IMG/VR virus record: IMGVR_UViG_3300043101_000125
Strand: one strand, 5' to 3'
Source: a virus
Length of the DNA: 64,000 bases
The notes under the pieces are model-generated. The model saw nothing but the letters and a program-made list of their open reading frames with translations. It did no database searches and was not told the DNA's origin. The translations under genes were made by a program, and so were the position numbers. This document shows positions 1 to 64,000 of this stretch, piece after piece; within the stretch, counting starts at the first letter, position 1; each line of letters starts with the position of its first letter.

Positions 1-234
1 CCATGAGGATGAAATCTACCCATTGTGTCTCCTACTGGCTGCGCGCACTTAACAAATTTCTTATTATTTGTAAATCCTTTATCAAACATATCATAAAGGA
101 TTCTTCTTGCCACTGGTTTTAAACCATCTTCAGTTGAAGGCAATGCTCTATCTGTGATTACGCTAACACTATAATCAAGAAAGCTTTGTTCAACTTCTGG
201 AATAATTGGTGTTTCAATAATATTTTGCATATAT
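1..234 (-). CDS. Topoisomerase II A subunit (GyrA/ParC/T4 gp52-like), N-terminal part only. The gene continues past the window start.
   Basis: Minus-strand translation from the ATG at 232-234 gives MQNIIETPIIPEVEQSFLDYSVSVITDRALPSTEDGLKPVARRILYDMF...GDTMGRFHPHG. This matches the GyrA N-terminal motif (LKPVxRRxLY...KYHPHGD). Confidence 0.7.
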
Positions 235-240
235 ATCTCC

Positions 241-708
241 TTAATACTTATTTAATACTTCATCTAAATAATTATTTGGTTTTATTTTCCCTGTTGCTAA
301 TTTATCAGCCATTTCATTCCATTCATGACCTGCATGACCTTTAATTTTTTGAAGATTAATCCTAAAACCTTTTTCATACCATTCATAATAAGATTGGATT
401 AAGTCTAAATTTTCTGGGGTTCCACCTGTAGATTTAATCCAACCATTTTTTTGCCAACTAAACATCCAATTAGTAAAAGTGTTCACGCAATAAGCTGAAT
501 CGCTATATACTGTTGGTGGTTTATTTTTAGACCCATGTTTTAGCATTGCATATAAAATAGCTTTTAATTCTTCTCTATTATTTGTTGTTTCTTCTTTTGT
601 TTGTTTACTATAATTATAAATTAAATTTTCATCATTGTCAAGTATGACCACCCCAAATCCTCCTGGTCCGGGATTTGGGTGGGCACTTCCATCTGTATAT
701 ATAATCAT
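241..708 (-). CDS. RNase H (type 1).
   Basis: IYTDGS...GPGGFGVV and HAGHEWNEMADKLA, with the D-E-D-D catalytic pattern typical of the RNase HI fold. Confidence 0.8.
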   Translation of the reverse strand: MIIYTDGSAHPNPGPGGFGVVILDNDENLIYNYSKQTKEETTNNREELKAILYAMLKHGSKNKPPTVYSDSAYCVNTFTNWMFSWQKNGWIKSTGGTPENLDLIQSYYEWYEKGFRINLQKIKGHAGHEWNEMADKLATGKIKPNNYLDEVLNKY

Positions 709-709
709 T

Positions 710-961
710 TTAGCTCCTTTTGGATTTTAAAAATTCATTTGCTTCATATTCTGATGGAGATATTACGTCGACTGATTTGACAAGAGTGTCAAAATTCACT
801 ATAATATAATTATTTGGAAAAACCTCAGACCATATGTCTACGCATTTTTTGATAGTGTCAAGATCATTTTCTTCTCCTGAATAAAAGGTAAGTACAATAA
901 CATCACCTTTATTTACATTTATTTTGTTTGTTTTATATATCAACGTTTGCCCTCCATGCAT
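710..961 (-). CDS. Hypothetical protein (83 aa).
   Basis: ORF packed tightly between RNase H and the topoisomerase B C-terminal fragment. Confidence 0.4.
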   Translation of the reverse strand: MHGGQTLIYKTNKINVNKGDVIVLTFYSGEENDLDTIKKCVDIWSEVFPNNYIIVNFDTLVKSVDVISPSEYEANEFLKSKRS

Positions 962-1325
962 TTTCAGTAATGAACTGCTTACGTGGGGTTACTGATTCAC
1001 CCATAAGGCTAATAAAAGTATTTGCTACTTCAGCTACATCTCCCATAGTAATCTTTTTAAGAGTTCTAGTTTCTGGATTCATTACAGTTTCTGCCATTTC
1101 ATGGGCATCCATCTCACCTAGACCTTTCATTCGGCCTAGTTCAAAAGATTTTGTAGCTGATTTTCTGAATTCTGCAAGAGCTGCATCATCTTTTAAATAC
1201 TGAATTTTTGTACCCTGAGTAATTTTATAAAGTGGAGGCACTGCCGCATAAATATATCCTTTTTCAATTAATTCTGGCGCAAATTTCCAGATAAAAGTTA
1301 AGAATAAAATACGAATATGTGACAT
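933..1325 (-). CDS. Topoisomerase II B subunit, C-terminal fragment (T4 gp60-like).
   Basis: The ORF starts MSHIRILFLTF...GYIYAAVPPLYK...KGLGEMDAHEMAETVMNPETR...ITENA. This is the GyrB segment that directly follows DADVDG in intact GyrB. Confidence 0.75.
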   Translation of the reverse strand: MSHIRILFLTFIWKFAPELIEKGYIYAAVPPLYKITQGTKIQYLKDDAALAEFRKSATKSFELGRMKGLGEMDAHEMAETVMNPETRTLKKITMGDVAEVANTFISLMGESVTPRKQFITENAWRANVDI

Positions 1326-1556
1326 CTATTAGGACTGACTATCTTTTACTTTCTTAATAAGAAAGGAAACCATTTCCCCTTTTAACAGTCTTCGTTTCCT
1401 AAAAACTGAGTGCGTATCAATAGCACCGGTACTCCCCCGCCCAGAAGGCCTAGGGGATAGTCGATACAGGTTCAAATATTATCTTATAAATAATATAAGT
1501 TTCCCACGGGATTGAGTATATAACCTTTCCCCGTTAGCATTAAATTTCTACTAAAT

Positions 1557-3137
1557 TTAATACCCGCCTGATAAAGCGAAAAGTTTTTCATTGGCCCACA
1601 TTTGACCATCTACATCTGCATCAGCAGTAATAATAATTTTTCCATATCGTAATTTTGATTCATCAACAATTACTTTTCCATCTTTAATTTCCAATCCAAA
1701 AGCATCAATCATTGCATTGATCTCTTGGTTTCCAAGAGCCTTATGAAGATCAACTTTAAGTGTGTTAAGGATTTTACCTCTTACTGGCAATACTGCTTGA
1801 GTTCCTCTATCACGAGCTTCCTTTGTAGTGCCTGCAGCAGATTTTCCTTCTACAATAAAGACTTCACATTCAGAACGTTTTTTAGAACTTGCATCTGCCA
1901 AAGTTCCAGGTAATACAGTTCTCTTTTTAGCATCCTGTTTACGAACTGTCTCTTTTGCTTTTTTAGCTTTTTCTCTAGCCGCTCGTGCTAATAATGCTTT
2001 TTCAATAATTGCTTTTGCATCATTCGGATGTGAATCAAGCCAAATTTTAATCTCTTTAGAAGTTAATCTTTGAACCATTGTTCTTGCTTCACTACTGGAA
2101 AGGACTTCCTTTGTCTGACCAGAAAATACTGGATCTGGCATAATAAAAGAAAGAACTAAAACTAATCCTTCTTTTAGTTCATCGCCAGATATATTAGCAT
2201 CTTTCTCTTTAAGAAGCTTCTTCTCTCTAGCATACTCATTAATTGTCTGTGTGAGCGCAGTTCTAAAACCTGTAAGATGTGTTCCACCAGTATTCGGAAT
2301 TGAGTTTGTAAACAACTTATATGTATCAGAATAAGTTGTATTATAAACCATTGCCATTTTTACGCCAATTCTATCTTCACTACTTTCCGCATAAAAAGTA
2401 GAAGTTATTGTTTGTTTATTCTTATTTAAATCTTCAATATAATCAAGGATTCCATTCTTTGATACAATAATCTCTTCTGGTTTATCTTTATAAGTTAATT
2501 TAAAAGTTAACCCAGGAGAAAGATAAGCTAATTCTTGTAACTGATTTCTTAAAGAATCATAGGAAATATCAATTCCTTCTTTAAAAATCTCTGGATCTGG
2601 TCTAAACTGAATGGAAGTTCCATGATCATCTTTTCGCCAATCCTCAGTTTTGAATTTTACAAGTTGTCCCTTTTTAAAAGATGCTAAAGCAAGTTTTCCA
2701 TCTCTTGCTGAACTTACACTAAATAATTCAGAAAGAGCATTAGTCGCTTTTGCTCCAACACCATTCATTCCTCCAGATGTATTATATCCAGTTTTTCCAG
2801 AACTATCAAATTTTGCTCCTGTATGAAGCTTTGTGTAAATATTTACAAGTGTTTCAGATCCATCTTCTGCTTCTCCAAAAGGAACTCCTCTACCATTATC
2901 AGTAATAACAATAAATTCTCCTTTATCAAGATCACCCACTTGAACTTTACATTCAGTACAAAATCCATTCAAATATTCATCTACTGCATTTGAGATAATT
3001 TCAAGAGTAATATGTCTAACTCCTTCTGGACCAACTGAACCGATATACATTCCTGGTCTAAGTCGAATAGCTTCAATGCCTTCAAGAGTTTTAATATCCT
3101 CTACACCATAATTCATTTTAGTTTCTTTATCTGCCAT
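1557..3137 (-). CDS. Topoisomerase II B subunit, N-terminal ATPase + Toprim fragment (GyrB-like, T4 gp39-like).
   Basis: GHKL ATPase motifs and Toprim EVFIVEGKSAAG. The ORF ends ...IIITADADVDG followed by a 15-aa non-homologous tail. Confidence 0.85.
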   Translation of the reverse strand: MADKETKMNYGVEDIKTLEGIEAIRLRPGMYIGSVGPEGVRHITLEIISNAVDEYLNGFCTECKVQVGDLDKGEFIVITDNGRGVPFGEAEDGSETLVNIYTKLHTGAKFDSSGKTGYNTSGGMNGVGAKATNALSELFSVSSARDGKLALASFKKGQLVKFKTEDWRKDDHGTSIQFRPDPEIFKEGIDISYDSLRNQLQELAYLSPGLTFKLTYKDKPEEIIVSKNGILDYIEDLNKNKQTITSTFYAESSEDRIGVKMAMVYNTTYSDTYKLFTNSIPNTGGTHLTGFRTALTQTINEYAREKKLLKEKDANISGDELKEGLVLVLSFIMPDPVFSGQTKEVLSSSEARTMVQRLTSKEIKIWLDSHPNDAKAIIEKALLARAAREKAKKAKETVRKQDAKKRTVLPGTLADASSKKRSECEVFIVEGKSAAGTTKEARDRGTQAVLPVRGKILNTLKVDLHKALGNQEINAMIDAFGLEIKDGKVIVDESKLRYGKIIITADADVDGQMWANEKLFALSGGY

Positions 3138-3139
3138 TT

Positions 3140-3292
3140 AATTCCTCCAACTCTTTTTTAAAACGTATATAATCTTTCCAAGTCTTTCTTTTATATTTAA
3201 TCCATCCATCCTCAAGACCTGTAACTAGATATTGTTTCCAATAAAGAGATACTTCCTTTTCTTCTTTTTTCTTCTTTTTATTAAACATTTTT
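3140..3292 (-). CDS. Small Lys-rich hypothetical ORF overlapping the topoisomerase B start (below the ORF-table length cutoff).
   Basis: Translation MFNKKKKKEEKEV...KKELEELNGR. A class-1 promoter sits just upstream, and the stop overlaps the downstream ATG. Confidence 0.25.
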
Positions 3293-3365
3293 ATTCATCC
3301 TTTCATATTATATATTATACATAATTTTTCTTTAAAAATCAACTCGATTTTTCTAAGGGCATAAA

Positions 3366-3410
3366 ACAAAAAAAGCCCTAGTAAAAATCATTTGATTTTT
3401 ACTAGGGTAG
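3366..3410. terminator. Rho-independent terminator, bidirectional (downstream of the holin).
   Basis: ccctagtaaaaatca-tttg-atttttactaggg stem flanked by an A-run and a T-run. Confidence 0.7.
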
Positions 3411-3415
3411 ATATT

Positions 3416-3781
3416 TTAGCCTTCAGCTTCCTCAGCTTCGACCTCTTGTTCCATTTTTAATTGTTCCATAGTAGTTTCATATTTGATGCCTTCTTTGGTA
3501 TTTTCCGCTGTTGCTTTTTTATAATAAAAAGCCTGACTCACTCCATAAGCTCCCCAAGGGAAAGATACCATTGCGGCAAGCCAAGGAAGTTCACCAAAAT
3601 AACTATTTATAACACAGAAAAAAGCTAAGAAAATAAAACTAAGAGTAATTATCCAAATAAGAATTGACTCTTGAATAAGAAGAATTTTAGAAAATTCTGT
3701 TTGTTTTTTTCTTCGTCTATTGGAAGATCTTTTTGTGGAAGAACTCTTATGAGTTCTTCCACTATCATAATAATAGGACAT
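3416..3781 (-). CDS. Putative holin or small membrane protein.
   Basis: Two predicted TM helices and a charged C-terminus, sitting immediately downstream of the endolysin. Confidence 0.5.
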   Translation of the reverse strand: MSYYYDSGRTHKSSSTKRSSNRRRKKQTEFSKILLIQESILIWIITLSFIFLAFFCVINSYFGELPWLAAMVSFPWGAYGVSQAFYYKKATAENTKEGIKYETTMEQLKMEQEVEAEEAEG

Positions 3782-3782
3782 A

Positions 3783-5501
3783 TTACACCTTCTTTAAATA
3801 TTTTTTAGATGCAAATCCAGTATAAACTACTTTATTATATGTAAATTGCACATATAACCAAGGAGTTCCATTAGAATTAGAATAATAACCATAATTTTGA
3901 ACTGTAGTTCCTTTTGGAATTGTTACCATTATGGAGTTATTTGTTCCTGCTCCATTTCTAATATTCAAATCAGCTGTAGTTTGATAAGAACCAGCATAAC
4001 TACTATTTTTAGAATCAGCTCCATTCGTAGCAGTTTTTTTAGTTGTAGCTGATGTAGTAGTAGTTGTTGTAGTTTTGGTTGTATAAGAATAATAAGTTCC
4101 TGTTGTATTAGAAGTATATGCATATCCGCAAGATACTCCAGACCAAACAATTTTATACCATCCATTAGAAACACTAAGAACTTCAACTTTAGTTCCTTTA
4201 GAAATGGTTCCTACTACAAGGCTACTAGTATTTGCTTGCGCACGAATATTCATTTCAGTCTGCGCAATTGCAGTTCCAATGCCTTTTCCAACATATGAGT
4301 TATTTTCAACTGTAGTTGTTGCGGTTGTAGTGGTAGTAGTTGTTGTTGTAGCTTTAGATCCTTTAGTGACATTTGTTGCAGTGTGATGTTCATCATTAAG
4401 TAAAATATCACCTGGTAATAAATAAGCAGTTCCAGTTAAATATTTACTATCTGTTAATACCGTAAAGCCAGCTGCTTTATAAGCTTTTCTCATATCTCCA
4501 GTATAAGTTGCAGAGATGTTTTTAAGTGCAGAAATTCCTAATAAATATCCGACTGCTTTTGTATTTGCAATAACGCCGGCAGAGCAGTCTGCTTCACATT
4601 TAGTTGTAATTTTAGATGGATCATAATTTACTTTTTGAAGCTGTGTCCAATAAGTATATCTTTCATTTTGATCATATCCAATATTATTATTTAATGCGGC
4701 CGCGCATCCTAATTCCGCAAGTTTTTGACCTACATTAGCATCTTTTTCATATCTTAAAACACAATTCCAAGGTCTATTATACCATGAACGTAAATACCAT
4801 TCTTCTCCAGTTTGGTCACCTGCTGAGCCACCTTTATATTTATTATTTTCATCATGTCCACTATTGGAAATATAATGAGTTCCAGTTGAATTAATATATT
4901 TAGAATAATTTGTTGAAGTTGTTGTAGCCACTGTATTTTCCTCCTTCTTTGTTACATATGCATCATAATATTTCATTCCATAATTAGCTCTTGTATTTTG
5001 CATTGTAGTTCCTGTATCTGATGGACTTTCAAATTTTTTTAATACAATATCAGAAGCTTCTTTTACACTTGTTGCAGTTTTTAAAGTGTTATAAACTGTG
5101 CTGTAAGAAGCTTTTAATTCAGTTAAAAGCCACTCTAATTGAGTTTCTAAATCTGCAATAGATACTTTCTTACTTTTAACTAAATCATAAAGACCACCTT
5201 TTCTTCCTGCACTGGTCCATTGAGCTAATCCATAACCATATTGTTTACCTGGAAGCGGATTTAAAAATTCTGCTCTTGTAATTGTTCCATCATCAACCGC
5301 TGCTGTATATAATACATCTGTGCAATATGTTTTTCCGGCTTGTTTGAGCCTGGTTTCACACAAGTTTTCAAGATTATTTGATTTTAATCCGGATTCTGCA
5401 TATAGATTTCCCATTAAACCTGCGGCACCATACTCATTTAAACCTTTTGAAATAAGATAATTCCAAATTTGTTCTTCTGTCGTTGAGCCTTTTAAAGCCA
5501 T
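3783..5501 (-). CDS. Endolysin. It combines an N-terminal phage tail-lysozyme-like muramidase, a central Cys peptidase-like region and two SH3b cell-wall-binding domains.
   Basis: GAAGLMGNLYAESG motif, Thr-rich linkers, and SH3b-like segments (GWYKIVWSG..., WLYVQFTY...). Confidence 0.7.
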   Translation of the reverse strand: MALKGSTTEEQIWNYLISKGLNEYGAAGLMGNLYAESGLKSNNLENLCETRLKQAGKTYCTDVLYTAAVDDGTITRAEFLNPLPGKQYGYGLAQWTSAGRKGGLYDLVKSKKVSIADLETQLEWLLTELKASYSTVYNTLKTATSVKEASDIVLKKFESPSDTGTTMQNTRANYGMKYYDAYVTKKEENTVATTTSTNYSKYINSTGTHYISNSGHDENNKYKGGSAGDQTGEEWYLRSWYNRPWNCVLRYEKDANVGQKLAELGCAAALNNNIGYDQNERYTYWTQLQKVNYDPSKITTKCEADCSAGVIANTKAVGYLLGISALKNISATYTGDMRKAYKAAGFTVLTDSKYLTGTAYLLPGDILLNDEHHTATNVTKGSKATTTTTTTTTATTTVENNSYVGKGIGTAIAQTEMNIRAQANTSSLVVGTISKGTKVEVLSVSNGWYKIVWSGVSCGYAYTSNTTGTYYSYTTKTTTTTTTSATTKKTATNGADSKNSSYAGSYQTTADLNIRNGAGTNNSIMVTIPKGTTVQNYGYYSNSNGTPWLYVQFTYNKVVYTGFASKKYLKKV

Positions 5502-5526
5502 ATGTTTTCCTCCTTTTTTTTATAAT

Positions 5527-5560
5527 AAAAAAAGACCTCTAATGAGGTCTTTTCTTTTAC
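5527..5560. terminator. Rho-independent terminator (bidirectional), downstream of the phoH-like gene.
   Basis: agacctc-taat-gaggtct with flanking A/T runs. Confidence 0.65.
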
Positions 5561-6822
5561 ATAAGTTCTGCGATTGTAGCAATTTTAGATCTATGAATAT
5601 GTTTAAGTTCAACTTCTCCATATATATCTTTTCCTCTAAAGATTTTAGAAACTCTTCGCATACCATTATTAACTCCGGCAAAGCTAATATCATCAACCTG
5701 AGTTTTTTCATCACCGTCAATAATACATATGCTGTCACTTCCAACTCTTTGTAAAGCAAGTTTCATTAAACTGATATCCAAATTTTGAGCTTCAGAAATA
5801 TAGATACCAGCATTCATTCCACTCGTATCATATCCTCGAATATCAGATAGAGGTAATAAAACTAATTTTTCTTCATCAATCATTTGTTCTACTGCAATTC
5901 TGCCACCTAATTTACTAATAAGTAGATTACCAATTTGAGAATCAAGTAATTTTTCATCTCGAGTTCCTGGTAAATAACCTAGTTTAGCTGAATTCTTAGT
6001 GGCTACAGTATTACAAAAGACTATAATTTTATCAATTTTACCACGTTCTAGTTGATACATTAAGAATCCAAGAGACAGATAAGTTTTTCCAGATCCTGCG
6101 GGACCTTTAACAAGAGTAATCGTATTATGTGAAAAACTATCTGCTAAAAGAGATTGATAAATATCTCCTTTAATTGGTTTAATTTTACCAAACCATTTAG
6201 ATTCAAAATTTTGAAAACTTAAAGCTCTATATCCATCGCCAATCCATACTAGTGTATCTACTAAATTTTTATTACTGTCATAGACATTTATATATTGATT
6301 AATCTCTAAATTATATAAATTTTTAGTAGGATTTGAATAAAATTTAGACATTTCTTCTTCATCCATATAAACATCTATATAACCTGTATATCCATCTGAA
6401 ATTCCTTCAACTTCAGATTCTACGTTATTGAGATATAATTTAGCGATATTTTTTAAAGAAAGGTCATTTGTTACAAAAATAACATCTTTATCTTGCATTT
6501 TTTGATAATATAATACACAAGATAAAATTTTAATATCTGGCGTTATATCAAAACAAGATTCAAGAATAAGAGAATAACTTTTTTTATAAACAAAGACATC
6601 ATATTTATCGTCATTTTGATCTAATAAATGAAGTAATCTGCGGGCCGCAAATTTAGTATCTATATCTTTTCTATTGGAAGTTTTAATATTTTCCAATTCA
6701 TTTAAAGTGATATCAGTGATGACAATATGTTCATTTTCATCATTAAATAATCTATCTACTTTCATTAACAGGCTACAAGTATCATAAAATTTAGTCTTCT
6801 TCTGGTTCATCGCCATCTTCAT
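5557..6822 (-). CDS. phoH: PhoH-like ATPase with an N-terminal PIN-like domain.
   Basis: Walker A GPAGSGKTYLSLG, PhoH-type C-terminal region and PIN-like N-terminus. Confidence 0.75.
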   Translation of the reverse strand: MKMAMNQKKTKFYDTCSLLMKVDRLFNDENEHIVITDITLNELENIKTSNRKDIDTKFAARRLLHLLDQNDDKYDVFVYKKSYSLILESCFDITPDIKILSCVLYYQKMQDKDVIFVTNDLSLKNIAKLYLNNVESEVEGISDGYTGYIDVYMDEEEMSKFYSNPTKNLYNLEINQYINVYDSNKNLVDTLVWIGDGYRALSFQNFESKWFGKIKPIKGDIYQSLLADSFSHNTITLVKGPAGSGKTYLSLGFLMYQLERGKIDKIIVFCNTVATKNSAKLGYLPGTRDEKLLDSQIGNLLISKLGGRIAVEQMIDEEKLVLLPLSDIRGYDTSGMNAGIYISEAQNLDISLMKLALQRVGSDSICIIDGDEKTQVDDISFAGVNNGMRRVSKIFRGKDIYGEVELKHIHRSKIATIAELM

Positions 6823-7072
6823 CCTCCGCTTCTTCGGCTATATTATTTACTGCAAATCCAATAACTCTAGTTTCAGAGTCGTCCGATTCTAATCCTTTAC
6901 TTAACTTTTGGATTTGACAATTATATTCTGTCAATTTAACAGAACACTTTCCTTTAAACACCTCCAATAGCGCTGCGATTACAGTTGCCATACAATCTAG
7001 TAGTGGGAATATTACTTCTACAAATAATACTCCAAGAATAAAATAATAAAGCATTTTTTCTTCCTTTCTCAT
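6791..7072 (-). CDS. Small membrane protein with an acidic C-terminus.
   Basis: One hydrophobic helix followed by an EEAEDEDGDEPEED tail. Confidence 0.4.
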   Translation of the reverse strand: MRKEEKMLYYFILGVLFVEVIFPLLDCMATVIAALLEVFKGKCSVKLTEYNCQIQKLSKGLESDDSETRVIGFAVNNIAEEAEDEDGDEPEED

Positions 7073-7112
7073 TTATATTCTATATAAATATATTAAAAAA
7101 AATGCTAATAAA

Positions 7113-7571
7113 TTAATTAGATTTGTCCTTATTCCTATTAGCGCGGATTCTTTGATAAAATTTTTCTTTCTCGTCAATCATCTGCGACAAGTTTTGCTTT
7201 TCTGTAGTTATCATCTGATTAATTACATCTAAGTCAAATTCTTTCGCACGAATTCGTCTCCATAGCATTTTATTTTCGTAAGATTTTGGATTAAATTGTT
7301 TGCTATGTTTCATATTATAATATAGTTCATATAAAGCATTTAATGCTGGTTTAATTTCATATTCACGCACATGCTTGAAGTATTTAATCTCAGCTCGGAT
7401 TAAAGCAATATTACATCCAGTTTTTTCGCTCATCATATCTCGATCATCTGGATGACAGGTTGACGTTCCTACAAAAGTATTTACGCCATCTGATAGCATA
7501 CAGATTGCCACTCCATGCTCTTCATCCCACTCAAACTCTGGGTGTCTATCTAATCGTAGTTTAGCTTTCAT
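7113..7571 (-). CDS. Hypothetical protein (152 aa).
   Basis: ORF with an extended -10 (TGgTATAAT) and an AGGAGG RBS upstream. Confidence 0.5.
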   Translation of the reverse strand: MKAKLRLDRHPEFEWDEEHGVAICMLSDGVNTFVGTSTCHPDDRDMMSEKTGCNIALIRAEIKYFKHVREYEIKPALNALYELYYNMKHSKQFNPKSYENKMLWRRIRAKEFDLDVINQMITTEKQNLSQMIDEKEKFYQRIRANRNKDKSN

Positions 7572-7726
7572 ATAGATGCCTCCTTTAAAATTATCTAATT
7601 ATATTATACCATAAAAATATAAAAAAAGCAAAAGTTAGTATTTTGCTCAAAAAATTTGGTAGCGCGATCTTTAAGCGGCAACGGTCGCTAGCGTTGGTCA
7701 TGGGAATACAATAGGATGAAAATAAA

Positions 7727-7762
7727 AAGCCCTATAAGGCTTTCACCTTATAGGGCTTTTAT
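7727..7762. terminator. Rho-independent terminator.
   Basis: aaagccctataagg-ctttcac-cttatagggcttt. Confidence 0.65.
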
Positions 7763-7763
7763 A

Positions 7764-8021
7764 TTAAAAATAAAAAGTAACATGTCCAGGAATGTAATCA
7801 CTAAAGTAAGATGTATTACCACCTTTAGAAATATAAGTTTTTCCATCTGCTCGTTTTACTCCAACGCTACCTCCAGCTTTCTTAAAAGCTTTTAATGCAC
7901 TTACAAACTGTTCAGTAGCCTCTTCAAGCTTTTCATGAGCAGCTTTTCTTTCTCTTTCTCTCGCAATTAAAGCTAAATCTTCCTGAGTAATCTCATATTT
8001 ATTAACTTCAAAAACCTGCAC
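7764..8021 (-). CDS. Hypothetical protein (85 aa).
   Basis: ORF only. Confidence 0.4.
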   Translation of the reverse strand: MQVFEVNKYEITQEDLALIARERERKAAHEKLEEATEQFVSALKAFKKAGGSVGVKRADGKTYISKGGNTSYFSDYIPGHVTFYF

Positions 8022-8043
8022 TTATTTTTCTCCTTTTTAATAA

Positions 8044-9540
8044 TTAATCATTAGCATTATTTGTTGCAACTTTACCACCAACAAAGCCGGCAAGCAAAGA
8101 TTTAATATCAATGCCCATAGACTGGCTCAGTCCCTCAGAAATCTGAGAAACATTTGTCATAATATCTCCGGCAAGTTTAGAAGTATCGCCACCATACATA
8201 TAGATCTTATCTACATTGTTGTATCCTCTTCCAACTGCTTCTGCAATAGCTGGCAACTGCTCGAAGTAAACCTTCAAAGCATCCAACTGCATATTCATCT
8301 GAGCTGCTTCACCATACTGCTTCATAGCTTCAGCCTTCTTCAACAGACCTTCAGCTTCAGCTTCTGCTTTAGCCTTGATAGCCGCAGCTTCTGCTTCACC
8401 TCTTGCTCTCTGAGCTTCCGCATCCGCAAGGCCCTGAGCTTTAGTAGCTTCCGCAAGAGCTTTCTTAGCTTCTGCTTCATGCTCAGCCTCGATCTTCTTA
8501 GCCTCTGCCTGCTTAGCTCTCTCAAACAGTTCTGCCTCAGATTTCTTCTGAGTTGCATATAACTGAGCATCAGCTCTCTGCTGAGCCGCATACTTGTCAG
8601 CTTCCGCAGTCTTCTTAACCTCAGCTTCCAGAGCTCGTTCCTTGATAGAAACCTCACGCTCTTTCAACTCAATCTGCTTCTCCTGGCGAGCAATATCAGC
8701 TTCAGTTGCCGCAACATCTCTGATCTGACGCTGTCTCTCTTCCTCAATAGCCTTTGCCGCATCTGCCTGTGCTTTAGCGGTATCAGCGACCTTCTTCAAG
8801 TCAGCCTGTTTCATATCAAATTCATTGTTACGAACCGCAATTTCCTCAGCAGCTTTTACTTTGGCGTCATTAGATGCCTTAGCATTAGCAGCTTCTGCAA
8901 CAGCAATTTCTCTCTGTGCATTAGACTTTGCGATTGCTGCATCCTTACGAATCTGCTCAACATTATCAATACCTAAGTTATCAATAACATTGCCTTCATC
9001 AGAAAAGTTCTGAACATTGAAAGAAACAAGTTCAAGACCAAACTTAGCAAGATCAGGAACTACATTCGCCTGAACCTTTTCACTGAACGCCTTTCGGTCA
9101 GATACCATTTCAGTCAGTTTCATCTGACCAACAATCTCACGAATATTACCTTCCAAGAGGTCATTAATCTTAGAAGCAATAGTATCTCGATCAACATTCA
9201 AGAAATTCTGGGCTGCAAGTGCGATCATATCCTCAGAGCGACCAACCTGTACTGAAACTGTAGAATCAACTTTTACATTAATGTACTCAGCTGTTGGAAC
9301 AGAAGATTTTGTTTTAACGTCAATCTGAATTGCACCAAGAGACAACTTATCCAATCGTTCAAAGAAAGGAACTTTAATTCCAGCTTTACCGATCAAAATT
9401 CGGGGCTTCTTATGAATACCAGAAATAATAAATGCGACATCCGGCGGTGACTTTACATAGCCAGAGCACAAGACTCCGATAATCAAAAGAGCAATAAGCA
9501 CAATAGGTACAAAGGGAAGAATTGTCATTAAAATGTTCAT
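8044..9540 (-). CDS. Flotillin-like SPFH/band-7 protein with an N-terminal TM anchor.
   Basis: N-terminal TM, SPFH domain, then a long Ala/Glu/Lys-rich coiled coil typical of flotillin/YqiK. Confidence 0.75.
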   Translation of the reverse strand: MNILMTILPFVPIVLIALLIIGVLCSGYVKSPPDVAFIISGIHKKPRILIGKAGIKVPFFERLDKLSLGAIQIDVKTKSSVPTAEYINVKVDSTVSVQVGRSEDMIALAAQNFLNVDRDTIASKINDLLEGNIREIVGQMKLTEMVSDRKAFSEKVQANVVPDLAKFGLELVSFNVQNFSDEGNVIDNLGIDNVEQIRKDAAIAKSNAQREIAVAEAANAKASNDAKVKAAEEIAVRNNEFDMKQADLKKVADTAKAQADAAKAIEEERQRQIRDVAATEADIARQEKQIELKEREVSIKERALEAEVKKTAEADKYAAQQRADAQLYATQKKSEAELFERAKQAEAKKIEAEHEAEAKKALAEATKAQGLADAEAQRARGEAEAAAIKAKAEAEAEGLLKKAEAMKQYGEAAQMNMQLDALKVYFEQLPAIAEAVGRGYNNVDKIYMYGGDTSKLAGDIMTNVSQISEGLSQSMGIDIKSLLAGFVGGKVATNNAND

Positions 9541-9590
9541 AAAAATCTCCTTTTTCTCTTTATTTTTTTATTATTTAATTGTCAATGTTC

Positions 9591-10145
9591 TTAAAGTTGC
9601 TCTTTACATTTAGCAACTTCTTTCTTAATGTCCTCCAGAATTTCTTCAATAGAAACTGGAGTACAATTATGTGAATCAAGTCCTACATGATACATAAAAG
9701 GAATATCTTCATAGAAATTATCCTTTTGATGTGTATGCCCAAAAAGATTGAGTATATGCATCTTTAATGGAGCTTCATTATCAAGGTTAGAAGTTAATGT
9801 TGGATAATGACTTAAATAAAATTTATATTTTTTATATTCAAGTACATCCGCATAACCAAGAACTTCAAAGCCTTCTTTCTGATAAAGTGAAACTCTTGAA
9901 TTTGTATCATGGTTTCCTCGAAGAATTTTAATATTGCCATTTAAGGCTTTCATACATTCCATTCCTGCGGCGTTATCATTTAAAATGCAATCGCCCAAAT
10001 GGTAAACTGTATCTTCTGGCTGAACAATTTTATTCCACCGATCAATAATAGCTTTATTCATTTCTTCAACAGTTGCGAAACCTCTTGGCTGCCAGATAAA
10101 AGCTCTATCATGGCAAAAATGAGTATCTGATGTAAAATAAATCAT
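9591..10145 (-). CDS. Calcineurin-like metallophosphoesterase (candidate end-healing phosphatase).
   Basis: DTHFCHD...GDCILN...GNHD motifs. It lies directly downstream of the P-loop kinase. Confidence 0.7.
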   Translation of the reverse strand: MIYFTSDTHFCHDRAFIWQPRGFATVEEMNKAIIDRWNKIVQPEDTVYHLGDCILNDNAAGMECMKALNGNIKILRGNHDTNSRVSLYQKEGFEVLGYADVLEYKKYKFYLSHYPTLTSNLDNEAPLKMHILNLFGHTHQKDNFYEDIPFMYHVGLDSHNCTPVSIEEILEDIKKEVAKCKEQL

Positions 10146-10673
10146 TTAATCCTCCTTTTCTTTTCCAACAAAAAGTATATGGTCATAATGATATTTTTCA
10201 TTTTCAGTTGGCGGGTTATATTGAGCGAACATTCTACGAATAACTGAACGAGGTACATAAGCTCGATTCTGACCTCTCCTTTGCTCATTCTGACTCAAAA
10301 TCTGTTCTAAAGGTAACTGGAAAGATACCGGAATCAAATAGACATTATCTAAAGTTAAACGGTCAAGAATTTTATTTCTTGATTTTTCAGAAAGATGAGT
10401 AGCATCTACAAAGATTGCGTCTGGGCCATCTTCATCTTCGATAGCTACCTCAACCCTTCGGCAAAACTCGTCAAAAACATCATCTTCATAGGCAAAGATA
10501 TTTTTATCTTCATCTTTCAAAAATTCTGCTCGAACTTCATCTCGTGAGATATGAACACAAGGATAGTTACATTCACTAATTTGTTTACGCACCCACGTAG
10601 TTTTTCCGCTCCCTGCCGGACCGCACATAAGAAATAGACTCTTCTGCTTCATCTCTGTACACTCCTTTCTCAA
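10146..10673 (-). CDS. P-loop polynucleotide-kinase-like protein (AAA_33/zeta-like). The likely start is MKQKSLF at about 10652.
   Basis: Walker A LMCGPAGSGKTTW. It is adjacent to a phosphoesterase, a Pnkp-like arrangement. Confidence 0.6.
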   Translation of the reverse strand: MRKECTEMKQKSLFLMCGPAGSGKTTWVRKQISECNYPCVHISRDEVRAEFLKDEDKNIFAYEDDVFDEFCRRVEVAIEDEDGPDAIFVDATHLSEKSRNKILDRLTLDNVYLIPVSFQLPLEQILSQNEQRRGQNRAYVPRSVIRRMFAQYNPPTENEKYHYDHILFVGKEKED

Positions 10674-10860
10674 AATTCTCTTTAAATTCTTCTACATCTG
10701 CATACGTTTTGCACTCAACATGATTAACTTCCATTTTACAGAATGGACAATATAACTTTTTCCTATGAAATCTTTCATGCTGGAATCCAGATTTCCTCAT
10801 AAGAGGAATCCCCTTTCTTCCACAATTCATGCAATAAAAAACGTGTTCTTCATACTTCAT
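10585..10860 (-). CDS. Zinc-ribbon protein (91 aa).
   Basis: CMNCG...CPFCK Cys pairs. The ORF overlaps the start of the kinase ORF in another frame. Confidence 0.4.
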   Translation of the reverse strand: MKYEEHVFYCMNCGRKGIPLMRKSGFQHERFHRKKLYCPFCKMEVNHVECKTYADVEEFKENFEKGVYRDEAEESISYVRSGRERKNYVGA

Positions 10861-10884
10861 ATCATTCCCTTTCTTTGATGTTTT

Positions 10885-11103
10885 TTAAATTTCGCCACTT
10901 TCCCATTCGATGTCATTTACATCATATAAAGAATTATCTTCAATGTAATTATCTATGGTCTTTTCAATAGCTGAGTCCCAATTTTTTTCTGTTAAAGGAA
11001 TATCTGACTCTATCTGAAGTATTTCTCGAACTTTATTTTCAGTTAACTCAAATGATATTAACTGCGTTAGAGATGCTGTAACAGCTCGCTTCATTTTTAT
11101 CAC
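10885..11103 (-). CDS. Hypothetical protein (72 aa).
   Basis: ORF with a class-1 promoter at about 11110-11160. Confidence 0.45.
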   Translation of the reverse strand: MIKMKRAVTASLTQLISFELTENKVREILQIESDIPLTEKNWDSAIEKTIDNYIEDNSLYDVNDIEWESGEI

Positions 11104-11353
11104 TTCCTTATCACTTATAAATATATTATATAATATTTTTAATTAAAAATCAATTAAGATTCTTTATTCTCTGTAGTCATCAACTAACTGAACGAAAAGA
11201 CCCTCTTCTCTTAGAAGATAATAAATCTCTTCTTCTGGTACTGAATACCAGCTAGGATGCTGATAATGAAGAAGTCGATAAGCCATAACCTCTAAAACTT
11301 CAGTCAGATCGCTTTTATCACAAGCACTAAAATCAATCATTTCTTACCTCCGA

Positions 11354-12088
11354 TTAATATTCCGTAAATCCATAACTTTCACATTCATCAGTTCTAAATA
11401 AAATTTCTTCAAAAGTGTCTAAATTTAAAAGAACAGTTGCTCCAGTGAAGAATGATCCAAGATCTATATCTACCTTATGATTACTACAGTACCATGCTGC
11501 TTTGAAAGGAATTTCTTCTTTTCTTGGGTCTATATATTCATAAAGATATGGAAGCGGAGTATGACCATGTACAATAATTGTGTTTGGAAAATTAATGAAA
11601 TCCCATTCATTATAAAAATGATGCCTATTCCAAATATAATCTTCATCTCTATGTATCATGCCTTCTCTTGGAGTAAAGCCTGAATGAGTAAGAATAATTT
11701 CTTGATTATCTTTATTAATATATTTTTCTATCACCGGAAGATTCTCAAGTTTCTTAATCCATTCTTCTTTATTCTTTTCATGCTTCCATTCTTGAAAAGT
11801 TTCAGAACCTCCATTAGAAGCCAGTAAATAAAATTCTGAGAAAGAAGCTCCGCAAGTTATAAACTCTTTCATAGAATCAATTAGCATATCTTCATGATTA
11901 CCTTTAAGATAGATAAACTGCGGATCCTCATATACCATTTTAATAACTTCCCAAGGCCACGGACCTCTATCTCCACAATCACCTAAACAATATACGGTAT
12001 CTTCTGGATTAAGAAATTCTTTAATTTTTAAAAGAAGATCTAATTCGCCATGAAGATCGCTTACTGCATATACACTCATATTTATCAA
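11354..12088 (-). CDS. Ser/Thr-phosphatase-like metallophosphoesterase (lambda PPase-like).
   Basis: DLHG...GDCGDRG...GNHE motifs. Confidence 0.7.
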   Translation of the reverse strand: MINMSVYAVSDLHGELDLLLKIKEFLNPEDTVYCLGDCGDRGPWPWEVIKMVYEDPQFIYLKGNHEDMLIDSMKEFITCGASFSEFYLLASNGGSETFQEWKHEKNKEEWIKKLENLPVIEKYINKDNQEIILTHSGFTPREGMIHRDEDYIWNRHHFYNEWDFINFPNTIIVHGHTPLPYLYEYIDPRKEEIPFKAAWYCSNHKVDIDLGSFFTGATVLLNLDTFEEILFRTDECESYGFTEY

Positions 12089-12093
12089 CCTCC

Positions 12094-12378
12094 TTATTTA
12101 TTATACCAAACTACATATTTATAATTACCTTTATGCTTATTTAACCAAGATGGATCGCATATTACAGAAATATTAGTTTCTTGGTTAATATCCTCTGCAA
12201 AAAATCCGATTCCATCATAATCCATAATTTCTGCATTTTTAACAAACTTAATAAACATACTCATTTCAATATAAGTTCCTGGTTCATATTCGTCATAAGG
12301 ATCATGAGAGGATAACCACTCTTCTTCAAAAAGTTTATCTATCCAGTATAAATCTTCTTCTGCAAAAATTTTATCCAT
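12094..12378 (-). CDS. Hypothetical protein (94 aa).
   Basis: ORF with a class-1 promoter at about 12393-12440. Confidence 0.45.
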   Translation of the reverse strand: MDKIFAEEDLYWIDKLFEEEWLSSHDPYDEYEPGTYIEMSMFIKFVKNAEIMDYDGIGFFAEDINQETNISVICDPSWLNKHKGNYKYVVWYNK

Positions 12379-12439
12379 TTTTTTATTCCTCCTTAACCTT
12401 ATAAATATATTATAATATATTTTTAATAAAAAATCAAAA

Positions 12440-12470
12440 AAGCTCTTTATTAGGAAAATAAAGAGCTTTA
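12440..12470. terminator. Rho-independent terminator downstream of the NADAR gene.
   Basis: aagctctttatt-agg-aaaataaagagctt with a T-run on the minus strand. Confidence 0.7.
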
Positions 12471-12480
12471 TAAATTGGCA

Positions 12481-12921
12481 TTATTTTTCTTTTAATTCAT
12501 TTCTTAATTTCATAAGCATCAGACCAAGTTTATTCTGCCCATGGTCTTGGCATCTTCCGCATTTACAGGATCCCCAATAGTTATCATGCCACCAGTTGCC
12601 TTCTTTTAAATATTCATCTCCAGTAGAAATAAGTTTTTGAGCTAATTCTGGATTTGAGAATTTATATGTAAGAGCACGCCACATAACCTTATCTTTTACA
12701 GATTCCCAATCTTTTCTTAATTCAATCCCTCTTCCAAGTCGTTTAGCCATTCCAGGAGTAGAAGCTTTAAGAATCTGTTCCCATTCATCTGGATTTAACG
12801 CTTTTGCGGCTTGAAAATAATGCTCTACTGTTGGAATTTTAATTCCATTTAAGGAAATAAAATTATCCATTTCATAAAAGTTACTTAAAAAGGCATATTC
12901 ACCATCAAATTTATCAATCAT
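12481..12921 (-). CDS. NADAR (YbiA/DUF1768) domain protein.
   Basis: GEYAFLSNFY...HYFQAAK signature. The family is linked to ADP-ribose processing. Confidence 0.65.
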   Translation of the reverse strand: MIDKFDGEYAFLSNFYEMDNFISLNGIKIPTVEHYFQAAKALNPDEWEQILKASTPGMAKRLGRGIELRKDWESVKDKVMWRALTYKFSNPELAQKLISTGDEYLKEGNWWHDNYWGSCKCGRCQDHGQNKLGLMLMKLRNELKEK

Positions 12922-13356
12922 GTTAAATTCTCCTTTTATATTGTTAAAGCCCTTTGCTTGGCAAAGGGCTATACTTAATACCTAAGAACAAAAAATAACC
13001 ATAATGCAACAAACCATATTGCACATAAAATTGCAATCCATTTAATGAATGGTGAAAAAATTATCGTTAAAAGAATAAAAAATAATGCTAGTATGCAAAA
13101 AATGAATAACATACAAATTAATTTCATTTTAAAGCTTTCACCACCTTTAGACAAAATAATATTCTTTAATTTTGAAATATTATTTTTTGTCTTAGAATAT
13201 AAAGCTACGATTGATCAGCTATTCTTAGTAAAATAGTAGATATCCCACAGGTAATAAAACCAATCAAATATCCTTGAATTGGAGTATTAGCTACTTTAGA
13301 TGTTAAAGTAACTGCAATAAATATAATAAGAACATAAACAATATATAAAAATGCTC

Positions 13357-13557
13357 TCAATCTTTTTTCTCCCCTTTTAATTCATTATATTTCTTTTCAA
13401 GCTCCTTATATCTTTGAAGAAGTTTGGCATAAGCAAACTGCGCCTGATATGCGGCATCCTCAAAAGTACATCCACGCTCTTGACAAGCATATAGATCTTC
13501 TTCCCATCCTTCTTCCATTGCTTCTTCTGGATATGGGCATCCTCCACAAATACTCAT
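13357..13557 (-). CDS. Small Cys-rich protein.
   Basis: CGGCPYPEE...CQERGC. Confidence 0.4.
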   Translation of the reverse strand: MSICGGCPYPEEAMEEGWEEDLYACQERGCTFEDAAYQAQFAYAKLLQRYKELEKKYNELKGEKKD

Positions 13558-14027
13558 ACAAGCATCCTCTTAATTACTCTACTTACCATGCCCATATCAG
13601 CTTTACCTTTAAACTGAGGCATAATAGTTTTCATAACTACGCCGGTATTTTTCTTTTCAAGTGCAATATTTAATTCATAAGCAATGTCACGAACTTCTCT
13701 CTCAATCTCTGCTGGGTCATTTAATAGAGTTGGCGCAAACTCTTTAATGATTTCCATTTTCTGCTTATACATAGCCAAAGTTTCTGCTCTCTCTGCCGGA
13801 CAAGTATCGATCATTTCCTGCATAGTTTTCTGCTCTTTAAGCAAAACCTGATCAATTAAAGATTCAGAAATATTATCTTTACACTTCTGGTCAATAGCTG
13901 CTTTCTTAACTGCGGAAACCATACTGGATAAAGTTTCTTTTCTTATCTTATCTCCGTTTTTCATGCTCTGAATCATTTCTTTCTGAAGATTCTCTAAAGT
14001 CATCTTTTTTCCTCTTTTCTTATCCAA
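13554..14027 (-). CDS. GatB/YqeY domain protein.
   Basis: Recognisable GatB/YqeY pattern, including MPQFKGKADMGMVSRVIKRML near the C-terminus. Confidence 0.6.
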   Translation of the reverse strand: MDKKRGKKMTLENLQKEMIQSMKNGDKIRKETLSSMVSAVKKAAIDQKCKDNISESLIDQVLLKEQKTMQEMIDTCPAERAETLAMYKQKMEIIKEFAPTLLNDPAEIEREVRDIAYELNIALEKKNTGVVMKTIMPQFKGKADMGMVSRVIKRMLV

Positions 14028-14256
14028 AATATTTTATAAAATCATTAACTCCATACCAAGCGCCTTCATATCTTGTAGCAAGAATTTCATCATATTTCTT
14101 TAAATCTTCTAAAGCCTCTTTAATAGAAGGAAAAACACATTGACAGATATGTCTTTTAGATAAATTTATATATCGATAGCCCTGTAATTTCTTGTCAAAG
14201 AAAATAGCTACTTTAGTTGAATGTCCATCTGTATAAATAATTGTAAAATCCATCAA
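14020..14256 (-). CDS. Hypothetical protein (78 aa).
   Basis: ORF only. Confidence 0.4.
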   Translation of the reverse strand: MMDFTIIYTDGHSTKVAIFFDKKLQGYRYINLSKRHICQCVFPSIKEALEDLKKYDEILATRYEGAWYGVNDFIKYFG

Positions 14257-14331
14257 TATTTCTCCTTCCTCATAATTCTTTCAAGTTTCTGTTTACGAGT
14301 ATTAGTTCTGCGTGGCTTTGCGCCAGGCTTC

Positions 14332-15039
14332 TTAAGCCCATTTCCAAGTAAAATTTCCAGCTGTTTTTCTTTTTCCATTACAAACTCTCCCGATAGAAGT
14401 TGAACTAATTCCAGTCTGTCTTTCTGCTTCTTTAGCAGAGTCGTATATAATATTAGTTTCAATACAAAGAACTTTAGTTTTTGATCTTTTTTGTTTTTTA
14501 ATTAAAAATTCTTCTTCTCCAGTATAGTCTTTAAGATATTTCCAGACAAGAGCATTTCCTTCAGAATCCTTTCCTGCACTTTGTAATTCTCCTGTACAAC
14601 ATTTTTCAATATGTTCTGCTCCGGTATCTCTTTTTGCTGAATTTATACTTTCATATATTTTTTTAGTATTTAAACAAATTACAGCATGTCCTTGAGTTTT
14701 TGCATTAGCAATTTGAATTTTTTCTTTATGAGATTGAGTTAAATGATGATTATTTCCTCCCTCTCGTAAATTATATCCATTCTCGATACTATTATAATAT
14801 TGAATCCAATATCGTTCTCGTTCATTTAAGTCCGATTCATTAAGTCCACATTCTAAAATTTTGTGTTCAAAATTATCCCATCCGTATTTTTGAATAGCGT
14901 TATAGAAATGGGTACAAGTAGAATATTCACTTCCTTTTCCCCATCTTTTTTGTAAAGTTTGAATGGTTTGTCCAATATAAGCTTTACCATTAATTTTATT
15001 AATATGAGCATATATAATGCCTTTTCTATTTTTATTCAT
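14332..15039 (-). CDS. GIY-YIG homing endonuclease (Seg/I-TevI-like).
   Basis: GIIYAHINKINGKAYIGQT...R...E motif, plus C-terminal repeated DNA-binding modules. Confidence 0.75.
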   Translation of the reverse strand: MNKNRKGIIYAHINKINGKAYIGQTIQTLQKRWGKGSEYSTCTHFYNAIQKYGWDNFEHKILECGLNESDLNERERYWIQYYNSIENGYNLREGGNNHHLTQSHKEKIQIANAKTQGHAVICLNTKKIYESINSAKRDTGAEHIEKCCTGELQSAGKDSEGNALVWKYLKDYTGEEEFLIKKQKRSKTKVLCIETNIIYDSAKEAERQTGISSTSIGRVCNGKRKTAGNFTWKWA

Positions 15040-15092
15040 ATATAATATTCCTCCTTCTCTTGATATTATATATGAATTTTATGTCAAACCTG

Positions 15093-15302
15093 TTAAACAT
15101 TTTTGTCAAAATTTTTTAATTCTTTTTTGTTGATTCTTTCCATTTTAGTTTTTCTTTTATCTAGTCTAGCCGGACGACAGCCTCTTTTAGATGAATATGT
15201 AGGACAGGTCTGACACAGCTTTCGGAAGACTGCATCCTTACCTAAATCACACTGGTGTTCACAAATATAGTGCAAGCACTGAATCTCTCTTCCTTTAGCC
15301 AT
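15093..15302 (-). CDS. Small Cys-rich hypothetical protein.
   Basis: ORF with several Cys pairs. Confidence 0.4.
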   Translation of the reverse strand: MAKGREIQCLHYICEHQCDLGKDAVFRKLCQTCPTYSSKRGCRPARLDKRKTKMERINKKELKNFDKNV

Positions 15303-15310
15303 GTCTTTTC

Positions 15311-15493
15311 TCCTCCTAATATCCTTTATTTTTCCAATGAATATATTCTGCGAGATTAAATCCGCCTAAGACAGTCCACATAATACTAAGTATTATTCTA
15401 AGGATAAATAATACTGTATTATTGGTTTCTGTCATAGCACAGATTCCCCATAAAACAGCACAAATAAAATCTAAAATAGTTGCAAATAATGTC
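15311..15493 (-). CDS. Possible small membrane protein with a GTG start (below the ORF-table cutoff).
   Basis: AGGAGG is followed by a GTG ORF of about 60 codons encoding two hydrophobic helices. Confidence 0.25.
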
Positions 15494-15497
15494 ACTG

Positions 15498-16853
15498 TTA
15501 CTCAGTCACCTCCTGGGCTTCTTCCATATCTGGCGCATCTGCTTCAACTTTTGCGATTCCCTCAAGAACTTTAAAAGAGAAGTTTTTATGCTTATAAGCA
15601 GTAAATTTTGGACGATTAATGATTCTACATACTACACCTTCACGAACATGAGTCTGGCCGATCGGGTCTGGACCATCATAAAATCTTTCTGCAATTTCTT
15701 TAATATATTCTCCTGCGTTTTCTACATTATCTGGAATATAACCTCTCCAGAGGAACGGAACACACTTAGCACCCATCTGAGATGCACGATAACGAACCTG
15801 ATCTGGATTATACTCAATTACATCTCCATCCTCATTAGTCATAGTCATTCGATAAATATAAAAATCAGAATCTGGCGGAGTACATCCATAAGAGAAAGTG
15901 GTAGTTTTTCCATATTTTGCAATGAAATCTTTATCCTGGGTTTTAGAGTTATTTACAGTAGACATAATTGGAGTTACAGAATCGCAAAAGCCAACTACTT
16001 CATAATAAACCTCTTCACCTTTTAAAAGTTTTCCTTCAAAGAATTTAGAGTGCTGCTCTCTAAATCTGTTGGAACCATAAAAACCACCATCATAATCATC
16101 AAGCACACAACGACGAGTACCGGAGATATAACCCCAGTCAAAATATGGTTCACCATCATGAATCGGCTCAAATTCTTTATGTCGAATTTTTGCCCAAATT
16201 TTGCGGAAATCATTTTTAATCATACAACGAACAGAGTCAACATAATCTTTCAAGACTGGAAGATATGCAGTTCTTTGAGAGGTGCCATGCATCTTCAAAG
16301 TGATTTCAACACAGTCTCCTGGATGAAATGCAGAAAGATTGTAAGCAAGCTGTTCAGTATCTGCATGCTCAGTAAAGAGCGGAGCGATATTTACTTTCTT
16401 TTTACGAGTTTTATTTCCTCTTTCACGAGGTTCAGAATTTTTACGTTTCGGGATATATTTCTTACAAATCTCATGACCATTAACTACATCAATAGTCTGA
16501 CCAACAGTCAACTTAGAGAGATTTACTCCAGTATATTCCAGACAAGTGAGAGGAAGAAACAAACCATCAGATTTTTCTCCTCTTAACCGAATAGAAGTTA
16601 CATTTCTTTTATCTGGATCCATATATCCACCGATATTTTTTCCAGTTTCATCTTTCTTTCGTACAAGGTTGTTTTTTTCACAAAATTCTACAGAAAGCTG
16701 ACCATCAGTTGGAAAATAAACTCCAACTTGACCTTCTTTATATTCAAGGCTAACGCAAACAGTATTTCCAAAGCAATCTGCCAAAAGAAGCCGATCTGCA
16801 TTAGAATGTTTTCTAACATTAGTAAGAGTGGTAATATAACCTACATATGCCAT
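15498..16853 (-). CDS. RNA ligase (Rnl2-like nucleotidyltransferase) fused to an N-terminal tRNA-binding OB (Myf/Trbp111-like) domain.
   Basis: The N-terminus RKHSNADRLLLADCFGNTVCVSLEYKEGQVGVYFPTDGQ resembles the tRNA_bind domain. The ligase lysine motif I is KMHGT. Confidence 0.6.
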   Translation of the reverse strand: MAYVGYITTLTNVRKHSNADRLLLADCFGNTVCVSLEYKEGQVGVYFPTDGQLSVEFCEKNNLVRKKDETGKNIGGYMDPDKRNVTSIRLRGEKSDGLFLPLTCLEYTGVNLSKLTVGQTIDVVNGHEICKKYIPKRKNSEPRERGNKTRKKKVNIAPLFTEHADTEQLAYNLSAFHPGDCVEITLKMHGTSQRTAYLPVLKDYVDSVRCMIKNDFRKIWAKIRHKEFEPIHDGEPYFDWGYISGTRRCVLDDYDGGFYGSNRFREQHSKFFEGKLLKGEEVYYEVVGFCDSVTPIMSTVNNSKTQDKDFIAKYGKTTTFSYGCTPPDSDFYIYRMTMTNEDGDVIEYNPDQVRYRASQMGAKCVPFLWRGYIPDNVENAGEYIKEIAERFYDGPDPIGQTHVREGVVCRIINRPKFTAYKHKNFSFKVLEGIAKVEADAPDMEEAQEVTE

Positions 16854-16927
16854 AATATTTTTCCCCTTTCTTTTTTTTCTTTTCTATATATATTATATAA
16901 AATAATATTTAAAAAATCAATTTACAA

Positions 16928-17365
16928 TTATTTTATTTCAGTCCAACCATTTTTTTGGATAACTGCTCGCATATTCTGTACTCCAACAGGATTCATGCTA
17001 TGAATTCTAATTGCATAATTGCGGCCGCTCTGCTCAAGCCAATCAAGAAGCTTAATATAATCTCCTCCATCTTCCGCATAATCGCCTGCGTCGTGGTCAA
17101 TATCAATGTAATCAATAGTCCATTTCTGAATAAGATCTTCCATTTCTTTTCGGCTTTTGGCTTCTCTCTCTCGGCAGTCTTCGCAATCAGTGCATTCTGA
17201 ATCCGCGTAGAATTTACAATGAGTACAATCTTTATCTGCTGAACGACCTTTAAAAGCCGCATTAGTTTTTTCAATAGCTTGAATAACAAATTTTGCTTCA
17301 TTAACACTTTTTGCTACTTTTGCATCTTTTGGACCCGGTCTTACATCATCAACCCATACAATCAT
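16928..17365 (-). CDS. Hypothetical Cys-rich protein.
   Basis: ORF only. The overlapping ORFs at 16955-17307 are treated as spurious. Confidence 0.4.
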   Translation of the reverse strand: MIVWVDDVRPGPKDAKVAKSVNEAKFVIQAIEKTNAAFKGRSADKDCTHCKFYADSECTDCEDCREREAKSRKEMEDLIQKWTIDYIDIDHDAGDYAEDGGDYIKLLDWLEQSGRNYAIRIHSMNPVGVQNMRAVIQKNGWTEIK

Positions 17366-18165
17366 TTTGCTTCAAGCCTCCATCTACAATTAAAATACTT
17401 AGTCTTGTTTCGATTTGCTTTTTTAATATTTCTTCCAATTCGGTCTAAAATCATATTTGGTTTATTGGGATCAGAATCTGGAATCTGATTATAAACCCAA
17501 GTTATTGCTTCTGTCATAGTTGCATATTCTTCAATGACTTGACCGCCCTTCATACGAAGAATTTTCATCTGCGCAAGGTCTTCATCTTTAATCTGTCCAT
17601 CAATTACGATACTTGCAGCTTCTTTAGCCTGATATTCAGGGAAAACACCAAATTCCATAGGAGATCCTGAAACATGATCATACACCTCTTTTAACATTTT
17701 TGCATCATCAAGTGCATTGTGAGCCTGTACGATTTCTTCTTTACGATAATACTCTACTACTTTCGCTAAAGCAATATTTTGAATTAAACCAAAATGAGCT
17801 TTAACGGTAGAAGAATAATCAATTAAGCTAGTATAAATACATCCAAGAATAGCTCCTGCTTTAAAACAAGTAGTCTTTTTAAAATTTGACTTTACAAAAT
17901 CTTTATCGCTATTTCCATAGCAATAAAATTCTGGGAGTGAATCATTTTCACTACACCAATCAAAAAACTTCGTAAAAACTTCATCTGAACTTGGCGCCAC
18001 ATCAATCATTTCCTGCGTTAAACCTGTCAGTTCTGTAATAAAATTATTGAGTTTTTTCTTAGTATGTACTAAAGAATAAAATTCAGCTCCATCTTCGCGT
18101 ACACATCCAATGGCAATAATTTCATTAGAAAACTGAGTAGCTTCAAAATCAATAAAATATTTCAT
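17362..18165 (-). CDS. DEDDh 3'-5' exonuclease (DnaQ/RNase T family).
   Basis: Exo I motif DFEAT and Exo III motif HNALDDAKM. Confidence 0.75.
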   Translation of the reverse strand: MKYFIDFEATQFSNEIIAIGCVREDGAEFYSLVHTKKKLNNFITELTGLTQEMIDVAPSSDEVFTKFFDWCSENDSLPEFYCYGNSDKDFVKSNFKKTTCFKAGAILGCIYTSLIDYSSTVKAHFGLIQNIALAKVVEYYRKEEIVQAHNALDDAKMLKEVYDHVSGSPMEFGVFPEYQAKEAASIVIDGQIKDEDLAQMKILRMKGGQVIEEYATMTEAITWVYNQIPDSDPNKPNMILDRIGRNIKKANRNKTKYFNCRWRLEAK

Positions 18166-18280
18166 AATATCAATTCCTTTCTTTTTATTTTTTTTCTTTT
18201 TCTCTTTACCTTACTTATATATTATATAATATTTTTTAATAAAAATCAATAAAGGGAGAGTGGTTTACACTCTCCCTTTA

Positions 18281-18622
18281 TTATTCCTCAGATATAACAT
18301 TTTTATCTCTTACAAAAAAAGTGCTTCCTTTTTGATAAATGATTTCATATCTATCTTCAAAATCATTAAAAGAGACATTATCTTCCACTAGAACTTGATA
18401 AGTCTTATAATGATAAGAACCGCCAGTAAAAATACAAAAAACGAAGAAAAACAATCCCGCAATAAGCATAAATTCTCCAATTTTTGCTAGCGTATAACTT
18501 TCGACAAAATGAATTATTAATGCACCTAAAATTACAATTATTACTGCTAAAATAATCCAAGGAGTAAACCCTGGACGTAAGCTCAAGTTATCAATCGTAT
18601 CAAGAATTGTTACACCCTGCAT
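18281..18622 (-). CDS. Membrane protein (113 aa).
   Basis: Two TM helices. Confidence 0.45.
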   Translation of the reverse strand: MQGVTILDTIDNLSLRPGFTPWIILAVIIVILGALIIHFVESYTLAKIGEFMLIAGLFFFVFCIFTGGSYHYKTYQVLVEDNVSFNDFEDRYEIIYQKGSTFFVRDKNVISEE

Positions 18623-18625
18623 TTA

Positions 18626-19402
18626 TTATTCCCCCATATAATAATTTGGATCTTTTGGAATCCATCGAATATCTGGTTCTTCATCGGAATTCCATCTGTC
18701 CCAAATAACAGATAAGTCTTCCATATCATTAAAATACATTTCAACGTGCGGCCGCACTAACCTGTCCGCATGAAAATGTCCAAAAAGCCAAACATTCCAA
18801 TGAAATTTATTTCGGAGTTGTTCCATCCATTTTTCCATTGAGTTATCAACTGTAGACTGATCTACGCCCCCAATAAAAAGATCGGTTGGTTGCCAAGAGA
18901 AAGGACATGTATGAGTTAAAACTAAATCAAACGTTTTCTCTTTTAGTTTTTCTTCAATTTTAGTCATTTCTTCGGTATTTAGTTGCTCTTGTTCAAACCA
19001 AGTCCACCCTCTACTTTGTCGATAAAATTTATCAACAGAATAAGCTCCGCCAATTACAATAGTATGTAATCCATTGATTGAATATTCTTCTCCATCTTTG
19101 AGGTATCTGATATTAGGATATTTTTCTTCAAAATAAATCCAACCATCAACATTTTCATCATAAGACTGTAACATAGATTCAAGTAACTGCGGTCGCTGTT
19201 CATGATTTCCTCGAACCAAATAAAAGATATACCCAAAATCACTCATAAGCTTTTTCAACTTATCGTCTCTTTTATTGAGATAATAATTGCAGCCCGCATC
19301 ACCGAGAATAATGATTGCAGTTTCTTCTGGATTTTCTTCAAGATTATGAAAACGATCTACATTTGCATGAGTATCTCCTGTAATTATCCATTTTTTAATC
19401 AT
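18626..19402 (-). CDS. Calcineurin-like metallophosphoesterase (third copy).
   Basis: GDTHAN...GDAGCNY...RGNHE motifs. Confidence 0.7.
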   Translation of the reverse strand: MIKKWIITGDTHANVDRFHNLEENPEETAIIILGDAGCNYYLNKRDDKLKKLMSDFGYIFYLVRGNHEQRPQLLESMLQSYDENVDGWIYFEEKYPNIRYLKDGEEYSINGLHTIVIGGAYSVDKFYRQSRGWTWFEQEQLNTEEMTKIEEKLKEKTFDLVLTHTCPFSWQPTDLFIGGVDQSTVDNSMEKWMEQLRNKFHWNVWLFGHFHADRLVRPHVEMYFNDMEDLSVIWDRWNSDEEPDIRWIPKDPNYYMGE

Positions 19403-20190
19403 TAAATTTCCTCCCTTGTTGCGCGTTTAATAATGTCATATTGTACATTATTTAACAATTCTTCTATTTCTGGATTACCTTTGTTATTAGTTTTTTCGTA
19501 AAAATCATTTGCCAGAAGGTCAATATGTTCTATATATTCATTTGCTAAAGCATTAGCTTCATTCAAATTATATTTTCCTTGCTTAATCATTTTTAACTCA
19601 GCAGGATTATCTGGATGCAAGCAATCTATAAAATCATTACCAGAAATGTATTTAGATAAATATTCATAGATTCTAACTAAATGTTGAAATTGTTTAGGAT
19701 CATATCCATATTTATTAAATACTTCTTCACGATCTTGAAGACAGCGCCCCATTTTTTTATATTTTTCTTTTGCGTGACCCTGCATACAACGTACTGCCGC
19801 ATATGGATTATAATGGGCAATTTCTTCTCTATGCTCAATTAATTGACTCCATTGTGGATAATATATTGGATTAACGACACAATAGTCTGTGAACAAAATC
19901 TCAAGGAAATTTAGATTTTGTTTTTTAAGGGTTTTAAACATTAATCGCACATCTTTAAAATCAATATGCTCATTATTTTTTCTTACATGAGTTGTACTCA
20001 TTGGCTGTAGGTTAAAAGCAAATTCTTTAAAAGAAGGCGCTACAATTAACTTAGTATCTACATCAGATTCCTTAGTTTCTAATCCATAATTCTGACTGCC
20101 CTGTAAGAAAATTCCAATAATTTTATTCTCTGGAAAATATTGTAAAGATTCATTATAGTGCTCTACAACTCTTTCTTCTGTTGAAATCAT
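19402..20190 (-). CDS. Pol-beta-superfamily nucleotidyltransferase.
   Basis: GSQNYGLETKESDVD, i.e. the GS-x(n)-DxD pattern. Confidence 0.55.
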   Translation of the reverse strand: MISTEERVVEHYNESLQYFPENKIIGIFLQGSQNYGLETKESDVDTKLIVAPSFKEFAFNLQPMSTTHVRKNNEHIDFKDVRLMFKTLKKQNLNFLEILFTDYCVVNPIYYPQWSQLIEHREEIAHYNPYAAVRCMQGHAKEKYKKMGRCLQDREEVFNKYGYDPKQFQHLVRIYEYLSKYISGNDFIDCLHPDNPAELKMIKQGKYNLNEANALANEYIEHIDLLANDFYEKTNNKGNPEIEELLNNVQYDIIKRATREEI

Positions 20191-20206
20191 TGCCTTACTC
20201 CTTTAT

Positions 20207-20557
20207 TTAATCTTCAGCCCAATTTCCCCAAATAACTTGATAAACTAAATGAAAATCTTGTTCAGTAGGTTCTTTAGGGTTTTTATATTTTATATTTACA
20301 ACTTCTGGAATACTATTTTTTTCAGACCAAACACTATCAAGGACTGAAATAATAGCTTCTTGCTTTTCTTTATTGGAACCTTCGGTATTTGCCGCAACAG
20401 TTGCTAATGCGATATCATCCTCTTGACTCCAATCGTAAGAAGGAAATCTTGGCATATAATCTTCGGACAATGATACTTGTGCTTCTGGAATTGGTGAAGT
20501 AATAATCATACCAATCATTCCAATAGCAAAAATCAAGGATAAAACCTTTTGTTTCAT
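20207..20557 (-). CDS. Small secreted or lipo-protein.
   Basis: N-terminal signal-peptide-like hydrophobic segment. Confidence 0.4.
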   Translation of the reverse strand: MKQKVLSLIFAIGMIGMIITSPIPEAQVSLSEDYMPRFPSYDWSQEDDIALATVAANTEGSNKEKQEAIISVLDSVWSEKNSIPEVVNIKYKNPKEPTEQDFHLVYQVIWGNWAED

Positions 20558-20569
20558 TACAGATCTCCT

Positions 20570-47174: not shown

Positions 47175-48008
47175 TTATTGTTCGGTTGCTTCCAAGTAAG
47201 CCTTCAGTTTCTCTGGGTTCGCCAGATCTAATAAACGATAACAAAGTTTACAAGGTCCAGTCTGACAACGCTGACCGCAAGTTAATCGTCTCTTTGTCAT
47301 ATCCGGAGGAATTAATCTATTGACTCCTGAATGATTAAAGTTAGTAATAATAACTCCAAGATCACCAAGCCATTCTTTTTGCTCTGCATAAATACGAAAT
47401 AAAGCTTGTTCTTTACGAATGTCACAATCTTCAAAGTCAATCGCATCTACATAATCATTATAATCATCTATGTTTTCCGGTCGGATCCATTGACCACTTA
47501 CTCCATCTGCTCTTGGAAGGCCATCTACATATGCAACATTTGGAACTACTCTAACTGGAACGCCAATATTTTTTACCTTATCCATTTGGAAGAATAAAGG
47601 TGCACCAATTCGCGCATATGATACTCCTAAGTTTTTCATAGCATTTAATTCATAAAATGTAGTAACTGGATATCCAAAATAAAATTTAATATCATTAGTT
47701 TTTGCTAATTCAGCTTCTATTGTATTTCTAATACATAAAATTAATTGCTGTTTAGTTAAAATATTATAATCAGCAAGTTCTTTCCAATCAACTTCTTCAT
47801 ATAGTCCTAAGCTAGAAAAGTCTAAAATGAAAGTTGCTTTTGGATATTTTTCCGCGTAATCTGGAATTGCCGCTCTATCTCTAAATTCAAAACGAATTTC
47901 ATCCGCTTTTTTAAGATATTCACTAGATTGTCTAGCACTTAAACAATACTTCATAAAATCACTCCTTTTATTTCTATAATACCATTTTTTTGGACAAAAG
48001 TCAATCAA
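47175..48008 (-). CDS. Hypothetical protein (277 aa).
   Basis: ORF only. Confidence 0.5.
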   Translation of the reverse strand: MIDFCPKKWYYRNKRSDFMKYCLSARQSSEYLKKADEIRFEFRDRAAIPDYAEKYPKATFILDFSSLGLYEEVDWKELADYNILTKQQLILCIRNTIEAELAKTNDIKFYFGYPVTTFYELNAMKNLGVSYARIGAPLFFQMDKVKNIGVPVRVVPNVAYVDGLPRADGVSGQWIRPENIDDYNDYVDAIDFEDCDIRKEQALFRIYAEQKEWLGDLGVIITNFNHSGVNRLIPPDMTKRRLTCGQRCQTGPCKLCYRLLDLANPEKLKAYLEATEQ

Positions 48009-48086
48009 AAATTCTAAAACCGATTTTCGATTTAGGTTTACGATTTAGGCGTCCAGCGCCGCCCGGCTCAGTTTTTCCACATAAAA

Positions 48087-48112
48087 AAGCCCCTTCAATA
48101 TGAAGGGGCTTT
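48087..48112. terminator. Rho-independent terminator.
   Basis: aagccccttca-atat-gaaggggctt followed by a T-run on the minus strand. Confidence 0.7.
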
Positions 48113-48120
48113 ACTCATTC

Positions 48121-48582
48121 TTACTCTTCGATTACCGGATCCTCGAAGACTTCTGCTTCATCATACTCCGATTCAACTTCGCCATCCTCAGCGACTACAG
48201 CCTTGTAGCCCATAATCCGACGTTTCTTACCCTCAGAGTCCTCAACAGAGATCTCTGCTTTCTCAGCCAGTCCGTTTTTAACAAGCTGAGTTAAACGATA
48301 AGTTACTTTAGAAACAGTGATGTCCGGATTACCGATTCTCTCAGTAATCGTAGCAATCGGCTCAAAGGTCTCCTGGGAAAGAGCCTCGCATACAACCTTC
48401 ATCAGCTCATCAGCTGCTTTCTTCTTAGCCGCAGTCTCTTTTGCCTTCTCATGTTTCTTATCCAAAAGATTAATCTCGTTCTCTGCGAATTTCTTTAACT
48501 CCATAGCGTTGATCGTCAGATCGCCAGTCTCTGCGAATTTTACAAGTGCCTCATAAACAGCTTTCTTAGTAAGTTTTTCCAT
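48121..48582 (-). CDS. Hypothetical protein (153 aa), Lys/Glu-rich.
   Basis: ORF with a class-1 promoter at about 48615-48670. Confidence 0.5.
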   Translation of the reverse strand: MEKLTKKAVYEALVKFAETGDLTINAMELKKFAENEINLLDKKHEKAKETAAKKKAADELMKVVCEALSQETFEPIATITERIGNPDITVSKVTYRLTQLVKNGLAEKAEISVEDSEGKKRRIMGYKAVVAEDGEVESEYDEAEVFEDPVIEE

Positions 48583-48690
48583 AATCTCTACCTAACCTTT
48601 CATTTTAATTTTTCTTTGTTTTCTTTTCTTTATCTTATGTATATATTATATAATATTTTTTTATAAAAATCAATTTGTTGGTTTTTATTC

Positions 48691-48722
48691 CTATCAAGGA
48701 ATCTTAAAGATTCCTTGATAGA
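48691..48722. terminator. 13-bp-stem hairpin downstream of the 48730 gene.
   Basis: ctatcaaggaatc-tttaa-gattccttgatag. Confidence 0.5.
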
Positions 48723-48729
48723 CCTTTTT

Positions 48730-50364
48730 TTAGAAACCCCAAATAAGTCTTTCCTGATTAAAAAATCTAGGTGGGTTAATTTCTGTATTTTCCTCATTAC
48801 CAGCAGCAATTTTAAAAAGAAAATCTTTTTTAGAGTCAAAACCGAATAATTTAAATCCTTCATCGGTTACATTGCTAACATCTACGACATAAGCACCTCT
48901 ATTTGAAGATCGCTTAAGATTTTCTGGATCTACAATAAACTCTTTCAATCTTTCTTTATCTTCAAAAACATCTGTATAGATGTAGATAAGACGATTATAA
49001 TAATAAAAGTTATCTGCGATTACTCCAAGATAGATTTTTTCGCAATTATCTTTCAAATGTTCTTCTTCGGTAATTGCGTCTTCAACAACTCGATTACAGT
49101 AGCAATAACCGCAAAGCAGTTCACCATCAATTTCAGTTCCTTCTTCCGAAGCGAGCCGGTCACCGCATTCAGCGCAATAATAAAAATCTTCGCACTCATT
49201 GCAAACCAGATAGCCTTCACTTTCATAATCCTGATTAATTCCGCCACAGTGCATACACTCTGTTGGACCAGAGTAACAGAATCTTAAATTTCTGTCAAAT
49301 CCAAGAGTCTTGCTCAGATAACAAAAATGATTGTGGTCAAAATCGTTATACATCTGATAAGTATACGGATCAACATAGAAATTCGTATTCAGCTCTTTAT
49401 TATACTGCCATTCAAAAGCTCTATACTTCTGGGCATTTTCGGTGTAATCACCAATATTAGCCTCAACCGCAAGTTCTTTTACCCACGCAAGAACTTCTCT
49501 GGAAAGATTCTCGTTAAAATATGGATAACTTTTTACATTCGTGATAATTTCTGGAGTAACAATATACAGCTCACGCCATTTCTTATTATTCCAAGTGTTC
49601 TGGCCCGGCAAGTCCATCTCCGTAGAACCTTTAAGATAAGCACAAAGAACCATCGGAGAGTTCATCATTTCTACAGTTCCCATCCTGTAGCAACCTTTAT
49701 CTTCCCAGCTCATACAAGAAGACCATCCAGAAGCATTATCACTCATGGTCATAAAATCAAGAGGATGAATAGAAAGACAAAGATTGCCTTTCAGTTTCTT
49801 CTGATTCAGAACCTGAGAATGAATAATACGGAATCTTTCAAATCCTGGAAGATTATAAGCCTTAGCGATTTTACCAAGAACTCTGGTAACTTTCTCACCG
49901 CGATTAATTTTCATTGTTTTTCCATTTGGGAGATCAAGAACAAAACTTTCACGATCCCAAACATTATCTACTAAAGTTGCTGGATCAATCAACATATACA
50001 TCTGATAATCAATATCACTATTGAAAAATCTTCCATTATCCTTAATGAAAGCTTCTCGATAAGCTCTTACGAATTCAGAATCTTCTGTTGGAAGGTTATA
50101 TACATTATTGAAAAGTTTCTCTAACAACTCGTTATGCAACTCAAAAGAACTTCTTTCAAAGTAAACTTCTTTCTCCAGAATCATATGTCCTTTCAAAAGC
50201 TTATGCAAGTAAAGAGACTTGTTACTATCCCAGATTCTCATGATATAGTCGAGAGAAGCTTTTCTTTCAGTATGCAGATCAATATCTTCATCAAGTGCAT
50301 AATAATCAATGCAGCTCTGCATTGCATCTTTTTCAGTTGCCGAAAGCATATTGAATAATTCCAT
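48730..50364 (-). CDS. Large Cys-rich protein, paralog of the 44682-46064 gene.
   Basis: See the paralog entry. Confidence 0.55.
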   Translation of the reverse strand: MELFNMLSATEKDAMQSCIDYYALDEDIDLHTERKASLDYIMRIWDSNKSLYLHKLLKGHMILEKEVYFERSSFELHNELLEKLFNNVYNLPTEDSEFVRAYREAFIKDNGRFFNSDIDYQMYMLIDPATLVDNVWDRESFVLDLPNGKTMKINRGEKVTRVLGKIAKAYNLPGFERFRIIHSQVLNQKKLKGNLCLSIHPLDFMTMSDNASGWSSCMSWEDKGCYRMGTVEMMNSPMVLCAYLKGSTEMDLPGQNTWNNKKWRELYIVTPEIITNVKSYPYFNENLSREVLAWVKELAVEANIGDYTENAQKYRAFEWQYNKELNTNFYVDPYTYQMYNDFDHNHFCYLSKTLGFDRNLRFCYSGPTECMHCGGINQDYESEGYLVCNECEDFYYCAECGDRLASEEGTEIDGELLCGYCYCNRVVEDAITEEEHLKDNCEKIYLGVIADNFYYYNRLIYIYTDVFEDKERLKEFIVDPENLKRSSNRGAYVVDVSNVTDEGFKLFGFDSKKDFLFKIAAGNEENTEINPPRFFNQERLIWGF

Positions 50365-50458
50365 AATATATTCTCCTTTTCAATCCTTTTCTGGTATAAT
50401 TTTTATTTTCCTTTTCCTTAACTTTCTATATATATTATATTATATTTTTTATAAAAAA

Positions 50459-50674
50459 TCAATTCCGGTCTTCGTCCTCATTAAGTTTCGCTGTATCAGT
50501 CATCCGAATAGGAGCTGCAACAGAAATCTGCTTATGACAGACTGGACATACAACAAAATAACACTTTTCTGATTTTGCGCCTTCTCGACAATTTACATCA
50601 GGTTTTTCATACTCTAAAAGAGATAAGCAACTCTGACATCTAACTCGTTTTCTACCATATTCTATCACCTTCAT
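50459..50674 (-). CDS. Zinc-ribbon protein (71 aa).
   Basis: CQSC...CPVCHKQ. Confidence 0.45.
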   Translation of the reverse strand: MKVIEYGRKRVRCQSCLSLLEYEKPDVNCREGAKSEKCYFVVCPVCHKQISVAAPIRMTDTAKLNEDEDRN

Positions 50675-50746
50675 ATAAATCTCCTTTTCTTTATCTTATA
50701 AAAATATTATAACATTTTTATAATTAAAAATCAAAAAGCCTCTTGT

Positions 50747-50773
50747 TATCTAAACAAGAGGCTTTTGTAATTC
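50747..50773 (-). terminator. Rho-independent terminator downstream of the 50776 gene.
   Basis: aagcctcttgtt-atcta-aacaagaggctt followed by a T-run on the minus strand. Confidence 0.65.
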
Positions 50774-50775
50774 AG

Positions 50776-51885
50776 TTAGTCTTCCTTTTTAGTCGTATTC
50801 ATAAAGCCTGAATTCATCATCATGAGCATCGGCAGCATATCAGACTTAGATTTTCCAGACATCGCCATCACCATCATCATCTGCTGCGGATTAATGTCTC
50901 CAGTATTGCCGCCATTCATAAGCATCATAAGCATCATTGGATCAGTATCTTTATTTTCATCACTCAACATAAGAAGCGGAAGCATATTGCCGAATGGATG
51001 ATCAGCATCCGGGGCATTGCCGCTCTTCTGAATGTTATCAAACAAAGATACAACCTTAGTTACAAAATCAAATCCAAAAACATTCTTCGTAGGAAGAATA
51101 ATTTTCTTTTCGTTGACTTTAATATCAACCGCAGTAATATTTCCATCCTTAACTTCAGTTACGATAACAGGATACTTACGATGAATAATTACATCACCAG
51201 GCGCAATCTCTTTAATTGCTACTGGAATCTTATACAGATAATTAGAACCATCAAAATTAAGAATATCAACGTCGATAATATCTCCAGAATTTTTATCATA
51301 AGAAACCCAGGTATTATCCTCGTTGCGAACTGCCAAGCCATACATGCTAACTCGAACAGTGTTATTTACGAATGGACCGAAATCAAAATTTTTCATTTTA
51401 TTCTCCTTTTTCTCCTCTTTTTTAATATTTTCAACAGAAACTTTATTTATGTTGTTTTCATCAATATAAAGCTGTCCAGTAAAAGTATTATGATAATTGT
51501 AATTAGGATACTGACCTAATGGGGTCGTAGTAGTAATATAAGAATCACTAATCATATTTGCTGGAATTGATGATGCAGTAGTCGTATTACTAGAAATCAT
51601 ATTTTCGTTTTTCAACCTCTCTTTCAATTCAACATCATAGAAAAATTGACCGAAAGATTTATCATTGATAGCATAAATACACATTTCCTTCGTATTCTCG
51701 GAAGGATAAAGATGAATCATGCCTTCAGATTCATTGTAACTAAAGGATACCGATCCAAAAGAATCTACTTTTGACAGAATCCGCCATTCTTTATAAGGGA
51801 TTCTTTTATAATTTCCGCGCTCTACCTCTCTTTGGAAAAGATCCATTAAGAATTTCATTTTTCCACCACTTAAAGAATTTTTCAT
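50776..51885 (-). CDS. Hypothetical protein with a Met-rich C-terminus (369 aa).
   Basis: ORF only. Confidence 0.5.
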   Translation of the reverse strand: MKNSLSGGKMKFLMDLFQREVERGNYKRIPYKEWRILSKVDSFGSVSFSYNESEGMIHLYPSENTKEMCIYAINDKSFGQFFYDVELKERLKNENMISSNTTTASSIPANMISDSYITTTTPLGQYPNYNYHNTFTGQLYIDENNINKVSVENIKKEEKKENKMKNFDFGPFVNNTVRVSMYGLAVRNEDNTWVSYDKNSGDIIDVDILNFDGSNYLYKIPVAIKEIAPGDVIIHRKYPVIVTEVKDGNITAVDIKVNEKKIILPTKNVFGFDFVTKVVSLFDNIQKSGNAPDADHPFGNMLPLLMLSDENKDTDPMMLMMLMNGGNTGDINPQQMMMVMAMSGKSKSDMLPMLMMMNSGFMNTTKKED

Positions 51886-52088
51886 AATCTTTTAGTCACC
51901 TCTTCTCTGATATACTGTAAATCATTTTCTGACAAATTATCTTTTCCAGAAAGATCAATGTTAAAATTAAGTTCTCCATCGTAAGCTTTAGAGATAATCT
52001 CATTTACAATATCTTCAAGCTGTTGCTGATGATAAGCATAAGCAAAAAAAACATCATTTTGAATATTTCTATCTGAAGATAATCTCAT
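51882..52088 (-). CDS. Hypothetical protein (68 aa).
   Basis: ORF only. Confidence 0.4.
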   Translation of the reverse strand: MRLSSDRNIQNDVFFAYAYHQQQLEDIVNEIISKAYDGELNFNIDLSGKDNLSENDLQYIREEVTKRL

Positions 52089-52285
52089 TTTTCCTTTCCT
52101 TCCATTATAATTTTTTCAGCATAGAATGTAATAACTAAAATGATTGGCATAATAGTTATAATCCATGAGGGTTCTTTACCCGCAATCCATGAGACGATGC
52201 ATAGTCCAAGAATAAGAACCCACGCGCATAAGAAAAATATAGAAATAGTTCTCTGACTCATTATTTTACTTTCACCTCCGAACAT
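52085..52285 (-). CDS. Small membrane protein (66 aa).
   Basis: Two TM helices. Confidence 0.4.
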   Translation of the reverse strand: MFGGESKIMSQRTISIFFLCAWVLILGLCIVSWIAGKEPSWIITIMPIILVITFYAEKIIMEGKEK

Positions 52286-52995
52286 CTAGTAAGAATCGTC
52301 TGTTTAACGTTTTTGTAGGTGCTATGGTCTTTAATAGTTCCTTTAATATGTTTTTCACTTCCAGCTTCCCAAGCCCGAGAAGCAGTAATCCAAACATATT
52401 CATTCATATCAGCATCCCGCATAATATGAATATTGCTATGACCAAATCTGCTTTCAATTCCGAACATTTTAACAACAGTTACTTTAAGTTCAATTCGATC
52501 ACCAATCTTGCCCTGGAACTGAGAAGGAGATTCCTCATAAAGGGCGGCGTCAACTTCTCGCTGCACAATATCATCATTAAAAAGTTTCTCTGTTTCATCG
52601 CTGCCCACCTTCGCCCATTCAAGACGAACTGCGGTAAGACCTTCTGGAATCTCTGGAAGTTCATCAGTGGATTTAAAACTCCATCCCCAGAATTTACGGT
52701 AGGTTGCGCCATGCTCTTTAAACCATTCTTTATAAGAATAAGTATCTCCCTTAAAAATGGTAATATATCCCTCAGAGAAACCTAAAATTTCTTTCTGAGA
52801 TTTCCAATATGGATCATTGCTATGATCTGTTGGAGCTTCAACGCCATACATTTTTTCATACTGCTGGTCTGTGTACCAACGAACCTGGCGCTCTGTACCT
52901 GTCTTCGGGTTACGAACTTTAACATACATACGACCACTTACTTTATAAGGTTCTGTGATAATTTCCATACTCTGAAAACTTTTTGCAACTGCCAT
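52261..52995 (-). CDS. Hypothetical protein (244 aa).
   Basis: ORF with a class-1 promoter at about 53010-53060. Confidence 0.5.
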   Translation of the reverse strand: MAVAKSFQSMEIITEPYKVSGRMYVKVRNPKTGTERQVRWYTDQQYEKMYGVEAPTDHSNDPYWKSQKEILGFSEGYITIFKGDTYSYKEWFKEHGATYRKFWGWSFKSTDELPEIPEGLTAVRLEWAKVGSDETEKLFNDDIVQREVDAALYEESPSQFQGKIGDRIELKVTVVKMFGIESRFGHSNIHIMRDADMNEYVWITASRAWEAGSEKHIKGTIKDHSTYKNVKQTILTRCSEVKVK

Positions 52996-53064
52996 ATTTT
53001 TACCATTCCTTTCTTAACTTTCTATAAATATTATACTAAAATTTTTATAAAAAATCAATATTGA

Positions 53065-53364
53065 TTATATGCACCAACCGCAGCGACCTACATCTAAAAT
53101 GCAAACTAATTTATTGCAAATACATTCCCATTCTTCTTTTGTAATATTATATTTTTCTAAAACAGAAGTTTCGCAAGTTTCATTGCGATAAAATGTATTA
53201 TTTGGGCATCCATACGCTAAAAAATCTTCATCTTCATCAGATAAAGCAAACTCTCTTCCAGAATCAGAGAATCCAAAATCATTTTTATCAGCTTGGACTC
53301 CATTGATTTTAAAAGTTTTTAATTCACAAGGTAATGCATCATAAGGTTCAATCTGTATAATCAT
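53065..53364 (-). CDS. Hypothetical Cys-rich protein (99 aa).
   Basis: ORF only. Confidence 0.45.
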   Translation of the reverse strand: MIIQIEPYDALPCELKTFKINGVQADKNDFGFSDSGREFALSDEDEDFLAYGCPNNTFYRNETCETSVLEKYNITKEEWECICNKLVCILDVGRCGWCI

Positions 53365-53426
53365 TATTTTATCACCTTTCTTTTATTTATATAAATATTA
53401 TAATATATTTTTAATATAAAATCAAA

Positions 53427-53458
53427 AAAGGACTTTTACTGATAGTAAAAGTCCTTTT
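53427..53458 (-). terminator. Rho-independent terminator downstream of the lipoprotein gene.
   Basis: aaggacttttact-gat-agtaaaagtcctt followed by a T-run. Confidence 0.65.
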
Positions 53459-53462
53459 ATAT

Positions 53463-54128
53463 TTATTCAAAAATTGATGTATCAATAATTGCAAAATTAG
53501 CTCTATGAATATAAACCATTTTCCCATCAATATTTACTTCTGTCGTCTTAGGAAGATTTGTAGATAGTTTCCAAGTTACATTTTTACCCATATACATACA
53601 GATTGGGTTTCCATTTTGAGACTGAATTATTACAATTTTACTTCCAGTTTTTTTATTTGCATAATCTGCGGTTTTCCACCACCAATCAAGAGTCCAATAA
53701 TCCGAAACCAGTAAACTGTTAGGAGTGGAAATTTCAACCGAATCGCCAGTAGATAAAGTTACTTCATCTTCTGGAAGTTCGCAATCATATTTTGTAAGAG
53801 ATTTATCTGCAAAAATAATGGTACTTCCACAAGATTCTATATCATTTCCATCAATCGAAACTGACATAACAGAAGACGTTGTGTATGAATAGGTCCAGTT
53901 TCCAGAAGTGTCATACGCATATTCTTTTACTTTATTAGGTTTAATATCAAATGAAGTTCCGGAAACTTCAAGCCACTGAGTTCCATAGTTATCATAAAAA
54001 GTCGCTGCGAATGAAAGTTTTGTATCACTGTCTGATTCAATATGCGTTACAGTCTGGTCTGTGCATCCAGTTAAGCAGGTTATTGCAATAAGGAAAACCG
54101 CAATTATTTTCCATAAACGTTTCATCAT
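53463..54128 (-). CDS. Lipoprotein (signal peptide + lipobox LTGC).
   Basis: The N-terminus MMKRLWKIIAVFLIAITCLTGCTD. Confidence 0.6.
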   Translation of the reverse strand: MMKRLWKIIAVFLIAITCLTGCTDQTVTHIESDSDTKLSFAATFYDNYGTQWLEVSGTSFDIKPNKVKEYAYDTSGNWTYSYTTSSVMSVSIDGNDIESCGSTIIFADKSLTKYDCELPEDEVTLSTGDSVEISTPNSLLVSDYWTLDWWWKTADYANKKTGSKIVIIQSQNGNPICMYMGKNVTWKLSTNLPKTTEVNIDGKMVYIHRANFAIIDTSIFE

Positions 54129-54183
54129 CTTATCCTCTCTTCATTGATTTTTTCAGATTTTTTTGGTATATTATAAATAAATA

Positions 54184-54369
54184 TTAAATTCGACGATTCC
54201 ATTTATTAATGGCTTCTTCTTTAGTTTTACCCCTTACGATAGCTTTGTAAAGCCTATTTGGGCATTGAACATATGTATTTCCGACTTTATCTCCAAAAGG
54301 AGAAACAATTAAAATATCTTTAGTTTCTCCGCAGAAAGGACAACCTTTAATTATGTTTACTTCATTCAT
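54184..54369 (-). CDS. Lar-like restriction-alleviation zinc-ribbon protein.
   Basis: About 60 aa with the KGCPFCG...VQCPN pattern of the Lar family. Confidence 0.45.
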   Translation of the reverse strand: MNEVNIIKGCPFCGETKDILIVSPFGDKVGNTYVQCPNRLYKAIVRGKTKEEAINKWNRRI

Positions 54370-54653
54370 TACACTATTTCCTCCACATAATAGTCAAGCC
54401 ATGTTGACATTTCTTCTTCATAAAATTCTGTTGCATATTCATCGGCTTTTTCCAAGCCTTCTTCAACAGCCTGATGATAGCAGTCTGCCCAGAAAAGAAG
54501 ACCATAAAGACCAACATAAGAATTATACTCTTCAACTGCGAGATCATAAGCATACTCAACTGCTTGATCATATGTATCAAAATGTTCGGTTTCTATGTAT
54601 TTTGCGCCACCAAATCCACCTGCGAGTCCCGCATAAATTTTATACTGTGCCAT
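54369..54653 (-). CDS. Acidic hypothetical protein (94 aa).
   Basis: ORF only. Confidence 0.4.
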   Translation of the reverse strand: MAQYKIYAGLAGGFGGAKYIETEHFDTYDQAVEYAYDLAVEEYNSYVGLYGLLFWADCYHQAVEEGLEKADEYATEFYEEEMSTWLDYYVEEIV

Positions 54654-54666
54654 ATTTATTCTCCTT

Positions 54667-55224
54667 TTAATTCGTTAAATCAATATTATAATCACTGGTT
54701 ACAGATCCTTCTGGAATATAGAAGTAATATTCAACATCATAAAATTTATCGAGTACAAGATATTTAAAAATACCAGTAACTTCATATTTTCTTACATGAA
54801 CAAAAGGCTGTTCATCTTCACCTTCGGTGAAGTTAAGATAACTTTTTTTCGCAGGAACGTTATCAAATGTAATTCCTTTTCCATCTTCATCTTCGTAAAG
54901 GTAGAAGTAATTAAGATCATTCTGCGCAGAATACGTTTTACAAACATAAGTTTTATGGACATAAGATGTTGTTACATTATCTTGTATAGCGTATATTGGA
55001 ATATCATATTCTTCAGATATTACGATAGAAGATGCTGGGACAAAGGCTGTTGCAATACAAGCAATCATCATCCCAAATAAGCCCATAATAAAAGTAAATA
55101 ATACACCAAAGAAATATTCATCATCTTTTAAACAAAGAATTAATCCAACAATCGCAAAACCAAAAATAAAAATCATAATTTTATCCTCACTTTCAATAAT
55201 TAGTTTTATAGTTATCGCAAACAA
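54667..55224 (-). CDS. Membrane protein (185 aa).
   Basis: N-terminal TM helices. Confidence 0.45.
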   Translation of the reverse strand: MFAITIKLIIESEDKIMIFIFGFAIVGLILCLKDDEYFFGVLFTFIMGLFGMMIACIATAFVPASSIVISEEYDIPIYAIQDNVTTSYVHKTYVCKTYSAQNDLNYFYLYEDEDGKGITFDNVPAKKSYLNFTEGEDEQPFVHVRKYEVTGIFKYLVLDKFYDVEYYFYIPEGSVTSDYNIDLTN

Positions 55225-55660
55225 AATGTTGCGCTTGCCGCAAGCATCCTACTTCATCATGGTAGCAATGGCAATTTACTTTACAAGTTTTTTCAACTCG
55301 CTCTGGATTTTGAACTGAACACATTGATATCATTGGACCTTTGCGGACTTCTTTAGTTACCATTGGAGGAATATTAATTGGATTTGATTGAAAATCGCAA
55401 TTACTTTCAAAAGTTATACAAGTAATACAAGTATTTAATCTGGAAAAGCAATCAGGGCAAATAATATGTTGCTCGTCAATGATTTCTGATCCATCTAAGA
55501 TATAGTTGCCACAAATGTCACAAGTATTAAGGTCTGTTATGCGGAAATTGGGGCAATAGTAGCTTTGAGGATCTTGGATCAAAACCCCAGTCCTCTTACA
55601 GGTTGGACCTTTAGTCGCATTAACCAGGAGCCCGCAATTTTTACAATAGTTTATTTTCAT
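55193..55660 (-). CDS. Cys-rich multi-zinc-finger protein (155 aa).
   Basis: Many CxxC pairs. Confidence 0.45.
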   Translation of the reverse strand: MKINYCKNCGLLVNATKGPTCKRTGVLIQDPQSYYCPNFRITDLNTCDICGNYILDGSEIIDEQHIICPDCFSRLNTCITCITFESNCDFQSNPINIPPMVTKEVRKGPMISMCSVQNPERVEKTCKVNCHCYHDEVGCLRQAQHFVCDNYKTNY

Positions 55661-55905
55661 CGTCGTTTTCTGTCCTCCTCAACTTCTTTTATTTTACGGT
55701 TATATTCTTCAATAGAGTATTCAACGGTAGAAGCCGGAGAGTTTGGAAATAGTTTTGCCTCAAGCATGTCATCGGTATAGGTCGTTACAAGAACCTGCAT
55801 GGCTTCCATATAAGTATGCGCGATAAGTGAACCATAAATAGTTTCTGGCTCATTATTTTCATCAAGAATAATAACTCGATAAATAAATTCATATTCTTCT
55901 GGCAT
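55657..55905 (-). CDS. Hypothetical protein (82 aa).
   Basis: ORF only. Confidence 0.4.
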   Translation of the reverse strand: MPEEYEFIYRVIILDENNEPETIYGSLIAHTYMEAMQVLVTTYTDDMLEAKLFPNSPASTVEYSIEEYNRKIKEVEEDRKRR

Positions 55906-55917
55906 ATTTTACTCCTT

Positions 55918-56229
55918 TTAAGTTATTGAAAAGAAAAGATATGTTCCAATAGAACTGATTTCATAAAGCTCTGGAGCGAGTCGATTAAACTCAGTGGAGA
56001 TTTCGATTATATCATCTTCTGTTGGAGTGACGGAACCAAGAGGATCAATGCCAACATCACTTAAAGACTGAAGAATCTTTCCGAAGATGATTTCATCATT
56101 CTCTTCATAACAGTTGGTATAAAGAATATAATCGCTGTTATATAGTTTTGGATATTTTCTTATGTCAGCTTGGGTGACCGCAAATCCAAGGGCGATACCG
56201 GCTTTAAAATCAACGCTCATATTAGACAC
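55918..56229 (-). CDS. Hypothetical protein (103 aa).
   Basis: ORF only. Confidence 0.4.
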   Translation of the reverse strand: MSNMSVDFKAGIALGFAVTQADIRKYPKLYNSDYILYTNCYEENDEIIFGKILQSLSDVGIDPLGSVTPTEDDIIEISTEFNRLAPELYEISSIGTYLFFSIT

Positions 56230-56482
56230 CTTTTATCTTTCTAATGTTATGCCAATCAAGGATATTGGTTGTTGACTTTCCATCACCAGCTAAAAGATAG
56301 ATTTTATCATCGGGAAAGTATTGTTTATAGTGGCAAAGCACATGATATATATTTTCGCGCAATAAAGCACGAGCTTCGCTTTCAAGTCGCTCAAAGCGCC
56401 CATCAACTTGGGCTTTTAGGTTTTTAGCATCTTCATAGCTTATATTGGCTAAATCATCGTCGCTTATATAGGTTTTTCCCAT
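56222..56482 (-). CDS. Hypothetical protein (86 aa).
   Basis: ORF with a class-1 promoter at about 56495-56545. Confidence 0.45.
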   Translation of the reverse strand: MGKTYISDDDLANISYEDAKNLKAQVDGRFERLESEARALLRENIYHVLCHYKQYFPDDKIYLLAGDGKSTTNILDWHNIRKIKGV

Positions 56483-56711
56483 AAAATATCATATCCTTTC
56501 TTATTTTCTATAATTATTATATCATATTTTTTTTAAAAAATCAATTGGAGTTTTAATTAGCTAGATAGATTTAAAATATTAATATAGGCCAAAAAAGACA
56601 AAAAATTATTTAATAATCTTTAAATTTCAACGAAGGAAACTTTTATAATCGGTTTCCGACGGTTTTTAACGAAAACCAAAAATTCCAAAAGCAAAGGAGA
56701 CAAAATTTAAT

Positions 56712-56894
56712 ATGGAACAGCAAATTAACAAAATAATTTATTCATTACATATTATGAATGAATTGGTCGAAATGGGCAATATCCCAATAGGTATTATGCC
56801 GAATCCTAAAAATCCCAAATATAATTGTTGGATTTTTGAGGTTACAGATAAGTTTAAAGAGGATTTAAACGTCGTTTTGGGAGGTAAAAAATGA
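56712..56894 (+). CDS. Hypothetical protein (60 aa), the first plus-strand gene.
   Basis: AAAGGAGA RBS, in a divergent promoter region. Confidence 0.45.
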   Translation: MEQQINKIIYSLHIMNELVEMGNIPIGIMPNPKNPKYNCWIFEVTDKFKEDLNVVLGGKK

Positions 56895-57274
56895 ATGAAG
56901 GAAGAAGTTTTATTTTTTATCCAGAATGGCGTGAGTGCGTTAATAAGATCGCAGATCCTGAGGATCGGTATGCATTACTGCAAATGATTATGGACTATGG
57001 TTGCGCGGGTGAGTATTCGAAAGATAATGCGATTATGGTCCCAATATTTGAAACTTTAATAAAACCTAAAATAGATTATGCTCAACAAAAATATCAAGAA
57101 AAAGTAGAAAATGGTAAAAATTATGGTCGAAGAAAGAGAGTAGATGACGAGACGGTTAGGGAGTTGGCGAGAGATGGCAAGTCTGCGAAAGAAATAGCTG
57201 ACTTTTTTGAAGTTTCTACAAATGCGATTTATCATAATGAAGGATGGAAAAATAGATTTAAACAAAATTTGTAA
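56891..57274 (+). CDS. HTH DNA-binding protein. Candidate regulator or initiator acting on the downstream palindrome array.
   Basis: C-terminal HTH SAKEIADFFEVSTNAIYH. It lies directly upstream of the repeat array. Confidence 0.45.
   Translation: MNEGRSFIFYPEWRECVNKIADPEDRYALLQMIMDYGCAGEYSKDNAIMVPIFETLIKPKIDYAQQKYQEKVENGKNYGRRKRVDDETVRELARDGKSAKEIADFFEVSTNAIYHNEGWKNRFKQNL

Positions 57275-64000: not shown

Follow-up and report, generated by a model that had tools for sequence, protein, structure and literature searches.

A 282-nt insert in the Toprim motif of a phage gyrB gene is very probably an IA-type group I intron

Introduction

What interrupts the gyrB gene of this phage in the middle of its Toprim motif, and is the encoded subunit still made in one piece? 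The locus lies in a window of 64,000 nt, the whole stretch of DNA that was analysed (IMG/VR record IMGVR_UViG_3300043101_000125). A preliminary description had placed a split of the topoisomerase II B subunit at DADVDG|SHIR and had offered three options for the insert: a small group I intron, the scar of a homing-endonuclease insertion, or a bypass element. Our analysis indicates that the 282 nt at 1604..1323 are very probably an IA-type group I intron, located between the Gly codon of DADVDG and the next Ser codon and descended from a mobile GIY-YIG intron. We infer from the sequence that the window copy is still spliced in vivo.

Results

The gyrB gene is interrupted at a single codon boundary

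A GyrB/ParE-type gene on the minus strand lies in two parts, 3137 to 1605 and 1322 to 933, separated by an insert of 282 nt (1604..1323). The three parts, delimited by the ORF list and Pfam for exon 1 and by alignment to the uninterrupted alleles of contigs L003-L006 for the insert, are:

1605..3137, minus strand: exon 1 of a GyrB/ParE-type topoisomerase subunit, 511 codons ending in GAT GGT (...DADVDG)
1323..1604, minus strand: probable group I (IA-type) intron without an ORF, 282 nt, starting CAAAUGUGGGCC and ending AAUAGAUG, with the terminal G at 1323
933..1322, minus strand: exon 2, 129 codons plus stop (SHIRILFLTF...), encoding the remainder of Toprim, the GyrB hook and the GyrB C-terminal domain

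By Pfam, exon 1 carries the HATPase_c, DNA_gyraseB and Toprim domains. As the preliminary description had reported, the upstream ORF (3137..1557, 526 aa) reads ...ITADADVDG and then continues into an unrelated 15-residue tail, QMWANEKLFALSGGY, while the downstream ORF (1325..933, 130 aa) starts M-SHIRILFLTF; the 231 nt that separate the stop codon of the former from the ATG of the latter agree with its figure of about 230 nt. The insert, which it had put at roughly 276 nt, is real, but its true size is 282 nt: defined against the uninterrupted allele, it takes in the 15 tail codons as well as the ATG at 1325..1323, which belongs to the intron and lies outside exon 2. It is also GC-richer than the exons, as had been noted (37.6% versus 33-35%, with a peak of 45% at 1351-1450). 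The insert frame contains in-frame stops, and no ORF longer than 48 aa lies inside it. At this locus gene callers report a pair of genes, each labelled 'DNA gyrase subunit B' (526 aa and 130 aa).

Conceptual joining of 1605|1322 yields a protein of 640 aa with all GyrB domains. Alignment of this product with the intact protein P0001 (640 aa) gave 634/640 identical residues and 0 gaps (99%), and the comparison with intact orthologs breaks exactly at the ends of the insert, which bears out the split at DADVDG|SHIR. This gap-free match to an intact protein of equal length shows that the split is not due to chance. Codon differences point to purifying selection on both exons (75 synonymous versus 6 non-synonymous; for exon 2, 21 versus 2). 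Among cultured-phage records, blastn with the gene found no close relative, and tblastn reached at most 44% identity.

Intron-plus and intron-minus alleles coexist in near-identical phages

The uninterrupted gene is present in the syntenic contigs L003-L006, with DNA identity (96%/94%) broken exactly at the 282 nt. At the nucleotide level exon 1 is 96.3% identical to the intron-less allele through its final base, and the break point reads GATGG(A/T)|(AGT/TCA)CAT, which fixes the exact boundaries of the insert. The intron-bearing allele is identical across about ten contigs of up to 176 kb, and uninterrupted alleles were found in Logan runs with neighbouring SRR accession numbers. Thus near-identical phages carry intron-plus and intron-minus alleles at a fixed site, a presence/absence polymorphism of the kind that characterises mobile group I introns.

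The exon flanks are altered too, as expected of co-conversion: within 15 nt of the insertion site there are six synonymous changes (20% versus about 4% elsewhere). Among them, a GGA to GGT change provides the U of the splice site and an AGT to TCA change provides P10. A search of viral contigs for the ligated-exon sequence returned only unrelated topoisomerase genes that share the motif, giant-virus bins among them. Six contigs in a metagenome scan contain the 18-mer of the 3′ junction; none is similar to the gene, and the matches are attributable to chance. The corresponding search with the 16-mer of the 5′ junction returned contig L034, described below, and two chance matches.

The insert can be drawn as a group IA core with a truncated P9

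Standard pairs allow all core helices to be drawn, and the P1-P10 core is full save for P9. The elements, all on the minus strand, are listed below; the two hairpins after the P3 5′ strand come from the minimum-free-energy fold, P4-P5 from that fold and the helix map, and the other elements as far as P8 from the helix map.

1592..1608, minus strand: P1, formed by exon UGGU and intron c (1608..1604) with gGCCA of the internal guide (1596..1592)
1597..1601 with 1321..1317, minus strand: P10, the 5′ part of the guide (AUGUG) with exon-2 CACAU, 5/5 pairs
1579..1586, minus strand: 5′ strand of P3 (AAACU + UUU), immediately after P1; its partner is 1367..1375 (AAA-ug-GGUUU), just before P8
1537..1578, minus strand: two hairpins between the P3 5′ strand and J3/4, one P3.1-like (1565..1578) and one P3.2-like (1537..1563, 11 bp)
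1506..1534, minus strand: P4 (ACGGGG/UCCCGU), J4/5 AAA, P5 (3 bp) and J5/4 CAA
1468..1505, minus strand: P6 (GGG/CCU) and P6a (7 bp, 7-nt loop)
1462..1457 with 1342..1337, minus strand: P7, GACUAU with AUAGUC, enclosing P7.1, GUA, P7.2, the P3 3′ strand, P8 and J8/7
1434..1456, minus strand: P7.1
1377..1429, minus strand: P7.2
1349..1365, minus strand: P8
1343..1348, minus strand: J8/7, UAAAAG, near consensus
1323..1336, minus strand: 3′ tail AGUCCUAAUAGAUG, the 5′ half of P9 only, followed by the terminal G

P1 consists of 5/5 standard pairs and contains a U.G pair (U1605.G1595) at the 5′ splice site. The omega G is present at 1323, where the intron ends ...AUG, a boundary set by the uninterrupted allele. 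The suggestion that the junctions follow the U-G rule therefore holds at both ends, with T before the insert, G at its end and U.G in P1. P3 and P7 form a pseudoknot; in the window copy P3 has just 5 + 3 pairs, with A/C mismatches at its flanks. The additional P7.1 and P7.2 pairings between P7 and the P3 3′ strand are the hallmark of the IA subgroup, and the hairpin quoted in the preliminary description is P7.1. The 3′ half of P9 is gone from the window copy, which is 14 nt shorter here than L034 (AGUGCCAAUAGUAAUAUUGGAAUAAAUG). The minimum-free-energy fold recovers P3.1, P3.2, P4, P5, P6, P6a, P7.1 and P8; the fold z-score of the insert is a modest -1.98.

Two other pairings were considered. 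A P3 5′ strand beside J3/4, as in T4 td, was rejected: that segment forms the 3′ side of a local hairpin and offers no complement. For the conserved GGAAAC in the P7.2 loop, GUUUCC was weighed as a partner and set aside, as covariation places the GUUUCC core in P3.

Covariation across relatives supports most of the helices

At least 63 distinct related copies were found in viral (phage) contigs. For P3, stacking with a copy's own partner was compared with stacking with the partners of other copies among 63 relatives, using 20000 permutations: the own-partner stack was 6.2 versus 4.1, a difference reached in 0/20000 permutations. In one alignment (A1), five of the ten P3 pairs show two-sided changes. 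The exon-guide match of P1 behaves likewise across the family (6.19 with the own partner versus 5.17 with others; 0/20000 permutations), and L027, an intron at the same site, carries a compensatory change in P1 (CGGU/GCCG) and forms P10 as GUGCG/CGCAU.

In P4 a G-C pair is replaced by A-U (31 copies versus 31, plus one copy changed on one side). Compensatory changes were found in 3/3 pairs of P5, 4/4 of P7.1 and 7/7 of P7.2. The P3.1-like hairpin covaries, and the P3.2-like hairpin varies in relatives from 14 to 140 nt, with variable sequence and the pairing kept. P9 is supported as a helix by compensatory changes in relatives and is broken, within alignment A1, only in the window copy and L008. 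P8 covaries as judged by eye among L008-L012, while P7 is invariant in 11/11 sequences and hence uninformative. Applied to 11 members that lack an ORF, RNAalifold predicts P4, P5, P7, P7.1, P7.2 and P9; for these helices plus P3, 91.3% of alignment cells are paired, versus 75.4% after shuffling and 40-49% with partners slid, and 28 pairs show two-sided changes. The core fold and its covariation in relatives thus favour the first of the three original options, a small group I intron, and a P1-P9 structure could be modelled with P9 truncated.

The generic Rfam model scores the intron family below threshold

Scoring against Rfam, a check named in the preliminary description, is misleading here if used alone. 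RF00028, the generic group I model, matched the insert with 16.6 bits (E = 0.086 in a 551-nt search), below the gathering threshold of 50; the match is weak and spans the full model. At gathering thresholds the whole window yielded only tRNAs; the 16.6-bit match came from a permissive scan, in which no other Rfam family scored above chance on the insert. Ten ORF-less relatives (nine loci) also fall below the RF00028 gathering score, and other introns in the contigs of two of these loci (L022 and L118) pass it. The low score reflects a gap in model coverage and not the absence of a fold, because this intron family lacks P2 and has hairpins after P3.

The conserved parts of the core do fit the model. 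The catalytic strings ACGGGG-AAA, GACUA and AAAGAUAGUC align to the RF00028 consensus GACUA ... AAGAUAUAGUC; the core strings GACUA...AAGAUAGUC, ACGGGGAAA and AAUCCCG fit that consensus across the full model; and the catalytic-core strings of J4/5, J8/7 and P7 are unchanged in 11/11 relatives. Because the default Rfam threshold does not flag this intron, the family is probably overlooked routinely in phage and metagenome annotation.

A GIY-YIG endonuclease ORF is present in most relatives

Homologous introns occur in unrelated genes. Most relatives contain a GIY-YIG endonuclease ORF in P6, giving inserts of 700-1000 nt; P6 holds the ORF in L034 (where it is truncated), L064 and L087, and Pfam identifies the GIY-YIG domain in L064. 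Relatives at the same site are L034, L027 and L079, and a sister lineage is inserted 7 nt upstream. The closest comparison is with L034 (IMG/VR contig 3300045988_117476), which interrupts the gyrB of another phage at the same codon boundary (GAUGGU|...AUG|UCACAU) and has a nearly identical guide sequence (CAAAUGUGGGCCA). Its ribozyme parts are 89% identical over 282 nt aligned, whereas the exons of its host gene are just 77-79% identical to the window gene. L034 differs further in its length of 1090 nt, its GIY-YIG-family ORF in P6a, its long P3.2 hairpin and its complete P9; like most relatives, it has a 6-bp P9 with a GAAA-type loop.

In the window intron the P6a loop has 7 nt and no endonuclease is encoded. 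In a crude motif scan of the window the coding (minus) strand showed no GIY-YIG ORF, and the plus-strand pattern matches look like low-complexity chance matches; no further copies of the family were found within the window. The idea of a homing-endonuclease scar therefore holds in part, and in a different sense from the one proposed: same-site relatives have the GIY-YIG ORF in P6, and it has been lost here.

Predicted splicing and alternative explanations

In the proposed mechanism the gene would be transcribed as a single RNA, within which the intron would fold, with P1 pairing exon UGGU to guide GCCA, P3 and P7 forming the core pseudoknot and P4-P6 acting as the scaffold. An external guanosine, bound in P7, would attack after the U of GGU; the guide AUGUG would align exon 2 (CACAU, P10); and the freed end of exon 1 would attack after the terminal G at 1323, producing GGU|UCA and a 640-aa subunit. 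The predicted RNA junction is ...GATGTAGATGGT joined to TCACATATTCG, and spliced reads should cross GATGCAGATGTAGATGGT|TCACATATTCGTATT. On this reading the ancestor was a mobile intron with a GIY-YIG homing endonuclease in P6, such as L034 at the same site. Since then the window copy has shed the ORF, the 3′ half of P9 and the greater part of a peripheral hairpin, and is no longer able to home alone.

These losses could also mark a dead intron remnant, with the subunit made as two polypeptides (526 aa with the 15-aa tail, and 130 aa from the AUG at 1325) that associate non-covalently like T4 gp39 and gp60, or with an inactive gene. We consider this unlikely. The in-frame AUG exactly at the border of exon 2 and the two called genes would suit it, and T4-type phages do tolerate a split within the Toprim domain (bioRxiv 10.1101/2022.08.31.505936). 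However, separate translation of the halves is unlikely because no Shine-Dalgarno sequence precedes the exon-2 AUG, while neighbouring genes carry strong, GGAGG-type sites; and the border AUG is a family trait of the intron 3′ end, with AUG or ACG frequent among relatives. The sub-threshold Rfam score, the truncated P9, the 3-bp P5, the short P3 and the modest fold z-score do count against the intron reading. P9, however, is peripheral and is also missing from L008 and L009, the predicted splice of the latter restoring a GIY-YIG motif, and the catalytic-core strings are all intact and identical to those of relatives. Nor does the locus resemble a T4 39/60-type split: the gap is without an ORF, the tail is 15 aa of intron read-through, the 'extension' is one Met, and the CTE/NTE assembly extensions conserved in T4-type split genes are absent. 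The differences in exon 2, largely synonymous, likewise speak against an inactive gene.

An insertion of another type (a group II intron, an IS or MITE element, or an intein) is very improbable. Nothing specific favours it beyond the fact that the gene is split; the in-frame stops rule out an intein, no other Rfam family scored better than chance, and the fold and homologues are of the group I type. Translational bypass would have ribosomes leave at the GGU Gly codon and resume farther downstream, as T4 gene 60 does across its gap of 50 nt. The insert shares the codon boundary of that gap (TDADHDG | gap | LGSIYPSLL), but bypass is effectively excluded because the gap is 282 nt long and has no matching GGN landing codon before UCA (AUAGAUG|UCA). 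Bypass also conflicts with a frame that continues for 15 codons past the take-off codon without a stop, and with a ribozyme fold that is supported by covariation and has homologues among introns in unrelated genes.

With a group I intron as the preferred reading, the two called 'DNA gyrase subunit B' genes would be annotated as one 640-aa gene, and gyrB/parE joins the phage genes colonised by group I introns. Group I introns that have lost their homing-endonuclease gene are well known from phage genomes, so that the identification is correct but ordinary, and it leaves the understanding of how such elements work unchanged. A bolder interpretation, which we put forward only tentatively and think less probable than its opposite, has three parts: that the family (at least 63 copies, with the P3 5′ strand right after P1, no P2 and two hairpins from P3 to J3/4) may be a structural IA subclass missed by generic models; that the Toprim D-x-D-x-D-G boundary may be a convergent hotspot reached independently by three devices (this intron, the T4 hop cassette and the sister lineage inserted 7 nt upstream); and that the window copy may be a naturally minimised active ribozyme (282 nt, no P2, P9 or ORF).

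Comparison with known systems

Phage group IA (IA2-like) self-splicing introns are known from T4 td, nrdB and nrdD, from SPO1 and Twort, and from Enterococcus Herelleviridae phages. They are the subject of a review (PMC3984707). The window intron resembles them in interrupting a conserved motif of an essential DNA-metabolism gene; in its P1 with U.G, P3-P8, P4-P6 and P7; in the additional P7.1/P7.2 pairings that separate P7 from P3′; in the order P7 - P7.1 - GUA - P7.2 - GAAA - P3′ - P8; and in having relatives whose peripheral loop holds an ORF for a GIY-YIG endonuclease. At the sequence level, Enterococcus phages EF1/EF5 match nt 133-233 of the intron (74%), and VRE9_3 matches nt 130-196 (79%). 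Both matches adjoin ORFs between gene pieces; the annotation reads homing endonuclease in VRE9_3 and hypothetical protein in EF1. Unlike the known introns, the window intron has no P2 between P1 and P3, with the P3 5′ strand directly after P1, and has two P3.1/P3.2-type hairpins between P3 and J3/4; the window copy, at 282 nt, is without an ORF and P9, and its target, gyrB/parE, lies outside the classic set. A brief literature search found no paper on this gyrB/parE intron site.

In gut crAss-like and Jug phages, introns fragment essential genes, and splicing is backed by metatranscriptome reads for 37 of 76 predicted introns (PMC12880540). These too are short group I introns, about 200 nt long and ORF-less, in essential genes of uncultivated phages; they differ in belonging to another phage lineage.

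The gene 60 cassette of T4-type phages with MobA (bioRxiv 10.1101/2022.08.31.505936) is likewise a mobile element inserted within the Toprim motif of the large subunit of a phage topoisomerase II, and its 50-nt coding gap lies right after the Gly of D-A-D-x-D-G (DADHDG|LGS), the codon boundary of the window intron. The proposal that the split mirrors T4 genes 39 and 60 is thus apt for the gene 60 hop, whereas the 39/60 split itself lies elsewhere. The cassette works by ribosomal hopping together with a true 39/60 split with assembly extensions, and not by RNA splicing; its endonuclease is of the HNH type and free-standing; it shows no sequence or structural likeness to the window insert; and its gap, GGA UAG ... 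GGA UUA, has matched take-off and landing codons and a leading stop, none of which the window insert has. One codon boundary in the Toprim metal-binding motif therefore serves both GIY-YIG introns and the T4 bypass cassette, in keeping with the view that the most conserved DNA is where homing endonucleases converge.

An insert splits gyrB in one allele of a phage lineage

The split topoisomerase gene noted in the preliminary description proved to be a gyrB interrupted by an insert as claimed, with two corrections: the gene lies on the minus strand, and the insert measures 282 nt, not about 276 nt. Two ORFs are read from it:

3137..1557, minus strand: first ORF, 526 aa, ending ...GKIIITADADVDG, then an unrelated 15-residue tail (QMWANEKLFALSGGY) before the stop codon
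1325..933, minus strand: second ORF, 130 aa, starting M-SHIRILFLTFIWKF

Joining base 1605 to base 1322, which takes out the 282 nt, restored a 1923-nt frame of 640 aa in which Pfam detected the HATPase_c, DNA_gyraseB, Toprim, GyrB hook and GyrB C-terminal domains; the joined product is a complete GyrB/ParE-type subunit. Intact orthologs were compared as suggested. Using the conceptual splice product as query, a protein search returned an uninterrupted 640-aa protein (P0001), identical at 634 of 640 positions and gapless across ...DADVDGSHIRILF..., which is encoded by four contigs (L003-L006) with the gene order of the window (PhoH-like, lysozyme, 121-aa ORF, gyrB, small ORF, RNase H, gyrA-like, ligase). 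DNA identity to these contigs was 96.3% up to the last base ahead of the insert and 94.3% 3′ of it, where the blastn match restarts 4 nt in, past the AGT/TCA codon; the 282 nt themselves are missing from all four, and this uninterrupted allele sets the boundaries of the insert. The intron-bearing allele is base-identical on about 10 contigs, the largest of 176 kb, and the uninterrupted alleles come from sequencing runs with neighbouring SRR accession numbers. The intron is thus a presence/absence polymorphism within one phage lineage, and standard annotation cuts the gene that carries it into two.

The window and the intron-less contigs share the order gyrB, small ORF, RNase H, gyrA; further downstream of gyrB, a GyrA/ParC-type gene starts near 232 on the minus strand and exits the left edge of the window (1-232). 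Elsewhere, at 27265-42517 on the minus strand, lies a dense tRNA array (21 genes by ARAGORN, 24 by Rfam), including:

27344-27466, minus strand: Rfam-only tRNA match, 123 nt, far over plain tRNA length
32696-32765, minus strand: Rfam-only tRNA match
34296-34358, minus strand: Rfam-only tRNA match
35326-35414, minus strand: tRNA-Ile(tat), 89 nt

The insert has a predicted group I fold supported by covariation

The following elements, all on the minus strand, were modelled in the insert:

P1: exon UGGU with intron GCCA, the final exon base U lying opposite G
P10: AUGUG, immediately 5′ of that intron strand within the guide segment, with exon-2 bases 2-6 (CACAU)
P3: AAACU/GGUUU plus UUU/AAA
P4-P6 domain: P4 (ACGGGG/UCCCGU), J4/5 (AAA), P5 (3 bp), P6/P6a
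P3-P8 domain: P7 (GACUAU/AUAGUC), P7.1, the trinucleotide GUA, a branched P7.2, P8, and J8/7 = UAAAAGAUAGUC
Intron 3′ end: terminal base G

Rfam scoring, proposed as a check, gave a sub-threshold match: the generic group I model RF00028 aligned end to end, with the core strings matched to the consensus, but its 16.6 bits fall short of the 50-bit cut-off. The minimum-free-energy fold recovered P4, P5, P6, P6a, P7.1 and P8 plus two more hairpins, with a modest z-score of -1.98.

To examine the fold in relatives, we collected a family from viral contigs with a 21-mer, then a 14-mer, of the P6′/J6-7/P7 region, keeping only copies in which the P4, P4′/P6 and J8/7 motifs were also present; 63 distinct copies were left, spread over many different genes. 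In this family the 5′ strand of P3 immediately follows P1 and its 3′ strand immediately precedes P8, with pairs such as GAAUCC/GGAUUC, AACAUC/GAUGUU and AGAGAC/GUCUCU. P3 strands stacked on average 6.2 pairs with their own partners versus 4.1 with those of other copies, a value matched in none of 20000 permutations, and the same kind of test was significant for P1 (0/20000). P4 showed a concerted G-C to A-U switch (31 copies versus 31, with one more altered on a single side). RNAalifold, applied to 11 ORF-less copies, independently gave the first hairpin, P4, P5, P7, P7.1, P7.2 and P9, with compensatory changes at 23 of 40 pairs. When the pairing scheme was extended by P3 as a pseudoknot, standard pairs filled 91.3% of cells, versus 75.4% after shuffling and 40-49% with partners slid by 1-3 columns, and 28 pairs had changed on both sides. 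Taken together, these pairing tests establish a genuine group I fold that carries the subgroup IA elements P7.1 and P7.2. The group I reading first favoured for the insert is thereby supported by P1 with its U.G pair, the terminal G, both domains and covariation.

No P2 was found between P1 and P3 in the window copy or the family (L002-L131); instead, two hairpins lie between the 5′ strand of P3 and J3/4 (in the window, this P3 strand and the hairpins span 1537-1586). Since PMC3873408 already counts a 'P3.1' pairing as an optional group I element, this layout is a variant and not a new architecture. The missing P2 and extra hairpins probably explain why Rfam scores the window copy so low; at nine loci, ten relatives that have no ORF likewise fall well under the threshold, at which the family is missed. 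Two of the same contigs also contain group I introns of a more standard type that pass it, L022 (2225-2460 and 4864-5085) and L118 (13518-13821 and 14842-14969), so some of these phages have several introns of different subtypes. Weak blastn matches to P7.1-P7.2 (H7-H21; 76-79% over 55-70 nt) at the ~460 kb and 162 kb positions of unannotated Prevotella Lak megaphage genomes may represent related introns.

The window copy very probably still splices

We consider it very likely that the insert is a functional group I intron. All core strings are intact and match those of the relatives exactly. Both exons are under strong purifying selection (75 synonymous versus 6 non-synonymous codon differences; 21 versus 2 in exon 2 alone), and the intron-bearing phage, with its large genome, was repeatedly assembled. 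The AUG at the exon-2 border is not preceded by a Shine-Dalgarno sequence, whereas GGAGG-type sites are present at gyrB itself, RNase H, lysin and the gyrA-like gene; AUG or ACG endings are frequent among relatives, which makes this AUG a feature of the intron's 3′ terminus. P9 is also missing in L008 and L009, and the predicted splice of L009 rebuilds a GIY-YIG motif. The loss of P9 and the short P5 count against splicing. We regard it as quite improbable that the insert is a remnant unable to splice, with the two gene halves either translated independently or left untranslated. Ribosomal bypass is excluded: ribosomes would have to skip 282 nt, the frame stays open for 15 more codons and a landing codon is absent.

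Relatives at the same and neighbouring sites

Most relatives of this putatively functional intron carry 700-1000 additional nt in the P6a loop, encoding a GIY-YIG endonuclease. The 1090-nt intron of another phage gyrB (L034, contig 3300045988_117476) sits at the identical codon boundary with nearly the same guide sequence. In its ribozyme parts it shares 89% identity with the window copy, versus just 77-79% for the flanking exons, a pattern consistent with homing-driven lateral spread. Compared with L034, the window copy is missing the ORF, roughly 50 nt of the second hairpin and the 14 nt that make up the 3′ half of P9. More introns occupy this site in L027 and L079; in L027, P1 and P10 each show compensatory changes. 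A sister lineage with a GIY-YIG ORF (L010/L011, L062, L064, L087, L101, L131) lies 7 nt upstream, past the GU of a Val codon (GAC GU/C GAU GG; slash, insertion site), with its guide altered to suit (GGCGU). A second gyrB site, RMKG/LGEM in the conserved KGLGEM motif, is occupied by the same family in L042, L063, L080, L099, L104, L115, L120 and L129; the window's gyrB is uninterrupted at this position. Family introns also occur in L008, L009 and L072, two with their own GIY-YIG ORF, inside a gene ending in a GIY-YIG-like domain (...CYIGQAV/NIRERWRQH).

Compared with the uninterrupted allele, divergence near the site is 20% versus about 4% elsewhere. All six substitutions within 15 nt are synonymous; GGA to GGT provides the splice-site U and AGT to TCA provides P10. 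This looks like co-conversion, selection on exon-intron pairings, or both.

Comparison with known systems

Essential genes of uncultivated phages are already well documented as sites of short group I introns; of 76 introns predicted in Jug phages, 37 have reads that support splicing (PMC12880540). A point worth keeping is that the intron lies where the T4 hop also occurs. In T4-type gene 60 (...ACA GAC GCA GAT CAC GAT GGA, then UAG plus 47 nt, then UUA GGU UCU...; protein TDADHDG, gap, LGSIYPSLL), as in Escherichia phage vB_Eco_F26 (L141, 500-700), a 50-nt bypass gap lies immediately 3′ of the DADHDG Gly codon, the identical codon boundary of the Toprim motif. The analogy drawn earlier with the T4 39/60 split therefore holds for the gene 60 hop but not for the split itself, which lies upstream of this boundary as part of a MobA cassette (bioRxiv 10.1101/2022.08.31.505936). 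Three mechanistically unrelated devices thus use one highly conserved stretch of DNA: the cassette for the hop, and introns inserted at either of two offsets.
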